Assembly: GCA_045563015.1 (NCBI GenBank)
Contig: JBJKUQ010000001.1
Location: 1-59,097 of the forward strand
Source: Alphaproteobacteria bacterium
Lineage (GTDB): Bacteria > Pseudomonadota > Alphaproteobacteria > Methylaequorales > Methylaequoraceae
DNA: 59,097 bases
Direction: 5' to 3'
Part shown: piece by piece, positions 1 through 59,097 of the stretch
How the letters are laid out: each line of letters starts with the position of its first letter
Position numbering within the stretch: the stretch's first letter is position 1
Translations under genes and position numbers: made by a program
The notes under the pieces: model-generated
What the model saw: the letters and a program-made list of their open reading frames with translations, nothing else
The model's database searches: none
What the model was told of the DNA's origin: nothing

Positions 1-328
1 TAAAGTAGTCGCATACAATACCGTCGGAAATTTCTCCTTTAGATGTGAGGATAAGATTATCACCAATGATTTTTAGTTTAACATTGTCTTTTAGCAAACT
101 TTTTTTAATTATATGAGCTTTGTTTAGTTCCTTAGAGATTTTAAATGTAAAGAATGCACAATGAGAGCTAATGAAAACAAAAATTATTGAAATTAAACTT
201 GTTATGTAGCTCTTATCTGAGGATAGGATTTTATATATTAAACCTTGATCGTAAGCAAAGAAAATGAAAAAAAAAATTACGTTGAACTGCAATAACCAAT
301 TTAGAAATAATTTATGTGATCTAGTCAT
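1..328 (-). CDS. Membrane protein, 5' part only (runs off window start); possibly MotA/TolQ/ExbB proton-channel family
   Basis: Manual translation from ATG at 328, overlapping the apt stop: MTRSHKLFLNWLLQFNVIFFFIFFAYDQGLIYKILSSDKSYITSLISIIFVFISSHCAFF..., open to base 1 with two hydrophobic segments. Family call is from resemblance only. Confidence 0.5.
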   Translation of the reverse strand, partial: MTRSHKLFLNWLLQFNVIFFFIFFAYDQGLIYKILSSDKSYITSLISIIFVFISSHCAFFTFKISKELNKAHIIKKSLLKDNVKLKIIGDNLILTSKGEISDGIVCDYF

Positions 329-835
329 ATTTTATAAGAGATTCAATTGGTAATTTAATTTTTTCTCTTCCTTTTAAGAAATTTAATTCAATAACTGAAG
401 TAAAGCATTTAACTTTTCCACCCGCTTTTTCTATTAGATCAATTGCTGCTTTAGCTGTTCCACCAGTCGCAAGGAGATCATCCACTAAAATAATTCTTTT
501 ATTATTAGCATCAACATTTATTTCTAAAGTATCATTACCGTACTCTAATTGATAATCATGAGAAATAGTTTTACCAGGTAGTTTATTTTTTTTCCTTATC
601 ATGACCATGCCTATATTTAATTTGTTTGCTATAGCTGATCCAAATATGAAGCCTCTTGCGTCGATAGCTGCAATAGTATCAAAATCATAATTATCTAGTA
701 AACTGCATAATTTTTTTACAGTTTCTGAGAAAGCCTTTCCGTTTATAAGCAACGAGGAAATATCGTAATAAAGTATTCCTGGCTTTGGAAATCAGGTACC
801 TTACCTATGTACGACTCAATTTCCTCAATATCCAT
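321..835 (-). CDS. apt: Adenine phosphoribosyltransferase (1-nt frameshift near 787-791)
   Basis: AIDARGFIFG and PRPP-binding ILVDDLLATGGT motifs. The upstream frame from ATG 835 reads MDIEEIESYIGKVPDF, and adding one base restores the canonical PDFPKPGILYYDIS. Confidence 0.92.
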
Positions 836-848
836 ATAATATTTAAAA

Positions 849-1241
849 TTATTTCAAGGTTTTGAGGTAGGCAAGTAAATCATTAATTTGATTTTCTTTT
901 CTTAATCCACCAAAAATCATTTTACTCTTTTTAACATCCTTACCAAAATAGGCTTTTTTAACTTTTTTGCTAGAAACCCATGCAGTTAAAGCTTCATCAT
1001 TCCATTCAATACCAGCCTCCTTGAGCCAATCTGAATATTTATAACCATCTTGAACACCAGCTTTGGAACCCATTATACCCCAGAGATTTGGACCAGTTTT
1101 GTGTTTAGCTCCGCTAGCAACATTATGACAGGCAGCGCATTTCTTAAAAACTTTTTTCCCCTTCTCAGCATCTCCAGCTAATACATTAATTGATATCATG
1201 CAAAAGGCCACTAAAGGTAGTACAAAATATTTTTTTAGCAT
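849..1241 (-). CDS. Cytochrome c2/c550-type class I cytochrome c
   Basis: Signal peptide, [17 protein letters not shown] heme motif (CxxCH), KTGPNLWG, distal Met in KSKMIF; GGAG SD upstream. Confidence 0.92.
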
Positions 1242-1319
1242 TATCTAAACTCTCCATTTATTTTTATTTACAACTTTATAAGAATATATATATATATTTG
1301 AAAAACAACCAGAAAATCA

Positions 1320-1907
1320 ATGAATTCTTTTAACATCAATGAAAAAAAATTAATTAATAAAGGCTTTGCCTTAATTAAGGAAATAGGATGGAATAATTTT
1401 GATATAAAAACGTTATCTAAAAAAGAAAAAATATCTGAGGAAGAAATTAAATTTTTTTTTTCATGTAAGTATAGTCTAATTGAAAGATTCACAAAAATGA
1501 TAGATTCTGAAGTTGAATCTAATCTGTCATTTGATGAGATGAGAGAGTCATCTGTAAAAGATAATCTATTTGAAGTGATAATGTTAAGGTTTGATGTAAT
1601 GGAACCATATAAAATTGCATTGTCTAAATTGATTAAAAGTGCAAAAAAAAACCCTGCTTTATTTTCAGTAATTTCAAAAAACGTTATTAACTCTATGGAT
1701 TTTTATCTTGAAATTTCTAATTCTTACAAAGGGTTAACAATAGATTTGTTTAAAAAAAACTTTCTGTTTATAATTTATTCATATACTTTTAAAATTTGGT
1801 TAGAAGATAATTCAGACGATTTATCAAAAACAATGGCTGCGTTAGATAAATCTCTTTCCATTGCAGATAATTTGCAGGAAAAAGCTAAAGAGTTTTTACC
1901 AATTTAG
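1320..1907 (+). CDS. TetR/AcrR-fold protein (COQ9-like)
   Basis: N-terminal HTH-like segment (GWNNFDIKTLSKKEKIS) and C-terminal WLEDNSDDLSKTMAALDKSL, resembling alphaproteobacterial TetR/COQ9-like proteins. Confidence 0.6.
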   Translation: MNSFNINEKKLINKGFALIKEIGWNNFDIKTLSKKEKISEEEIKFFFSCKYSLIERFTKMIDSEVESNLSFDEMRESSVKDNLFEVIMLRFDVMEPYKIALSKLIKSAKKNPALFSVISKNVINSMDFYLEISNSYKGLTIDLFKKNFLFIIYSYTFKIWLEDNSDDLSKTMAALDKSLSIADNLQEKAKEFLPI

Positions 1908-3216
1908 CCTTTGACAAAGCCTTTTTTTGAGAGTTTTCTAATTTTTTCTTATTAAAACCATCAATTAGTTCGTTGAAAACTTTGAACCAATTTAATTCGG
2001 CATCAAGGTGAAGAAAGACAGAACCTAAGCCAATCGCAGCTCTGTCCATAAAAACAAACTCTCTTGGAGGCTTAACTCCACCAATTTTTTTTAATTCTTT
2101 ATGAACTTTGTTAGCGGCCTCTGCTCCGTAAGCAGTTGAATTTGTTTCCTCCATTTTCCTAACTTTGTTTTCAAGAAGTGGAGAATATAAAAATTTGGCC
2201 CAAATATTTAATATATTTATTAATTCTTTACTAATGTTCTCAAAGCCCCAACTTTCATATGCTTTTACAGCAAGTTCTTCATCACTTTTCATGATTGCAT
2301 GATATAAGTCTATAACTCCTTCCACGAAAGATGGTTTAAAAACTCTTATACAACCAAAATCTAATAGGTTTATTTGAAGTTTATTATTTGCAGAATAATT
2401 TCCCAAATGAGGGTCCCCATGGATAACTCCATATTTATAAAAAGGGTAGTACCAAGCGTGAAACATGTTAATAGCGAGTTCTTTTCTTTCTACTTTTGAT
2501 TTATTTTTAAATTCAAGAAGTTTTTTACCATCAAGAAAGCTCATACATAATAATCTCTCTGTTGAGATTTCTTGAAAAATATTAGGAACTAAAATATTTT
2601 TTTTTTCTTTAAAAATGTATTTAAAAAGTTGTATGTGTTTTTGCTCTAAAAGATAGTCAAGTTCTTCTCTAACCCTTGAAGAAATTTCTTTTTGAATTTC
2701 AGAGGTATCAATAGTTTTATCAATTTTTTTGTAAATTGAAAAAAGAAGTTTAAGCTGATTTATATCAGCTTCAACAATTGAAAGCATGTCTGGATATTGT
2801 AATTTGCAGACAATTTTATTTTTATTAAAACTAGCTTTGTGAACTTGTCCCAAAGATGCTGCTGCGAATGGCTCTTTATCAAAAAAGTCAAAGATTTCTA
2901 ACCACTCTAAACCAAGTTCCTTCCTCATTCTTCGTTTCACAAAATTCCATCCCATCGGTGGAGCGCTAGATTGAAGTTTTGCAAGTTCATTTGAGTATTC
3001 TTTTGGTAATAAGTCAGGAACAGTTGATAATAACTGTGCTATTTTCATTATAGGACCTTTTAGATTTCCTAATATTTTTGAAAGATCCTCAGCGTTTTTA
3101 TTGTCCTCAGAGCTAAAAAACTTTGAGCTTAAAAGATTTAGTGCTATTGAACCAGCTGATGTTCCAAGATTAGTGTACCTTTTGAATCTTTTTGAGAATT
3201 TATTTAATTCATCCAT
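1885..3216 (-). CDS. ABC1/AarF/UbiB family atypical kinase (COQ8-like)
   Basis: KIAQLLS, LQSSAPPM, PFAAASLGQVHKA, KLQYP, HGDPHLGNY and LLDFGC motifs. Confidence 0.92.
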   Translation of the reverse strand: MDELNKFSKRFKRYTNLGTSAGSIALNLLSSKFFSSEDNKNAEDLSKILGNLKGPIMKIAQLLSTVPDLLPKEYSNELAKLQSSAPPMGWNFVKRRMRKELGLEWLEIFDFFDKEPFAAASLGQVHKASFNKNKIVCKLQYPDMLSIVEADINQLKLLFSIYKKIDKTIDTSEIQKEISSRVREELDYLLEQKHIQLFKYIFKEKKNILVPNIFQEISTERLLCMSFLDGKKLLEFKNKSKVERKELAINMFHAWYYPFYKYGVIHGDPHLGNYSANNKLQINLLDFGCIRVFKPSFVEGVIDLYHAIMKSDEELAVKAYESWGFENISKELINILNIWAKFLYSPLLENKVRKMEETNSTAYGAEAANKVHKELKKIGGVKPPREFVFMDRAAIGLGSVFLHLDAELNWFKVFNELIDGFNKKKLENSQKKALSKAKLVKTL

Positions 3217-3246
3217 AAATGATAAATTAATGTAAATTTTGAAAAT

Positions 3247-3393
3247 TTAAATTAAAATTAAAAGAATTATAAAAATTAAGGAAAAAATTAAATAGTTTTT
3301 AACTACAAACTCTAGAATTTTAACTTTCAGATAATCATTTTTAGCTTTAACATTAATTTTTTGCATAACCTTTATTTGCAAAAAATATTCCAT
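3247..3393 (-). CDS. Small hypothetical membrane protein, 48 aa (not in ORF track)
   Basis: ATG 1 nt after the ispB stop; MEYFLQIKVMQKINVKAKNDYLKVKILEFVVKNYLIFSLIFIILLILI* with a hydrophobic C-terminus. Confidence 0.35.
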   Translation of the reverse strand: MEYFLQIKVMQKINVKAKNDYLKVKILEFVVKNYLIFSLIFIILLILI

Positions 3394-3394
3394 G

Positions 3395-4405
3395 TTAACT
3401 TTTTCTTAAAACAAGAAAATCAACTAGTTCAATCAATTTGTCTTTAGCTTGATTTTTTGAAAAACTACCTAGGGAGTCTTTAGCCATAGTGGAAAAATAT
3501 TTTACTTTTCTAATGCAGTCTTTTAAAACATCATAGTGATTCATTTTTTGAATTACCCATGATAGATCAGATTTGGTTATTTTTTCCTTGTTAATTAGGT
3601 GCTCTAGAAAGTTTTTTTCTTTCTTATTACTTCTTTTGTATGCAAGAATAAGTGGCAATGTTATTTTGTTTTCAATAAAATCATTACCTAGCTCCTTTCC
3701 TAGTTTTTTTTCTTCAGAAAAATAATCTAAAGTATCATCAACTATTTGATATGCTATTCCTAAAAACATTCCGAAATCTTTTAATGATTTTTTTTGTTCT
3801 TCTTTTATCTCACTAATCTCACTCGCCATTTGACAGGCTGCAGAAAATAATTCAGCAGTTTTATAACTTATTGTTTCAAGATAATCTGATTCACTTAATT
3901 TAAGATTGCCCACTGATATTAATTGTTTTACTTCACCAAAAGCAATTTTTTCAGATACTTTAGAAATTATGTCAATACATTTTAACGAACCGTCGTTTAC
4001 TAAAACTCTGAATGCTTTGCTAAGAAAAAAATCTCCAACTAAAATACTTGATTTATTATCCCATACAAAATTAGCAGTTTTCTTTCCTCTTCTTTTTTTA
4101 CTGTTATCTATTACATCATCATGTAACAAAGTTGCTGTATGAATAAACTCAATTACTGCTGCTAGACCTATATGCCTATTACCTGAATAATTGCACAGAC
4201 GAGTTACACCTAGAGTTATTAATGGTCTAATCCTCTTTCCTCCAGAACTGATGATGTAATTGGACATTTCTGAGATCAAAGGAGAATTATTGCTTAGATT
4301 ATCCAATATTACTTTGTTCACACTATTAAGGTCATCTTGAAGCCATTCCATGAAGTATTTAAAAGTGTTACTGCTGTTATATTTATTTAAGCTTATAATT
4401 TTCAT
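3395..4405 (-). CDS. ispB: Trans-polyprenyl diphosphate synthase (octa/decaprenyl-PP synthase)
   Basis: GGKRIRP, FARM LLHDDVID..RRG and SARM QIVDDTLD motifs. Exact start uncertain. Confidence 0.88.
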   Translation of the reverse strand: MKIISLNKYNSSNTFKYFMEWLQDDLNSVNKVILDNLSNNSPLISEMSNYIISSGGKRIRPLITLGVTRLCNYSGNRHIGLAAVIEFIHTATLLHDDVIDNSKKRRGKKTANFVWDNKSSILVGDFFLSKAFRVLVNDGSLKCIDIISKVSEKIAFGEVKQLISVGNLKLSESDYLETISYKTAELFSAACQMASEISEIKEEQKKSLKDFGMFLGIAYQIVDDTLDYFSEEKKLGKELGNDFIENKITLPLILAYKRSNKKEKNFLEHLINKEKITKSDLSWVIQKMNHYDVLKDCIRKVKYFSTMAKDSLGSFSKNQAKDKLIELVDFLVLRKS

Positions 4406-4506
4406 AGAATTTATATTATTATTTAAAAATTCATTAATTTTAGGTTGATATTTATATTAATATAGTGTTTTAAAAAAAATATTGTAGAAAGAGATTATTA
4501 TTTAAT

Positions 4507-5355
4507 ATGTTAACATTTCAAGAGATAATTATTAAGCTTCAGAATTATTGGTTAAATAATGGTTGTTTGTTGATACAACCTTATGATTTAGAAATGGGTG
4601 CAGCAACCTTTCACCCCAGTACGGCTTTGAGATCATTGGGGAAAAAAGAATGGAATGCTGTTTTTATCCAGCCTTGTCGGAGGCCTGCAGATGGGAGGTT
4701 TGGAAATAACCCAAACAGACTTCAGCATTATTATCAACTTCAAGTCATCATAAAGCCTAGCCCAGAAAATTCTCAAGAATTGTATCTTAATAGTTTAAAG
4801 ACAATTGAAATTAATCCAGAGTATAACGACATCAAATTTATTGAAGATAATTGGGAAAGTCCTACTCTAGGTGCTGCAGGACTTGGTTGGGAGGTTCAAT
4901 GTAATGGTATGGAAATAAGTCAATTTACGTATTTTCAACAAATTGGTGGTATTGATTGTAAACCTGTGAGTTTGGAACTCACTTACGGTATTGAGAGATT
5001 AGCAATGTTTGTGCAAAACATAGATAATGTTTTTGATATTATTTGGGATAAGACTGGAGTAAAGTACGAGGATATTTTTAAAAAAAATGAAGAAGAAATG
5101 TCTGCTTATAATTTTCTCTATGCTGATAAAGAATATTTATTGAACTCATTTAATAGTATTGAGAGAAGTTGTGAAAAACTTCTTGATGATAAGTTTGCAA
5201 TTCCTGCGTATGAATTATGTATTAAGGCGAGCCATTTTTTTAATTTACTTGATGCTAGGTCATTTATTTCAGTTACTGAAAGACAATCATATATTTTAAG
5301 AATAAGAACCTTAGTCCAAAAATGTTGCAAGTTAGTTGTTGAAAATAATGACTGA
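4507..5355 (+). CDS. glyQ: Glycine--tRNA ligase alpha subunit
   Basis: [61 protein letters not shown]. Confidence 0.98.
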
Positions 5356-7378
5356 TTTTTTGCTAGAAATATACGGTGAAGAAATACCAAGTTCTTCTCA
5401 AATTTCCGCAGAGGATCAAATAAAAAATCTCTTTATTTTGATGCTTAAAAAGCATGAAATAAATTTTTCTAAATTAGAGACTTTTTCTACAGCTAGAAGA
5501 TTTGTAGTTTTTTTAAATGATTTGTCTAAAGTCAAAAAATTAGATGTAACAGAGATAAGAGGACCTAATACTTCTGCTCCTAAAGTTGCAATTGACGGTT
5601 TTATGAATAACAATCAAATTAATGATATAAAAAAACTCAAGAAAAAAAAAATTAATGAAAAAGAGTATTATTTCTTTTTAAAAAAAAACAAACAACTTTC
5701 AATTCAAAATATTTTTGAATACGAAACTCCTATTATACTGAGTTCTGTTAAATGGAAAAAATCTATGCGATGGTCCTTTAATGATGAAAAGTGGATAAGA
5801 CCAATAAGAAATATTTTATGTATTCTTGGAAGTAAGAAGGTTAAATTTTGTTATGCTGGTGTAACTTCTAGTCTAAATACTTATGGAAACTATAATTATT
5901 CATCAAGAAAAATAAAATGTTCTAATGTTGATTCTTTTAAGAAAAATATAAAAAAAGAATTTGTAATTTTAGATAGAGAAGAAAGAAAAAAAAAAATTTT
6001 AAAATCACTGGAGAGTTTTTGCCAAAAAAATCAACTAAGAACAGAATTTGATAGTGATTTATTAACAAGAATATGTAATTCTGTTGAATGGCCTAATGTT
6101 TTCTTTGCAGAATATGAAAAAGATTTTTTTAAAATCCCTGACTTTCTTTTAGAAACGATAATAACAGAAAAGCAAGATAATTTTTGTTTTTATAAAAAAG
6201 ATGGAACTCTTAGTAGTTTCTTTGCTTTTGTATCAAACAAGGATCATTCAAAAAAAAAAAACTTAATTAATGGTAATCAAAATGTTCTAAAGGCAAGGTT
6301 TAATGATGCAAAATTTTTTATAGATGAAGATAAAAAGATAAGTCTTTCAGAAAGATTAAAAAAGTTATCTTCGATAATTTTTTATGACAACCTTGGTAAC
6401 CTTTATGATAGATCCAAAAGAATAGTTGAGTTGTCTGAAACAATTTCAAAGTTTCTTGGTTTCAATATTGAAAAATTCAAGGAACATTTAATTTACTCCA
6501 ATTTCGATTTAACAACAGAAATAGTCAAAGAATACCCAACACTTCAAGGAAAAGCTGGTGCCTTTTATTCTGAAAGCTTTGATTTTAATTTTGAAATTTG
6601 TAGAGCTTTCTCTGAACAATATAAGGTAATTTTGAAAAAAAAAAATGTTGATTTGTCAGTAATATTATCAATATCTCAAAAACTTGATAGTATATTTGCC
6701 TTTTTTTCATCGAAAAAAAAAGTTACAGGATCTGGAGATCCATTTGGTATAAGGCGAATGGTCATTTCTATTATTAGAATTTTAGTTGATAATAATTTTA
6801 GCTTAGATTTAGTTTTATTACTGAAAAAATGTCAGCAAATTTACAATAATCAAGGTATTAATTTTATAAATGACGTTTCTACGATTAAGGATTTTTTTGA
6901 TAAAAGATTTGAGAATTACTTGACAGAAAATGGTTTTCAAATTGAAGTCATTAAACCATGCTTGAGTAATGATTCATTTAATCCTTATGAGATTTATAAA
7001 AAAGTAATTGCTATTAATAACTTTCTAAACACAAATTTAGGTAAAGACTTTATGCAAGCCTTTAAGAGATTAGATTCAATCGTAGATGAAAAAAATCCCG
7101 TTAAAAATATAAATCAGCAGCTTTTAGCTTCTAACGAGGAAAAGAATCTTTTTAAAGTTATTGTTGAAATGAGAGAGTTTGTTGAAGAAAATAAATTTGA
7201 TCTCAACAATAAAATTTTTGTTAAAATAAAAGATAGTATTAACAAATTTCTTGATAACATTATGGTAAATGTTGATAGAGATGATGTTAAAAATAATAGA
7301 AAAGCTCTTTTATTAAAGTCAAAGGAAATAATCGATTCATTTTTCAAATTTTCTCAAATTGGAGATAATGCAAAATAA
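5348..7378 (+). CDS. glyS: Glycine--tRNA ligase beta subunit
   Basis: [14 protein letters not shown] start (ATG 5348), [30 protein letters not shown]; follows glyQ. Confidence 0.96.
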
Positions 7379-8267
7379 ACTAAAAAAAAAAATTAAGTTA
7401 TCTAAGATTCTTGAGAAAGTTGAAGTTGATAGAGAGTCTCAGGAAACAATAGAACTTCTTGATAAATATCATTCAAATCCAAAGGCACATGTAATTGGAA
7501 TAACAGGTCCACCAGGTGTTGGAAAATCTTCCTTAATAGATAAGTTGATTTTTAATTGTAGACAAAAAAATAAAACTGTTGGTGTAATTGCAATTGACCC
7601 ATCATCAAAAAGGTCTGGGGGTGCGTTGCTTGGTGATAGAACAAGGTTCGCAATAGATCCAAGCGATGATGGAATATTTGTTAGATCTATGGCATCAAAA
7701 AATTATTTAGGGGGTGTGTCAGAACTCACCTTTCCAACAATGTCAATTATGAGATCAAGCTTTGATTACTTAATTATTGAGACAGTTGGTGTAGGACAAT
7801 CTGAGACTAATATAAAAGATATTGTGGATAGTGTAGTTTTATGCGTACAACCTGGAAGTGGAGACTCAATCCAATTTATGAAATCTGGAATTTTTGAAAT
7901 ACCAGATATTATTGTGATAACAAAATCTGATATTGAGAAACTTTCTAATCAAACATTTTCAGATTTATCTGGCAGCAGCAGTTTTTTTAGAAGTGTTAAT
8001 GAATGGGATATAAAGATAATTTTAACATCTGCGCAAAATAATATTGGAATAAAAAAGCTTTATAGAGAAATTAATGAAAGGTGGGTTTGGTTAAATAAAT
8101 TAAATAAATTAAAACATTATCGTTCGAAGCAAGATCTTGAGTGGATAAAAAGATGTGTTATTAATGAATTTGGTTTGCATGGTTTTAATAAAAATATTAA
8201 AAAAATTAATTACTTAAAAAATCCTTTTTCAACCATTAAATTAATAAAAAAAAAAATTAATTACTAA
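7368..8267 (+). CDS. meaB: MeaB/ArgK family G3E GTPase (methylmalonyl-CoA mutase-associated)
   Basis: GITGPPGVGKSS Walker A, IAIDPSSKRSGGALLGDRTR, IETVGVGQSE, GDSIQFMKSGIFEIPD; GGAG SD before ATG 7368. Confidence 0.88.
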   Translation: MQNKLKKKIKLSKILEKVEVDRESQETIELLDKYHSNPKAHVIGITGPPGVGKSSLIDKLIFNCRQKNKTVGVIAIDPSSKRSGGALLGDRTRFAIDPSDDGIFVRSMASKNYLGGVSELTFPTMSIMRSSFDYLIIETVGVGQSETNIKDIVDSVVLCVQPGSGDSIQFMKSGIFEIPDIIVITKSDIEKLSNQTFSDLSGSSSFFRSVNEWDIKIILTSAQNNIGIKKLYREINERWVWLNKLNKLKHYRSKQDLEWIKRCVINEFGLHGFNKNIKKINYLKNPFSTIKLIKKKINY

Positions 8268-9121
8268 TTTTTTTTAGCCCACCACGGTTCATCAATCGTT
8301 AACCTTGAATCACCTGAATTAATTATGTTGGGACCTTTGTTATCTAAAAAATCCGTTTTTATATATGCCAATCCATATTTTTTTGTATGACTGAATAGTT
8401 CTCCAACAATTTTATCGTTTGATATTAAATCCTTTTTAATATTTGTTTTATAGTCAATGATAACTTTATAGATTTTTTTTTTTACAATTTTCCTGTGTTT
8501 CATTCTAGCAGTTATTTCCTGACCAAGATAACATCCTTTAGTCCATGATATACCATTAAGTTGATCAAAGCGCATTTCTAATAGCAATGATTTTTCAATA
8601 ATTGAATCAAGTGTAAAGTCAGGAATGGAATATTTAATCCTTAATTCATTATATTTTTTAATAGAAAGCTCTTGAAGATTTTTTTTGAGTAAATTAATTT
8701 TATCTTTTTCAACATATGACCTGAAAAAAAAGTTTTTAAATCTAGGGTCATAAAAACTCAATGAAGCTTTAGCTAGACTGTTAGTATTTTCAATTTTACT
8801 CTTAGTTAAGACAATTTTAAAATTTTCGTTATTTGTTATTGTTACATCAGACCTGAGTTTAAATAATGTAAGTCTTTTTACTAAGTCTTGGATATTTTGT
8901 TTGTTTGTTTCAAGGATAAATTTATTATCATAATTAGATAAGAAAAAATCATAAAGAAATTTTCCTTGTGGTGTAAGTATAGATGAATAAAGAGATGGTT
9001 TTTTTTTTAGGATTTCTATATCATTTGAAATTATTCCTTGAATAAACTTAAATCTATCTAAACCTTCTATGTTAATTAAACCAAAGTCTTCGCAAATAAA
9101 AAATTCATTTTCTTGAAACAT
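8264..9121 (-). CDS. ygfZ: Folate-binding Fe-S/tRNA-modification protein YgfZ/IBA57
   Basis: LTPQGKFLYDFFL and signature KGCYLGQEITARM. Confidence 0.92.
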   Translation of the reverse strand: MFQENEFFICEDFGLINIEGLDRFKFIQGIISNDIEILKKKPSLYSSILTPQGKFLYDFFLSNYDNKFILETNKQNIQDLVKRLTLFKLRSDVTITNNENFKIVLTKSKIENTNSLAKASLSFYDPRFKNFFFRSYVEKDKINLLKKNLQELSIKKYNELRIKYSIPDFTLDSIIEKSLLLEMRFDQLNGISWTKGCYLGQEITARMKHRKIVKKKIYKVIIDYKTNIKKDLISNDKIVGELFSHTKKYGLAYIKTDFLDNKGPNIINSGDSRLTIDEPWWAKKN

Positions 9122-9166
9122 GTTAATAAAGATATTAGTTTTTTTAATTTTAACAACAAAGAATAA

Positions 9167-10123
9167 ATGAAAAAGATTTTAATAATTTCGTCTAATAGAC
9201 TTGGTGATTGTATTCTATCTTCAGGATTAAATAAGTTTTTTAAAGAAAAATATAATAATGTAGAACTTACTTTTGTTTGTGGTGAAGTTCCCTCTCAGCT
9301 TTTTCGATATTGTAATAATATTGATAAATTAATAATTTTAGAAAAAAAAAAATATTCTCTACATTGGTTTAAACTCTGGAAGATAGTTTTTTTTAATTTC
9401 TGGGACATTGTTATTGACTTGCGAGGTTCTCTTTTGAGTTACACTCTTGTTTGTAAACAGAGAAAAATATTTGTTTCAAAAAAAGATAAAGTTGAGCATA
9501 AAGTAACTACAATTTCCAAATTAGTTACCAATATAAATTTGCGACCAAACATTAACCTTAGTTTTGAGACATTAAAAAAGAGCAAATACATTTCAATGGT
9601 AAATAAGTTAAAAAAAAAAATAGTAATAGTAGCACCTGGTGCTAATTGGATAGGTAAAGTTTGGCCAGCAAAAAGATACTGCACCATGCTAAAAAAACTA
9701 TCAAAGGTTAGAAAATTTTCAGATACACTTTTTGTTGTTGTCGGTCCTGAAGAAGAAAAAGAGATAATGAACGATTTATTAAATGATAGCTCATTAGATA
9801 TTCTAAATCTTGTTGGAAAGCTTAGTTTAGTTGAGATTTTTTTAATTATGAAAAATGCAAAATTATTTATCGGAAACGATTCTGGTTTGATGCATTTAGC
9901 AGCATTGTCTAATGTGCCGACCGTAGGTATCTTCGGACCAAGTGATCCAAAAAAATATAGCCCTTGGGGTAAAGAAACATTTGTGATAAAAAGTCCAAAA
10001 ACTCCAGATGAATTAATGGGCTATAAGGGTTTTAATTCTAAAAAAGTTGATTCATTAATGTTAGACCTTAGTGTAAAGTTTGTTTACGAAAAAATACTAA
10101 GTTTTTATAAAAAATTAAAATGA
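9167..10123 (+). CDS. Glycosyltransferase family 9 (LPS heptosyltransferase-like)
   Basis: NRLGDCILS, IDLRGS, APGANWIGKVWP, FIGNDSGLMHLAA, TVGIFGPS. Confidence 0.9.
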   Translation: MKKILIISSNRLGDCILSSGLNKFFKEKYNNVELTFVCGEVPSQLFRYCNNIDKLIILEKKKYSLHWFKLWKIVFFNFWDIVIDLRGSLLSYTLVCKQRKIFVSKKDKVEHKVTTISKLVTNINLRPNINLSFETLKKSKYISMVNKLKKKIVIVAPGANWIGKVWPAKRYCTMLKKLSKVRKFSDTLFVVVGPEEEKEIMNDLLNDSSLDILNLVGKLSLVEIFLIMKNAKLFIGNDSGLMHLAALSNVPTVGIFGPSDPKKYSPWGKETFVIKSPKTPDELMGYKGFNSKKVDSLMLDLSVKFVYEKILSFYKKLK

Positions 10124-10875
10124 TTAATTTGTCTGTTTTAATAATAGTTCATAATGAAGAAAAACAATTAAAAGATTGTTTGGATACAGTTTCATTTGCG
10201 GATGAATTGGTAATTGTATTAGATAAATGTTCTGATCGGTCAAAACAAATTTCAAAGAAATTTACAAAAAAAATTTATTCAGGTTCTTGGGATATTGAAG
10301 GTAGAAGAAGAAATTTTGGCTTAAAAAAATGTCATGGCAAATGGATATTAGAAATAGATGCAGATGAGAGAGTTTCTATAAAAATGAAGAATGAAATTAT
10401 TCAAACAATCAAACAAAGTAATAGTGATTGGCATTTAATTAATGTAGATAATTTTTTTGGAAATAGATTAATTAGATACGGTTGGGGAGCTTATATTGGT
10501 AAATCTTCATATGCAGGACTTTTTAAAAAAAATACCAAAAAATGGGGGAATCAAAGAGTTCATCCTAAAATTGTTCTTAAAGGAAAACAGGGACCTTCTT
10601 TAAAAAATAATTTAAAACATTTTTATTGTAAATCAGTCTCTGATCTTTTTTGTAAACTTGATAGCTATAGTAGTGCAAGAGCAAAAGATTTAAATGAAAT
10701 GAATTCTAGTGAAACTTTATTTAGGAATGTAAGAAGAATATTTTCAAGATTTTGGAAATCATTTATCTTGAGAAAAGGTTTTAAAGAAAAAAGAATAGGT
10801 TTTTTAATTGCTACGGTAGCAGGACTTTATCCTTTGATTTCATTCCTGAAATATAAAATAGAAATAAAAAAATGA
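10120..10875 (+). CDS. Glycosyltransferase family 2 (WaaE/KdtX-like LPS core)
   Basis: IVHNEE, DKCSDRS, RRNFG, WILEIDADE, RVHP. Confidence 0.88.
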   Translation: MINLSVLIIVHNEEKQLKDCLDTVSFADELVIVLDKCSDRSKQISKKFTKKIYSGSWDIEGRRRNFGLKKCHGKWILEIDADERVSIKMKNEIIQTIKQSNSDWHLINVDNFFGNRLIRYGWGAYIGKSSYAGLFKKNTKKWGNQRVHPKIVLKGKQGPSLKNNLKHFYCKSVSDLFCKLDSYSSARAKDLNEMNSSETLFRNVRRIFSRFWKSFILRKGFKEKRIGFLIATVAGLYPLISFLKYKIEIKK

Positions 10876-11903
10876 CAAAAATCTTATTTGTAGATAATGG
10901 TATCAATTTTGATTCAACTATTTTTAGAGAAAAACCATTAGGTGGTGCTGAGGTAGCATTTGTATCTTTAGTAGAAGAACTTGCAAATTTAAAATATGAA
11001 GTGGTTGTTTATAATAACTGCCTAAACCCTGGTTTAATAAAGGGTGTTTATTGGAAAAAATTAAATTCAAAGATTAATGATGAGAATTTTGATGTTTTGG
11101 TAATTAATAGAGGAGATAAATATTTAAACTTCAAAAAACAATGTAAAAGAAGAATTTTCTGGATCCATAATCCAGCAAATTATTTACTCAAATACAGATA
11201 TTTGTCAAAATTACTTTTTAATAAGCCAATCATAGTTTTTTCAAGTAATTATCATTGTAGTACATATCCGCAATGGGCCCCAGCAAAAAAAAAAATTGTA
11301 ATTCCTTATGGAGTTGATCAAAAACTAAATAGTAAAAAAATAAATTTACCTAAACCTCATGCTATATTCACTTCAAATCCTATGAGGAAATTAGATTGGG
11401 TTTTAGATAGATGGGAAAAAGAAATTTTTCCAAAGGTAAGCACTGCAAAACTAAAGTTATTTGCAGGAATAGCAACTTATGGAAGTTTTGGTAACAAACA
11501 TAAAGATATGATTAATAGAATACTTTTTAAGGCTAAATCCCTTAAAAATAGAGGTGTTCAAGTTAGTTTACCTCTTTCAAGGGAAAAATTATTCAATCAA
11601 ATCAGAAAATCAAGAGTCTTAATGTATAAAGGGACAAGTGATGAAACTTTCTGTATGGCAGTAGCAGAATCACAAGTTTTAGGTATACCAGCTGTTGTGT
11701 GTAATGAAGGATGTTTAAATGAAAGAGTCATTAATGATGAAACTGGATATGTATGTGAGAGTGAAAAAGAATTTTCTGCAAAATCGATAAAACTCTTGAA
11801 AGATGATAAAACATGGATGAGAATGCATAAAAATCTTTTATGTAATAATAATCATTTAGATTGGTCAGAAGTAGCGAGAAAATGGAAAAAGATAATAGAT
11901 TGA
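10872..11903 (+). CDS. Glycosyltransferase family 4
   Basis: PLGGAE N-terminal motif; ETFCMAVAESQVLGIPAV (Ex7E). Confidence 0.85.
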   Translation: MTKILFVDNGINFDSTIFREKPLGGAEVAFVSLVEELANLKYEVVVYNNCLNPGLIKGVYWKKLNSKINDENFDVLVINRGDKYLNFKKQCKRRIFWIHNPANYLLKYRYLSKLLFNKPIIVFSSNYHCSTYPQWAPAKKKIVIPYGVDQKLNSKKINLPKPHAIFTSNPMRKLDWVLDRWEKEIFPKVSTAKLKLFAGIATYGSFGNKHKDMINRILFKAKSLKNRGVQVSLPLSREKLFNQIRKSRVLMYKGTSDETFCMAVAESQVLGIPAVVCNEGCLNERVINDETGYVCESEKEFSAKSIKLLKDDKTWMRMHKNLLCNNNHLDWSEVARKWKKIID

Positions 11904-12910
11904 GAGTGTTAAATATTTTAGGAGGTGCTAAAGAGGGTGGTGCTGAAAAATTTTTTGAGAGAATATCTTTAGCACTTGAAAAAAAAAAAATTCATCAAGA
12001 ACTTATTATTAGAAAAAGTGATCAAAGATACAAAAGACTGACTAATAAAATAAAAATTATACATCAAATAAAACATTTTTATTTCTACAACCCATTTTGT
12101 CATAAAAAAATCAATGATATTTTTGAAAAATTTAGACCAAATGTAGCTCTTACTTGGATGAATAGAGCATCAAGGCTTTTACCAAAAAAAAAAAACTGCG
12201 TTAATATAGGAAGAATAGGTGGGTATTATAAAATAAAGAATTATGTAAATTGTGATTATTTAATTACTAACACTTTTGATCTTAGAAATTATGCAATTGA
12301 ACATGGCTGGGATCCAGAAAAAGTTGAGTTTATCCCAAATTTTGTTGATGAAAATAACAAAGAAAAAGTCATTAGTAAATCGGCAAGAAAGGTAATAATA
12401 TGTTTGGGAAGGTTTCACAAAAACAAAGGAATAGATATTTTACTTAAGGCCATGACGTATATTTCAGATTATGATTTATGGATAATTGGTAGAGGTGAAG
12501 AAAAAAAGCTTTATGAACAGATAATTCAACAATACAAATTAGAAGAAAAAGTTTTTTTTTATGATTGGACAGATAATATTTCTAAATATTTAAATGCCTC
12601 TAATATTTTGATTTGTCCTTCAAGACATGAACCATTTGGAAATGTTATTGTAGAAGCATGGGCTCATAAAATTCCAGTCATAGTTTCCGAAACAGAGGGA
12701 CCTAAAGTAATAGTAAAAAATAATTTCAATGGCTTAAAATTTAAAAATGAGGACATGTTTGATTTATTAAAAAAAATTAAGTTAATTCAAAATAATTTAA
12801 GTCTTAAAAAAAAAATAATTTTAAATGGATTTTCAGAATTTAAAGCTAAATATGCAGAACACTTAATTATAGATAAATATATTAAATTCTTTCAAAAAGT
12901 ATCTAAATAA
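11882..12910 (+). CDS. Glycosyltransferase family 4
   Basis: GGAEKFF, GRFHKNKGID, PSRHEPFGNVIVEAW. Start could be ATG 11882 or TTG 11900. Confidence 0.88.
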   Translation: MEKDNRLRVLNILGGAKEGGAEKFFERISLALEKKKIHQELIIRKSDQRYKRLTNKIKIIHQIKHFYFYNPFCHKKINDIFEKFRPNVALTWMNRASRLLPKKKNCVNIGRIGGYYKIKNYVNCDYLITNTFDLRNYAIEHGWDPEKVEFIPNFVDENNKEKVISKSARKVIICLGRFHKNKGIDILLKAMTYISDYDLWIIGRGEEKKLYEQIIQQYKLEEKVFFYDWTDNISKYLNASNILICPSRHEPFGNVIVEAWAHKIPVIVSETEGPKVIVKNNFNGLKFKNEDMFDLLKKIKLIQNNLSLKKKIILNGFSEFKAKYAEHLIIDKYIKFFQKVSK

Positions 12911-14628
12911 TGTGCGGAATAGCTGGTCTCCTCCTAAATAAACCAAATGAAAAGTTATGTTCTAAAGTTCTGAAAATTTCTAAGTCTCTTCAGCATCGTG
13001 GTCCAGATGCCTCTTCTTTATTTAAAGATCAAAAAAATTTACTAATTCATACACGACTATCAATCATTGATATTAGGGGAGGCAATCAACCCTTATCAAA
13101 TAAAAATATTGTTTTAGTTGCTAATGGTGAAATCTACAATGATCCAGAAATAAGAGCTAGATTAGAAAAATACAAATTTAAGACAAATTCTGATTCAGAG
13201 GCTATAACTGGTCTTTACTTTGAAGAGGGCATTGAGGGTTTAAAAAAACTAAGGGGTATGTATGCTTTTGCATTATATGACAAAAAGAAAAACCGTACTA
13301 TTTTAAGTAGGGATGTCTTTGGAATAAAACCCCTCTATTTTTCAAAAATAAAAGAAGGTATTATTTTTAGTTCAGAAATTAGACCTTTAATCAGTCTTAA
13401 TTTAATTGAAAAAGATATTTCAAATTCCAAACTTTTAGAATATTTAGAACTTCAATATTGTTCTGGAAAAGGAACTATTTATAAGAATATTCAAAGAATA
13501 ACTCCCGGAGAATTATTGGTTATTGAAGATGGTAAAATTTCAAATAGTATCCTACAGAAATTTCCAGAGAAAAAAGTTTCAAAAAAAAAAATTGATGAGA
13601 GTTTTATTGAAGAAAAATTAAAAGAAAGTGTATCCGCTCATCTTAGAAGTGATGTTCCATATTGTCTTTTCTTTTCGGGTGGAATAGATTCGATGTTAAT
13701 AATGTATTTAATGAGTAGATTGGATTTAAAAAAAGTCACATCATACAAAATTAATATTAAAGGTAAGAGTTTAAGGAATGATTTGTTAAAAAAAATTACA
13801 AGTCAATTTAATTTTGAATTTAATGAAATAAATTTTGATGAAAAAGATTTTTGGAATTTAATACCTTTTGCGGCAAAAAACATTGATGAGCCAATTGCCG
13901 ACTATGCAATTTTACCAACATTTAAATTGGCTAAAGAAGCATCAAAAGATTTTAAAGTTGCTATAACTGGTGAGGGGGGGGATGAACTGTTTGGAGGTTA
14001 TGGAAGATATAAGACTCGAATTCTTAAAAACAGAACTTACTTCAAGCCAGCATTTAAAAGATTTAAAAATTTTAGTAAAGATCATTGGAATTTCGAAAAC
14101 TCAAAAGAGATTGTTGAAAACCTTGATTTAACTGAGCTTCAAAAAACTCAATACTTTGATTATATTAACTGGCTACCAAATAATCTTTTAGTAAAATTGG
14201 ATAGATGTCTGATGAGTTATGGAATGGAAGGGAGAACACCATTGATTGATAAAAAACTTTTTGAAAATTTTTTTTATATTCATGATTCATTTAAGATTAA
14301 TAATGGACATGGTAAGTTTTTAATAAAAAATTTTTTGAAAAATAAGATTCAATGTTATAATTCCTTTCATAAAAAAGAAGGTTTTAGTGTTCCAATTAAT
14401 GATTGGATACCAAAAAAATCAAAAATTTTAGAAGAATTATTGCCAAGAGTAGATTTTTTAAACTATTTTTTTACTAAAGACGAAATTATTAAATTATGCA
14501 GATCTGTTTCCTATTCAAAAAAAAATATTCGAGCTCTTTGGCATTTAATTTTTATTTCAGCTTGGTATAGTGTTAGTTTTAAAAATAAAAAAATTGATGG
14601 TGACTTTTTTGATATTATATCCAATTAA
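12910..14628 (+). CDS. asnB: Asparagine synthase (glutamine-hydrolysing) family amidotransferase
   Basis: N-terminal MCGIAG (Ntn Cys), HRGPD, RLSIID, NGEIYN, SGGIDS, GEGGDELFGGY, DRCLMSYGMEGRTP. Located in a glycosyltransferase cluster. Confidence 0.9.
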   Translation: MCGIAGLLLNKPNEKLCSKVLKISKSLQHRGPDASSLFKDQKNLLIHTRLSIIDIRGGNQPLSNKNIVLVANGEIYNDPEIRARLEKYKFKTNSDSEAITGLYFEEGIEGLKKLRGMYAFALYDKKKNRTILSRDVFGIKPLYFSKIKEGIIFSSEIRPLISLNLIEKDISNSKLLEYLELQYCSGKGTIYKNIQRITPGELLVIEDGKISNSILQKFPEKKVSKKKIDESFIEEKLKESVSAHLRSDVPYCLFFSGGIDSMLIMYLMSRLDLKKVTSYKINIKGKSLRNDLLKKITSQFNFEFNEINFDEKDFWNLIPFAAKNIDEPIADYAILPTFKLAKEASKDFKVAITGEGGDELFGGYGRYKTRILKNRTYFKPAFKRFKNFSKDHWNFENSKEIVENLDLTELQKTQYFDYINWLPNNLLVKLDRCLMSYGMEGRTPLIDKKLFENFFYIHDSFKINNGHGKFLIKNFLKNKIQCYNSFHKKEGFSVPINDWIPKKSKILEELLPRVDFLNYFFTKDEIIKLCRSVSYSKKNIRALWHLIFISAWYSVSFKNKKIDGDFFDIISN

Positions 14629-14643
14629 ATATATAAAACTGAA

Positions 14644-15976
14644 ATGAAACACCTAGATTTAATTATATTAAATGCCGATGTCTTTCTTCCTAATGAAACT
14701 ATTGACAGAATTGATATAGGAATTATTGATTCAAAAATAGTAGAATTATGTGTGATTATCCAGAAGGGATTCAAAAAATAAAATTGATGCAAAAAATTTG
14801 CTTGTTTTACCTGGTGCAATTGATACTCAGGTACATTTTAGAGAACCTGGGCTTACACATAAAGAAGATTTAAATAGTGGAACAAAGGGCGCAGTTTTGG
14901 GTGGTATTACAACTATATTTGAGATGCCAAATACAAGCCCCTCAACAACAACTATAGATGCTTTAAATCAAAAATTAGAGATTGCTCAAGATAATGCCTA
15001 TTGTAATTATAGTTTTTTTGTAGGAGCAGCTAAAGAAAATATTAAAAACCTCAAAAATTTGGAGTTAACTCCTGGTTGTTGCGGGGTGAAAATTTTTATG
15101 GGATCTTCCACAGGAGATTTATTAGTTGAAGACGATGAAAGTTTAAGGAAAATTTTGTTATCAGGAAAACGAAGAGTAGCTGTTCATAGTGAAGATGAAT
15201 ATAGATTGAGAGAAAGAATTCACTTATTAGATGATAATGATATTAATGTTAATTATCACCCAATTTGGAGAGATACAGAAACTGCTGTTAATAGTACTTT
15301 GAGGTTATTAAAGATTGCCAAAGAAACTAAAAGAAATGTTCATGTTTTACACATTTCAACTAAAGATGAAATTGCAATTCTTTCTAAAGAAAAAAGAATT
15401 TCCACATGTGAAGTTACACCCCAACATTTATTTTTTCACTCCCCGTCCTGTTATGAAAATTTAGGAACATTAGTGCAAATGAACCCTCCAATCAGGAGCT
15501 TGGATCACAATAATGGTTTATGGAAAGGTGTTACAGAAAAGGTTATTGATGTTGTTGGTTCTGATCACGCCCCTCATACTTTAGAAGAAAAAAAAATGAA
15601 ATATCCAAAATCTCCATCTGGTATGACTGGTGTTCAAACTTTGTTACCAATAATGTTAGATTTTGTTAACAAAGAGAAGATTTCTATTAGTGATTTAGTA
15701 AGACTAGTTTGTAAAAACCCTGCTCATATATATAAAATGAAATTCAAAGGAGAAATCAAAATTGGAAATGATGCCGACTTTTCAATAGTTGATTTAAAAA
15801 AAGAATTTACAATAAAAAATGAATGGATTGCAAGTAAGTCTTCTTGGACTCCATATGATAATGTTAAAGTCAGGGGATTTCCTGTTATAACAATTGTTGG
15901 GGGTAATGTGATTATGACAGAAAACCAAATTTTATCGAAGCCATCTGGAAAACCGGTACAATTTAATTATGATTAA
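14644..15976 (+). CDS. pyrC: Dihydroorotase (frameshift near 14748-14757)
   Basis: PGAIDTQVHFREPG, MPNT, KIFMGSSTG, HSED, EVTPQHL, MNPPIR, GSDHAPH. The N-terminus MKHLDLIILNADVFLP starts at ATG 14644 in another frame. Confidence 0.88.
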
Positions 15977-16139
15977 TTTTTTTTATAACCATAATGCTAA
16001 TTTCTTGTTCAGAACACTTAAATTTTTCAATCGCGTTTTTAATCGCAATTAATTTAGCATCAGATTTTTCGCTTGCATATATATATTCGCTATCTTTTCC
16101 ATAGATTGATATTTCTAATTCAACCAAATACCAAAACAT
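15963..16139 (-). CDS. Small hypothetical protein, 58 aa (not in ORF track)
   Basis: ATG overlaps the symporter stop (TAATG); MFWYLVELEISIYGKDSEYIYASEKSDAKLIAIKNAIEKFKCSEQEISIMVIKKINHN* fills the gap to pyrC. Confidence 0.45.
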   Translation of the reverse strand: MFWYLVELEISIYGKDSEYIYASEKSDAKLIAIKNAIEKFKCSEQEISIMVIKKINHN

Positions 16140-17345
16140 TATTTTTCTTTTTTATTAATAACAAGTGTTACCATTGCATCTCCAGTAACATTTAAAGCTG
16201 TTCTTATCATATCTAAAATTCTATCAACACCCATAACAATAGCAATTCCCTCTAAAGGTAGACCAACTTGTGTTAAGACCATTCCTAGCATAATAATCCC
16301 AACACCTGGAACACCTGCAGTTCCAATTGATGCCAGAGTAGCGGTCAAAATTATTGAAAGAAAATCGGTCAAGAGTAATTCAATATTATAAATATTTGCT
16401 ATAAAAATTGTTGCCATTCCTTGCATAATAGCTGTTCCATCCATATTGATTGTGGCACCTAATGGAACAGTAAACGATGAGACTTTTTTTTTAACCCTAA
16501 AATTTTTATTGAGGTTTTCCAGAGTTACAGGAATTGTTGCACTACTACTTGATGTTGAAAAAGCAAATAATACTATTTCTTTAACCCCATTTAAAAATTT
16601 TAAAATACTAATACCTCCGAAAATTTTAACAAATGGTAAATATACAAAACTTAGTTGAATCAGAATAACTGTTACAACGCCAAAAAAATATTTTAAAAGT
16701 TCTATTATTGATGATATTCCCTGAGTTGCGAATGTCTTAGAAATAAGACAAAAAATTCCTATAGGTGCGATAATCATTAAAGCTGATAACATTTTTAAAA
16801 CAAGAGCATTCATACCTTCAAAAAAGTTAAGTAGAAAAGTTTTCTTTTCTAAACCAGATAAACAAGTGCCTAATAAAAGTGCAAAAAATATCACTTGTAA
16901 CATATTTCCTTCAGTGAGAGATTTAAATGGGTTGTCAGGGATAATATTCAAAATTACCTCTAAGAAAGTGGGTGCCTCTTTTATATTTATTGATTCATTG
17001 CTTATTGAAATATTTATTTCCTCCCCTGGGTTTATTATATATCCAATAAAAAGAGACAGAGTTATGGCAAATAAAGTTGTTATTAAATATAAGCATATAG
17101 TTTTAATTCCAATCCTTCCAATTGAGGATATATCGTTTAGATTGGCAACACCTGTTAACAGAGAAAACTATTGGAACAACAAGCATCTTTATGATTTTAA
17201 GAAAAATATTACCTCCAAACTCTAAAATTATAGTTGATGTATCAAAAAAATTAGGTAGTAAGTTTGATAATAAATTAAGTGAAATTCCAAAAATTATTCC
17301 GAAAAAGAAACTTAAAAAGATTTTTTTTGTTAAATCATTCTTCAT
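16139..17345 (-). CDS. Dicarboxylate/amino acid:cation symporter (DAACS, GltP-like); frameshift near 17161-17168
   Basis: The 17103-17345 and 16139-16951 ORFs join through an open frame: FLKIIKMLVVPIVF / LLTGVANL..GRIG; STSSSSAT, GATINMDGTA, GTAGVPG, DRILDMIRTALNVTGD. Confidence 0.9.
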
Positions 17346-17351
17346 ATATAA

Positions 17352-17425
17352 TGGTGCCCTCTACTGGTTACGCTCCAGTGGCTGAGTCTTACCAAGACCC
17401 TGTTTTACTATTAAACTAAGAGGAC
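17352..17425 (-). tRNA. tRNA-Thr(GGT), non-canonical D- and T-loops, encoded CCA
   Basis: GTCCTCT TA GTTT-AATAGTA-AAAC A GGGTC-TTGGTAA-GACTC AGCC ACTGG-AGCGTAA-CCAGT AGAGGGC A CCA (74 nt). All four stems pair; anticodon GGT. Confidence 0.88.
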
Positions 17426-17473
17426 AAAAATTTCTACAATATTTATAATTAAAAAAAACCATAAATCAATTAA

Positions 17474-17494
17474 TTAACCCTGACCTAGGGTTAA
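17474..17494 (-). terminator. Hairpin just downstream of the glutamate synthase-family gene (possible terminator)
   Basis: TTAACCCT-GACCT-AGGGTTAA perfect 8-bp inverted repeat; the U-tract is weak. Confidence 0.4.
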
Positions 17495-17499
17495 ATAGG

Positions 17500-19119
17500 T
17501 TAAATAGATCCTGGAATATAATTAAAACTTTTAGACGAAACTTTATTCCAGTAAACATCAAGTCTTGGGTCAGCTATTTCTTTTTTTCCTTTTTTAAGTA
17601 GTTCTCCTTTTTCGGCTCTTGGATAAATTTGATCAGCAAGTCTTATTTCACTTTCTGAAAGTCTTCTAACTATATGACGTCTATTAAGTTGTTCTGGGTG
17701 GTTTACTCCAACGGACTCCAGTAATTCTTTGAGAACAAATAATGTATTTTGATGAAAGTTTAACGCTCTCTTCGCTCTGTCATCAATATCAATTGCTCTA
17801 TATCTCATTGGGTCCATTGTTGCTATACCAGTTGGACATTCCCCGGTATGACAAGATCTGCATTGAATACAACCAATCGCAAACATAAATGGTCTAGCCA
17901 TATTTATCCAATCTGCACCAAGTGCACACATATGAGCTATATCAAATGCAGAAACAACTTTTCCGGACGCACCAATTTTAATTCTTTTCCTTAAATTTGA
18001 ACCTACTAATGCATTATCAACAAAAATTAATGCATCTTTTAGAGGACAACCTATATGATCGGTAAATTCAACAGGTGCTGCACCTGTTCCTCCCTCTGAT
18101 CCATCAACTGTTATAAAATCTATATATTTTTTTTCTTCTACCATAGTCTTGACAATTGATATTAGTTCCCAAGGGTGACCCACACAGAGCTTGATACCAA
18201 CAGGTTTTCCGCCTGATAATTTTCTTAGCTTTTCAACAAACTTAAGTAATTGGGTTGGGTTTGAAAACTCTTTATGTTTGGCAGGAGAGATACAATCTTT
18301 CCCAGCTTCAATTCCTCTTGTCATTGCGATTTCATTAGTCACCTTTGGAGCTAAAAGCATACCACCATGTCCTGGTTTTGCGCCTTGACTAAGTTTAATT
18401 TCAATCATCTTAACTTGCTTTTTCTGAGATTTAGAAGCGAATGTTTTAGGACAAAAGTTGCCGTTTTTATCTCTACATCCAAAATATCCAGTTGATATTT
18501 GCCAGATTGCATCTCCATTTCCTTTCTCATGATAAGGAGATAATGAACCCTCACCTGTATTATGTGCAAATCGACCCATTTTTGCAGCTTGATTAAGTGC
18601 TGTAATTGCAGGTGGAGATATTGCACCGAAAGATGTTCCAGAAATATTTAGCACAGACATTTCATAATTTTTTTTTCCAGAACCAACCTTTACTCTGAAA
18701 TCATTATTTTCAATATGAGACGGCGTTATTGAATGGTTTAACCAAACAAAGTCATTTTCATAAAATTTTTCAAGGGACCCAAAGGGCCTAACTCCACCTT
18801 CATTTTTTGACCTTTGATAAACCATAGATCGCTGATTTCTGGAGTAGGGTACCTCATCATCGTCAGATTCCCAATAATATTGTCTTAATTCAGGTCTAAT
18901 ACTCTCTAAAAAAAATCTAAACCTTCCTAGAAGTGGAAAGTTTGAAAGGATTGACCTTTTCTTTTGAAGAAAGTCTTTGAGCGATATTAAAAAAAGAACA
19001 AGTGAAGGAAAAAATATTAGTAGGAATATATTTATATAAAATGATAAAAAAAGCGAAAATGTCGAAATTATTGCAGTATAAACTAGAAGTGAATATCTTC
19101 CCCAAATTATTTCTCTCAT
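17500..19119 (-). CDS. FMN-binding glutamate synthase family protein (stand-alone, N-terminal TM segments)
   Basis: NTGEG, EIKLSQGAKPGHGG, KPVGIK, ITVDGSEGGTGAAP, LGADWINMAR, CIQCRSCHTGECPTGIAT (Fe-S). Confidence 0.9.
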   Translation of the reverse strand: MREIIWGRYSLLVYTAIISTFSLFLSFYINIFLLIFFPSLVLFLISLKDFLQKKRSILSNFPLLGRFRFFLESIRPELRQYYWESDDDEVPYSRNQRSMVYQRSKNEGGVRPFGSLEKFYENDFVWLNHSITPSHIENNDFRVKVGSGKKNYEMSVLNISGTSFGAISPPAITALNQAAKMGRFAHNTGEGSLSPYHEKGNGDAIWQISTGYFGCRDKNGNFCPKTFASKSQKKQVKMIEIKLSQGAKPGHGGMLLAPKVTNEIAMTRGIEAGKDCISPAKHKEFSNPTQLLKFVEKLRKLSGGKPVGIKLCVGHPWELISIVKTMVEEKKYIDFITVDGSEGGTGAAPVEFTDHIGCPLKDALIFVDNALVGSNLRKRIKIGASGKVVSAFDIAHMCALGADWINMARPFMFAIGCIQCRSCHTGECPTGIATMDPMRYRAIDIDDRAKRALNFHQNTLFVLKELLESVGVNHPEQLNRRHIVRRLSESEIRLADQIYPRAEKGELLKKGKKEIADPRLDVYWNKVSSKSFNYIPGSI

Positions 19120-19255
19120 ATAATAATTTATAACAATTTTCTAGAAAAAGAAAAGAATGAATATGTTGAAGTTAAAAAAGTTTAATTTTTTAAATTAGCA
19201 ATTACTAAAATATGAAAGTATATTAATTATTTATTTTATATCTAACTGACAGTCT

Positions 19256-19609
19256 ATGGACACTAAAAAGATTCAAAAAATTTTAAGAGACTTTGCAAAG
19301 AAAAGAGATTGGGAACAGTTCCATAGCCTAAAAAATTTAGCAATCTCTATAAATTTGGAGGCATCAGAACTGTTGGAAATTTTTCAATGGGAAGATGACA
19401 AAAAAATTAATAGTCAAATAAAGAAAAATGATTTTAAAAAAAATATTTCTGATGAAGTTGCGGATATTATACTTTATATATTAAGGTTCTCTGATATTGC
19501 AGGAATAAATATTGAAAAAAGTTGTATAAATAAAATAAAAAAAAATGAAAAAAAATATCCAATTGTTTTGAGTAAAGGTAAATCGACAAAATATAACAAA
19601 CTCCAATAA
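19256..19609 (+). CDS. Nucleotide pyrophosphohydrolase, MazG-like/DCTPP1 family
   Basis: RDWEQFHSLKNLAISINLEASELLEIFQW, DEVADII.Y, KIKKNEKKYP. Confidence 0.88.
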   Translation: MDTKKIQKILRDFAKKRDWEQFHSLKNLAISINLEASELLEIFQWEDDKKINSQIKKNDFKKNISDEVADIILYILRFSDIAGINIEKSCINKIKKNEKKYPIVLSKGKSTKYNKLQ

Positions 19610-19624
19610 AATTAGGTATCTTTA

Positions 19625-19723
19625 ATGAAAAATAAAAACCAAAAAAAAGAAGATAATTTATCAAAAGCTTTGAAACGAAATATTCAAAAACGAAAGGTTA
19701 AGTACAATGGGAATAATGCCTGA
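19625..19723 (+). CDS. Small basic hypothetical protein, 32 aa (not in ORF track)
   Basis: [32 protein letters not shown]; overlaps the dcd start; resembles the short LxxALRxNLKRRK-type ORF seen near dcd/murA in alphaproteobacteria. Confidence 0.45.
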
Positions 19724-20261
19724 TTTATGGATTAAAAAGATGGCTTTAGAAAAAAAAATGATTGACCCTTTTGTTGAAAATCTTGTAAAAGATAATGTTT
19801 TGTCATATGGGTTGTCATCATATGGATATGATGCAAGAGTTTCAAAAAATTTTAAAATTTTTACCAATGTTAATTCAGCTACAGTGGATCCAAAAGATTT
19901 TTCTGAAAGTAGTTTTGTAGACAGAGAAGTTGATTATTGTATTATTCCTCCAAATAGTTTTGCATTAGCAAAAACTGTAGAATATTTCAAAATTCCTAAA
20001 GAGACACTTGTAATTTGTGTTGGAAAATCAACATATGCTAGATGTGGAATCATTGTTAATGTAACTCCTTTGGAACCAGAGTGGGAAGGACATGTAACGC
20101 TTGAGTTTTCAAATACAACTCCATTACCTGCAAAAATTTATGCAAATGAAGGCGCAGCTCAATTTTTGTTTCTTCAAGGAACTGAAGTTTGTGACTTGTC
20201 GTATGCAGATAGAAAAGGCAAGTACATGTACCAAAAAGGTGTAACACTTCCAAAGCTTTAA
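19707..20261 (+). CDS. dcd: dCTP deaminase
   Basis: [57 protein letters not shown]. Confidence 0.97.
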
Positions 20262-20262
20262 T

Positions 20263-21528
20263 ATGGATAAAATTGAGATTGAGGGAATTAAAAGTCTAAA
20301 TGGTAATATTGCCATAAGCGGATCAAAAAACTCTTCTTTACCAATACTTGCTTCGACTTTGTTAGTTGATGAACCGTTAATAATTAAAAATGTTCCAAAT
20401 TTAACAGATGTTTCTTTTATGATTAAAATTTTAGAATCACTTAGCTCTAAGATTGAATTTAAAAATAGCCGATGTAAAATTAAAAATAGCAAACCTAAAA
20501 GTTTAAAAGTTTCATATGAACTTGTTCGAAAAATGAGAGCTTCTTTTCTCGTAATTGGTCCTTTGTTAGCGAAGTATGGATATGCTGAAATCTCAATGCC
20601 TGGCGGTTGTGCTATCGGTACAAGACCAATAGATCTTCATATTGAAGGCTTAAGTAAGATGGGTGCAAAATTTATTGTTAAAGATGGTTATGTAATGGGA
20701 AAAGTTAAAGGCAAGTTGAATGGTTGTGAAATTAAATTAAATAAAGTTTCTGTTGGAGCAACTGAAAATTTAGTAATGGCTGCTGTTCTTGCAAGGGGTA
20801 AAACAATAATTAAGAATGCGGCAAGGGAGCCGGAGGTAGTAGATCTAATAAATTTTTTAATAAAAATGGGTGCAAAAATTAGTGGGCATGGAACAAGAAC
20901 AATCACAATAGAAGGAGAAAAAGAGCTTCATAGTTGTGAGTACGATGTTATGCCTGATCGCATTGAAGCTGGGACATATGCACTATCTGTGATGGGTTGT
21001 TCGGGAAAAATTATTCTTGAAAATGTTAATAAATTTATTTGTGAACACTTAACTCAAATTTTTAAGCCTCTTAAATCTTTAGATTGTGTAGAAATTGATG
21101 ATGGAAAAAAGTTATTAATAAAGAAATTAGAAAGTAAATTTAAGCCTATTAAAATAACGACAAGAGAGTTTCCAGGTTTTCCAACCGATTTGCAGGCTCA
21201 ATTAACAGCTGCACTATTAAAAACGAAAGGAAATTCATACGTAAGGGAAAACATTTTTGAAAATAGATTTATGCATATTAGCGAGTTAAAGAGAATGGGT
21301 GCTGATTTACTTTTGAATGGTTCAAGCTTAAAAATTAACGGCGTAAAAGAGATTTTTGGAGCAGAAGTTATGGCAACAGATTTAAGAGCATCTTCATCAT
21401 TAATCATTGCTGGATTAATGGCATCTGGTAAAACAATTATTAATAGAGTATATCATCTGGACAGAGGATATGAAAACTTGGAAAAGAAACTAAGAAATTG
21501 CGGAGTAAAAATAAGGAGAATCTCATAA
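20263..21528 (+). CDS. murA: UDP-N-acetylglucosamine 1-carboxyvinyltransferase
   Basis: GSKNSSLP, KMRASFLV, PGGCAIGTRPIDLH (active Cys), PGFPTDLQAQ, ATDLRAS, HLDRGYE. Confidence 0.98.
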   Translation: MDKIEIEGIKSLNGNIAISGSKNSSLPILASTLLVDEPLIIKNVPNLTDVSFMIKILESLSSKIEFKNSRCKIKNSKPKSLKVSYELVRKMRASFLVIGPLLAKYGYAEISMPGGCAIGTRPIDLHIEGLSKMGAKFIVKDGYVMGKVKGKLNGCEIKLNKVSVGATENLVMAAVLARGKTIIKNAAREPEVVDLINFLIKMGAKISGHGTRTITIEGEKELHSCEYDVMPDRIEAGTYALSVMGCSGKIILENVNKFICEHLTQIFKPLKSLDCVEIDDGKKLLIKKLESKFKPIKITTREFPGFPTDLQAQLTAALLKTKGNSYVRENIFENRFMHISELKRMGADLLLNGSSLKINGVKEIFGAEVMATDLRASSSLIIAGLMASGKTIINRVYHLDRGYENLEKKLRNCGVKIRRIS

Positions 21529-22166
21529 TGAATAAACTCACAATTGCTGTTCCCAAAGGAAGGATATTAAAAGAGTTAGTTCCGATATTTGAAAAGGCAA
21601 ATATAAAACCTGAGAGTGACTTTAATAACCTAAGCTCAAGAAAATTATTATTTGGAACAAATATTAATGGAGTTTCGATAATTAAAGTAAGATCCTTTGA
21701 TGTTGCTACTTTCGTTGCATTTGGGGCAGCTCAGATTGGAATAGCTGGCGATGATGTGATCAATGAGTTTGGTTACGAAGAAATTTATAATATACTTGAT
21801 TTAAAGATTGGGAAATGTAGGCTTTCGGTTGCAAAGAAAAAGAATATTAAAAAAACTTTTGAAAAACATGGTCACATGGTTGTTGCGACAAAGTACAAAA
21901 ATACTGTAACAAATTATTTTGCTAACAAAGGTGTAAGAGCTGAATGTATTAAGTTAAACGGTGCGGTGGAACTTGCTCCAAAACTTGGTATTTGTTCGAC
22001 AATAGTCGATCTTGTTTCATCTGGAAAAACTTTAAAAGAGAATAATCTGGAAGAGCATGAGGTATTAATGCAAATTACATCTAAATTAATAATTAATAAA
22101 ATTGCTTTTAAAGTTATGAACGATGATATATCTAAAATACTAAACAAGATTAAGAAGGTAATTTAA
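21528..22166 (+). CDS. hisG: ATP phosphoribosyltransferase, short form
   Basis: MNKLTIAVPKGRIL, VRSFDVATFV, GAVELAP, IVDLVSSGKTLKENNL; lacks the C-terminal regulatory domain. Confidence 0.96.
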   Translation: MNKLTIAVPKGRILKELVPIFEKANIKPESDFNNLSSRKLLFGTNINGVSIIKVRSFDVATFVAFGAAQIGIAGDDVINEFGYEEIYNILDLKIGKCRLSVAKKKNIKKTFEKHGHMVVATKYKNTVTNYFANKGVRAECIKLNGAVELAPKLGICSTIVDLVSSGKTLKENNLEEHEVLMQITSKLIINKIAFKVMNDDISKILNKIKKVI

Positions 22167-23461
22167 TGGTTAGAGTGTTGTTTCAAAAGGAAAGTGGCTT
22201 TTCAAAAAAATTTGAAAAGTTACTTGAGAAAAGAGATCAACACGACTCATCAGTTGAAAAAATTGTCGAAAAAATAATTCAAAAAATCAAAACTGGTTCT
22301 GATAAGGCACTTCTTGAACTCACAAGAAAACTTGACAAATTTAATGTAAAAAAGATCAGTGATTTAAGAGTTGATGAAACTGAAATTCAGGATTCAATCA
22401 AAAAGATTGATAAGAAGGTCTTAAAAGCACTTAAAATGGCTATTTCAAGAGTAAAAAACTATCACAAGAGACAAGTACCCAAAAACGAAATATTTAAGGA
22501 TAAATATGGAGTTATTCTTGGTGGACTTTGGAATCCTCTAGATTCAGTAGGACTGTATGTCCCAGGAGGAACGGCCGCTTACCCTTCATCATTAGTGATG
22601 AATGCAGTGCCAGCAATAGTAGCCGGAGTTGAGAGAATTGTCATTACTGTTCCAACTAATAAAGGAAGATTAAATCCATTAATTTTAGCTTGTGCAAATT
22701 TACTTGGTATTAAGGAAATATTTAAGGTTGGGGGAGCACAGGCAATAGCTGCACTTGCTCTGGGAACTAAAAGTATTAAGAAAGTAGATAAAATTGTTGG
22801 ACCTGGAAATGCCTACGTAGCAATGGCAAAAAAAAAATTATTTGGAATAGTTGGAATAGACATGATAGCAGGGCCATCTGAAATTCTAATTGTAGCAGAT
22901 GAAAAAAATAGTCCCAAACATATTGCAATAGACCTCCTTTCTCAGGCTGAACATGATAAATTAGCTCAATCTATTCTTATTACCACTAAAAAAGGCTTTG
23001 CCGATAAGGTAATTATAGAAGTAAATAATTTTTTAAAAATTCTTAGTAGAAAAGAAATTGCCAGTGAAAGTTGGGGTAAATATGGGGCAATTATTATTTG
23101 TGAAAAAATGGAAAAGACAATTGAATTAATAAACGAAATTGCACCAGAGCATTTAGAAATTGCTGTTCAGAATCCAAATAAATATTTAAAAAAAATTAAA
23201 AACGCCGGTGCGATTTTCTTGGGAAAATATACACCCGAGGCAATTGGAGATTACGTTGCAGGTCCTAATCATGTTCTGCCAACTGATAGAACAGCAAAAT
23301 TTTCATCAGGCTTAAATGTTTTAGATTTTTTTAAAAGAACATCTGTCGTAAGTTGTAATAGTAAGAATATTAAAATAATAGGCAAACAAGCAATTATATT
23401 GGCTAATCAAGAGGGTTTACAAGCCCATGCTTTATCAATAGAATGCAGAATTAAAAATTAA
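22166..23461 (+). CDS. hisD: Histidinol dehydrogenase
   Basis: [61 protein letters not shown]. Confidence 0.98.
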
Positions 23462-23472
23462 TTATTAAAAGT

Positions 23473-23691
23473 ATGGCAAAAGAAGAATTAATGGAATTTA
23501 ATGGAATAGTCAAAGAACTATTACCGAATGCTATGTTTAGAGTTCTTCTTGATAATAATCATGAGATAATAGCACATACTGCTGGAAAAATGAGAAAGTT
23601 TAGAATAAGAGTCCTTGCTGGTGATCGTGTTACAGTGGAAATGACTCCCTATGACCTTACCAAAGGTAGAATAACCTTCAGACATAAGTAA
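23473..23691 (+). CDS. infA: Translation initiation factor IF-1
   Basis: [48 protein letters not shown]. Confidence 0.99.
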
Positions 23692-23693
23692 TT

Positions 23694-24290
23694 TTGATTT
23701 CAAATAAGAAAATTATATTAGCTTCAACTTCAGAGCGAAGAATAAATCTTTTAAAACAACTTGGTGTTTCCAATTTTGAAGTTGTAAAACCAAATTTTGA
23801 TGAAGATAAATATAAATATGAATATAATCATTCTGTTTCTAAGAAAGTTGTTAATTTTTCATATTTTAAAGCCAATTCAATTCTCAATGAAACAAAACAA
23901 AAAGATAAAATAATTATTTCTGGAGATACTGAAGTTTTTCGAAGTGGAAAGGTTTTGAGTAAATGTAAGAGTAAAGAGCAGGTTAAGGATTATTTATTAT
24001 ATTTATCTGGGAAAAAACATTATGTATTTGGAGGAATTTGTGTAATAAACTTTAACGGCATTGTATTAAAGAAATTGGTCAAGACGGAAGTATATTTTGA
24101 CAAAATACCAAAAGATGAAATACATAATGATGTGTTATTAAATGAGGGTTTAGGTAAGGCAGGAGGATATGCTATTCAGGGTATTGCAGGAAAGTTTGTA
24201 AGGAAAATTAGAGGGTCGTATACAAATGTAGTTGGACTTTCTACAAATCATTTGTATAAAATCCTCATAGGAATAGGATTTAAAAATTGA
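23694..24290 (+). CDS. maf: Maf family nucleoside triphosphate pyrophosphatase
   Basis: IILASTSERR, SGDTEV, LSGKKH, GKAGGYAIQG, GSYTNVVGL. Confidence 0.9.
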   Translation: MISNKKIILASTSERRINLLKQLGVSNFEVVKPNFDEDKYKYEYNHSVSKKVVNFSYFKANSILNETKQKDKIIISGDTEVFRSGKVLSKCKSKEQVKDYLLYLSGKKHYVFGGICVINFNGIVLKKLVKTEVYFDKIPKDEIHNDVLLNEGLGKAGGYAIQGIAGKFVRKIRGSYTNVVGLSTNHLYKILIGIGFKN

Positions 24291-24333
24291 AATATTATCT
24301 CTTCTGTTGTATTAAATTGAAATATTAAATTAA

Positions 24334-24409
24334 GCCCAGGTAGCTCAGTTGGTAGAGCAAGCGACTGAAAATCGCTGTGTCGGTGGTTCAATTCCTCCCC
24401 TGGGCACCA
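24334..24409 (+). tRNA. tRNA-Phe(GAA), canonical, encoded CCA
   Basis: GCCCAGGTAGCTCAGTTGGTAGAGCAAGCGACTGAAAATCGCTGTGTCGGTGGTTCAATTCCTCCCCTGGGCACCA (76 nt). Confidence 0.98.
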
Positions 24410-24414
24410 TTATT

Positions 24415-25113
24415 ATGAAAATGAAATACATCTCTCTCATCTCATTATTTTTTTTAATTTCCTGTGATAAAAAAACAGAAAACTTTTTTCCGATAAAAAA
24501 AGGTATCAAGTGGTTTTATTCAATAAAGATTAAATCATCATATACTGGAAAAGAAAATATCAAAAAATTGATGATATTAAATGTGGATTCTAAAAACTCC
24601 AAAGGAGTTCATCAACTATCAAGATTACATTCAGACGGGAGTTTTTATAAATATAATATAGATAAAAAAAAGAAAAATGTTTTTCGTACTTCAGTTATAT
24701 TAGCTTTTGATGAGGGTTTAGTCGAGCCTATAAAAAAGCTTGTGTACCCAGACTTTGAATTCAAAGAAAAACAATGGAAAATAAAAGAACAGTTATTTTT
24801 GGTAAGAGGTTTCCAACCACCATTGCTCAATGTGAAACCAAGAAGTCAGTTCGAAATGAACTATAAAATCAAAGAGAGAATTAAAAATTACAAGGCAAAT
24901 GGAAAGGTATATAATGATTGTTTAAAAGTAAAAGGTACTGGAGAAACAAGTTTTATTGGTGATACAAGATCTGGTCCTATAAAAGTTGAAATTATTAATA
25001 CTGAATGGATTTGTGTTGATGTTGGACTTGTTAAGCAAATAAGACAAGAGAATACTAATGCCTCAGCATTCGGAAATATGCAACTTAGTAAACATCTAGT
25101 AGATTTTAGATAA
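24415..25113 (+). CDS. Hypothetical lipoprotein
   Basis: MKMKYISLISLFFLISC lipobox. The ORF-track start (24349) lies inside tRNA-Phe and is not credible. Confidence 0.7.
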   Translation: MKMKYISLISLFFLISCDKKTENFFPIKKGIKWFYSIKIKSSYTGKENIKKLMILNVDSKNSKGVHQLSRLHSDGSFYKYNIDKKKKNVFRTSVILAFDEGLVEPIKKLVYPDFEFKEKQWKIKEQLFLVRGFQPPLLNVKPRSQFEMNYKIKERIKNYKANGKVYNDCLKVKGTGETSFIGDTRSGPIKVEIINTEWICVDVGLVKQIRQENTNASAFGNMQLSKHLVDFR

Positions 25114-25115
25114 AT

Positions 25116-26024
25116 ATGTCATCAGTAACTTTTGTTATCACAGTATACAATAAGTCGTTATTTTTAAAAACTGCAATAAAGTCTATAATTAAACAGACTG
25201 GTTCATTTAAAAAAGAGTTTATATTTATTAATGATGGCTCCACAGATAATTCTCTAGAAATTCTAGAAAAAGAAACTAAAGTACTGAAAAATTGTAGAAT
25301 AGTAAGTCAAAAAAATAAAGGATCAGCTAATGCAACTAATATAGGAATAAAATTAGCAAAAATGAAATACATAAAATTTCTTGATGCTGATGATGTAATT
25401 TTAAAAGATTCAACAAATGCTTTAGTAAATATTCTAGAAAATAATCCAAAAACAATTTTAGCATATGGACTCCAAAGAAAAGTAAAAGATATAAAATTAG
25501 TAGATTTACATGAAATTTTTGATCAAAAAAATTTTTCAGTTATTAATAAACCAATGAATTTGGCTATGAGAAATTCAATGTTTAATCCATCACAATTTTT
25601 AGCTAAAAGACAGGCATGTCAAATAGTTGGTGGGTGTGATGAGAGAATAATTTTTAGCCAAGAATATTCGTTAACATTAAGGCTCGCAAAGTTAGGTGGT
25701 TTTATTAGACTAAATCATCCAATTGCAATTTTACCTTTAGAGGCGCCAGGACAAATTTCTGAAAAAAAAAATAATCAAATTTTTAGAGTTTCAAAAGCTC
25801 TTGAGTTTTTTATTAAAGAAAATGATGATCTTAATTATTTTGATAAGATTTTTGCTCAAAGAAGATTAACTGCAAGAGCATGGAGGTTTTCAAAAAAGGT
25901 TGCAAAGGTAAGTTTTTTTTCTAAGTGGTTTTTATATTATATGATTGGTTTTCTCAGGTTTCCATTTTTTGAAAAAAAAATCTGTGAACTTTCAAATAAA
26001 ATATATGAAGATTATCTAGATTAA
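25116..26024 (+). CDS. Glycosyltransferase family 2
   Basis: VITVYNKS, FINDGSTDNS, NKGSANATN, FLDADD. Confidence 0.88.
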   Translation: MSSVTFVITVYNKSLFLKTAIKSIIKQTGSFKKEFIFINDGSTDNSLEILEKETKVLKNCRIVSQKNKGSANATNIGIKLAKMKYIKFLDADDVILKDSTNALVNILENNPKTILAYGLQRKVKDIKLVDLHEIFDQKNFSVINKPMNLAMRNSMFNPSQFLAKRQACQIVGGCDERIIFSQEYSLTLRLAKLGGFIRLNHPIAILPLEAPGQISEKKNNQIFRVSKALEFFIKENDDLNYFDKIFAQRRLTARAWRFSKKVAKVSFFSKWFLYYMIGFLRFPFFEKKICELSNKIYEDYLD

Positions 26025-27400
26025 AAAACCTTTCCAGGATTAAAAATATTAAAAGGGTCAAAAATTCGTTTAATAGATTTCATTTGCTCAAGCTCAAAGC
26101 TAGTTTTAAATTCTATCAAATCTTCTTTTCTTAGCTGACCAATACCATGTTCTGCACTAATGGAACCACCATTTTTTTTAACATTTGTAAAGACTATATT
26201 ATTGATATCTTTTATGAGCTTTTGGCTTATTTTCTTTTTTTTTATAAGTACATTGTAATGTAGGTTATTATCTCCAATATGACCAAAGTTAATTATTTCA
26301 GCGAAGTCAAATTTATTAATTTCTTTCTCAGTAGTTTTAATAAAAGACCCCATGTTTTCTAATGGAATAGAAACATCATGTTTAATATTAAAACCTGCAT
26401 TTTTTTCCTCAATTGGAATAGACTCTCTAATATTCCAGAAGACTTTATTTTCATTCTCATTTTTTGCAATAATAATATCTTCAAAATCAAATTTAATATT
26501 TTTAATTTTATCAAAAATAATTTCTTGATAATTTTCTAGTTCAAGAAAGTTTGAAAGTTCAATTAAACAATAAAAATTTTTTTGTGTGTTAACTTTTAGT
26601 TTTTTAAAATCTGTAATCATTACTGACTTATTGTTCATAAGTTCAAAGCTTGAAATTTGATCACAGAATGTATTTGTAAAAAAAGAATAAAGTTCAAGAA
26701 TCTTAATGATTTCATCACTTCCAACCCATAGAACAATTTTTTCTTTTGGTTTTTTGTATATTTTAAAAGTTGCTGCAGTAATAATTCCTAAGGTACCCTC
26801 CGAACCAATAAATATTTGTTTTAAATCTGTACCTGTATTATTTTTTTTAATGGAGTTTAGGTTAGATATAAATTTTCCTTTGGTAGTAATAACTTCAAGA
26901 CCTAAAATATTCTCTCGAATTGAGCCATATTTGATATAATTTAAACCACCTGCATTGGTTGCTATATTTCCTCCTATTTGACAACTTCCCTTTGAACCCA
27001 TTGATAATGGAAAGTCCATTTCATATTTTTCTAAATTATCCTTTAGGCTTTGAAGTATGCAACCACTTTCAACAGTAATAGTTTTGTCAATAAGATTTAC
27101 TTTCTTAATTTTATTTAGGTTTTTTAGGTTTAAAATAATTTCATTTTTATCTTTTCTAGGGACTGATCCCCCAACTAAACTTGTATTTCCACCTTGAGGT
27201 ACAATTGGGGTTTTTGTTTCTTCGCATATTTTAATTATTTCTGAAATTTTTTTGGATGTTTTAGGGAAAACTATCAAATCGCTATTTCCAATATAGTGTC
27301 CTCTCCAATCAATACAGTGATTTTTTATTAACTGTTGATCGATAGAATATTCAGAAGAATCCAATATTTTGATTATTTTTTTTATATTTTTATCAACCAT
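26021..27400 (-). CDS. FAD-binding oxidoreductase (D-2-hydroxyacid dehydrogenase, GlcD/D2HGDH-like)
   Basis: VPQGGNTSLVGG, CQIGGNIATNAGG, GSEGTLGIIT, HDVS, GHIGDNNLHYN, SAEHGIG, DPFNIFNPGKV. Confidence 0.9.
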   Translation of the reverse strand: MVDKNIKKIIKILDSSEYSIDQQLIKNHCIDWRGHYIGNSDLIVFPKTSKKISEIIKICEETKTPIVPQGGNTSLVGGSVPRKDKNEIILNLKNLNKIKKVNLIDKTITVESGCILQSLKDNLEKYEMDFPLSMGSKGSCQIGGNIATNAGGLNYIKYGSIRENILGLEVITTKGKFISNLNSIKKNNTGTDLKQIFIGSEGTLGIITAATFKIYKKPKEKIVLWVGSDEIIKILELYSFFTNTFCDQISSFELMNNKSVMITDFKKLKVNTQKNFYCLIELSNFLELENYQEIIFDKIKNIKFDFEDIIIAKNENENKVFWNIRESIPIEEKNAGFNIKHDVSIPLENMGSFIKTTEKEINKFDFAEIINFGHIGDNNLHYNVLIKKKKISQKLIKDINNIVFTNVKKNGGSISAEHGIGQLRKEDLIEFKTSFELEQMKSIKRIFDPFNIFNPGKVF

Positions 27401-28355
27401 TTTGGGCTCTTGTTAGCCTTTCATTAATTGTTTTTCCAATGCCATAGTTTGGAATTGGTGATACAACAATTCTTTTCATTGATAATTTATCAAGTTTTCT
27501 CATGTGATCATATAAATTATGTGCTGCTTCATTCAAATCTCCTTTTTCAGATAAATTCAATTTTGGTTGAAAATTAATTTTATCTTCATTTCCAAATATT
27601 AAGTATGCGTCACCTCTTTCAGGGTTCGAAATATTCATTATTAGTGGTGTTGATGGAGCGTAATGTTTATAAAGTTGCCCGGGTGATTTAGGTTTTTTTT
27701 CACTCTTAACACTAGACTCATCTTTTACAATTAAATTATGTTTATTTTTAATATTTTCCTCTGATAATGCCCCAAGTCTTCTTAAAGCATAAGGATTACA
27801 AGAAAGGTCTAGAATTGTAGATTCTAAGCCAATTTTTGATTTACCAGAATCAACGATAAGATCAATTTCCTTTCCAAATGAATCCAGAACATGTAGAGCG
27901 CTTGTAGATGAAATATACCCACTTTTATTAGCACTTGGTGCAGCAATGGGTCTATTGAATTTTTTTAAAATTTTCTGAAAAACACTCGAGTTAGGCATTC
28001 TGACTGCCATTGTTTTTAAACCTGACACTGCTAAGCCGTTAATTAAATCATTATTCTTTTTAGGTAAAATTAAAGTTAATGGTCCTGGCCAAAAGTGATT
28101 AGCTATTTTTTTTGCTTCATCTGAAAAGGTTACAATTTTTTCTGCCATTTCCAGTGAATTCACATGAACGATTAAAGGGTTATGATACGGTCTATTTTTT
28201 AGTAGGTATAATTTTTTTATTGCAGATGGGTTAGACGGGTCGCAAGCCGCACCATAAACAGTCTCAGTTTTTAAAGCAATGAGTTTGCCATTATTTAGGT
28301 ATTTCACTGCTTTATTAATCGAATATGAAGATTCCCTTAAAACATTATTTTTCAT
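27393..28355 (-). CDS. tsaC: L-threonylcarbamoyladenylate synthase (Sua5 type, with C-terminal domain)
   Basis: TETVYG, KNRPYHNPLIVH, FWPGPLT, AAPSANKSG, GLESTI, SPGQLYKHYAP. Confidence 0.94.
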   Translation of the reverse strand: MKNNVLRESSYSINKAVKYLNNGKLIALKTETVYGAACDPSNPSAIKKLYLLKNRPYHNPLIVHVNSLEMAEKIVTFSDEAKKIANHFWPGPLTLILPKKNNDLINGLAVSGLKTMAVRMPNSSVFQKILKKFNRPIAAPSANKSGYISSTSALHVLDSFGKEIDLIVDSGKSKIGLESTILDLSCNPYALRRLGALSEENIKNKHNLIVKDESSVKSEKKPKSPGQLYKHYAPSTPLIMNISNPERGDAYLIFGNEDKINFQPKLNLSEKGDLNEAAHNLYDHMRKLDKLSMKRIVVSPIPNYGIGKTINERLTRAQNG

Positions 28356-28430
28356 TAATCATAATATATGAGAAAATAAAAAAACTTCAAAGGGTTGATG
28401 TTTATTATGAATTTTTTAACTTTAAGCATT

Positions 28431-28660
28431 TCATGACTTTAACTTTAATTTTTTAAGTTTATTAATGTAATATTTTTCCCATCCGTTGGGCGCCGGTAAA
28501 AGACAACTCTTTGTATCAATTTTTTTATCACCAATTTTACAATTATATTTTTCAAGTTGTTTTTTTGTTGAAAGTAAGTCGTTATCAAGATTTTCTAAAC
28601 AACCTGACCTAACTTCTGATACAAAAATAGTTAATATTAATACATATATTTTATTTTCAT
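28431..28660 (-). CDS. Small exported hypothetical protein (~76 aa; needs +1 A in the run after ATG)
   Basis: Strong AGGAG SD then ATG 28660. With one extra A it reads MKNKIYVLILTIFVSEVRSGCLENLDNDLLSTKKQLEKYNCKIGDKKIDTKSCLLPAPNGWEKYYINKLKKLKLKS*. Confidence 0.45.
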
Positions 28661-28805
28661 TATTTCTCCTTTTTTAACTTTAAAATATTGAAGCAAATTT
28701 ATTTACCAAATTTATTATTACAATCTATATAATTCACATTATGAATGAGAATATTCTTTTTTAATTTTATATAATAAATTTGTGGATCCAAAATTTTATA
28801 GGATA

Positions 28806-28907
28806 ATGTATATTATTGCATTTTTTGCCCTTGTAATTGCAGTTGTTACAATTTATGAAGTATTAAGTGAAATTAATAATTTTTTTACTGAACGAATTAA
28901 AATCTAA
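28806..28907 (+). CDS. Small hypothetical membrane protein, 33 aa (not in ORF track)
   Basis: AGGA SD; MYIIAFFALVIAVVTIYEVLSEINNFFTERIKI*, one TM helix; convergent with gph. Confidence 0.4.
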   Translation: MYIIAFFALVIAVVTIYEVLSEINNFFTERIKI

Positions 28908-29554
28908 TTAATGATATCTTTTAATTCTTTGATAGTTAGACTTGGTTTCACACCCTCATTTAATTTCCCATATCCATATTTGACATAAACAGAATACATA
29001 CCCAATTTATTAGCTGGAATTATGTCGTTGTTACTATCTCCTATGAACATTGTCTCATTTTCCTTTATTTGTAATTCCTGAATACAATAAATAAGCATTT
29101 CAGTATGGGGTTTAAGTTCAACTTTTCCATCTGAGCCCGCAATATAATCAAAATAATTATCCAGTTTAAAATCATTAATAATTTTTTCTGCTAAAAATTT
29201 CTTTTTGTTCGTACACAAACATATTTTTATATTATTTTTCTTCAGGTGATTCAAAACATCCAATGCACCAGAATATAGTGTTGTTTTATTTGTGCAATTC
29301 TTTGAGTAATAATCTATAAAATCATTAACAAGAATTTTAATTTTCTGATCATTCATTTCTTGATTAAGAAAAAAAAGACCCTTCCTTATCATTGCTTCAG
29401 CCCCAGAGCCTACAAGATCACCAATTATTTCCTTTGGAATTTTCTTTAAACTTTCCTTTGCAAATATAAAATTTAAAGTATCAAGTAGGTCAGGTCCACT
29501 ATCAATAAGTGTTCCGTCTAAATCAAATATTACGCATTTAATATTTTTTTTCAT
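28904..29554 (-). CDS. gph: HAD-family hydrolase, phosphoglycolate phosphatase-like
   Basis: FDLDGTLIDS, CTNK, KPHTEM, FIGDSNND, YGYG. Confidence 0.85.
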   Translation of the reverse strand: MKKNIKCVIFDLDGTLIDSGPDLLDTLNFIFAKESLKKIPKEIIGDLVGSGAEAMIRKGLFFLNQEMNDQKIKILVNDFIDYYSKNCTNKTTLYSGALDVLNHLKKNNIKICLCTNKKKFLAEKIINDFKLDNYFDYIAGSDGKVELKPHTEMLIYCIQELQIKENETMFIGDSNNDIIPANKLGMYSVYVKYGYGKLNEGVKPSLTIKELKDIIN

Positions 29555-29622
29555 AATTTAATTTATATTTTTAAAAAGTATTTATAATACCTTTAATTAA
29601 ATAAATCTCTTAAATTACAAAA

Positions 29623-30934
29623 ATGTCACTCTCTGTTATAATTTTAGCTGCTGGCAAAGGCTCAAGAATGAAATCAAGTCTCCCCAAAGTTTTTCATGGG
29701 ATAGGAAATTACCCAATGCTTTATCATGTTTTGGATACCAGTGAAAAACTAAACCCTAAATTTATTACGATGGTAATATCTGATTCGTTAGAAAAATATT
29801 AGAGAGAGTATAAAAAATAAAAATAGTAAGGTAAATTTTGCTGAGCAAAAAAAACAATTAGGAACCGCTCATGCAGTAATGTCAGCGTTTAGTCAAAAAA
29901 AAATATTACAATCAAATGAAACTTTAATCTTGTATGCAGATACTCCATTAATTTCTGCACAAAACATTAGAAATTGTCTGAAAAATTTTAAAAAAAATAA
30001 TTTTGATTTATGTATTTTAGCTATGTTAGCTGAAAATACTGATAACTCATATGGCAGATTGATTGTTAGTGGTAAAAAATTAAAAAAAATAGTTGAAAAA
30101 TCTGAATTAAATAAAGATCAAAAAAATATTAAGTTATGTAATTCAGGTATTATGATGGTAAAAACAGATATATTATTTGAATGTCTAAAAGTAATAAAAA
30201 ATTCAAACAAGAAAAAGGAGTTCTATTTAACAGACTTAGTTGAAATACTTAGTAAAAAAGAAAGTAAAGTTTCTTATTTTAATTGTAAATTAGGGGAGAC
30301 GATGGGAGTAAATGATAAAAAAGAATTATCTATTTTAGAAAAAAAATTTCAGTCAGATAAGAGAGAAAATTTTTTAAAAAAAGGAGTAACCTTGGTTGAT
30401 CCCGAATCTGTTTTTTTTAGTAAAGACACAAAAATCGGTAAGGACGTGATTATTCATCCAAATGTTGTTTTTGGACCTGGTGTAAAAATAGGAAATAGTG
30501 TTGAAATAAAAAGCTTTAGTCATTTGGAAAATACCATTATCGGTGAAAATGTTTCAATAGGTCCATTTGCTCGGTTAAGGGATAATACAATTATTGATAA
30601 AGATACAAAGGTGGGAAATTTCGTAGAGATTAAAAAATCAAAAATAGCTAAAAATGTTAAAATTTCTCACTTGTCATATCTAGGTGACTCAACTGTGAAA
30701 AAAAATACAAATATTGGTGCAGGATCAATAACATGTAATTACGATGGAATTAAAAAGAATAAAACAATTATAGAAGAGAATTGTTTTATTGGTTCAAATA
30801 CTTCGCTTATAGCACCATTGAAAATAAATAAAAACTCGGTGATAGGTGCAGGCACTGTCGTTGATAAAAATATTAAAGAGGGCACAGTGGTATATAGAAA
30901 ATCACAATTAATTAAAAAAAATAAAAGAAAGTAA
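29623..30934 (+). CDS. glmU: Bifunctional UDP-GlcNAc pyrophosphorylase/GlcN-1-P acetyltransferase (frameshift near 29797-29806)
   Basis: ATG 29623 gives [23 protein letters not shown]. Removing one T joins it to [39 protein letters not shown]. Confidence 0.95.
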
Positions 30935-32757
30935 TGTGCGGAATATTTGGAGTATTTGCTAACTATTCAGTAACACCTTCAATCATTGAAGGTTTAACAA
31001 AACTTGAATATAGAGGATACGACTCATCTGGGATATCTATATTAGATGAAAAAAAACAAATTAAGACAATTAGATCAAAAGGTAAACTTAACAATTTAAA
31101 AGAGAAATTAAAAAAAACCAAATTTGATGGAAATATTGGAATTGGTCATACCAGATGGGCAACCCATGGAGTTCCTTCAACGATTAACGCGCATCCACAT
31201 GTATCAGAGAGCGTTTCAATAGTTCATAATGGAATCATAGAAAATTATAGTTTCTTGAAACAAATATTATCGAAAAAAGGATATAAGTTTAAATCTCAAA
31301 CTGATAGTGAGGTTATTGCTCATTTATTAGATGATCAATTAAAAAACCATTCACCTGAAGTTGCTATTAAAATGACTTTATCAAAATTAGAAGGCGCTTT
31401 TGCACTAGCAATTTTATTCAAAGATTTAGGTATTTTAGCCGGTGCACGTAAGGGAAGTCCACTTGCACTTGGTATTTCAGAAGATGCTATTTTTCTTGGA
31501 TCTGATTCAGTTGCTTTAGCTCCATTCACGGAAAAGATTATATTTCTAGAAGAAGGTGATAGTGTTTTTATTGATGGAATGAATTACCAAGTTTACAGTG
31601 AAAGTTTTAAAAAGGTTAAAAGAAAACTAAGTATTTCATCATACACTAAAGATAATTTAGATAAAGGAAACTTTAATCATTACATGCAAAAAGAAATTTA
31701 TGAGCAACCACATATTATTGGCGATTCTTTGTCTAGATTTTTAGATCCTGTTAACAAAATAATACAAATGCCTGATATTAAAATTGATTGGAAAAAAATT
31801 TCTAAAATTAATTTAATTGCTTGCGGTACATCTTTTTATTCGTGTCAAGTTGCAACATATTGGATTGAAAAAATTGTTGGTGTAAGTTCAACAGCTCATT
31901 TGGCATCAGAGTTTAGGTATAAACCTATAGTTGAAAAATCAGATAATGTTTTATCAATATTTATTTCTCAATCTGGTGAAACTGCTGATACTTTAGCTGC
32001 ACTAAAGTATGCTAAGAATAATAAAAGTAAAACTTTAAGTTTAGTTAACGCCTCGGAAAGTAGTATTGCAAGAGAATCACATTTTGTTATTTCTATAGCT
32101 GCTGGTCCTGAAATTGGTGTGGCCTCGACTAAAGCATTCTCGGCACAATTAAGTGTCTTAGCATGTTTATGTTTGATAATGGCAAGAAAAAAAAAGAGAA
32201 TCTCCAAAAAAAAAGAATTGCTTTTGACTGAGAGTTTACTCGAAATACCTTCTAATATGTTAAGTGTTCTTGAGATTCATAAAAAAATTAATAAAGTCAC
32301 AAAAAAAATCGTAAATTCTAAAAGTGCTTTATTCCTTGGACGTGGATTAATGTTTCCGATTGCAATGGAAGGTGCACTGAAGTTGAAAGAAATTTCTTAT
32401 ATTCATGCTGAAGGATATGCGTCCGGAGAAATGAAGCATGGACCAATTGCATTAGTTGATGATAAAGTTCCAGTTATTATTATTGCACCTAAAGATTTTT
32501 TGTTTGAAAAAAATATCTCTAATATGCAAGAAATAATGGCAAGAGGAGGTGATGTTATCTTAATCACAGATGAAAATGGTAAAAAGGAAATTAATGATAA
32601 TTCAATTAAGAAAATTGTATTACCAAATGTAAACGAATTTGTGCAACCAATATTATATTCTATTCCTGTTCAATTAATTGCATATTTTGTTGCTGTAAGT
32701 AAAGGAACAGATGTTGATCAACCAAGAAATCTAGCTAAATCCGTTACTGTTGAATAA
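30934..32757 (+). CDS. glmS: Glutamine--fructose-6-phosphate aminotransferase
   Basis: MCGIFG, LEYRGYDSSG, GHTRWATHG, SQSGETADT, EIGVASTKAF, DVDQPRNLAKSVTVE*. Confidence 0.99.
   Translation: MCGIFGVFANYSVTPSIIEGLTKLEYRGYDSSGISILDEKKQIKTIRSKGKLNNLKEKLKKTKFDGNIGIGHTRWATHGVPSTINAHPHVSESVSIVHNGIIENYSFLKQILSKKGYKFKSQTDSEVIAHLLDDQLKNHSPEVAIKMTLSKLEGAFALAILFKDLGILAGARKGSPLALGISEDAIFLGSDSVALAPFTEKIIFLEEGDSVFIDGMNYQVYSESFKKVKRKLSISSYTKDNLDKGNFNHYMQKEIYEQPHIIGDSLSRFLDPVNKIIQMPDIKIDWKKISKINLIACGTSFYSCQVATYWIEKIVGVSSTAHLASEFRYKPIVEKSDNVLSIFISQSGETADTLAALKYAKNNKSKTLSLVNASESSIARESHFVISIAAGPEIGVASTKAFSAQLSVLACLCLIMARKKKRISKKKELLLTESLLEIPSNMLSVLEIHKKINKVTKKIVNSKSALFLGRGLMFPIAMEGALKLKEISYIHAEGYASGEMKHGPIALVDDKVPVIIIAPKDFLFEKNISNMQEIMARGGDVILITDENGKKEINDNSIKKIVLPNVNEFVQPILYSIPVQLIAYFVAVSKGTDVDQPRNLAKSVTVE
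32668..32757 (+). repeat. glmS 3' end (direct repeat copy 1; attTn7-type region)
   Basis: The last 45 nt (32713-32757) match 34066-34110 at 41/45; weaker similarity extends back to 32668. Confidence 0.9.
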
Positions 32758-32842
32758 ATGCGTATTCAACCGCTCAGGTAATGTGAAATGATTTTCTTTA
32801 TGCAAGTTGATAAATTTGGCATACTGATTGCTTTAATTAAGT

Positions 32843-34009
32843 ATGTTAATTGAATTAGATTATTTAAAAAAATTCAAATGTGTGGGAAGTGATTGTTTAA
32901 ATACATGCTGCGGAGGATGGTCAGTTTATGCTCAGCAAGAGGCTTTGGATAACATAAATAATAAAATTAAAAAATTATCCACAAAAAAAAAATATGACAA
33001 TTTTTCTAAAGCATATAAAAAGTTTAAGAGCTCTAATGATGAAGTTTATATATTAGCAGATAAAAATAATACATGCATGTTTTTAGATAAACATAAACTA
33101 TGCACGCTTCACAAGCAATTTCACCATTCAATTTTACCAACTGGTTGTCAACAATTCCCAAGAAGATTTATATATTTTCCTAAATCAGAATTTAATTCTG
33201 GATCATTTGGTTGCCCTGAAATAAGTCGAATGGCTTTATTTCAAAATAGAATACTTGATGTGGTTATTGACGGAAAAGAAAAAAAATCTGAGAGCATAAA
33301 TTTCCTTAATTTAAATGAAGGTCATGATAAACAATTAGATAGATATGCTATCAATGGACAAAAGATTATTAATCTAATTTATAAATTATTTTTAGATAAA
33401 AATAATATTCATCTAATATTAAGAGTTGTTAATCAAGTGACAATTGACAGAGAATATTTGGAGTCTAAACCTAGTCAAATAGAGGAGATCTTCTTTTTTA
33501 TTTATGAAGTCTTAAAAAAGGAGAATATTCTTTCAGTAAATAAGGACAAGTTTCAGTTATCATTTTTCAAAAATTTTTTCTCTAGTATAATTCAAGATGA
33601 TTTACACCTTCCTGTAAAAAAAATTTTAGAAAAGAATTGTAAAGACTTTTTTGTAAATAACAAAAAATCTATATTAAAATTTAAAAAAAATAGAATTCTG
33701 TTTGATAAATTATTAAAAAAACATTCATATTTTGAACAAAACTATTTTATCAATGAAATCTTAGGTAAACTTCATTGTTTCACAAGAAAATCATTGGATT
33801 CTCAGGAGATGATAGGAAAAGCAATTTTAATTTATTCAATTTCAAGGTTTTTTTGTATTACTTGTTTATCAAAAAATAATGAAAAAAATATAGAATATGA
33901 TTTTTTAAAAATTCTGTCTCAAACAACTAAATGTTTTGATGGAATTAATTTTAGAAAAATGATTCAGTTAAACAAGAATATTTTTAATGAATTAATCTTA
34001 CTATTTTAA
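32843..34009 (+). CDS. Flagellin lysine-N-methylase FliB-like (YkgJ/CxxCxxCC-type Fe-S protein)
   Basis: FKCVGSDCLNTCCGGW, CMFLDKHKLC, GCQQFPR, SFGCPEISRMAL: the FliB N-terminal Cys pattern. Confidence 0.8.
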   Translation: MLIELDYLKKFKCVGSDCLNTCCGGWSVYAQQEALDNINNKIKKLSTKKKYDNFSKAYKKFKSSNDEVYILADKNNTCMFLDKHKLCTLHKQFHHSILPTGCQQFPRRFIYFPKSEFNSGSFGCPEISRMALFQNRILDVVIDGKEKKSESINFLNLNEGHDKQLDRYAINGQKIINLIYKLFLDKNNIHLILRVVNQVTIDREYLESKPSQIEEIFFFIYEVLKKENILSVNKDKFQLSFFKNFFSSIIQDDLHLPVKKILEKNCKDFFVNNKKSILKFKKNRILFDKLLKKHSYFEQNYFINEILGKLHCFTRKSLDSQEMIGKAILIYSISRFFCITCLSKNNEKNIEYDFLKILSQTTKCFDGINFRKMIQLNKNIFNELILLF

Positions 34010-34019
34010 TTTGGCAACG

Positions 34020-34110
34020 GTTCAACTCCATGCATATTTTGTATCTGTTTTTAAGGGTAACAGTTGTTGATCAACCAAGTAATCTAGCTAAATCCGTTAC
34101 AGTAGAATAG
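34020..34110 (+). repeat. Diverged duplicate of the glmS 3' end (direct repeat copy 2; gene fragment)
   Basis: gttgatcaaccaagtaatctagctaaatccgttacagtagaatag encodes VDQPSNLAKSVTVE*. Upstream gttcaa..gcatattttgt..aagggt aligns to VQLIAYFVAVSKG with one extra base. Confidence 0.88.
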
Positions 34111-34241
34111 TCATTTTATTTGTTACTATCAAGGTGATAAATTTATTGTTATAACTTATATAATAATTAACGTATTTGCAAAAAAGGATATTGAAATACT
34201 TGTTTGCGAGTAAGTTTTGTTTTGAATTGAAAGGAGATAAA

Positions 34242-34829
34242 TTGTATTTAAAAATTTTTTCTTTGTTTTGCTTTTTAATATTTCATTTTGACTTAAAGGC
34301 CGAGGGTATTGTCTCAATGATAAGAGAAAATCCGAATTTATCAACTTTTTACTCATACATAAACAACACAGAACTTGAAGCAACCTTACAACAAAAATTC
34401 CCATGGAATTGGACAATTTTTGTTCCTAATAATAAAGCTTTCGATGCTTTGCCTAAAAGGGTTTATGATGAAATTTTATCAGATACTTCTCTGAGAAAAA
34501 TGTTGATTATGGATCATATTTTAATAGGACAAAAATCGAGTAGTAACTTAAACTCTAAAATTACAGAAGAGATTACTGTTACTGATAAACCAATTCAACT
34601 TTATAAAAGAGAAAGTTTATACGTAAAGGATATGGTAGTTGTGAATGAAAATACATCTGCTGATAATGGTGTTATCCACGAGATAAATTGTGTTATGTTT
34701 GTCCAACCAAGCCCAGAAGATGACAGGTTAACTAAATTACAAAAAGATAAATTTCCAATTACTTCATGTTGTATGAAAACAGAAAATGAAATTGATTCAT
34801 GGTTGGGGTCGGTTAACTCAAGATTCTAA
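34242..34829 (+). CDS. Fasciclin (FAS1) domain protein
   Basis: AGGAG SD then TTG 34242; signal peptide; NLSTFYS, WTIFVPNNKAF (H1) and ADNGVIHEINCVM (H2). Confidence 0.85.
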   Translation: MYLKIFSLFCFLIFHFDLKAEGIVSMIRENPNLSTFYSYINNTELEATLQQKFPWNWTIFVPNNKAFDALPKRVYDEILSDTSLRKMLIMDHILIGQKSSSNLNSKITEEITVTDKPIQLYKRESLYVKDMVVVNENTSADNGVIHEINCVMFVQPSPEDDRLTKLQKDKFPITSCCMKTENEIDSWLGSVNSRF

Positions 34830-34840
34830 TCTTTGGAAAG

Positions 34841-35038
34841 TTGGATTACTATTCAATAATGAAAGAAAAAATTGGATTAGATAAATTTTGTGATTATCTC
34901 TCAAAAATAAATATGGATTTTACTGATTTCATACTAGAAGATTGGGAATCTGAAGAAGAAGGAAATATAAAATTGAATGGTTTAACTGAAGAGGAATGGA
35001 TGAATTTATATTTGCAATTTTTAAAAAAAAATAGATAA
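34841..35038 (+). CDS. Small acidic hypothetical protein
   Basis: 65-aa ORF 12 nt after the fasciclin gene, same strand. Confidence 0.55.
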   Translation: MDYYSIMKEKIGLDKFCDYLSKINMDFTDFILEDWESEEEGNIKLNGLTEEEWMNLYLQFLKKNR

Positions 35039-35117
35039 AAAGAATTAATCAACTTAGAAATTCTTTAAATTTTTTTATAGTGGAGTGAGAAAATACCTTT
35101 AGAGATAAAATAAAGAA

Positions 35118-35897
35118 TCATTTAATTTTTTTACATGTAAAAGGGAAAGTTATAGTTCCTTTTTTAAATTTTTTATTTTTTTCGAAACATGAAATATTTT
35201 TTGGTCCATTTGACCAATAATTATGTGGGTTTAGAGAACTATAAAAGTCTTTTATAAAGTATTTGCAACCCCAGTTGTCTTTTTCTTCTTTTTTACAATA
35301 ACGTTGACCAATCTGTAAATGCAAATGTCTAACTCTTGCCATACATCGATAATTAACTTTCTCTGGAAGTTTTGCAAGTATATCCCCTCTTTTAACATAA
35401 TCATTCTCTTTAACCATGAATTCTCCAACATGACCATAAATGGTAATAAGGTTTTTCCCATCTAATGCTTTTCCGTGATCAACAACCAATGTAGCTCCCC
35501 AACAGTCCTCAATAGTGGTTTCCAAAACTTTACCATCTGCAATTGCAATTATTGACTGGTTTTTTTTACCAATAATATCAATGCCTTGATGAATGTTATC
35601 TCTAGGTCGAGTATTTACTCCACTCATACTTCCAAAATCAGATAAAATTGGATTGATTTCGTAGCCATCAGGACTAAAATCTTTAGCATATTTAATGCAA
35701 TATTCTAAGACTCTAACATATTCGCCTTTATAACTTGGATGATCATGATACCATTCCAAAGAATTTTTACATTGTTCTGCTAAAATTGCTTCTTTTTTGT
35801 TTTCAAGGTCTCTTGAAATTGAAGAAAATGAAAATAAAAAGCATGAAGACACAAGAATTATTTTTAAAGCTTTTTTAATTTTTAAATGGTAATTCAT
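35118..35897 (-). CDS. M23 family metallopeptidase
   Basis: Signal peptide; HQGIDI (HxxxD), IYGH, HLHLQI (HxH). Confidence 0.88.
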   Translation of the reverse strand: MNYHLKIKKALKIILVSSCFLFSFSSISRDLENKKEAILAEQCKNSLEWYHDHPSYKGEYVRVLEYCIKYAKDFSPDGYEINPILSDFGSMSGVNTRPRDNIHQGIDIIGKKNQSIIAIADGKVLETTIEDCWGATLVVDHGKALDGKNLITIYGHVGEFMVKENDYVKRGDILAKLPEKVNYRCMARVRHLHLQIGQRYCKKEEKDNWGCKYFIKDFYSSLNPHNYWSNGPKNISCFEKNKKFKKGTITFPFTCKKIK

Positions 35898-36041
35898 AAT
35901 AATTATATATTGTTATTTTTCTGAAAAAAAAGAAAATACTTATCAATTTTTTTAAAATATATAAAATTTTAAAATTACGATAATTATTTAGTTTTTCGAT
36001 ATTTAGTAAAATTGTATTTAATTAAGAGAAAGGAATTTTTA

Positions 36042-36488
36042 ATGTTAAATGTATATTTGTCAGGTGAAATACATACTGATTGGAGAGATGAAATTATTAA
36101 ACTATGCAAAAATGAGAATTTGAGTATTAAGTTTTCGTCTCCAACTACAAATCATGAAGCTTCGGATAATTGTGGAGTAGATATATTAGGTGAAGAGGAG
36201 AAAAATTTTTGGAAAGATAGTAAAGGTGCTAAAATTAATTCTATTAAAACAAAAAAATCAATTAAAGATAGTGATGTAGTTATTGTGAAGTTTGGAGAAA
36301 AATATAAACAATGGAATGCTGCCTTTGATGCTGGGTATGCTTCAGCGTTAAATAAATCAATTATAGTTATACACAATGAAGAAAATCAACATGCTTTAAA
36401 AGAAGTAGATGCTTCTGCATCTGCTGTTGCAAAAGATCAACACCAGGTTGTAAGAATATTAAAATATATTACTGAGGGTTCGCTCTAA
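36042..36488 (+). CDS. YtoQ family protein (nucleoside 2-deoxyribosyltransferase-like fold)
   Basis: MLNVYLSGEIHTDWR, GEKYKQWNAAFDAGYA, HALKEVDA. Confidence 0.85.
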   Translation: MLNVYLSGEIHTDWRDEIIKLCKNENLSIKFSSPTTNHEASDNCGVDILGEEEKNFWKDSKGAKINSIKTKKSIKDSDVVIVKFGEKYKQWNAAFDAGYASALNKSIIVIHNEENQHALKEVDASASAVAKDQHQVVRILKYITEGSL

Positions 36489-36586
36489 GCTTAGTTTAAA
36501 ATGAGATTAAACAAAGAAATTCATGAATATAACACTGGGATACTATGATCTTAAGAAAAATTATAATTTTTAAATATTAATTAGAA

Positions 36587-36913
36587 ATGTATTCTTATTT
36601 AGTTCTTTTTTTTGCCATTGTATTGGAAGTATCAGGAACAATGCTTTTACCGATATCAAAAAATTTTACAAAATTAATTCCAAGTCTAATTTTAATTTTT
36701 TCTTATGGGATGTCTTTTTACTTACTTACATTAATAACTAATAAGCTTCCTCTTGTAATAATTTATTCTTCATGGGCTGGTTTAGGAATATTTTCTGTAG
36801 CAATTTTAAGTTATTTTTTTTATAAACAATCATTAAACTGGCAAGTCATATTAGGATTATTTTTCATAGTGATTGGAGTAATAATTGTTAATATTTTTAA
36901 AGGTAAAGTTTAG
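36587..36913 (+). CDS. SMR/DMT family small multidrug transporter (EmrE/QacE-like)
   Basis: 108 aa, 4 TM segments, AIVLEVSGT (membrane Glu), IYSSWAGLG. Confidence 0.9.
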   Translation: MYSYLVLFFAIVLEVSGTMLLPISKNFTKLIPSLILIFSYGMSFYLLTLITNKLPLVIIYSSWAGLGIFSVAILSYFFYKQSLNWQVILGLFFIVIGVIIVNIFKGKV

Positions 36914-36925
36914 TATGAAGTTTTT

Positions 36926-37171
36926 ATGAAAAAATTTGTAAAAGTAATAAGGTGGTTTGGTGTAAATTTTTTTAAAACCTTCTTTTTAATCTTCTTTTGT
37001 TTTATAGTTTATTTTATAGTTATTCTATCAACATCATTTTTTCAGATATTCAATTTTTTTAGTGATATGTTTATTTCAATAACGAATATTTATGAAGAAA
37101 TTCAAAAACATATTAATGAATACAATTGGAAAGAATTTGAAATACCAAAAAAAAAAGATGATGTTGTTTAA
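36926..37171 (+). CDS. Hypothetical membrane protein
   Basis: 81-aa ORF with a hydrophobic stretch, co-directional with neighbours. Confidence 0.55.
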   Translation: MKKFVKVIRWFGVNFFKTFFLIFFCFIVYFIVILSTSFFQIFNFFSDMFISITNIYEEIQKHINEYNWKEFEIPKKKDDVV

Positions 37172-37234
37172 GGTTTGAAAACTTAATTATATTCGTTAAG
37201 TTATATTAGTGAATAATATATTTAGTATTTTGAT

Positions 37235-37639
37235 ATGAGATTCTATAATTTTTTTATTTTTTTCATAAGCTTGGTAATGTTTGAAATTGTAAATTCTAAC
37301 GACCCTTACGATAATAATCTTGATGGTAAAAGACTCATTTGTATTTCTAATTCAGATAGTATTGAAGACTGGGGAGTGAGATTCTTATCTGATAGAAAAG
37401 TAGTTTTATTCTCTTTAGATAAATTTTTATATGAAATATATAAATATCAAAGAACATATAGGACTGATCTAAGAAATATAAATATTTTTAAGGGAAACGA
37501 TATTGAGTTTGTTATAAGTAGACAATCATTAAGATTTGGAAATAAACAATGTACAAAAACATCAACTGACCCCAGGATTATTCTTGAAAAAAGAATTATA
37601 GATATAAAAAATAAAAAAACTAAGTTTAATAAAATATAA
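37235..37639 (+). CDS. Hypothetical exported protein
   Basis: Signal-peptide-like N-terminus; two Cys. Confidence 0.6.
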   Translation: MRFYNFFIFFISLVMFEIVNSNDPYDNNLDGKRLICISNSDSIEDWGVRFLSDRKVVLFSLDKFLYEIYKYQRTYRTDLRNINIFKGNDIEFVISRQSLRFGNKQCTKTSTDPRIILEKRIIDIKNKKTKFNKI

Positions 37640-37658
37640 AAATTTAATTTATAATTGA

Positions 37659-38102
37659 ATGTTTTGTAAGTTCATAATTTTTGTTCTTTTTACCCTATTT
37701 TTTAATGTTACTTTTGGAAAAGATATTAAATTTAAATGTAGAGTGATTGATGAATTAGAAAATAGCCAACAAGCAAAGAAACTTTATTTAGAAAGACCTT
37801 TATTCCTTTTTTTAAATAAAAAAAAGAAATGGCTCTATGATTCACTCGAAAAAAAATTAAAAAATAAGGAAGGGTATTTTAGTTATAATTTCAGAACATT
37901 ATTTAATGAGAATGATCAATTTTATTTTTTCAAAATTTTCAAATTCCAAACTAAAAAAATGAGAATAAAAGAATCATATGATTTCATTATATTAGATAAA
38001 ATAGATGGTTTTTTTAGATTCGTTAAAAATTATTTAGATGATGATGAGAAAATATTTTTTTCATCAGAATTAAGAGGATATTGTGAAAAAATATCTGAAT
38101 AA
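37659..38102 (+). CDS. Hypothetical exported protein
   Basis: Signal peptide; Cys near both ends (FKCR...GYCEK). Confidence 0.6.
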   Translation: MFCKFIIFVLFTLFFNVTFGKDIKFKCRVIDELENSQQAKKLYLERPLFLFLNKKKKWLYDSLEKKLKNKEGYFSYNFRTLFNENDQFYFFKIFKFQTKKMRIKESYDFIILDKIDGFFRFVKNYLDDDEKIFFSSELRGYCEKISE

Positions 38103-38214
38103 GAAGTTTGCTTCTCTTTTTGTGATATTGATTACAATTTTAGTTAGTATTTTTTTTAATTATAAAAGCAAACTTGAAAGGTACCCTCAAATTTTTCAAA
38201 GTAAAGAAAAGTAA
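38083..38214 (+). CDS. Small hypothetical membrane protein, 43 aa (not in ORF track)
   Basis: GAGGA SD then GTG 38083; MKKYLNKKFASLFVILITILVSIFFNYKSKLERYPQIFQSKEK*. Confidence 0.45.
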   Translation: MKKYLNKKFASLFVILITILVSIFFNYKSKLERYPQIFQSKEK

Positions 38215-38217
38215 ATA

Positions 38218-38607
38218 TTATTTTTTTGCAATTACTCTGTCACATAGAATCTCATTTATAAAATAGATACTTGTGCCTTTTTGTGAAGATTTCCAATTTT
38301 TGTTAGCTGCTTTTTTTACAATATTTTTTCCCTGACCCATATTCATATTATATGCTTCATAGAAAATATCTCTTGTTTTTAAATTACTACAATTTATTTC
38401 TGAAAAAACTACAAGTGATTTCATTTTATTTTGTTGTTCTTTCTTATAATTAACTAATTGAGAAAAAAAAATTCTATCACCTCGTTTTTTAATCGAATTT
38501 GTATTGATGAAGAGATCACTTGTATTTGTTGAAAAAAGTTTGAACCAGGAACTGTATGCTTGGAAGGGAATACAAATAAAAGTAATTATTATAATAATTT
38601 TTTTCAT
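38218..38607 (-). CDS. Exported protein, surface-adhesin E-like
   Basis: Signal peptide from ATG 38607; W..LFST...LFINTNSIKK.GD, EINC, LCD pattern. Family call is from resemblance. Confidence 0.6.
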   Translation of the reverse strand: MKKIIIIITFICIPFQAYSSWFKLFSTNTSDLFINTNSIKKRGDRIFFSQLVNYKKEQQNKMKSLVVFSEINCSNLKTRDIFYEAYNMNMGQGKNIVKKAANKNWKSSQKGTSIYFINEILCDRVIAKK

Positions 38608-38662
38608 ACTAGAAATTATTTTAGAAAAAAATGATACTGATGTTAAGTAATTAAATTTTAAT

Positions 38663-39175
38663 ATGAGAAAACTTACATTTTTTTTTGTTATCCTCTTTTT
38701 TTTTAACAATGTAATAAGTGATGAAAAAATGAATTGTAAAACCGATAGACAGAGTGGACTAAGTTTTATTGGAAAAGATTACCTTAGAATTATTGAGTAT
38801 TTTGGGCTAGACAATTTCTCAATAATGTTATCAAGAAATAGAGATGATATAATCAAAAATCAACTTAAGCAAAATAATGAAAAGGGAAAAATTAAAAGAA
38901 TTAAAAATGTTCATTTTATTGAACTAATTTTAATGAAATCTAATGGATATCCAGTGGTTTTTCATTGTTCATGGAGACATAGAATAGATTTTGATAAGAT
39001 TATCGACAATAATTTTGAATGTATTGAGCAAAAAGAAAAAAGGGATTTATTTAGCCTTAATTACAAGGGCCAGTTCTCTTATTCATCTGCATTCAAAATT
39101 TCTAAAAACAAGATGAATACTTTGCACTCTCTTTTTGGTAAATGTAAAGTTTCAAAAGGCTATATTTCAAAATAA
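38663..39175 (+). CDS. Hypothetical exported protein
   Basis: Signal peptide; MNCK...GKCK terminal Cys pair plus two internal Cys. Confidence 0.6.
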   Translation: MRKLTFFFVILFFFNNVISDEKMNCKTDRQSGLSFIGKDYLRIIEYFGLDNFSIMLSRNRDDIIKNQLKQNNEKGKIKRIKNVHFIELILMKSNGYPVVFHCSWRHRIDFDKIIDNNFECIEQKEKRDLFSLNYKGQFSYSSAFKISKNKMNTLHSLFGKCKVSKGYISK

Positions 39176-39200
39176 TATTTAATTTTAAGGATTAGAGTAA

Positions 39201-39404
39201 ATGAAAAGTAAGTTCGTATATAAGGTTTTAGACTATATAAATATCCAACATCATAATTCTTCTGATGTTGAGAACTTACTCAATATTCAATATGGTAAAG
39301 AAGGTTTTGAGTTAATTGGAGTTTTAGATATGGGTGAGAACAATACCAATAAAGATGGAAAAAGCTCAAGATTTAGGTATATATTTAAAAAAAATGAGAA
39401 GTAA
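39201..39404 (+). CDS. Small protein, DUF4177-like
   Basis: F.YKV...LLN..YGKEGFELIGV...YIFKK pattern. Confidence 0.55.
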   Translation: MKSKFVYKVLDYINIQHHNSSDVENLLNIQYGKEGFELIGVLDMGENNTNKDGKSSRFRYIFKKNEK

Positions 39405-39576
39405 CGTAAAAATTAAAGATATGAATGATAATGTTTATTTAGTAAAAGATTTAAGACAATTTATCAAACATATTAAGGAGTATCATAACTCAGGATCTTC
39501 AATACATGAAGAAAATGGTTTTTATTTTTTTATTGATGATAAATTCAGAAATTTTTTATTTAATCTTGATACTTAA
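39394..39576 (+). CDS. Small hypothetical protein
   Basis: ATG 39394 overlaps the previous gene's end; ends 12 nt before cysS. Confidence 0.5.
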   Translation: MRSNVKIKDMNDNVYLVKDLRQFIKHIKEYHNSGSSIHEENGFYFFIDDKFRNFLFNLDT

Positions 39577-39587
39577 ATTAACAAACT

Positions 39588-40976
39588 ATGGAAATTAATA
39601 TTTATGACAGTCTAACAAGAAAAAAAAGGGAGTTTGTTCCTATTAAAAAGGATGATGTAAGAATTTATGCATGTGGTCCAACTGTATATGATTATGCTCA
39701 TATAGGAAATGCTCGAATGTCTGTAGTAACTGATTTACTTGTTAGAGTATTAAGAACTAAGTTTTCAAACGTAAAGTTTGTTTCTAATATTACGGATATT
39801 GATGATAAAATTATTGAAGCATCGTTACTTCAAAAAAAATCAATTCAAGAAATAACTGAAAAATTCCATAAAATTTATAATAATGATATGCAAAGAATTG
39901 GAGTGCAAGCTCCAGATAATCAACCAAAAGCAACACAACATATAAAAGAAATGATTTCAATGATTCAAAAACTTTTAGAAAATAATTGTGCTTATGTAAC
40001 TGAGAGTCATGTTATTTTTGATATAAAAAAATATAAATTTTATGGTTGTTTATCTGGAAGATTAAGTGATCAGCAAATTGGTGGAAATAGAATTGAGGTT
40101 GCAGAATTTAAAAAAAATTCTGGTGATTTTATTTTATGGAAACCAAGTAAATTAAATGAACCTAGTTGGGATTCACCATGGGGTAAGGGTCGTCCAGGGT
40201 GGCATATTGAATGCAGTGCAATGGCAGAAAAATGCTTAGGCTCCCCTTTTGATATTCATTGTGGAGGCGTAGATTTAACTTTTCCACATCACGAAAATGA
40301 GATTGCTCAGTCCTGTTCAATAAAAAATATAAACTCTGATCCAGAAACTTTTAGTAAGTATTGGTTTCATAACGGGTTTGTAACTGTCAATGGAGAAAAA
40401 ATGTCAAAATCACTTGGTAATATTACATTGGTAAATGAATTACTAAAAAATTATTCTGGTGATGTTGTAAGATATAGTCTGTTGACATCGCATTACAGAC
40501 AGCCACTTGATTGGTCGAAAACAATCCTAGAGCAATCTAAAAAAACATTAGAAAAATTTAAAAAGATAATTGATGATTGTAATCTTGAAAAAGACATTTT
40601 TCGTAAATATTCTGATGAAAAGTATATAAATAATTTTCTTTATGATCTCTATGATGACCTTAATACTCCTAGAGCATTTGCAACTTTGAACTCATGGATT
40701 GATAAGATTAAAAAGAAATCTGAAAGCAAAGAAACTATAATTTCTTTTATTAAGTGTCTAGAAATTTTAGGAATAAATCTAAATAAAGATAGATATAAAA
40801 ATAAAAAAATAGATAAATCAGAAGAAGAAGTAATTATAAAATTAATTGAAAATAGAGACAATGCACGAAAAAATAAAGATTTTGAAAAAGCTGATGAAAT
40901 AAGAGATAAACTTAAGGAGTTAAATATATCAATAGAGGATTCTGAAGATGGAACTAAGTGGAAAAAAAATAATTAA
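39588..40976 (+). CDS. cysS: Cysteine--tRNA ligase
   Basis: YACGPTVYDYAHIGNAR, GRPGWHIECSAM, HCGGVDLTFPHHENE, KMSKSLGN. Confidence 0.99.
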   Translation: MEINIYDSLTRKKREFVPIKKDDVRIYACGPTVYDYAHIGNARMSVVTDLLVRVLRTKFSNVKFVSNITDIDDKIIEASLLQKKSIQEITEKFHKIYNNDMQRIGVQAPDNQPKATQHIKEMISMIQKLLENNCAYVTESHVIFDIKKYKFYGCLSGRLSDQQIGGNRIEVAEFKKNSGDFILWKPSKLNEPSWDSPWGKGRPGWHIECSAMAEKCLGSPFDIHCGGVDLTFPHHENEIAQSCSIKNINSDPETFSKYWFHNGFVTVNGEKMSKSLGNITLVNELLKNYSGDVVRYSLLTSHYRQPLDWSKTILEQSKKTLEKFKKIIDDCNLEKDIFRKYSDEKYINNFLYDLYDDLNTPRAFATLNSWIDKIKKKSESKETIISFIKCLEILGINLNKDRYKNKKIDKSEEEVIIKLIENRDNARKNKDFEKADEIRDKLKELNISIEDSEDGTKWKKNN

Positions 40977-41616
40977 AAACCCATTTAAATTAGTAATTGT
41001 ATTTTTTTTAAAATTATATCAGTACACTATTTCTCCTATTTTAGGAGTGAATTGTAGATTTGTCCCAACTTGTTCGGAGTACTCAATTCAAGCTTTTAAT
41101 GAGTTTGGATTTTTCAAAGGTTTTTTACTAACAATCAAAAGATTAATGAAATGTCATCCATTTTGTAAAAGTGAGTATGATCCAATTGAAAAAAATTACA
41201 AAATAACAATTAAAAGAGTTTCAAAAAAAAATATAAGAAAGTATAGGTTAGAGAGTTTATATTCTAATATTGACTCTAAATTAGCCTTTTATAAAGATGA
41301 TATATTAAAATCAACATTACATTTAGCGTTATTTTTAAATAATAAATTTGTTTCAGGATTAACTTTAATTAAGAATGAAAATTCTTTTCAAATTAGAGGG
41401 ATGTTTACAGTAAAAGATCAAATAAATAAGGGATTTGGTTCAAAATTAATTAAATATGTTAAAAAAAACGTTCTTAATAAAAAAAATAATCATTTATGGT
41501 GTAATGCTAGAATTAAAGCCATAAACTTTTATAAAAAAAATGATTTTAAAGAATATGGAGATTTTTTTTTAGTGAAAAAAATTGGTCTACATAAAAAATT
41601 AGAATTTCGCTTATGA
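40948..41616 (+). CDS. Fusion: YidD membrane-insertion factor (N-term) + GNAT acetyltransferase (C-term)
   Basis: YQYTISP..CRFVPTCSEYS..KRLMKCHPF..YDP (YidD), followed in frame by QIRGMFT..QINKGFGSKL..LWCNAR..AINFYKK (GNAT). Confidence 0.82.
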   Translation: MELSGKKIIKNPFKLVIVFFLKLYQYTISPILGVNCRFVPTCSEYSIQAFNEFGFFKGFLLTIKRLMKCHPFCKSEYDPIEKNYKITIKRVSKKNIRKYRLESLYSNIDSKLAFYKDDILKSTLHLALFLNNKFVSGLTLIKNENSFQIRGMFTVKDQINKGFGSKLIKYVKKNVLNKKNNHLWCNARIKAINFYKKNDFKEYGDFFLVKKIGLHKKLEFRL

Positions 41617-41993
41617 TTAATAAAAAAAAGCAATTAAATATTTTCGGGAAAAAATTACAAATTTGTTCAAAAATTCCGCTCACAGGTTTTTTTAGAGATG
41701 GATGTTGTAATAGTTCAGGTCAGGATATTGGTAATCATATTATTTGCTCAAAGGTTACGGAGGAATTCTTAAAATTTTCTCTATCCAAAGGAAATGATTT
41801 AATAAGTAAAAATAGTGAAGTAAACTTTCCTGGACTTGTTAGTGGGGATAAATGGTGTTTATGTGTGGATAGGTGGTTGGAAGCTTTAAAAGATAAATGT
41901 GCTCCTAGGGTTTATCTTAATTCAACTAATCAAAACGTATTACAGAAAATTAGTTTAGAAACTCTAAAAAGATTTGCATTAGACCTTAACTAA
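41613..41993 (+). CDS. DUF2237 family protein
   Basis: PLTGFFRDGCC, HIICSKVTEEFL, GNDL, FPGL..GDKWCLC..RW.EA. Confidence 0.88.
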   Translation: MINKKKQLNIFGKKLQICSKIPLTGFFRDGCCNSSGQDIGNHIICSKVTEEFLKFSLSKGNDLISKNSEVNFPGLVSGDKWCLCVDRWLEALKDKCAPRVYLNSTNQNVLQKISLETLKRFALDLN

Positions 41994-42000
41994 AATTATT

Positions 42001-42534
42001 ATGCATCGAATCATGAAAAATTTATTAATAGTTTCATCAACAAAAAACTCAAATTTTCAACTTTCTAAAGAAATTAAAGATTTTTTTGGTGATAATAAAG
42101 AGATTAATTGTAATGTTATTTCATTAGAGGATTTTGACTTGCCTCTTTATAAACCAGATTTAGAGGAAAATTTTAAGAGAAAAGACGAATTTCCAGGTGA
42201 TATTGAAAGAATAAAAAATTTATTTTTAGAATCTGATGCATTTGTTTGGTGTAGTCCTGAATATAATGGTGGAATTTCTCCAATATTAACTAATGTAATA
42301 GCTTGGATAAGTAGAGCTACGATTGATTGGAAAGAAGGTTTTAAGGATAAACACTCTCTTATTTGCACTTCCTCTGGAGGAAATGGTAAGCATTTTATAA
42401 AGGGTTTTACTCTCCAACTAGGTTATCTTGGTGCTAAAGTAATGGATGAATCAATTATAAGAACAAAAAAAAAAGATTTGGAAGAAAACGAATTTAAGGA
42501 AATATTAACTAAATTTTTAAAAAAATTTATATAA
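42001..42534 (+). CDS. NADPH-dependent FMN reductase (flavodoxin-like)
   Basis: SSTKNSN, SPEYNGGISPILTNVIAWIS, TSSGGNG. Confidence 0.85.
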   Translation: MHRIMKNLLIVSSTKNSNFQLSKEIKDFFGDNKEINCNVISLEDFDLPLYKPDLEENFKRKDEFPGDIERIKNLFLESDAFVWCSPEYNGGISPILTNVIAWISRATIDWKEGFKDKHSLICTSSGGNGKHFIKGFTLQLGYLGAKVMDESIIRTKKKDLEENEFKEILTKFLKKFI

Positions 42535-42595
42535 AATTTAAATAAAAAATTTGTTCAGTCGTTAGTACTATGCAAGCTTGCTTTCCATTAACTGC

Positions 42596-42628
42596 AAAAA
42601 AGGGGTGTTTACACCCCTTTTTTTTTTT
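42596..42628 (+). terminator. Strong intrinsic terminator (could act bidirectionally)
   Basis: AAAAAA-GGGGTG-TTTA-CACCCC-T11. Confidence 0.88.
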
Positions 42629-42636
42629 CTCAGATA

Positions 42637-44079
42637 ATGTATAAGAGAAAAATGAAAGAAGAATATGGATTTCTAATCAATGGAAAATGGAAATTTAGTA
42701 AAAGAAAACTGAATGTTTTTAATCCATTCAACAATAAAGTTATTTCAAAAATTTCTGTTGTAGATAAAAATAATGTACTTGATGCAATAGATAGTTCAAC
42801 AAAGGCGTTTCAAGTTTGGTCTAATGAAAGTGTAAAAAAAAGATCAGATATTTTAAAAAATTTCTTTCAACTTATTATAAAAAATCGAAAAAAACTATCT
42901 AAAATAATTACACTTGAAACTGGTAAGCCCTTGAAAGAGTCAGAAGTTGAAGTAGATTATGGCGCCTCTTTCATTGAATGGGCAGCAGAACAATCATTAA
43001 GAATAAAAGGAGATATATTTGAATCTCCAGAAGTTGGAAAAAAGATGTTTACAGTTAAACAACCCATTGGGGTAGTTGTCGCAATAACCCCATGGAATTT
43101 TCCCTTAGCGATGGTTACAAGAAAAGTTAGTGCTGCAGTAGCTGCGGGTTGTACTGTTATTTTAAAGCCTTCTGAGTTGACACCTATAACTGCTCTGGAA
43201 TTAGGAAGTTTATCCATTAAGGCAGGTTTTCCTCCAGGTGTATTTAATATTTTAAATGGTAATCCTGATATGATTGGAAAAATCCTTTGTAAAGACTTAA
43301 ATATACGTAAGATCACCTTTACAGGTTCAACTGAAGTAGGAAAACTATTAATGAAAAGATCGTCATCAACTGTAAAAAATATATCATTGGAATTAGGAGG
43401 AAATGCCCCATTTATAGTGTTTGCAGACGCAAATATTAAAAATGCAGTTGATGGTTTCATTATGGCTAAGTTTAGAAATGCAGGTCAAACCTGTATTTCT
43501 GCCAATAGATTATTTATTCATAAATCTGTGAGTGAGAAATTTATAGATTTATTATCCATTGAAATTAAAAAAATTAAAGTTGGTAACGGTATGCAAAATA
43601 ATGATTTAGGACCTTTAATATCTCACGAAGCACTAAAAAAAGTTGAAAGTCATGTTAACGAATCAAAAAAAAAAGGAGCAAAGATTTTAATGGGTGGTAA
43701 AATGCATAAACTTGGGGGGTTCTTTTATGAACCAACAATTATTTTGGGTATAAAAAAAAATATGCAAGTTTTTAGAAATGAAAACTTTGGTCCAATTATT
43801 CCTATCATAAAATTTTCAAGTGACAAAGAAGTTATAGATTTATCTAATGATACCAATTATGGGTTAGCTGCATATTTTTATACTAAAGACTCTTCACGTA
43901 TATGGAATACATGCAAGAATTTAGAGTACGGTATGTTTGGAATAAATTCGGGTAAAATTTCAACATATTTAAATTCATTTGGAGGTCTTAAAGAGTCTGG
44001 AATTGGCAGAGAGGGATCAATTCAGTGTCTAGACCCATTCTTGGAGACAAAGTTCGTATCTTGGAGATATAATGACTAA
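42637..44079 (+). CDS. gabD: NAD(P)-dependent succinate-semialdehyde dehydrogenase
   Basis: ITPWNFP, KPSELTP, FTGSTEVGK, LELGGNAP, RNAGQTC, ENFGP, FGGLKESGIGREG. Start may be ATG 42652. Confidence 0.85.
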   Translation: MYKRKMKEEYGFLINGKWKFSKRKLNVFNPFNNKVISKISVVDKNNVLDAIDSSTKAFQVWSNESVKKRSDILKNFFQLIIKNRKKLSKIITLETGKPLKESEVEVDYGASFIEWAAEQSLRIKGDIFESPEVGKKMFTVKQPIGVVVAITPWNFPLAMVTRKVSAAVAAGCTVILKPSELTPITALELGSLSIKAGFPPGVFNILNGNPDMIGKILCKDLNIRKITFTGSTEVGKLLMKRSSSTVKNISLELGGNAPFIVFADANIKNAVDGFIMAKFRNAGQTCISANRLFIHKSVSEKFIDLLSIEIKKIKVGNGMQNNDLGPLISHEALKKVESHVNESKKKGAKILMGGKMHKLGGFFYEPTIILGIKKNMQVFRNENFGPIIPIIKFSSDKEVIDLSNDTNYGLAAYFYTKDSSRIWNTCKNLEYGMFGINSGKISTYLNSFGGLKESGIGREGSIQCLDPFLETKFVSWRYND

Positions 44080-45412
44080 AAAATTTGATTTATTTGTTAT
44101 TGGTGGAGGTTCAGGTGGGGTAAGGGCCGCAAGAATTGCATCATCAAAAGGAATGAAAGTTGGTTTAGCTGAAGGCTGGAGTCTTGGTGGAACTTGTGTT
44201 AATAGAGGTTGCGTTCCAAAAAAGCTTTACTCATATTCTTCACATTTTAGTGAGGATATTGAATTAATGAGTTCTTTTGGATGGTCTATTTCGAAAAAAA
44301 ATTTTTCTTGGAACAAGTTGGTTCAAAATAAAAAAAAAGAAATTAAACGCTTAAGTCAAATTTACAATTCTTTGCTGGCTAATTCTGGTGTTGAAATTTT
44401 TTCTGGTTTTGCTGAATTTTTAGATTCTGAATCAATAAAAATCGGAAAAAAAACTATTCAATCAAAAAATTTTTTAATAGCCGTTGGAACTCAACCAAAT
44501 AGATTAAATTTTAACGCATCCAAAGAAATAGTTACCTCTGACGAAGCTTTTGATCTTAAAAGTCTTCCAAAAAAAATTCTAATTCTTGGAGGAGGGTATA
44601 TTGCTGTTGAATTTGCAGCAATTTTTAACGGATTGGGAGTGAACACTACTATTTGTATCAGAAGAGAAAAAATTCTTAAAGGTTTTGATGATGACGTAGT
44701 AAGTCAATTAACCAACCAAATGAAGGAAAAGGGAATAAAAATAATTTCCAATGATTTTCCTCAAGAAATTTCAAAAAAAAATAACCTCTTTGATGTTAAG
44801 TATAAAAGAAATAAATCTGAAAAGTTTGATCTAGTGATGGAAGCAACAGGAAGATCACCTAATATTGAAAGATTAAATTTAGAAAAAATCAAAATAAAGC
44901 TATCAAAAAATTCATCTATAATTGTCAACGATTATTTTGAAACATCTTGTAAAAATATATATGCTATTGGAGATGTAATTAACAGAATTCAATTAACACC
45001 AGTTGCTATTGCAGAGGCTATGATTCTTGTGAATAATCTTACTAAAAAAAAGAAAGAAAAGTTCAAATATAACAATGTTCCAACAGCTGTTTTTTCAAAT
45101 CCAAATTATGCTTATGTTGGTTTTACAGAAACTGAAGCCAAAAAAAAATTTAAGAAAATTGAAATTTTTTCCAGTAACTTTAGACCACTAAGATTTTCAT
45201 TATCAAAAAAAAAAGAAAAGGTGTTTGTTAAACTTATAGTGAACAGTTTAAATAACAAAGTAGTAGGTTTGCATTATTTAGGGGAACATGCTGCTGAGAT
45301 TGTTCAAGGTTTCTCTGTTGCAATTGTAAATGGTCTTACAAAAAAAGCTTTTGACAAAACTGTTGGAATTCATCCAACAAGTGCAGAAGAAATTGTAACA
45401 ATGAAAAAATAA
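44072..45412 (+). CDS. gor: Glutathione-disulfide reductase
   Basis: GGGSGG, GGTCVNRGCVPKK, GGGYIAVE, LTPVAIAE, GIHPTSAEE. Confidence 0.94.
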   Translation: MTKKFDLFVIGGGSGGVRAARIASSKGMKVGLAEGWSLGGTCVNRGCVPKKLYSYSSHFSEDIELMSSFGWSISKKNFSWNKLVQNKKKEIKRLSQIYNSLLANSGVEIFSGFAEFLDSESIKIGKKTIQSKNFLIAVGTQPNRLNFNASKEIVTSDEAFDLKSLPKKILILGGGYIAVEFAAIFNGLGVNTTICIRREKILKGFDDDVVSQLTNQMKEKGIKIISNDFPQEISKKNNLFDVKYKRNKSEKFDLVMEATGRSPNIERLNLEKIKIKLSKNSSIIVNDYFETSCKNIYAIGDVINRIQLTPVAIAEAMILVNNLTKKKKEKFKYNNVPTAVFSNPNYAYVGFTETEAKKKFKKIEIFSSNFRPLRFSLSKKKEKVFVKLIVNSLNNKVVGLHYLGEHAAEIVQGFSVAIVNGLTKKAFDKTVGIHPTSAEEIVTMKK

Positions 45413-45462
45413 AACATAATAATAAAATTTGTATTTTAGTTTATAATTATTATAAGTAATTT

Positions 45463-46812
45463 ATGAAAAAAGTTTGGAACCCAAATAGCTGGAAAAAAAA
45501 AAAAGCACTTCACCAGCCAGTATACACTAATAAAGCTATACTCAAGAGTGTTTTAGCAAAGATGAAAAAGTTACCGCCTTTAGTTTTTGCGGGTGAAGTA
45601 AGAAATTTAAAAAAAGAATTAGCAAAATGCGTTGATGGAAAAGGATTTCTACTTCAAGCAGGCGATTGTGCAGAGAGTTTTGCAGAATTTCATCCTAATT
45701 ACATTCGTGATACTTTTAGAGTTATTATGCAAATGGCTGTGACTTTATCTTTTGCATCTGGTGTACCTGTTGTCAAAGTAGGTCGCTTAGCAGGGCAGTT
45801 TGCGAAACCAAGATCTTCACCAATAGAAGAAAAAAAAGGTAAAAAATTACCTAGTTATCTTGGTGACATGATTAATGGAATAGAATTTAATGAAAAAAGC
45901 AGAATTCCTAATCCAAATAGGATGGTAATGGCTTACAATCAAGCAGCTTCAACACAAAATTTATTAAGAGCTTTTGCAAATGGTGGTTATGCAGATTTAT
46001 CAACTATTCAGAGTTGGAATCTTGATTTTGTTAAAAAATCAAAACAAGGGTCAAATTTCAAATTAATAGCTGATAGAATATCAGAATGTCTAAAGTTTAT
46101 AGACGCATGTGGAATAAATAATAAAAACGTTAGACAACTATCTGAGACAAACTTTTACATATCTCATGAAGCACTGCTTCTCCCATATGAAGCTGCATTT
46201 GCTAGAATAGATAGTACCACAGGTGATTGGTATGATGTTTCTGCCCACATGGTTTGGATTGGAGACAGAACAAGGCAATTAGATGGAGCTCACGTAGAAT
46301 TTTGTAAAGGAATAAGTAATCCAATAGGGATTAAAGTTGGTCCTTCGACGGATAAGAATGAATTAATTAATGTTATTAAATTGCTTAGTCCAGATAATGA
46401 AAAAGGTAAAATTGTTTTAATTGTAAGAATGGGCTCTAAAAACATTGATAATCTATTGCCACCTATTTTACAAAAAGTAAAAAAAGAGAACTTAAATGTA
46501 GTTTGGTCATGTGATCCCATGCATGCAAATATAGAAAAAGCAAAAACTGGTTATAAAACTAGAAATTTTAAAAATATAATTGAAGAAGTAAAATCGTTTT
46601 TCAAAATTCACAAAAAAATAGGAACTTATGCTGGTGGTATTCATATAGAGATGACAGGACAAAATGTTACTGAATGCATAGGAGGCCTTCAGAAAATTTC
46701 TGATAAGGATTTAAGTAGCAGATATCATACTCATTGTGACCCAAGATTAAATGCTTCTCAATCTCTTGAATTAGCATTTACAATGGCCACTCATTTAAAA
46801 AATTTGAAATAA
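45463..46812 (+). CDS. Class II 3-deoxy-7-phosphoheptulonate (DAHP) synthase
   Basis: LPPLVFAGE, GDCAESF, GRLAGQFAKPRS, WIGDRTRQ, CDPMHAN, CDPRLN. Confidence 0.96.
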   Translation: MKKVWNPNSWKKKKALHQPVYTNKAILKSVLAKMKKLPPLVFAGEVRNLKKELAKCVDGKGFLLQAGDCAESFAEFHPNYIRDTFRVIMQMAVTLSFASGVPVVKVGRLAGQFAKPRSSPIEEKKGKKLPSYLGDMINGIEFNEKSRIPNPNRMVMAYNQAASTQNLLRAFANGGYADLSTIQSWNLDFVKKSKQGSNFKLIADRISECLKFIDACGINNKNVRQLSETNFYISHEALLLPYEAAFARIDSTTGDWYDVSAHMVWIGDRTRQLDGAHVEFCKGISNPIGIKVGPSTDKNELINVIKLLSPDNEKGKIVLIVRMGSKNIDNLLPPILQKVKKENLNVVWSCDPMHANIEKAKTGYKTRNFKNIIEEVKSFFKIHKKIGTYAGGIHIEMTGQNVTECIGGLQKISDKDLSSRYHTHCDPRLNASQSLELAFTMATHLKNLK

Positions 46813-46840
46813 TTTCAGGGAGAAAGAAATTAAATTTTTT

Positions 46841-48454
46841 TTGTTACAAAAAAGTTCAATTTTAGGAGACCTTGAAAAAAATTATGAGATCATAAGAGAT
46901 TCATACGAAAAAAGTAATAAAAGGAAATGTGACTTTTTTATTACCTCTGAATTATTTTTAACAGGTTATCCACCTCAGGATCTATTGATGAGAAATGATT
47001 TTTTATCAACTGTAAATTTTTTTAAGAAAAAGATCTTAAATTTGACAAAAAACAAATCGTCAATACTTGTCTTAAATATTCCTGAACTTAAAGGTGATAA
47101 GGTTTTCAGTACTTTATTTTTATTTAAGAATGGTTCAGTTATATACCAAAAAAATAAAATTAACCTTCCAAATTATGGAGTTTTCGACGAAAAAAGATAT
47201 TTTGAAGAGGGTAAACTTATCAACCCTTATTTTAGGTATAAGAATAAAATAATTAAATTTTTGATTTGTGAAGAAATGTGGATAAAAAAGGCTGTTAGCA
47301 AATCAGAGAATGCTGATTATGTGATTTCAATGAATGCGTCTCCATTTGAGATCGATAAAGACAAATTAAGAAAATCTTATGCAAAAAAAAATATAAATAA
47401 TAAAACAAAAAATCTGATTTATTTAAATGCTGTTGGTTGTCAAGATGATTTAATCTTTGACGGTGGATCTTTTATAATGAATAAAAGGGGAGAGGTCTGT
47501 TTCCAACAGTCTTTTTTTGAAGAAATAGAATTTATTTTTGATTCTAATAAACAACTTAATGTTTCTGATAAAAAAAATAAAATAAATAAATTAGAACATA
47601 TTTACTCTGCCCTAATTTATAGTTTAAAATTTTATATGAAAAATAATAATTTCAAAAAAGTAATTATTGGTCTTTCAGGCGGTATTGATTCAGCATTATG
47701 TTTAGCAATAATTGTAGATGCAATTGGAGAAAAAAATGTAGATTGTTTTTACTTACCAACAATTTACAACTCTAATCAAAGTATAAAAGATTCTATAGAT
47801 TTAACAAATAATCTAAATATCAAATTAAACGAGATATCAATTGAGAATTTAAGAAAAAATATTTTACTAGAACTCACTCCTTTTTTTAAAAAAAAAACCT
47901 CTGACATAACTGAAGAGAATATACAATCAAGACTTAGAGGTTTAATTTTAATGGCTATCTCAAATAAATTCAACTCTCTTTTGATAACAACAGGAAATAA
48001 GTCAGAGTTAGCAGTAGGTTATTCAACTTTATACGGGGACATGTGTGGAGGCTTTTCTTTGATAAAGGATATTTATAAAACTCAGGTCAATAGTTTGGCT
48101 AAATGGAGAAATTTAAATATACCAACCTTTAGTAATTTTAAAAAAAAAAATATAATTCCAAAAAATATAATTACAAAGGAACCAACTGCAGAACTTAAAA
48201 TGAATCAAAAGGATATAGATTCACTTCCAAACTATAAAATTTTAGATAAAATATTAGAATTAATTATTGATAAAAATTATGACTTACAATCAATTAAAAA
48301 ATATGGTTTTAATGAAGGATTGATAAAGAAAGTATGGAATCTAGTGAAAAACTCTGAATTTAAAAGATATCAAAGTGCAATTGGCCCAAAAGTATCGCAA
48401 ATGTCTTTCGATAAGGATAGAAGGTTCCCAATAACCAATAAGTTTATGATATAA
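46841..48454 (+). CDS. nadE: Glutamine-dependent NAD+ synthetase
   Basis: Nitrilase triad ([29 protein letters not shown]); [24 protein letters not shown]. Start uncertain. Confidence 0.94.
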
Positions 48455-48455
48455 A

Positions 48456-49779
48456 ATGTTAAGATTTGCCCCAAGCCCAACTGGTTACTTGCATATTGGT
48501 AATGCAAGAGTGGCCATACTAAATTATCTATATTCAAAAAAAAAAGAATTAAATTTTTTTTTAAGAATAGATGATACTGATAATGAGAGATTCCAAAGAA
48601 GAGTTCGTTAGTGCTATTCTCGAAGATTTATCATGGCTAGGTATTGATTTTAAAAAGATTATCAGGCAATCAAATAGAAAAAAATCCTATCAGGATGCAT
48701 TTAATTTTTTAAAGAAAAAAAACTATATTTATCCTTGTTTCGAAACTAGTGAAGAACTTTCATTGAAAAGAAAAATTCTTATAAAACAGGGCAAACCACC
48801 TATTTACGATAGATCATCATTAAATTTATGTAAAAATGATATATCTTCTTTAATTTCTTCAGGAAAAATTCCTCACTGGAGATTAAAATTAGATGATAAA
48901 CCAATTGAATGGAGTGATGAAGTACACGGTAAAATTAGATATGAGAATTTATCTATTTCTGACCCTGTGCTTTTTAGGTCCGATGAAATGCCTCTTTTTA
49001 CTATAACGTCAGTTGTTGATGATATTGAGTTTCAGGTAACTAATATTTTAAGAGGTGATGATCATCTAACCAATACAGCAGCACAAATAAAACTTTTTAA
49101 ATATTTTGATGCTAAAGTCCCAAGTTTTGGACATTTACCATTAATGAGGTCAAAAACTGGTGCAGGATTATCAAAGAGATTTAATTCTTTCTCTTTGAGA
49201 GAGTTAAAAAAAAAAAATTTTTTCCCTTTAATTATTTTAAATTATTTAAATAAAATAGGCTCAAGTATATCAATAGAAGAAATAAATGAAGTTCCAAAAT
49301 TAATTGAGAATTTTAATTTAAAATTATTTTCAAAGAACTCAGTTTTATTTAATGAAGATGATTTAATTAGGTTAAACGCTAAACATTTAAAGAGTTTAAG
49401 TTTCAGGGATCTAAAAAATAACTTTAATGTAAATTACGATCAAAATTTTTGGAATGTAGTTAAAGGAAATATTAATCAATTAAGTGATGTTGATGAATGG
49501 TATGAAATATTCAAATCTAACCATAACTTAAAAGTTAAAGTAGATGAAAAATTATTGGAACAAATTACATTAAATTTACCATCAAAAATTGATATTAATT
49601 CATGGAGTAAGTGGACACAAAGTATATTATCAAAAACAAATCTTAAGCCCAAAGAATTATATTTAAAAATAAGACAAATTTTGACTGGAAGAAAGTATGG
49701 ACCTAGTATGAATGAATTATTGGCATTGTTTAATCGTGAAGAAATTTTAAAAAGGATAAAAAGTAATTGTGAAATCTAA
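48456..49779 (+). CDS. gltX: Glutamate--tRNA ligase (extra T near 48591)
   Basis: ATG 48456 gives [27 protein letters not shown]. Removing one T joins it to the 48571-49779 frame ([20 protein letters not shown]). Confidence 0.93.
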
Positions 49780-51343
49780 ATCAATAAAACTTTATGATAG
49801 TACCCTGAGAGACGGTGCTCAAACAAAAGGTATAAATTTTAGTTTAGATGATAAATTAAAGATTTTAAATATATTATGTGATCTTGGTATTGATTATGTT
49901 GAAGGAGGGTGGCCAGGTGCTAATCCTACAGACGACAAATTCTTTAAAGAACTACCAAAAAAAATATCATCAAAAATTACTGCTTTTGGAATGATGAGAA
50001 AGCCAGGTAAAAGTGCTCAAAATGATCCAGGCTTAAATGCTGTTATTAATTCTGGAGTATCTAGCGTTTGTTTAGTTGGAAAGACTTGGGACTTTCATGT
50101 TAAAAATGCACTTAAAGTTTCTTTTTCTGAAAACTTAGATATGATTGTTGATTCGATTGAGTATGCTTCAAAAAGACTTGATGAAGTCATATTTGATGCA
50201 GAACACTTTTTTGATGGTTATAAGAATAACAAAAAGTATTCCTTAGATATAATTTCTCAGGCATTTAAATCTGGAGCAAAATGGATAGTATTATGTGATA
50301 CTAATGGTGGTACCTTACCTCACGAGCTAAAAAATATAATAGATGATGTTAAAGGAATAATTCCTAATGATAATCTTGGTGTTCATTTTCATAATGATAC
50401 AGATTGTTCAACTTATAATTCTCTAGAAGCAGCTAGACTGGGTGTAAAACAAATTCAGGGTACATTCAATGGTTTGGGTGAAAGGTGTGGAAATTCAAAT
50501 CTTGTAAATGTTGCTGCAAATTTAATTCTAAAAATGGGTTTTGATTGTAAATTAAAGAAAAATATAAAAAAAATAACATCTGCTAGTCGAATGATTGATG
50601 AAACTCTTAATAGACAGTCATTAAGAAACTCACCTTTTGTTGGCACTGCTGCCTTTGCCCATAAAGGTGGACTTCATATTTCGGCAGTTGAGAAAGACCC
50701 ACGTAGTTATGAACATATAAACCCTTTAAGTGTTGGAAATGAAAGAGTTTTGGTAGTGTCAAATCAATCTGGAAAAAGCAATGTAATAAATAAATTAAAA
50801 AAATTTAGAATTAATATCAAAGGTAAGGAAGATGCTATTGAAAATTTTTTAGAAACAATTAAAAAGCAAGAATTTTTGGGCTATGCATATGATGGTGCTG
50901 AAGCAAGTTTTGAATTATTGGCAAAGAGAAAGTTCACAAAATTTAAGGAGTTTTACAAACTAGAAAGCTTTAAAGTTTCAGATGAAAAAAGGAAAAATAA
51001 TAAAGGTGAATTTCTACCCTTCTCAGAAGCAAGGATTAAAATTATTATAGGTAATCAGGATTTTTATAGTGCCTCTGAAGGTAATGGACCAATTCATGCA
51101 CTTGACAATGCGCTTAGAAATGCTCTGATAAAATATTATCCAAGTTTAATAAAACTTAATCTTGTAGATTATAAAGTAAGGATTTTAACTCCTCAAGATG
51201 GAACTAATGCTCTTGTGAGAGTAAGAATAGAGTCGTCAAATCATAAGTATAAATGGTCAACTATTGGTGTATCTTACAATGTTGTTGACGCATCATACAT
51301 TGCACTTCACGATAGTATTACATATCATTTATTAAAGTCATAA
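49769..51343 (+). CDS. cimA: Citramalate synthase
   Basis: DSTLRDGAQ, EGGWPGANP, DAEHFFDG, LCDTNGG, HFHND, GERCGN, AHKGGLH, EGNGPIHALDNALR. Confidence 0.9.
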   Translation: MKSKSIKLYDSTLRDGAQTKGINFSLDDKLKILNILCDLGIDYVEGGWPGANPTDDKFFKELPKKISSKITAFGMMRKPGKSAQNDPGLNAVINSGVSSVCLVGKTWDFHVKNALKVSFSENLDMIVDSIEYASKRLDEVIFDAEHFFDGYKNNKKYSLDIISQAFKSGAKWIVLCDTNGGTLPHELKNIIDDVKGIIPNDNLGVHFHNDTDCSTYNSLEAARLGVKQIQGTFNGLGERCGNSNLVNVAANLILKMGFDCKLKKNIKKITSASRMIDETLNRQSLRNSPFVGTAAFAHKGGLHISAVEKDPRSYEHINPLSVGNERVLVVSNQSGKSNVINKLKKFRINIKGKEDAIENFLETIKKQEFLGYAYDGAEASFELLAKRKFTKFKEFYKLESFKVSDEKRKNNKGEFLPFSEARIKIIIGNQDFYSASEGNGPIHALDNALRNALIKYYPSLIKLNLVDYKVRILTPQDGTNALVRVRIESSNHKYKWSTIGVSYNVVDASYIALHDSITYHLLKS

Positions 51344-51349
51344 AATTTA

Positions 51350-52066
51350 ATGCAATTAAATAGAAAATTTCTTCCTGAAATAATTCTTGTTAATACGCAG
51401 CTTCCAGAAAATTTGGGAGCTACTGCAAGGGGAATGTTAAATTTTAAGTTTGATAAAATTAGATTAGTAAAACCAGAGTTTAAGATAGATAATGAAAAAA
51501 TAATACCAGTAAGTGCTGGAGCAAAAAGTGTTATAAAAAAAATTAAAATGTATGAATGCTTTAAAGATTCTATAAAAGATTTAAATATAATAATTGGAAC
51601 AAGTAATAGACAGAGAGCAATAAAGAAAAATGAAATTACTTTTAGAAAATTAAAAAGGCTTGTGAGCCAAGAGAAGAATAAAATTGGCATTGTTTTTGGT
51701 CCAGAAAAATCAGGTTTAAATAATGATGATTTATCTCTTTGTGATTATACATTAAGGATTGAAACAAACCCTAGTTTTTCGTCTATGAACATCTCACATG
51801 CAGTAACAACTGTTTGTTATAACTTATTTGATTTATTTTTTATAGAAAACAAAAAATCGGTAAATCTTGAGGTTTTGGCAAAAAAAAAAAACTTAATTTT
51901 ATTTTATACTATTTTAGAAAGAGCATTAGATAATTCAAATTTTTTTAATGTTAAGGAAAGAAAAAAAATATTATTTGAAAAAATTAAGAATATTTTTTCT
52001 AAGAATAAATTAACTCATGACGAGGTTAAAATATTAATTTCTATCTTTAAAAAATTTGTAAAGTAA
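51350..52066 (+). CDS. trmJ: SPOUT RNA methyltransferase, TrmJ/LasT family
   Basis: PENLGATARGM, VFGPEKSGL, SMNISHAV. Confidence 0.85.
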   Translation: MQLNRKFLPEIILVNTQLPENLGATARGMLNFKFDKIRLVKPEFKIDNEKIIPVSAGAKSVIKKIKMYECFKDSIKDLNIIIGTSNRQRAIKKNEITFRKLKRLVSQEKNKIGIVFGPEKSGLNNDDLSLCDYTLRIETNPSFSSMNISHAVTTVCYNLFDLFFIENKKSVNLEVLAKKKNLILFYTILERALDNSNFFNVKERKKILFEKIKNIFSKNKLTHDEVKILISIFKKFVK

Positions 52067-52081
52067 AATTTTTTATTGAAA

Positions 52082-52109
52082 TTGACATACACTTTTATAT
52101 GAGTATATT
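52082..52109 (+). promoter_or_regulatory. Sigma70-type promoter of rpsD
   Basis: TTGACA (52082-52087), 16 nt spacer, TATATT (52104-52109), ending 9 nt before the ATG. Confidence 0.55.
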
Positions 52110-52118
52110 CACTTAACA

Positions 52119-52736
52119 ATGACGAGAATTTTAAAATCAAAATATAAAATAGATAGAAGATTACGTTGTAATCTATGGGGTAGACCAAAAAGTCCTTTTA
52201 ATAGAAGAGATTATCCACCGGGTATAAATGGACAAAATAAAAGAAAGAAACCATCAGATTATGGCATTCAACTTATGGCAAAACAGAAACTTAAGTGTCA
52301 TTATGGCTACATAACCGAAAAACAATTCAGAAACACTTTCTCAAAAGCATCTAAGATTAAAGGTAATACGAGTGAAAACTTAATAGAATTGCTAGAAAGA
52401 AGATTAGATGCTGCAGTTTACAGAATGAAGTTCGTTAACACAATTTTCGCGGCTCGCCAATTTGTTAGTCACGGTCATGTTCGTGTAAATGGCAAAAAAG
52501 TTAGCGTTCCTTCATATAGTCTTAAAGATGGTGACATAATTGAAGTAAAAGAAAAAAGCAGAGAAATGCCAATTGTTCTGGAAGCAATTAGTTCAACTGA
52601 GCGTGATGCCCCAGAATATTTGTCTGTAGATTACGATAAAATGAAAGGTACTTTTGTGAAAGCTCCAAAACCAGATGAGGTCCCATATCCAGTTATTATG
52701 GAACCTAATCTAGTTATCGAATACTATTCAAGATAA
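52119..52736 (+). CDS. rpsD: 30S ribosomal protein S4
   Basis: [50 protein letters not shown]. Confidence 0.99.
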
Positions 52737-52738
52737 AA

Positions 52739-53278
52739 TTATATAGCTTCTTTATTTTCATTCTTTAGAAACTTTAGAATGTTTTGTGGAGAAGACATTT
52801 CATATGGATCTTCATTGCAATTATCTTCGAAGCCCGGTTCGATGAAAGTCTCCATTATTTTACAATCTTGAATAATTGCAGCATATCTCCATGATCTTTT
52901 GCCAAAACCAAGATTGTTTTTATTCACCAACATTCCCATTTGCCTAGTAAAATCTCCATTACCATCTGGAATAACTTTAATGTTATCTATATTGTGAGAT
53001 TTTGCCCATGCATTCATAACAAATGAATCATTTACAGAAATACAATAAATGTCATCTATACCTAAAGATTTAAATTCGTTATAAAGTTTATTAAAGTCAG
53101 GTAATTGAAAAGTTGAACATGTGGGAGTAAAAGCCCCTGGAAGAGAAAAAATTATTGTTTTTTTTCCTTTAAAAAAATCATTAGTATTTTTTTCTTCCCA
53201 TTTAAAAGGGTTATCACCCCCAATTGATTCATCTCTAACACGTATTTTAAAATTTACATTTGGTAGATTTTTAATCAT
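52739..53278 (-). CDS. Peroxiredoxin (Prx5/type II)
   Basis: PGAFTPTCS, SVNDSFVMNAW, DGNGDFT, RSWRYA, EPG. Confidence 0.92.
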   Translation of the reverse strand: MIKNLPNVNFKIRVRDESIGGDNPFKWEEKNTNDFFKGKKTIIFSLPGAFTPTCSTFQLPDFNKLYNEFKSLGIDDIYCISVNDSFVMNAWAKSHNIDNIKVIPDGNGDFTRQMGMLVNKNNLGFGKRSWRYAAIIQDCKIMETFIEPGFEDNCNEDPYEMSSPQNILKFLKNENKEAI

Positions 53279-53385
53279 TTTTGCTCCTTTTTTTATTTAG
53301 AATAATTCTAATTAATATTTAGAACTTTTCTAACTTAAAAAAAAAAATTTGTCTACACCCTTATTAAAATTATTATAATAATAGT

Positions 53386-54129
53386 ATGACAATATCAGCT
53401 TTAATAATTGCAAGAAACGAGCAGGATAAAATTGAAAAAACTCTTTTATCTTTGGACTTTGCAGATGAGATAGTTGTGATTTTAGACAGATCGATAGATA
53501 ATACAAAAAAAATTTGTAGAAAATTTACAAGAAATATTTTTGAAGGTTCATGGAGATGTGAAGGTAGAAGAAGAAACTATGGTATAAAAAAGTGTAAATC
53601 AGAATGGATTTTTGAAATCGATGCTGATGAAGTTATAAGTAATGACCTGTCTAAAGAAATAATATCAAAAAAAAATGATTCATTTGATTTCTATTATATT
53701 CCTCTTCTAAATTATGTGTCAAACAAACCAGTTCATTTTGGCTGGATGGCATGTCTTGCGCCGGATGGGAAGTTCTGTATGTTCAAAAAAAAATCTAAAC
53801 ATTGGGACAAAGGATTAGTCCATCCAAATTATCAACTTGCTGGAGAAAAAGGACCATCTTTTAAAAACTCTATTGATCATTACATGTCTGAAAATTTATC
53901 TCAATTAATAGATAGATTTAATAGGAATTCGTCATTGTATTCTATAGAGTTAAAAGAAAAAGATGCTCAATTATCGAAGCTATTCTCTATAAGGAAAATT
54001 TTTTCAAGATTTATAAAGTGTTATTTAACTAGAAAAGGTTATAAATCAGGGGGTATTGGAATATTAGTGAGTATTTTAATTGCTCTCTACCCTTATGTAT
54101 CTGCTTTAAAGTCAACAAACAATAATTAA
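53386..54129 (+). CDS. Glycosyltransferase family 2 (WaaE-like), paralog of 10120-10875
   Basis: ARNEQD, FADEIVVILD, GSWRCEGRRRNYG, WIFEIDADE, LVHP. Confidence 0.88.
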   Translation: MTISALIIARNEQDKIEKTLLSLDFADEIVVILDRSIDNTKKICRKFTRNIFEGSWRCEGRRRNYGIKKCKSEWIFEIDADEVISNDLSKEIISKKNDSFDFYYIPLLNYVSNKPVHFGWMACLAPDGKFCMFKKKSKHWDKGLVHPNYQLAGEKGPSFKNSIDHYMSENLSQLIDRFNRNSSLYSIELKEKDAQLSKLFSIRKIFSRFIKCYLTRKGYKSGGIGILVSILIALYPYVSALKSTNNN

Positions 54130-54467
54130 TTATTTGAATTGATTTCAAAAGGGACTTTATTGTTTTTTAAAAAATCCTCTATTTCATTATTTTCAAGCAT
54201 TTCTCTAAGAATATCACAACCTCCAATAAATTCTTTTTTTACATAAATCTGTGGAATTGTTGGCCAATTTGAAAATTTCTTAATTCCATCACGCAATTCA
54301 TCATCTTCCAAGACGTTAAAACTTGAAAATTTTATACCTAAGTAGTTGAGTATTTCAACTACTTGAGCAGAAAATCCACATTGTGGGAAGTCAGGTGACC
54401 CTTTCATAAACAATACTACATCATTACTGGAAATCATTTGATCAATTTTATTATAAGTTTCTTGCAT
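54126..54467 (-). CDS. grxD: Monothiol glutaredoxin Grx4
   Basis: LFMKG..PQCGFS, WPTIPQ, GGCDI. Confidence 0.96.
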   Translation of the reverse strand: MQETYNKIDQMISSNDVVLFMKGSPDFPQCGFSAQVVEILNYLGIKFSSFNVLEDDELRDGIKKFSNWPTIPQIYVKKEFIGGCDILREMLENNEIEDFLKNNKVPFEINSNN

Positions 54468-54473
54468 GTTATT

Positions 54474-54704
54474 TTAAGGCTCCTTTGTTGTTAGCATCAG
54501 AGCATGGAGAGTTGATCCCATATGCTCTCCTAATGCTCCATATACTAGTTGATGTTGTTTAATCTTTGTTAATCCACTAAATTTTGACGATTTGATTTTT
54601 GCATGGTAATGGTTATTGTCTCCTCTGATGTCCTCTATTTCAATTTCGGCATCAGGAATTTTTTCTTTTATCATTTTAACTATTTGATCTGGACTTAATG
54701 TCAT
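54474..54704 (-). CDS. bolA: BolA/IbaG family protein
   Basis: [20 protein letters not shown]; adjacent to grxD. Confidence 0.9.
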
Positions 54705-56884
54705 TTTAAGTAATCCTTAAACCATTTATTATTTAATCTTACAAGGTTTTTTATGGAAATTTCAAAATAATTTATAAAATTTAGTGAATTTCCTGAAACC
54801 TTTCCTATTTTGCTGATAGTTACATTCATTTTTTTAGCAAAAGTATCGATTTCTTTTTCATTTTTAATAATCAATAAGTATCTAGATTGATCCTCACCAA
54901 AAAGCCATTTTTCTGGACTTTTGGTGAATTTTTTGGGTATTTCAATTTCAACTCCCATATTATTGGTAATACAAAGCTCTGAAATAGCCAAAGCTATCCC
55001 ACCCTCGGATAAATCGTGACAACCAATAACATTTTTTGTTTTTCTAATTAATTTTTTTATAAATAAACCATTTTTTAATTCTTCATCAAGGTTAATATCA
55101 GGAGGTTCTCCTTCATCAATTCCATTTATTTGATTAAATACTGAGAGTTCTAGGTGTCCTTTTGTTTTTCCTACAAGATATATATTAGCCTTTTCTTGCA
55201 TCTTGAAACCTTTAATATATTTTAAATCTTCAATAAGTCCAACTCCTCCAATTACTGGAGTAGGCATAATTGCTTTTCCTTTTGTTTCATTGTATAGGGA
55301 AACATTTCCTGAAACCACAGGATAATTTAGTTTTGTACAAGCATTTTTTATTCCTAATAATGCCTGTTTTATTTCATACATTATCTCATGTTTTTCTGGG
55401 TTACCAAAATTTAAATTATCTGTAATGGCTATGGGATTTGCTCCACAAGAAATAAGATTTCTCCATGACTCTGCAACAGATATTTCTGCACCTATTTTTG
55501 GGTTTGAATTACAGTATATTGGATTACAGTCAGAGGTTATTCCTATAGCTTTATTTGTATTATGAACCCTTACGATTGCTGCGTCAGCTTTTTCTGATGT
55601 ATAAATAGTGTCACCCATAACCGAAGAATCATATTGATGGAAAATCCATTTTTTTGATGAATGATTTGGTGAAGATAAAATTTTATTTAAGCTTTTTTTT
55701 ATATCAAATTTATAACTACTGAACTTTTTAATAACTTTTTTTTTTGGTTTTTTTTCGGGTCGGTCGTATTCTGGAGCAGCATCAGCTAGAGGTTTTATTG
55801 GAAGTGATCCAACAAGTTTTTTTTTCATAAATAATTCCATTTTTCCCGAATTTGTTAAATTTCCAACTTCAACAGCATCAAGACCCCATTTTTTGAAAAT
55901 TTTAAGAGTAATTTTTTTTTTATCAGGTTTTATTACTAAAAGCATTCTTTCTTGTGTTTCTGATAACATCATTTCATATGGAGTCATTTTTTTTTCTCTG
56001 CATGGAACCTTATTTAAAAATAATTTAACGCCACAATTGCCTTTTGATGCCATTTCAAATGATGAAGATGTTAAACCTGCAGCACCCATATCTTGAATTG
56101 CAATAATAGCGTCTTCTTTCATAAGCTCTAAGCAGGATTCAAGAAGAAGTTTTTCTATAAAAGGGTCTCCAACTTGGACTTGAGGTCTTTGATCTTCTGA
56201 ATTATCATCAAACTCTGCAGAGGCCATTGTTGCACCATGAATCCCATCTCTTCCAGTTTTTGCTCCAACATAAATAACAGGGTTTCCAACCCCTTTAGCT
56301 ACAGAATAAAAAATTTTTCTTTTATCAATTAAACCAACACACATAGCATTAACTAAAATATTTGAATTATAACTTTTATGAAAAAAACATTCACCTCCTA
56401 CAGTCGGAATTCCTACACAATTTCCATAATCACCAATTCCTCTGACAACTCCTTTTAGTAAACTTTTTGTTTTTTTATTCTGGGGTTCACCAAATCTAAG
56501 AGAATTAAGATTTGCTATTGGTCTTGCACCCATGGTAAAGATATCTCTCATTATCCCACCAACTCCTGTCGCAGCTCCTTGATATGGCTCAATGTAGGAG
56601 GGGTGATTATGACTCTCCATTTTAAAAACTAATGCATCATTATCACCAATATCAATAATACCAGCATTTTCACCAGGACCACAAATGACATTTCTTCCTT
56701 TTGTAGGGAGTTTTTTTAACCATTTTTTTGTAGATTTATACGAACAATGTTCACTCCACATAACTGAAAAGATACCCAATTCAAGGATGTTTGGTTCTCT
56801 TCCTAGTATCTTAAGAATTAATTCATATTCTTTTTCAGTTAAATTGTGTTCTTTCACAATTTTTAAATTTATTGAGGTGGTCAT
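54701..56884 (-). CDS. purL: FGAM synthase subunit PurL (small type)
   Basis: [53 protein letters not shown]. Confidence 0.98.
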
Positions 56885-57564
56885 AACATTTCACGTATTG
56901 ATTTAAAAAAAATCAAACCATCTCCACTAGAAAAATTTTCAATTGCTCTTTCTGGATGAGGCATTAACCCTAAAACATTTTTTTTTTTATTTGTAATTCC
57001 AGCAATATTTCCGACTGAACCATTTGGATTAAACTCTGAACTTAATAAACCTTTATCTGATGAGTACTTAAAAACTATTTGATCATTATCTTCCATTTTT
57101 TTTAAGTAATTATCTTCAACAAAATACCTTCCTTGTGAGTGTGCAATTGGAAAGTTTAGAACATTTTTTTTACATTTATTTAAAAAATAACTTTTACTTG
57201 TTACTTTTAAAAATACATCTTCACACTTAAAGAGTTGACTGGTATTTTTTATTAAGGCACCCTCTAATAAATTACATTCTGTTAGTATTTGAAAACCATT
57301 ACAAATTCCTATGACTGGAATTCCTTTTTTTGAAATTCTTATAACCTCCTGAATTGCTGGAGACTTTGTTGCAATTATACCGGCTCTAAGATAATCACCG
57401 TAGGAAAAACCACCCGGTAAAAAAACAATATCAGTCTTTTTTATATGACGACTTTTATGCCAAACCAATTCAGGTTCAACCCCAAAACATTTATTAATAG
57501 CTACCCTTAGATCCCTATCACAATTTGACCCAGGAAATACTATGATTGAAACTTTTTTTTTCAC
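56881..57564 (-). CDS. purQ: FGAM synthase glutaminase subunit PurQ
   Basis: [33 protein letters not shown]. Confidence 0.98.
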
Positions 57565-57567
57565 AGT

Positions 57568-57804
57568 TTATTTCTTTTTAACTATTTTAAAATTTTCTAT
57601 TATAGGGTTAGACAGTAGATTTTTACTTATTTTTTCTATTTCTTTAAAATAATCCTTCTTATCATCAACATGAATATCAAAGAATTTGCCTTTAGTTATT
57701 TCTTTAACGGACTTGTATCCCATATTTTTAATTGTATTTTTTATTGCTTCGGCCTCTGGATCCAAGATTCCTGGCTTGAAATTGATAAAAACTCTAAAAA
57801 TCAT
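57568..57804 (-). CDS. purS: FGAM synthase subunit PurS
   Basis: [26 protein letters not shown]. Confidence 0.95.
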
Positions 57805-58549
57805 CTTTTAAAACTTTTTTGAATTCTTTTTCTGACAAGACACCAAGTCTATATGCAACTTCTTTATAAGCAATATCAACATCTCCAAGATCTTCTCTGA
57901 ACCTATCTTTATCAAGTTTTTTGTTAGTTTGAAGGTCCCATAACCTACAGTTATCTGGACTAATTTCGTCGGCTAGCATTATTGATGTTTCATCTTCCGA
58001 CCAGAATTTCCCAAACTCAAGTTTAAAATCCACAAGTCTAATTTTTTGTGAGTAAAAAAAACCTGTTAAAAAATCATTTATTCTAGCTGACATAGATATG
58101 ATTTCTTCTAATTCTGAATGAGTTGCCCATTCAAAAACAATGATATGTTCTTCAGAAACAATTGGGTCATTCAATTTGTCATCTTTTAGGTAAAACTCTA
58201 TGATTGGTCTTGATAGGACTTTTCCTTCTTGTATTCCAAGTCTTTTTACTAAGGAACCAGTTGCAATATTGCGAACAACCACTTCAATTGGAATAATTTC
58301 AAGTTTATGAATTAATTGTTCTCGCATGTTCAATCTTTTAATGAAATGATTAGGAATATTAACGTCTGTTAGTCTTGTCATTAGAAGTTCAGAAATAAAA
58401 TTATTAACTACACCTTTGCCTGGAATGACTCCTTTTTTCTTGTTGTTAAATGCAGTGGCATCATCCTTAAAATACTGTATGAGTGTATTTGCATCTTTTC
58501 CTTTGTAGATTACTTTTGCTTTTCCCTCGTAAATTTTTTTTTTAATCAT
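57794..58549 (-). CDS. purC: SAICAR synthase
   Basis: [50 protein letters not shown]. Confidence 0.98.
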
Positions 58550-59097
58550 TAGATTTTGTTCTTTTTGAAAATACTATTTATGTTTTTTAAATGGTAGTTA
58601 AGATCAAATATTTTATCAATTTCTTTTAAACTTAAGAGTTTGTTTACATCTGAATTTTTTTGTAAAAGTAGTTTGAAATCTTTATTTTCATTCCATGATT
58701 TCATTGCAGTTTTTTGAACAATTTTGTAAGATTTTTCTCTTGTTAATCCCTTATCAATAAGTTTTAACATTACTCTTTGTGAATTGTATAACCCTTTAGT
58801 TCTATTTATATTTTCTAACATTTGTTTTTCATTTACAACAAGGTTTTCAATTACATTGCTCATTCTACTCAATGAAAAATCAAGTAAAATAAGTGTATCA
58901 GGAAATACCAATCTCTCCACTGAAGAATGAGAAATATCCCTTTCATGCCAAAGAGATATATTTTCTAAGACAGGAATCAGATTTGCTCGAATTACCCTAG
59001 CTAAGCCTGTTAAATTTTCAGTTAATATTGGATTTCTTTTGTGTGGCATTCCAGATGAACCTTTTTGTTTGCTAGAAAAAAATTCTTCTGCTTCTCT
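58549..59097 (-). CDS. purB: Adenylosuccinate lyase, 3' part only (runs off window end)
   Basis: The frame continues upstream as [24 protein letters not shown]; [23 protein letters not shown]. Confidence 0.97.

Follow-up and report, generated by a model that had tools for sequence, protein, structure and literature searches.

We found that the window, by which we mean the whole stretch of 59,097 nucleotides analysed here, encodes a tRNA-Thr(GGU) in which the consensus elbow nucleotides G18, U54, U55 and A58 are absent and A18, A54, G55 and U58 stand in their places. Judged from the comparisons given below, this is most probably (about 85%) an ordinary elongator tRNA, which would be charged by the single ThrRS of the cell and would read ACU and ACC on the ribosome by way of an alternative, compensated elbow. 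G18, U54, Psi55 and A58 are taught as near-invariant in tRNA, and tRNA-finding programs, structural models and the enzymes of modification all rely on them. The present findings are evidence that a bacterial housekeeping tRNA can swap all four of these nucleotides at once in a compensated manner, and the occurrence of the same elbow in SAR11 bacteria and in phages turns what could seem a single oddity into a recurrent design. Such a recurrent alternative elbow on a proteinogenic tRNA-Thr is apparently undescribed: no description of an A18:G55/A54:U58 elbow was found in the literature searched, it is not mentioned in reviews that treat the tRNA elbow and non-canonical tRNAs or in the paper on SAR11 tRNA signatures, and the only remark in a study of T-loops is that various pairs are possible at loop positions 1–5.

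The tRNA-Thr(GGU) gene and its fold

The window is contig 1 of an assembly of 1.1 Mb in 24 contigs (≈28% G+C, 76% completeness), the named public matches being uncultured marine Alphaproteobacteria represented by single-cell genomes and metagenome bins. ARAGORN called two tRNAs in the window, tRNA-Thr(GGU) at 17352–17425 on the (−) strand and tRNA-Phe(GAA) at 24334–24409. The features of the former are as follows.

17352..17425, (−) strand: tRNA-Thr(GGU) gene, 74 nt, CCA encoded (ARAGORN; Rfam RF00005)
17424, (−) strand: position 2, a U (U2.G71) in this genome only, relatives having C2-G71 (comparison with relatives)
17406..17412, (−) strand: D-loop AAUAGUA (A14 A15 U16 A18 G19 U20 A21; direct reading)
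17391..17393, (−) strand: anticodon GGU within the loop UUGGUAA (U33, A37; ARAGORN and direct reading)
17368..17374, (−) strand: T-loop AGCGUAA (A54 G55 C56 G57 U58 A59 A60) with closing pair G53-C61 (direct reading)
17352..17354, (−) strand: 3′ CCA, encoded, after the discriminator A73 (direct reading)

Divided into its structural segments, the tRNA reads GUCCUCU UA GUUU AAUAGUA AAAC A GGGUC UUGGUAA GACUC AGCC ACUGG AGCGUAA CCAGU AGAGGGC A CCA. It forms a 7/4/5/5 cloverleaf with all 21 of 21 stem pairs, those of the T-stem being A49-U65, C50-G64, U51-A63, G52-C62 and G53-C61, and the minimum-free-energy fold is this same cloverleaf (−21.8 kcal/mol, z −1.75). Consensus nucleotides U8, A14, G19, U33, A37, C56 and purine 57 are retained, and the variable loop has 4 nt (AGCC), giving the combination A15/C48. 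An earlier, sequence-only reading of this DNA had described the fully paired stems and the encoded CCA, the D-loop AATAGTA (A18) and T-loop AGCGTAA (A54, G55, U58), the retained G19-C56 and U8-A14 contacts and the T-stem pairs A49-U65 and U51-A63, and all of this was confirmed by ARAGORN and by direct reading of the sequence.

With the Rfam tRNA model RF00005 the gene scored 44.6 bits (E 1.4e-8; cut-off 29), as compared with 69.2 bits for the tRNA-Phe of the same window, a comparison of the kind that the sequence-only reading had proposed, and a default-filter Rfam run on the whole window overlooked it. It nonetheless has the stems, the 7-nt anticodon loop, U33, purine 37 and the above-cut-off score of an elongator tRNA of class I under RF00005. 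E. coli ThrRS uses as identity set the anticodon nucleotides G35 and U36 and the acceptor pairs G1-C72 and C2-G71, of which G35, U36 and G1-C72 are present in the window copy, with U2.G71 instead of C2-G71. Canonical tRNA-Thr(GGU), exemplified by E. coli thrT and its alphaproteobacterial orthologues, shares with it the loop UUGGUAA, G1-C72, A73-CCA, the cloverleaf dimensions and the same slot beside Thr(UGU), and the alphaproteobacterial outgroup genes also share the 7-nt D-loop. The window tRNA differs from the canonical one in having A18, A54, G55 and U58 for G18, U54, U55 and A58, which leaves no possibility of m5U54 or Psi55, in the 4-nt rather than 5-nt variable loop (A15/C48), in an AT-rich D-stem, and in U2.G71 where canonical genes and all of its relatives have C2-G71.

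The canonical elbow is defined by the stack A58-G18-G57-G19-C56 together with the G18-Psi55 contact (PMC4810234). In the window tRNA, A18:G55 would take the place of G18:Psi55 and A54:U58 that of the U54:A58 reverse-Hoogsteen pair, so that the two inner contacts would be replaced pairwise, with the outer G19:C56 platform, purine 57 and U8:A14 kept. We infer the three-dimensional geometry of this tRNA, as well as its charging, EF-Tu binding and expression; with G19:C56, U8:A14 and the purine at 57 unchanged, the tRNA should still be L-shaped and present to RNase P and the ribosome the flat outer face that they read.

Conservation, locus and two forms of the elbow

A DNA search found tRNA-Thr(GGU) in 22 relatives from eight genera with 100% identity over positions 3–74, in an order that comprises a single family with 14 genera. 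U2 occurs in the window copy alone, the 33 further copies observed in the order all having C2-G71; U20 is replaced by C in one lineage, and another additionally has the 50-64 pair changed from C-G to G-C, which is compensatory. With a covariance model made from the variants, the gene was recovered from 34 of the 42 genomes in the order, among them every one of the nine of high quality. Across eight variants, 21 of 21 stem pairs were paired in every sequence and seven pairs had changes on both sides. The DNA upstream of the gene is not conserved within the genus and is unalignable between genera, and the adjoining symporter has 57–69% amino-acid identity among genomes with an identical tRNA. 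Between the window's genome and a 98%-complete relative (G016), tRNA-Thr(GGU) has one difference, as compared with 0–6 differences in 19 ordinary tRNAs.

The tRNA-Thr(GGU) gene is thus real and under strong purifying selection: the identity across genera, next to unalignable flanks and a diverged symporter, excludes both sequencing error and decay, and conservation together with covariation rules out a chance cloverleaf. That the paired changes reflect selection rather than decay or a read error, as had been proposed from the sequence, is borne out by this cross-genus conservation and by the covariation of positions 18/55 and 54/58 in phage tRNAs described below, and the search of relatives called for in the same reading returned the same tRNA in eight genera, not canonical loops. 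The window copy itself might be slightly impaired, or the assembly locally imperfect, in view of U2.G71 and the frameshift in the next gene. That gene and a possible promoter are located as follows.

16139..17345, (−) strand: DAACS-type amino-acid/cation symporter gene, frame broken (ORFs, three-frame translation, nucleotide alignment)
17442..17469, (−) strand: candidate sigma-70-like promoter, weak (TTGATT 17469–17464, 16 nt, TATAAA 17447–17442), ≈17 nt before the tRNA

The order of tRNA and symporter is conserved across the order, the symporter ATG lying 6 nt past the tRNA CCA in the window and 1–9 nt past it in all genomes with the same elbow. The acceptor 3′ strand of the tRNA contains GAGGG at Shine–Dalgarno distance from this ATG (17343–17365; relatives at loci L002–L024). 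The short distance and the position of GAGGG together suggest co-transcription of tRNA and symporter, with the 5′ end of the mRNA made by tRNA processing. In the window a 5-nt deletion near 17160 (break 17151–17174), relative to same-genus relatives in which the gene is intact at 403 aa, leaves the symporter as two ORFs (80 aa and 270 aa). Either the gene is truly a pseudogene here or the assembly is wrong at this point. As for the promoter TTGATT..TATAAA that had been considered plausible from the sequence, the hexamers are indeed present, but the candidate was not called by a promoter scan, such matches are expected by chance at 3.4 per 700 nt in AT-rich DNA, and the upstream DNA is not conserved. 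Further upstream, a hairpin AACCCU-AGGUC-AGGGUU (17476–17492, (−) strand) lies just past the stop codon of a glutamate-synthase-like gene (17500–19119), of which it may be the terminator, though no U-run follows directly.

The tRNA-Thr(GGU) of the order exists in two forms. Form A, with D-loop AAUAGUA and T-loop AGCGUAA, was found in eight genera, and form B, having D-loop AAUGGUA with G18 kept and T-arm UCCUG-GUCAGUA-CAGGG (G54, U55, C56, G58), in four genera. Both forms lie upstream of the same symporter gene, and in a symporter tree they are split by a single branch with support 100/100, which fits the elbow having changed once at this locus within the order. Form B (G18, U55, G54/G58; GUCAGUA) is the older form, and alphaproteobacterial outgroups have a canonical Thr(GGU) with D-loop AGUGGUA, a 5-nt variable loop and T-loop UUCGAUC. 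Since positions 8–42, the 5′ half, are nearly identical between the two forms, the locus is the same and no close phage homologue was found in the collections searched, we favour, from these alignments, a scenario in which the gene would have changed in place, or would have had its 3′ half replaced, rather than the acquisition of an entire phage gene. Transfer between marine lineages may also be part of the history of this elbow, because the form B T-loop is common to SAR11 Thr(GGU), and AG-914-G18, labelled Pelagibacteraceae, has a form-A-like Thr(GGU).

The same elbow in SAR11 bacteria and in phages

When genome contigs were scanned for the AAUAGUA/AGCGUAA elbow pattern together with CCA, the matches were mostly from Pelagibacteraceae. 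The 9-mer GAGCGUAAC occurs together with the same D-loop in the Val and His tRNAs of SAR11, and at least 105 tRNAs of phages share the combination. The SAR11 matches were tRNA-Val(GAC) and, in some strains, tRNA-His(GUG), the latter being missed by ARAGORN (loci L253–L329). The complete SAR11 genome nBUS_33 (G066) gave 30 tRNAs. The double swap is on its tRNA-Val(GAC), no other GAC isoacceptor having been found, and A18:G55 (AGGAGUA/UGCGAAU) is on the single tRNA-Phe found; the loop of Thr(GGU) is GUCAGUA (G54/G58), as in form B. In the SAR11 isolate HIMB1412 (G067), with 32 tRNAs, the only tRNA-His among them carries an identical AAUAGUA/AGCGUAA elbow. Because tRNA-His is indispensable to the cell, the elbow is, by analogy, compatible with charging, EF-Tu and the ribosome, and as G18, U54, U55 and A58 are all absent from the one tRNA-His found in that isolate, their loss from the window tRNA is that of a consensus feature and not of a functional requirement.

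The SAR11 tRNA-Val(GAC) and tRNA-His(GUG) resemble the window tRNA in having D-loop AAUAGUA, T-loop AGCGUAA and G53-C61 closing, and also in being chromosomal housekeeping tRNAs of streamlined, AT-rich marine alphaproteobacteria, but they have other amino-acid identities, whereas the SAR11 Thr(GGU), unlike that of the window, mostly has GUCAGUA (G54/G58) or a canonical loop. From these SAR11 tRNAs and the phage tRNAs described next, we defined the module of A18:G55 plus A54:U58, and the window tRNA has all that goes with it: AAUAGUA, AGCGUAA with G53-C61, G19/C56, a 4-nt variable loop ending in C and a length of about 74 nt. An alternative elbow had been proposed as one of two explanations in the sequence-only reading, and that much is supported; the qualifier ‘lineage-specific’ proved too narrow, the module being recurrent in SAR11 and phages.

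A viral scan with the pattern AATAGTA-N30/31-GAGCGTAAC matched at least 120 IMG/VR contigs. Among the matches listed, 105 of 126 were compatible with a cloverleaf, with U33 in 104 of those 105 (loci L133–L252). These 105 tRNAs carried 17 anticodons, 87 of them were of 74 nt with a 4-nt variable loop, and C48 was present in 77. Two of the viral tRNAs listed have the amber suppressor anticodon CUA. A control scan for viral Thr(GGU) with an AGCGUAA T-loop, which specified equally many bases but took the Thr anticodon loop as its anchor, produced 37 matches, all of them coding sequence and none a tRNA. ARAGORN calls about one quarter of the listed viral tRNAs with this elbow and misses about three quarters, so the phage tRNA counts are probably underestimates. 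Annotated examples are found in Pseudomonas phage Astolliot, in which the tRNA-Val loop is AUCGUAA and the tRNA-Met loop AUCGUUA. The tRNAs of such phage arrays (IMG/VR; Astolliot Val and Met) are, like that of the window, mostly of 74 nt with a 4-nt variable loop usually ending in C and often an encoded CCA; unlike it they are viral accessory tRNAs with many anticodons, the best being about 70% identical to it among the matches listed. BLAST of the window tRNA against 50,697 phage genomes gave partial matches only, none of them homologous over the full length.

Covariation was analysed in 899 unique ARAGORN tRNAs from the viral loci, leaving out those matched by the search pattern. At 18 × 55 the combinations were G:U 705, A:G 126, G:G 5 and A:U 17 (Fisher p 2e-124, 899 phage tRNAs), and at 54 × 58 they were U:A 815, A:U 54, U:U 1, A:A 9 and G:G 6 (Fisher p 2e-75, 899 phage tRNAs), frequencies that are enriched, and p-values that overstate independence, since the loci were chosen for one alternative-elbow tRNA and the sequences share descent. 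Despite this sampling, it is clear that mixed states at 18/55 and at 54/58 are nearly absent. The two swaps are separable, A18:G55 alone being found in 90 of the 899 tRNAs, A54:U58 alone in 29 and both in 23; C56 is retained in 861 of 899, and the G54/G58 state of form B recurs. The covariation thereby upholds the view, put forward from the window alone, of reciprocal compensated changes at tertiary contacts. It also constitutes a natural test set for elbow folding, with which one can examine the demands that RNase P, the ribosome, TruB and TrmA make on the elbow.

Alternative-elbow tRNAs are under-annotated, and genomes may look as if they were missing a tRNA, since ARAGORN fails on the tRNA-His of SAR11 and on some three quarters of those from viruses, and default Rfam filters miss the gene in the full window. 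A 2026 preprint on 135 Pelagibacter genomes, in which tRNAscan-SE scored some as being without tRNA-His, fits such a detection problem, given that ARAGORN misses the tRNA-His with this elbow.

With regards to modification of the T-loop, A54 and G55 are not convertible to m5U54 or Psi55. Searches with narrow HMM models did not detect TrmA/TrmFO in the window's genome (G000), in its relatives G016 and G010 or in the SAR11 genomes G066 and G067, with MnmG-like matches only below the cut-off; TruB is present in the window's order, whereas it was not detected by such a search in the two SAR11 genomes. Loss of the enzymes that read the T-loop sequence might have relaxed the constraint to one on the fold only. 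It is conceivable, though we consider it rather doubtful, that this is a distinct tRNA architecture without need for T-loop modification (7-nt D-loop, 4-nt variable loop), having arisen or spread where modification enzymes are missing or, as in phages, where it pays to evade host enzymes or nucleases that read T-Psi-C, and that on Thr(GGU) it is adaptive rather than the outcome of neutral compensated drift.

Decoding role and alternative explanations

In the relative G016, which is 98% complete, there are 38 tRNAs, every four-codon box being served by a GNN and a UNN tRNA, one of each, and the Thr set consists only of a canonical Thr(UGU) and the alternative-elbow Thr(GGU). The check for other Thr isoacceptors proposed in the sequence-only reading thus gave a canonical Thr(UGU) and no canonical Thr(GGU) in this genome, which contained no second GGU or CGU tRNA, and no second Thr(GGU) was found across the order with the covariance model. 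In the window's genome, ARAGORN found 22 tRNAs, the 21 others all having canonical GG and UUC loops, and no further Thr tRNA in this 76%-complete assembly. Among 563 long ORFs of that genome, ACU accounted for 39% and ACC for 9% of Thr codons, together 48%, and this usage is indistinguishable from that of GCU/GCC, CCU/CCC and UCU/UCC, boxes with canonical tRNAs. By standard wobble, the alternative-elbow Thr(GGU) is therefore the only ACY reader in G016, in a proteinogenic slot with normally used codons. An unmodified U34, or cmo5U, on Thr(UGU) can in principle allow all four ACN codons to be read, so the designation as sole ACY reader rests on the standard wobble rules. One ThrRS per genome was found in five genomes; in the same number MprF (PF09924) was found in none (0/5), and FemAB (PF02388) gave a single marginal match of 29 bits in one (1/5).

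These results bear directly on whether the tRNA is a specialised, non-proteinogenic Thr donor in the manner of staphylococcal tRNA-Gly, with an elbow and weak T-stem that keep EF-Tu away, as the sequence-only reading had suggested, Fem- and MprF-type transferases being among the things it proposed to look for. The loss of G18 and U54/U55, the T-stem pairs A49-U65 and U51-A63 and the fact that tRNA-Thr(GGU) is the lowest-scoring tRNA of its genome would agree with such a role. However, as the sole GGU isoacceptor it has no proteinogenic twin, the ACY codons are not avoided, there is one ThrRS per genome, MprF is lacking and FemAB marginal as just given, and the same elbow is carried both by the one tRNA-His that the SAR11 isolate yielded and by tRNAs of phages and SAR11 in which the T-stem is G-C-rich, so that the non-ribosomal reading is not supported and we regard it as extremely improbable. 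The non-proteinogenic tRNA-Gly species of staphylococci are extra copies beside proteinogenic isoacceptors and serve FemXAB. The window tRNA is like them in its lost D- and T-loop consensus and A-U pairs in the T-stem, and unlike them in having no twin, no conserved Fem, a kept G19:C56 and pairwise compensated changes. Equally improbable is that the gene is a decaying or non-functional relic, its job taken over by superwobble of Thr(UGU): the low model score, the missing ‘universal’ nucleotides and, in the window's genome, U2.G71 next to a frameshifted neighbour could be taken that way, but the sequence is identical in eight genera with flanks that are unalignable and a neighbouring protein only about 60% identical, the stem changes are compensatory, and the gene is kept in 9/9 high-quality genomes. 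Metazoan mitochondrial type II tRNAs, which are without G18/G19 and the T-Psi-C consensus, yet translate (PMC7609411); they lose the interaction of D-loop and T-loop entirely, whereas the window tRNA keeps G19:C56 and has the other two contacts swapped in a covarying manner.

Two further explanations concern the locus and the origin of the gene. The adjacency of tRNA and symporter in all form A genomes and the GAGGG of the acceptor strand in front of the ATG could mean that the tRNA acts chiefly in cis on the downstream symporter gene, as a tRNA-like leader or a processing signal; but in four form B genomes a small ORF separates the two, no symporter follows the homologous tRNA in SAR11, the decoding slot would otherwise be empty, and in the window the tRNA keeps 73 of 74 positions beside a frameshifted symporter. 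As a chief function we hold this to be very unlikely, a secondary role of the tRNA in co-transcription or processing of the symporter being possible. Slightly less remote, albeit still unlikely, is replacement of the native thrT-type gene by one captured from a phage, to which the module typical of phage arrays (AAUAGUA 7-nt D-loop, 4-nt variable loop ending in C, AGCGUAA, 74 nt) and an AT-rich body unlike that of most host tRNAs would point. Against it stand the lack of a close viral homologue, the best match being about 70% identical among those listed, the near identity of positions 8–42 in both elbow forms at the same locus, and the older form being common to SAR11. An elongator tRNA-Thr(GGU) with an alternative, compensated elbow, probably changed in place, is consequently the reading that we prefer.

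The covariance-model search across the order also gave one additional match, in G017, as a candidate second Thr(GGU), which turned out to be tRNA-Arg(CCU). The tRNA-Arg(CCU) genes of the window's genome (G000, contig C21:40685–40758, (−) strand; without encoded CCA) and of G016 (locus L077) have an unusually AT-rich body, with D-arm AGUUAAACUGGAUAUAAU, together with loops that are the canonical GG and UUCGA.

Follow-up and report, generated by a model that had tools for sequence, protein, structure and literature searches.

A FliB-like gene cassette bounded by a copy of the glmS end in a variable island of SAR11-like marine bacteria

The SCC/SCCmec composite islands of staphylococci are located at the 3' end of rlmH (orfX) and are moved by the Ccr large serine recombinases (LSRs). 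The island described here, which lies behind glmS, resembles them in that an LSR appears to target the final codons of a housekeeping gene that is conserved and that is preserved on insertion, and in that direct repeats of the gene end divide stacked units, some of which lack a recombinase. However, this island targets glmS, it belongs to marine Alphaproteobacteria with streamlined genomes, and its units measure 0.3 to 3.5 kb. In addition, the C terminus of the LSR copies the C terminus of GlmS, and a small HTH gene that resembles the recombinase domain is found at the other end of the site. The locus also recalls integrons, with rows of small, mostly single-gene, promoter-poor, co-oriented units behind a fixed site. 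It differs from them in having no IntI (no PF00589 match near glmS in 37 genomes), in cassette ends that are copies of the glmS tail, and in a recombinase of another superfamily that is usually absent from the host. As in Tn7, the conserved glmS end serves as a safe harbor. However, no tns genes are present, and insertion would take place within the final codons and replace the tail, in contrast to approximately 25 bp downstream for Tn7; moreover, the gene end is duplicated, whereas Tn7 makes a 5-bp target duplication. Finally, additive islands in "Ca. Methylopumilus" carry 20-bp repeats of the tRNA-Lys 3' end (PMC10872708). The glmS island shares with tRNA-anchored islands and tycheposons a hotspot at a fixed position, variable cassettes whose function is mostly unknown, direct repeats of the target end of approximately 20 nt, and streamlined planktonic hosts. 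It differs from them in its protein-coding anchor, its association with a serine rather than a tyrosine recombinase, and the absence of an integrase from the island in the window, i.e., the whole stretch of 59,097 nt analyzed here. SAR11-type bacteria are regarded as nearly free of mobile elements. The locus bears on how such bacteria exchange flexible genes, with a hotspot that is defined and sits on a protein-coding gene that is essential. A literature search found no description of SAR11 glmS islands or of a serine recombinase with a glmS attB.

The conserved anchor of the locus is glmS (positions 30934 to 32757, forward strand; 607 aa), an ORF with Pfam GATase_6/7 and two SIS domains, homologues of which are present in 56 of 61 relatives. 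Its end recurs downstream as a repeat of two blocks. The strong block (32706 to 32756 versus 34059 to 34109) is identical at 47 of 51 nt (92%), and the weaker block 5' of it (32668 to 32705 versus 34020 to 34057) shows 74% identity. Since the copies are spaced by 1,353 nt in the strong block and by 1,352 nt in the weak one, a 1-nt indel lies between the two blocks. A 32-nt probe of the glmS end hits the window at these two places and nowhere else, with none expected from 100 shuffles, and the same two sites are its sole matches in the 1.1-Mb assembly. The distal copy (34020 to 34110, forward strand) is a displaced, frameshifted version of the final 90 nt of glmS, which it matches with an nhmmer E value of 2e-17. 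These results agree with the original prediction that the last 45 nt of glmS reappear 1.35 kb downstream at 41/45 identity, that weaker similarity extends to approximately 90 nt, and that a single FliB-like gene (32843 to 34009, forward strand), the only ORF there, separates the copies. On recount, the four differences within the 45 nt do all fall at third codon positions, a pattern that had been taken as a sign of another glmS allele. However, that argument does not truly account for the pattern. Three of the four differences coincide with the free positions, three in all, of the motif ACNGTNGARTRR found across the family, and the fourth, AGA>AGT in the distal copy, is non-synonymous and turns the conserved Arg of DQPRNL into Ser.

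The surroundings of glmS were compared across 42 genomes of the SAR11-like family. The flanks are constant in at least 18 relatives, with glmU-glmS on one side and genes for an M23 peptidase and a YtoQ-family protein on the other. In the window, the distal flank consists of the M23 peptidase gene (35118 to 35897, reverse strand; Pfam Peptidase_M23) and the YtoQ-family gene (36012 to 36488, forward strand; PF11071/TIGR03646), the latter with approximately 80% DNA identity across all relatives. The distance from the glmS stop codon to the M23 gene ranges from 0.9 to 5.1 kb among family islands, and the intervening DNA is partitioned by glmS-tail copies into units of 0.3 to 3.5 kb, often with one gene each. 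The first ORF of several units overlaps the preceding stop codon (ATGA). The tail pattern GATCAACC-N22-ACNGTNGARTRR, which marks the putative attachment site at 32716 to 32757 (forward strand) of the window, has 36 matches in the 42 genomes, and its reversed control has none. At least 12 of the 42 genomes carry additional tail copies in the same orientation, and a single copy in genome G033 is the only inverted one. The copies are 42 to 90 nt long, and in those of 42 nt, homology begins abruptly at the conserved block GATCAACC.

The units themselves change place and partners. A unit marked by "tttcgttttg" stands first in G016, G018, G021, and G030 and second in G023 and G024. Within a single species, the contigs L126 and G007 are 98.9% identical over glmU-glmS and display a 3.5-kb difference exactly at the glmS end. 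Even the final 7 nt of glmS differ between them and match the unit downstream. Across the family, the 7 to 11 nt after the central AC of GTNACNGT travel with the downstream unit, and the 30 nt before it vary with the host. When the regions downstream of glmS are aligned, relatives carry different cassettes, and in many cases a copy of the glmS end comes after the cassette. The same gene and copy are not shared by all relatives, as island content varies and the FliB gene is missing from G002, which belongs to the same genus as the window. With its fixed flanks, variable content, and direct 3'-end repeats, the locus is an additive flexible genomic island, and, as originally proposed, it is anchored on a protein-coding gene, at the 3' end.

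The FliB cassette (32758 to 34110, forward strand) consists of a leader, one gene, and the distal glmS-tail copy, with neither a recombinase nor a small HTH gene. Its cargo is a FliB-like lysine N-methylase of 388 aa that matches the NCBIfam profile NF038110 (flagellin lysine-N-methylase) with 124.6 bits against a cutoff of 85, covering residues 6 to 363. A Pfam search of this product gave no match, and no flagellar genes were seen near its gene. Rfam gave no match at an E value of ≤0.1 over positions 28000 to 38000 of the window; no terminator-like sites were found, and promoter-like sites were at chance level. The glmS-FliB-copy architecture is also present in L126 and G007. The block at 32793 to 34110 is 89.7% identical to that in G007 and ends precisely at the end of the tail copy, and the 35- to 45-nt leader after the glmS stop codon differs between the G007 and L126 copies. 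In total, the FliB unit occurs in four contexts (the window, G007, L126, and G010) with differing neighbors. The FliB DNA of the window is 90.3% identical to that of G007, 90.8% to that of L126, and 82.7% to that of G010, compared with 74% for glmS, 70% for glmU, and 77% for the M23 gene. As judged from these alignments, different genera have exchanged the FliB unit, and such cross-genus cassettes are far more identical than the core genome.

On alignment, the distal repeat is a mosaic of foreign and resident glmS tail. Its left ~50 nt are closer to the glmS of G007/L126, from another genus (43/55), than to the glmS of the window (38/55), and share TTAAGGG with the former, whereas its right ~40 nt follow the resident glmS (37/39). 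The predicted origin from another glmS allele is thus retained for the left part of the copy and abandoned for the right part, and the tail copy of the FliB cassette follows the resident glmS in each genome. In addition, a virtual attP obtained for the cassette has only 7 of 32 dyad matches, a value reached by approximately 1,560 to 1,610 of 2,000 shuffles.

Searches for LSRs, resolvases, and tyrosine recombinases gave no match in the window or its assembly, a 76%-complete metagenome-assembled genome (MAG). The original prediction that no recombinase is left in cis holds for this genome, but the enzyme has not simply been lost, as a matching LSR clade is present in relatives. The only complete LSR among the 42 family genomes lies inside the glmS island of G034 (Pelagibacteraceae bacterium TMED65; L099:455-2221). 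It is 588 aa long and ends in ...NHSVTVE*, with the M23 and YtoQ genes 1.2 and 2.2 kb beyond it and two small ORFs in between. The C-terminal end xxTVE is found in 13 of 69 LSR homologues. Two homologues that do not end in VTVE had been intended as negative controls and were dropped from this role, since a tail mimic 23 to 40 nt past their stop codon makes them further positives. On contigs L119, L124, L125, and L129, glmS lies 6 to 10 kb upstream of the LSR on the same strand. For five LSR-bearing elements, attP was reconstructed by joining both element ends, and dyad symmetry was highest or tied at the A|C of GTNA|CNGT in all five. In G034, symmetry reached 22 of 32 matches, which none of 2,000 shuffles attained. 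Small HTH ORFs resembling the recombinase domain also concentrate at this locus, with 10 of 14 PF07508 matches lying in glmS islands. TGTATA stretches after several stop codons had raised the idea of a XerCD/dif-like site, which was dropped because these stretches are the starts of the small HTH ORFs. Taken together, these features suggest that an LSR clade with a glmS-tail-mimicking gene end uses the glmS tail as its site.

The reading that we consider likely is that the FliB unit is a recombinase-less cassette, bounded distally by a glmS-end copy, in an island that forms a hotspot around an LSR site, and that its last transfer took place via homologous exchange. In this SAR11-like family, integrative elements driven by a single LSR clade would attach at the last codons of glmS. 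A complete element would comprise a small HTH gene beginning at that site, the cargo, and an LSR gene with a glmS-mimicking 3' end (...SVTVE*). Strand exchange is predicted at the AC of GTNA|CNGT, 11 nt before the end of the stop codon (GTTA|CTGT in the window, between 32746 and 32747), with the expected crossover at the AC of GTNACNGT. A crossover at this distance from the end would keep the glmS frame intact, with the newcomer supplying the last two to three codons. Repeated insertion, decay, and deletion could then give rise to a row of units divided by tail copies. The tail copy of the FliB cassette would be a 90-nt piece of foreign glmS whose right half was homogenized with the resident gene.

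The LSR does not explain all of these features. The FliB cassette has neither an LSR gene nor a dyad-symmetric attP, both of which are present only in the elements of relatives. Recombinase-less cassettes end in glmS-derived tails (DQPRNL..TVE*) rather than LSR-derived ones, which counts against an LSR explanation. A crossover 11 nt from the end cannot alone displace 40 to 90 nt of glmS; hence, a second process is assumed. Nor is the stacking of units accounted for, because LSRs normally do not integrate into hybrid sites of the attL type. Given the lack of an LSR-type attP and the mosaic repeat, the last move of the FliB cassette was probably by homologous recombination, and the cassette most likely reached this genome, or was maintained in it, through exchange of this kind or gene conversion in the common TGTTGATCAACC block rather than through LSR activity. 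A second crossover at the palindrome GTTGATCAAC, with a 40-nt tail carried by the element, was also considered and is unsupported for HTH-type units, as variation in the 30 nt that precede AC in glmS follows the host and not the first cassette. In the FliB copy, GTTGATCAAC is possibly a resolution point for homologous exchange.

In a broader and more doubtful reading, the glmS end would be a gene-capture platform of streamlined marine bacteria served by a single LSR clade, in which the recombinase C terminus (...SVTVE*) doubles as half of the attachment site and cassettes are exchanged in trans. As part of the same tentative scheme, the small HTH gene, whose start lies in the ATGA overlap at the site, would be coupled to the LSR gene in the circle and would switch to glmS upon integration. 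If true, the platform would represent the serine-recombinase counterpart of the integron. The candidate LSR clade comes with a predictable attachment site, which, together with the defined hotspot and the high identity of the cross-genus cassettes, makes it testable how flexible genes are exchanged in such bacteria. An LSR family aimed at a nearly universal and highly conserved 40-bp gene end is also a possible integration tool, if its activity is confirmed.

An integron-like variant, in which the recombinase-less units, the FliB cassette included, are still active and a trans-acting LSR cuts them out in the form of small circles and reinserts them singly at the glmS end, seems unlikely. It would fit the shuffled order of units between genomes, with breakpoints at ACNGT, the existence of LSR elements with a glmS-tail site, and the tail-like sequence on both sides of the FliB unit in its four contexts. 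However, dyad symmetry in the virtual attP of this cassette does not rise above that of shuffles, and the distal repeat resembles the left side of attB, being derived from glmS, rather than that of attP. In addition, the right half of the copy follows the resident glmS, which a crossover at A|C cannot yield, and the leaders of the G007 and L126 copies are unlike.

Homologous recombination might also suffice without any site-specific recombinase: the tail copies would be relics of Campbell-type insertion of circles bearing a piece of the glmS 3' end, and later variation of the island would come solely from homologous exchange between these repeats and the conserved flanks. The mosaic copy that follows the resident glmS in each genome, the abrupt start of homology at GATCAACC in the 42-nt copies, and the absence of a recombinase from the genome of the window are in line with this account. 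We nevertheless find it quite improbable as a full explanation: the 7 to 11 nt after AC always belong with the downstream unit, whereas the preceding 30 nt differ freely from host to host; the LSR genes bear a tail mimic and a symmetric attP centered on the same base; and the partner HTH genes are concentrated in glmS islands.

It is very unlikely that the locus is what remains of a prophage, a satellite, or an element resembling a tycheposon that used a tyrosine integrase and carried its own glmS 3' end. Elements of this type typically regenerate the target 3' end and leave a displaced copy, a 90-nt duplication fits them better than it fits an LSR core, and small Phage_integrase-family genes (~195 aa) adjoin the LSR in some distant elements. 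However, PF00589 has 78 matches in 37 family genomes, all of them outside the glmS islands, and a tyrosine integrase in cis was rejected on these grounds. No phage genes were found in the glmS islands, and a search of IMG/VR for free elements with these tails yielded none, the tail patterns matching only genuine glmS genes of unrelated organisms.

A chimeric join at the repeat is a recognizable hazard in a 76%-complete MAG, particularly as many contigs of related MAGs end right behind glmS. It is nonetheless highly improbable here: a second metagenome contig, L127, is 99.9% identical over positions 33562 to 40006 of the window and crosses the distal junction, the proximal junction ..ACTGTTGAATAA + atNcNtattcaaccgctcagg.. 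is found again in L126, from another species, and L126 and G007 share the architecture. The suggestion that the copy is a decoy or second TnsD site (attTn7) is hardly credible, for although the duplicated segment spans the region corresponding to the TnsD recognition site of Escherichia coli glmS, TnsD (PF15978) has no match in the 42 family genomes, the locus shows neither Tn7 ends nor tns genes, and the junctions fall within the last 11 nt of glmS, inside its last codons, rather than approximately 25 bp downstream of the stop codon.

Beyond the FliB cassette, the island of the window contains two further units. The first (34111 to 34833, forward strand) carries a fasciclin-domain gene at 34176 to 34829 (Pfam Fasciclin; E = 4.5e-21). 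Its conserved block begins 4 nt past the tail copy and is 85.7% identical to that of G002, from the same genus, where a decayed tail, ..ctatcgttgaatag, precedes the fasciclin block. The second, a third small unit of the island (34841 to 35090, forward strand), contains a 65-aa ORF at 34841 to 35038; the block at 34855 to 35041 is common to only G029, G031, and G016 among the relatives compared. By eye, a candidate decayed tail remnant, atagtggagtga, which is weak when taken alone, can be seen at 35079 to 35090.

The end of glmS (30934-32757, plus strand, identified as an ORF with Pfam domains) is duplicated downstream, in agreement with the original prediction. A match to its last 51 nt lies at 34059-34109 (47/51 identity), and the preceding 38 nt are also repeated at 74% identity with a 1-nt offset, resulting in a same-strand duplication of approximately 90 nt located 1.35 kb downstream. 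A 32-nt glmS-end probe had two matches in the window, both at these positions (zero expected from shuffled sequences), and no others across the 1.1-Mb assembly. The four differences originally noted at third codon positions do lie there, but one of them, AGA>AGT, swaps the conserved Arg of DQPRNL. Further upstream, the displaced repeat (tail copy) contains a frameshift, so it does not form a functional end of the gene. The single gene predicted between the copies was also recovered: the sole ORF, at 32843-34009, matches NCBIfam model NF038110 (flagellin lysine-N-methylase, FliB) with 124.6 bits (cut-off, 85). The lineage that carries this FliB-like lysine methylase is not known for flagella. 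Downstream of the tail copy lie genes for a fasciclin-domain protein, a 65-aa ORF, an M23 peptidase (opposite strand), and a YtoQ-family protein. The G+C content of the window is 21 to 36% per kb, averaging about 28%, and its family comprises alphaproteobacterial genomes of 0.8 to 2.0 Mb, including G034, which bears the source name "Pelagibacteraceae bacterium TMED65."

Regions of up to 20 kb behind glmS were compared in 20 relatives, represented by metagenome-assembled genomes (MAGs). The M23 and YtoQ genes are conserved flanks in every region, and M23 lies between 0.9 and 5.1 kb from the glmS stop; in many MAGs the contig ends 0 to 1.3 kb past glmS. With a profile built from 96-nt glmS ends, the last ~42 nt were found again on the same strand, 1 to 3.3 kb behind glmS, in genomes G007, G010, G016, G018, G021, G023, and G035 and in the window, and twice in both G020 and G024. 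Arrays with three or four copies also occur (e.g., G036:C13, G025:C9, and G062:C7). Across 42 family genomes, the pattern GATCAACC-NANA-N18-ACNGTNGARTRR has 36 matches and the 18-nt pattern TCNGTNACNGTNGARTRR has 49, with none for either reversed control; matches other than those at an annotated glmS end are either downstream of that gene or at contig starts. The locus behind glmS is a family-wide hotspot. The sole opposite-strand copy seen in these searches (G033:C5:70902-70943) lies 3.6 kb behind glmS, and in G013, G014, G017, G021, and G027 a small helix-turn-helix (HTH) ORF reads away from a weak opposite-strand copy, which suggests that either orientation is possible for some units.

The units are modular around an AC dinucleotide. 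The bases after AC (NGTNGARTRR and what follows) are always linked to the downstream unit, and the ~30 nt before it to the upstream context. For example, ..ACCGTGGAATGA followed by tttcgttttg stands directly after glmS in G016, G018, G021, and G030 and after a tail copy in G024, and in G023 the tttcgttttg unit is preceded by a tail copy reading ..ACTGTGGAGTGA. Likewise, the combination of ..GTTGAATGA with an 80-aa-ORF unit is found behind glmS in G002, behind tail copies in G020, G024, and G062, and behind a large serine recombinase (LSR) gene in G034. In several units, the start codon of the first ORF overlaps (ATGA) the stop of the preceding site-ending gene, glmS or LSR. Units without a recombinase terminate in glmS-derived tails, in which homology begins abruptly at GATCAACC.

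Tn7 was rejected for this island after a TnsD search gave no match in the 42 family genomes, and an integron after a search that found no tyrosine recombinase in any glmS island examined. A search for the Recombinase domain (PF07508) gave 14 matches, 10 of which are short ORFs (about 80 to 130 aa; model positions 4 to 53) within glmS islands. The only LSR in the family, a full 588-aa protein (L099:455-2221), lies at the start of G034 contig C7, which begins with TGGAGTAG. The protein ends in ...IPNHSVTVE* (..tccgttactgttgaatga), and its gene is followed by the 80-aa-ORF unit and one more small ORF, with M23 and YtoQ beyond them, which places the LSR within the island. No LSR was found in the window's own genome (76% complete). 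Among LSR homologues in a protein collection, 13/69 share the xxTVE ending, and two without it have a tail mimic 23 to 40 nt past the stop codon. Where context suffices, in loci L119, L124, L125, and L129 (organisms of 38 to 55% G+C), glmS lies 6 to 10 kb upstream of the LSR on the same strand; the first gene after glmS in L124 and L125 encodes a small HTH protein.

Attachment sites (attP) were rebuilt with the 3' end of the LSR as the left half and the start of the HTH unit that follows glmS as the right half, and dyad symmetry was scored as matches out of 32 against 2,000 shuffles. In all five, symmetry is highest, or tied highest, at A|C of GTNA|CNGT. No shuffle reached the scores of G034 (22/32), L117 (20/32), or L125 (18/32), compared to 7 for L119 (15/32) and 49 for L124 (13/32). 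For G034, one half is from contig C7 and the other from C54, and their joining ties the HTH unit behind glmS and the LSR as two ends of one element. The dyad center agrees with the linkage of bases on either side of AC and would put the crossover 11 nt short of the end of the glmS stop codon; we infer all of the enzymology of the site and the LSR. LSRs normally do not use hybrid sites. In behavior, the closest systems are the SCC-type LSR islands at rlmH and the tRNA-anchored additive islands (PMC10872708). Our literature search found no report of a glmS island in SAR11 or of a serine recombinase associated with the glmS end.

The FliB cassette moves. It was found in four contexts: glmS/FliB/copy/fasciclin in the window; glmS/FliB/copy/M23 in L126, a contig of the same species as G007; glmS/3.5 kb (HTH remnant, B12-radical-SAM, Cys-rich ORF)/FliB/copy/M23 in G007; and other ORF/tail/FliB/short tail/other ORF/YtoQ in G010. 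The block of homology ends precisely where the tail copy does. The variable cassettes expected behind glmS in relatives are evident from L126 and G007: over glmU-glmS they are 98.9% identical, and the 3.5-kb block that sets them apart lies exactly at the end of glmS. The gene ends in GTTGAATAA in L126 and GTGGAGTAA in G007, each matching the unit that comes next. The nearest homologues of the FliB-like protein, in G007 (86% aa identity) and G010 (74%), are outside the window's genus, and most family members have FliB paralogues only ~30% identical, located elsewhere in the genome (19/37 genomes). DNA identity of FliB to the window is 90.3% in G007, 90.8% in L126, and 82.7% in G010; the values for glmS, glmU, M23, and YtoQ are 74%, 70%, 77%, and 83%.

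The cassette's tail copy derives from glmS, not from an LSR gene, and is a mosaic. Its left ~50 nt are common to the three aligned cassette copies: the left 55 nt of the window copy match the G007 copy at 48/55, glmS of the G007/L126 genus at 43/55, and the window's own glmS at 38/55. Over the right ~40 nt, each copy matches the glmS of the genome in which it resides; the window copy has 37/39 to its own glmS versus about 72% to the G007 copy. Crossover at A|C cannot yield this pattern. The cassette's virtual attP (right end joined to left end) has 7/32 dyad matches, which is chance level. The mosaic can be produced by one homologous crossover, or by gene conversion, with resolution inside the invariant TGTTGATCAACC block. 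Judging from the sequence, the window's FliB cassette appears to be a passenger on which homologous recombination acted.

Several further features were observed. A clade of LSRs (L099 of G034, L117, L119, L124, L125, L128, and L129; hosts of 31 to 55% G+C) carries a mimic of the GlmS C terminus (..[SAHT]VTVE*) at the gene end or directly after it. Other homologues end in recurring motifs, such as ..LLKKFTS and ..LKKNRKAA, which may mimic other target genes. Small proteins of about 77 to 130 aa, similar to the first half of the Recombinase domain of the LSRs, begin right at the glmS-tail site: L073 (G010), L103 (G008), L104 (G026), L105 (G009), L056:188-421 (G016), L125:1150-1431, and L124:3148-3465. 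Several have no ATG or take it from the ATGA overlap with the preceding stop codon; these HTH proteins may serve the LSR as directionality factors or as partners in DNA binding. In L124 (9394-9978) and L129 (9405-10004), the gene immediately upstream of the LSR is short (~195 aa) and belongs to the Phage_integrase family; such a gene is also found one gene away from the LSR in L128 (8330-8917) and about 5 kb from it on the other strand in L125 (2103-2684). G034 has a second, G+C-richer glmS end (L101; G034:C59:1-460), probably contamination; the small HTH unit behind it has a near-identical counterpart on short contig L079 (IMG/VR UViG 3300020177_001290), filed as viral; C59 also encodes a 191-aa resolvase. 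In the window, glmU (29623-30934) is broken into ORFs of 59 and 351 aa by a change of frame in an A-rich run near 29790-29800, and the conserved QLGTAHAV motif is carried on in a different frame. This split is either a MAG homopolymer error or a real frameshift; in G007, glmU is one 436-aa ORF.

Follow-up and report, generated by a model that had tools for sequence, protein, structure and literature searches.

A YidD domain and a GNAT acetyltransferase domain are joined in one reading frame as a genuine two-domain protein of 222 aa, encoded at 40948..41616 (+) of the window, the whole 59,097-nt stretch of alphaproteobacterial DNA that was analysed. With an open frame and both domains above their Pfam cut-offs, the in-frame fusion claimed by a sequence-only reading of this DNA is confirmed. 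It is a new domain architecture that combines two known families and is limited to one marine alphaproteobacterial lineage. We favour, with moderate confidence, an overall reading in which the protein arose by a single merger of frames, both of its halves are at work, and the GNAT domain is placed at the membrane.

Reading frame, domains and locus

The fusion gene comprises 222 codons plus stop without an internal stop, has a GAGGA motif 8 nt upstream of its ATG, and is recognized by both Pfam and NCBIfam models. The YidD domain (residues 16-80; 40993..41187, +) matched PF01809 with E 3.4e-26 (91.2 bits, cut-off 27, covering positions 3-67 of the 67-position model), and the YidD equivalog TIGR00278 scored 76.9 bits against a cut-off of 40. 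Residues 86-222 (41203..41613, +) form a GAT/YitI-type GNAT domain, within which three Pfam GNAT models (PF13673, PF13508 and PF00583) matched residues 119-205, each above its gathering cut-off. The junction, or linker (residues 72-85; 41161..41202, +), contains an A7 run at 41179-41185; the gap between the two domains is ~5 residues here, and from the YDP motif to the first GNAT strand there are only about 5-9 residues across the family. The motifs quoted in the sequence-only reading were all located in the translation: CRFVPTCSEY (36-45), KCHP (68-71) and YDP (77-79) in the YidD half, and QINKGFG (158-164), LWCNAR (183-188) and AINFYKK (191-197) in the GNAT half. Its claim that no separate GNAT start exists around the junction was equally sound, as the only in-frame ATG, GTG or TTG codons of the ORF are codons 1, 34, 67, 152 and 209, with none between 67 and 152. 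Because there is no in-frame start near the junction, the source genome can make the GNAT domain only within the fusion protein.

Homologues at 95% and 88% identity both measured 222 aa, and 28 homologues with both Pfam domains, reaching down to 45% identity, ranged from 202 to 232 aa (27 of them from 217 to 232). In an alignment of 20 fused homologues, invariant residues occurred in the YidD half (C36, R37, P40, C42, S43, Y45, C69, H70 and P71) as well as in the GNAT half (Q148-M152, G162, G164, W184-N186, R188, Y195 and H215). These comparisons indicate that the two-domain protein is conserved, with constraint on both halves.

The homopolymer runs at the junction raise the question of a sequencing or assembly artefact, in which the true genome would encode two genes, owing to a stop within one of these runs (A7 or A9). 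A database protein, P0085, does resemble a related fused gene assembled with a frame shift. Against such an error, the identical 222-aa protein recurs on 19 contigs, which come from at least 10 independent samples. In all five contigs compared as DNA, the A7 and A9 runs were the same, with 0-1 differences from the window over 669 nt; the A7 run at which a check of the reads had been advised is thus unchanged in five independent assemblies, and the frame stands. In addition, 26 species genomes are in frame despite very different junction sequences, and a separate GNAT gene would lack a usable start codon. We therefore rejected the artefact, to which we give almost no credence, because the identical protein and runs recur across samples and full-length homologues carry both domains.

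The fusion gene is part of a tight, operon-like block running from cysS to an FMN reductase gene. Its upstream neighbour in all genomes of the order with an assembled locus is cysS (39588..40976, +), which overlaps the start of the fusion gene by 29 nt. Downstream, the start of the conserved DUF2237 gene (41613..41993, +) overlaps the fusion-gene stop (ATGA), and an NADPH-dependent FMN reductase family gene (42001..42534, +), 7 nt after the DUF2237 gene, ends the conserved block. These three neighbours are the ones that had been named from the sequence. The gene order cysS-yidD-GNAT-DUF2237-FMN reductase was kept in 32 of 32 genomes with a fully assembled locus. Since the five-gene block is syntenic as a whole, adjacency alone does not single out a partnership between yidD and GNAT.

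Distribution and origin of the fused gene

The order is represented in our collection by one family with 42 species genomes in 14 genera. YidD and GNAT share one frame in 26 genomes (7 genera); another 6 genomes (4 genera: G005/G018, G013/G021, G008 and G019) have them as separate ORFs, with GNAT in the +1 frame. We inferred a maximum-likelihood tree from cysS, DUF2237 and FMN reductase, leaving out yidD-GNAT and rooting with five outgroup CysRS sequences. The 26 fused genomes grouped in a single clade (SH-aLRT 100), with a basal grade made up of the split genera, so that a single change of state suffices. A fused clade above a basal split grade argues that the fusion is derived and had a single origin.

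In the 16 alphaproteobacterial families sampled beyond this order, only a plain YidD match was found, without a GAT-like neighbour, and the five of them that were also examined for cysS-yidD adjacency did not have it. An exhaustive search of 1.84 billion representatives returned 5 proteins at E <=1e-30, all from this clade. Among the best 150 matches, the search for YidD+GNAT architectures that had been recommended recovered fusions from this clade only, with no YidD-GNAT protein from other lineages; the sole other long YidD protein there (P0090, 227 aa) is a YidD-YidD tandem. On the tree and these searches, the fusion appears to be single, derived, stably inherited and confined to one clade of small marine Alphaproteobacteria. 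Two further scans for such fusions in other lineages were of little use: a word-based search for longer proteins returned the two closest homologues only, and a scan of contigs with a YidD-motif pattern was dominated by ordinary YidDs.

Full-text searches of the literature found no description of a YidD-acetyltransferase fusion, in agreement with the sequence-only reading, whose author did not know the architecture as described. The databases carry both Pfam labels on the fused proteins, but no name.

The split genomes show how the two genes meet. Their yidD stop lies inside a run of A8-A11, and the GNAT start precedes it by 12-13 codons, as an ATG overlapping the Y-D codons of the Y-D-P motif (TATGAy); in one split genus (g2) the start is a TTG, from F-D codons. 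The junction of the fusion gene is the counterpart of this A-rich overlap, in which the basal relatives switch frame. Removing a single A would bring the two frames together in all four split lineages, with a linker resembling the one in the fused proteins. GNATs of the split type, 155-170 aa long and starting MTQF, MIQS or MTLF, recur in many independent assemblies (clusters at 90% of 88, 23, 13 and 6 members), and this recurrence argues that the split state is real and not an error of run length. Long A runs also remain in some fused genes (A10 in G001, A11 in G054). These retained runs, together with the frame-shifted appearance of P0085, mark the junction as a site prone to slippage. By polymerase slippage, split lineages could make some of the fused product, and fused lineages some free YidD.

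On these sequences, the simplest history is that two overlapping genes were merged when one base changed in their poly(A) overlap. The conserved gene order indicates that yidD and GNAT were already neighbours in the ancestor of the order, within the cysS-yidD-GNAT-DUF2237-FMN reductase block, with GNAT read in the +1 frame. A one-base change in the A-rich overlap would then have merged the frames in a single event, at the root of a clade with at least 7 present-day genera, and the merged gene would have been retained in all 26 sampled species.

Such a history may also have been a neutral accident of genome streamlining, in which a homopolymer indel merged two overlapping, co-transcribed but functionally unrelated genes and the membrane placement of the GNAT domain has no role. 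Cells would tolerate the merged product because each domain is cytoplasmic and can fold without the other. The setting suits such an accident: the genome is AT-rich (28% GC in the window) and tightly packed, with gene overlaps of 29 nt and 4 nt; the junction has a poly(A) hot spot in all lineages; and separate genes suffice in the basal genera. Elsewhere, the nearest stand-alone GAT-like proteins do not adjoin yidD, which was absent from the gene context of all three relatives of this kind (P0159, P0128 and P0171). However, the fused state is unreversed in 26 of 26 sampled species across 7 genera despite A runs that mutate easily. Moreover, yidD and GNAT are adjacent wherever the locus was assembled, while no GAT-like gene was found in the 16 other families sampled, nor a cysS-yidD adjacency in the five of them examined. 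Given unfused sister lineages and synteny of the whole block, a neutral fusion driven by streamlining stays a serious rival, which we consider possible but on balance doubtful.

The YidD half and the acetyltransferase half

YidD is very widespread and is still described merely as a putative insertion efficiency factor. In a whole-genome scan of the source genome (G000, 76% complete), the only YidD match was the fusion itself, and the near-complete fused genomes G010 (99%), G016 (98%) and G043 (98%) likewise had one YidD match each. With a single match here and in near-complete fused relatives, the fused protein must supply the role of YidD in these cells. A second yidD near yidC, for which the sequence-only reading had advised looking, was not found, either between rnpA and yidC on contig C18 or anywhere else in the 76%-complete genome, whose missing part could in principle still hold one. 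On that contig rnpA, yidC, engB and argB lie together, and yidC starts 33 nt after rnpA. The gene is thus outside the usual rnpA-yidD-yidC setting, as had been recognized: yidD follows cysS on contig C1, and rnpA and yidC are adjacent on C18. The N-terminal helix is hydrophobic, with a mean Kyte-Doolittle value of up to 1.4 (residues 16-33), below transmembrane strength; such a helix would fit a peripheral membrane anchor.

Structure prediction, another of the checks advised, gave a confident GNAT fold for residues 86-222 and a moderate result for the YidD half. The AlphaFold2 model, built on an alignment of the 20 fused homologues (A1), had a mean pLDDT of 82 and a pTM of 0.61, at which the relative arrangement of the domains is not defined. 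Residues 86-222 exceeded a pLDDT of 90, the YidD half was modelled as two helices (12-28 and 42-69) with pLDDT 55-78, and residues 72-81 of the linker were disordered (pLDDT <50).

A profile search of the PDB placed the GNAT half closest to glyphosate N-acetyltransferase (GAT): the top match was 2bsw (E 4.5e-23, profile positions 83-223 against chain residues 2-143), whereas the next solved GNAT was at E 4.5e-06. The YidD half had no sequence match to a solved structure in the same search. Foldseek also ranked 2bsw first (TM 0.83) among at least 500 matched GNAT structures, with Naa60 and GCN5 among the weaker ones. In the alignment to GAT, R150 corresponds to R73, R188 to R111, Y195 to Y118 and H215 to H138, and all four are invariant in the family, while the position of GAT R21 is taken by Y105, an invariant Tyr. 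In GAT, R73, R111, Y118 and H138 reportedly make up the cationic substrate site, general acid and catalytic base. Full-length homology to GAT, the kept residues and Y105 together identify the domain as a genuine GAT/YitI-branch enzyme whose pocket is altered, and the Tyr in place of R21 suggests that its substrate probably differs from that of GAT.

GAT acts on small anionic amines, engineered GAT variants acetylate Asp and Glu weakly, and we know of no natural (physiological) substrate for the GAT/YitI acetyltransferases. From the GAT-like cationic pocket, the predicted substrate is a small anionic amine; the GNAT domain would most likely N-acetylate a compound of this class, for instance an acidic amino acid, aminophosphonate or phosphoserine-like molecule.

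Two other assignments of the GNAT half were considered. A RimI-type protein N-terminal acetyltransferase was rejected on the TIGR01575 score (13.9 bits against a cut-off of 86.4). The domain is likewise not required as a missing N-acetylglutamate synthase (NAGS): argJ is present in 30 of the 42 genomes of the order, so that no missing step calls for it, and NCBIfam gave no match to a NAGS model (E <=0.1), nor was a NAGS among the PDB matches.

Tethering, function and comparison with known systems

Returning to the reading that we favour, sequence conservation suggests that both halves work. The YidD half would do so because all its conserved residues are kept and it is the sole copy detected, and the GNAT half because it retains its acetyl-CoA loop (QINKGFG) and the counterparts of four among the five active-site residues of GAT. 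The acetyltransferase would be made 1:1 with YidD and only a few residues away from it, and would sit at the cytoplasmic membrane surface. E. coli YidD is a small, cysteine-rich peripheral protein of the cytoplasmic face of the inner membrane. At the Sec-YidC site it was reportedly cross-linked to an inner-membrane protein still being synthesized (Yu et al. 2011, cited in PMC8082313). If the YidD half behaves like its E. coli relative, it is plausible that it tethers the acetyltransferase to the membrane or the insertase, as the sequence-only reading had proposed. Two observations temper this idea: covalent tethering is needed for neither function, since the basal sisters carry both genes unfused, and the GNAT half groups with GAT and not with protein N-terminal acetyltransferases. 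A predicted complex between YidC (567 aa, alignment A2) and residues 1-85 of the fusion (the YidD part, taken from A1) scored 0.00 and is evidence neither way.

Eukaryotic Nat enzymes act at the ribosome exit, and with this precedent the GNAT domain might be a co-translational protein acetyltransferase that YidD docks at YidC/Sec and that acetylates N-termini or lysines of nascent membrane proteins. The presence of Naa60 and GCN5 among the weaker fold matches is in line with such an activity, as is the reported E. coli YidD cross-link to a nascent protein at the Sec-YidC site (Yu et al. 2011, cited in PMC8082313). Yet the best match in both sequence and fold, GAT, is a small-molecule enzyme whose cationic-pocket Arg, Arg and His are conserved here, the RimI model fell far short of its cut-off, and the unfused forms have no targeting device. 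We regard a co-translational role as very unlikely.

A further, speculative proposal, which we hold to be improbable though less so than a co-translational role, is that the functional partnership of yidD and GNAT is older than the fusion. A GAT-type enzyme would then work beside YidD/YidC on an anionic amine at the membrane surface, such as a lipid head group resembling phosphoserine or phosphoethanolamine, or the terminus of a nascent chain, and poly(A) slippage would govern how much free YidD is made relative to YidD-GNAT in split and fused lineages alike. In that case the fusion would offer the first functional hint that YidD is tied to a chemical modification step.

More broadly, a fusion that is stable across 7 genera and derives from an older, conserved overlap offers a hint of the Rosetta-stone type about the roles of YidD and of GAT/YitI proteins, although the architecture occurs in one marine alphaproteobacterial order only and a neutral origin is quite possible. 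It also illustrates cleanly, in nature, a way in which an AT-rich, streamlined genome may turn overlapping genes into one by a single-base change in poly(A), with the intermediate state, split and overlapping, preserved in sister lineages.

Among known systems, short GNAT-only N-acetylglutamate synthases offer a parallel. Some are fused to another enzyme, as in argH(A); like the domain described here they are small GNATs, they act on an acidic amino acid, and they sometimes have an unrelated fusion partner.

The enzymes of the GAT/Bacillus YitI family (2bsw, 2jdc and 2jdd) show full-length homology, the best fold match, a similar domain size (~137 aa here against 146 for GAT), a QxxGxG acetyl-CoA loop, and conservation of the residues aligned to R73, R111, Y118 and H138. 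They differ in that identity is only ~26%, R21 is replaced by Tyr, and the domain is fused to YidD here and overlaps it in the basal relatives.

Compared with E. coli YidD (PF01809/TIGR00278), the N-terminal 80 residues of the fusion match the full-length model, keep the conserved Cys, His and Pro motifs, and share a hydrophobic or amphipathic N-terminal helix without a true transmembrane segment. E. coli YidD, however, stands alone at ~70-100 aa in an rnpA-yidD-yidC operon, whereas here a 137-residue enzyme is attached at the C-terminus, for a total of 222 aa, and the gene follows cysS.

Further counterparts are the split yidD and GNAT pairs of the basal genera, which are orthologous and lie in the same order within the same cysS...DUF2237-FMN reductase block. 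There, two ORFs are present, with GNAT in the +1 frame over the last 12-13 yidD codons, in contrast to the single ORF of the fused type.

Genes flanking the fusion

Immediately past the conserved block (cysS, yidD, GNAT, DUF2237 and FMN reductase), two enzymes are encoded at positions 42637-45412 of the window: an aldehyde dehydrogenase and a pyridine nucleotide-disulphide oxidoreductase resembling glutathione reductase. Alongside cysS, the FMN reductase and the Cys-rich DUF2237 protein, they give the neighbourhood of the fusion a thiol/redox flavour. Upstream of cysS, several small ORFs (38218-39576) had no Pfam match, among them one encoding 170 aa (38663..39175).

Of the four genera in which yidD and GNAT are separate overlapping genes, three (g10, g5 and g6) carry a conserved lysine-rich ORF of ~190 aa that separates GNAT from DUF2237 (L131:2938-3516, minus strand; L132:4252-4827, plus strand; and L133:2951-3529, minus strand). 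This ORF could not be placed in a Pfam family, and neither the fourth split genus (g2) nor the fused clade has it at this position.

yidD and yidC away from the fusion locus

Elsewhere in the genome that carries the window, rnpA, yidC, engB and argB lie contiguously on contig C18 (G000:C18:4095-8795). Only 33 nt separate rnpA from yidC on this contig, and the classical yidD slot is vacant in this genome. In G019, a split-type relative, a second yidD (G019:C32:2210-2452) lies upstream of a divergent second yidC (G019:C32:3360-5072), at a distance of ~900 nt; this second yidC shares 43% identity with the main one. The G019 assembly is 68% complete with 4% contamination, and the second yidD and yidC are either a retained, paralogous yidD-yidC pair of the classical kind or part of a contaminant contig.

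Run length at the junction and related proteins

The last 140 residues of the database protein P0085 (187 aa) are a GNAT domain of the fused-clade type, and its N terminus appears, judging from the protein sequence, to be the yidD region translated out of frame. Such an N terminus suggests that in some assembly the length of the A11 run in a relative from genus g9 varies or is in error.

A further unusual YidD architecture was found in P0090 (227 aa), which PF01809 matched twice, as a tandem pair of YidD domains. Another database protein, P0159, is a stand-alone GAT-like protein with 41% identity to the GNAT half of the fusion; its gene adjoins, in divergent orientation, an EPSP synthase gene (L142:1661-3450). 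This adjacency may be a coincidence; the GAT family takes its name from glyphosate, whose target is EPSP synthase.
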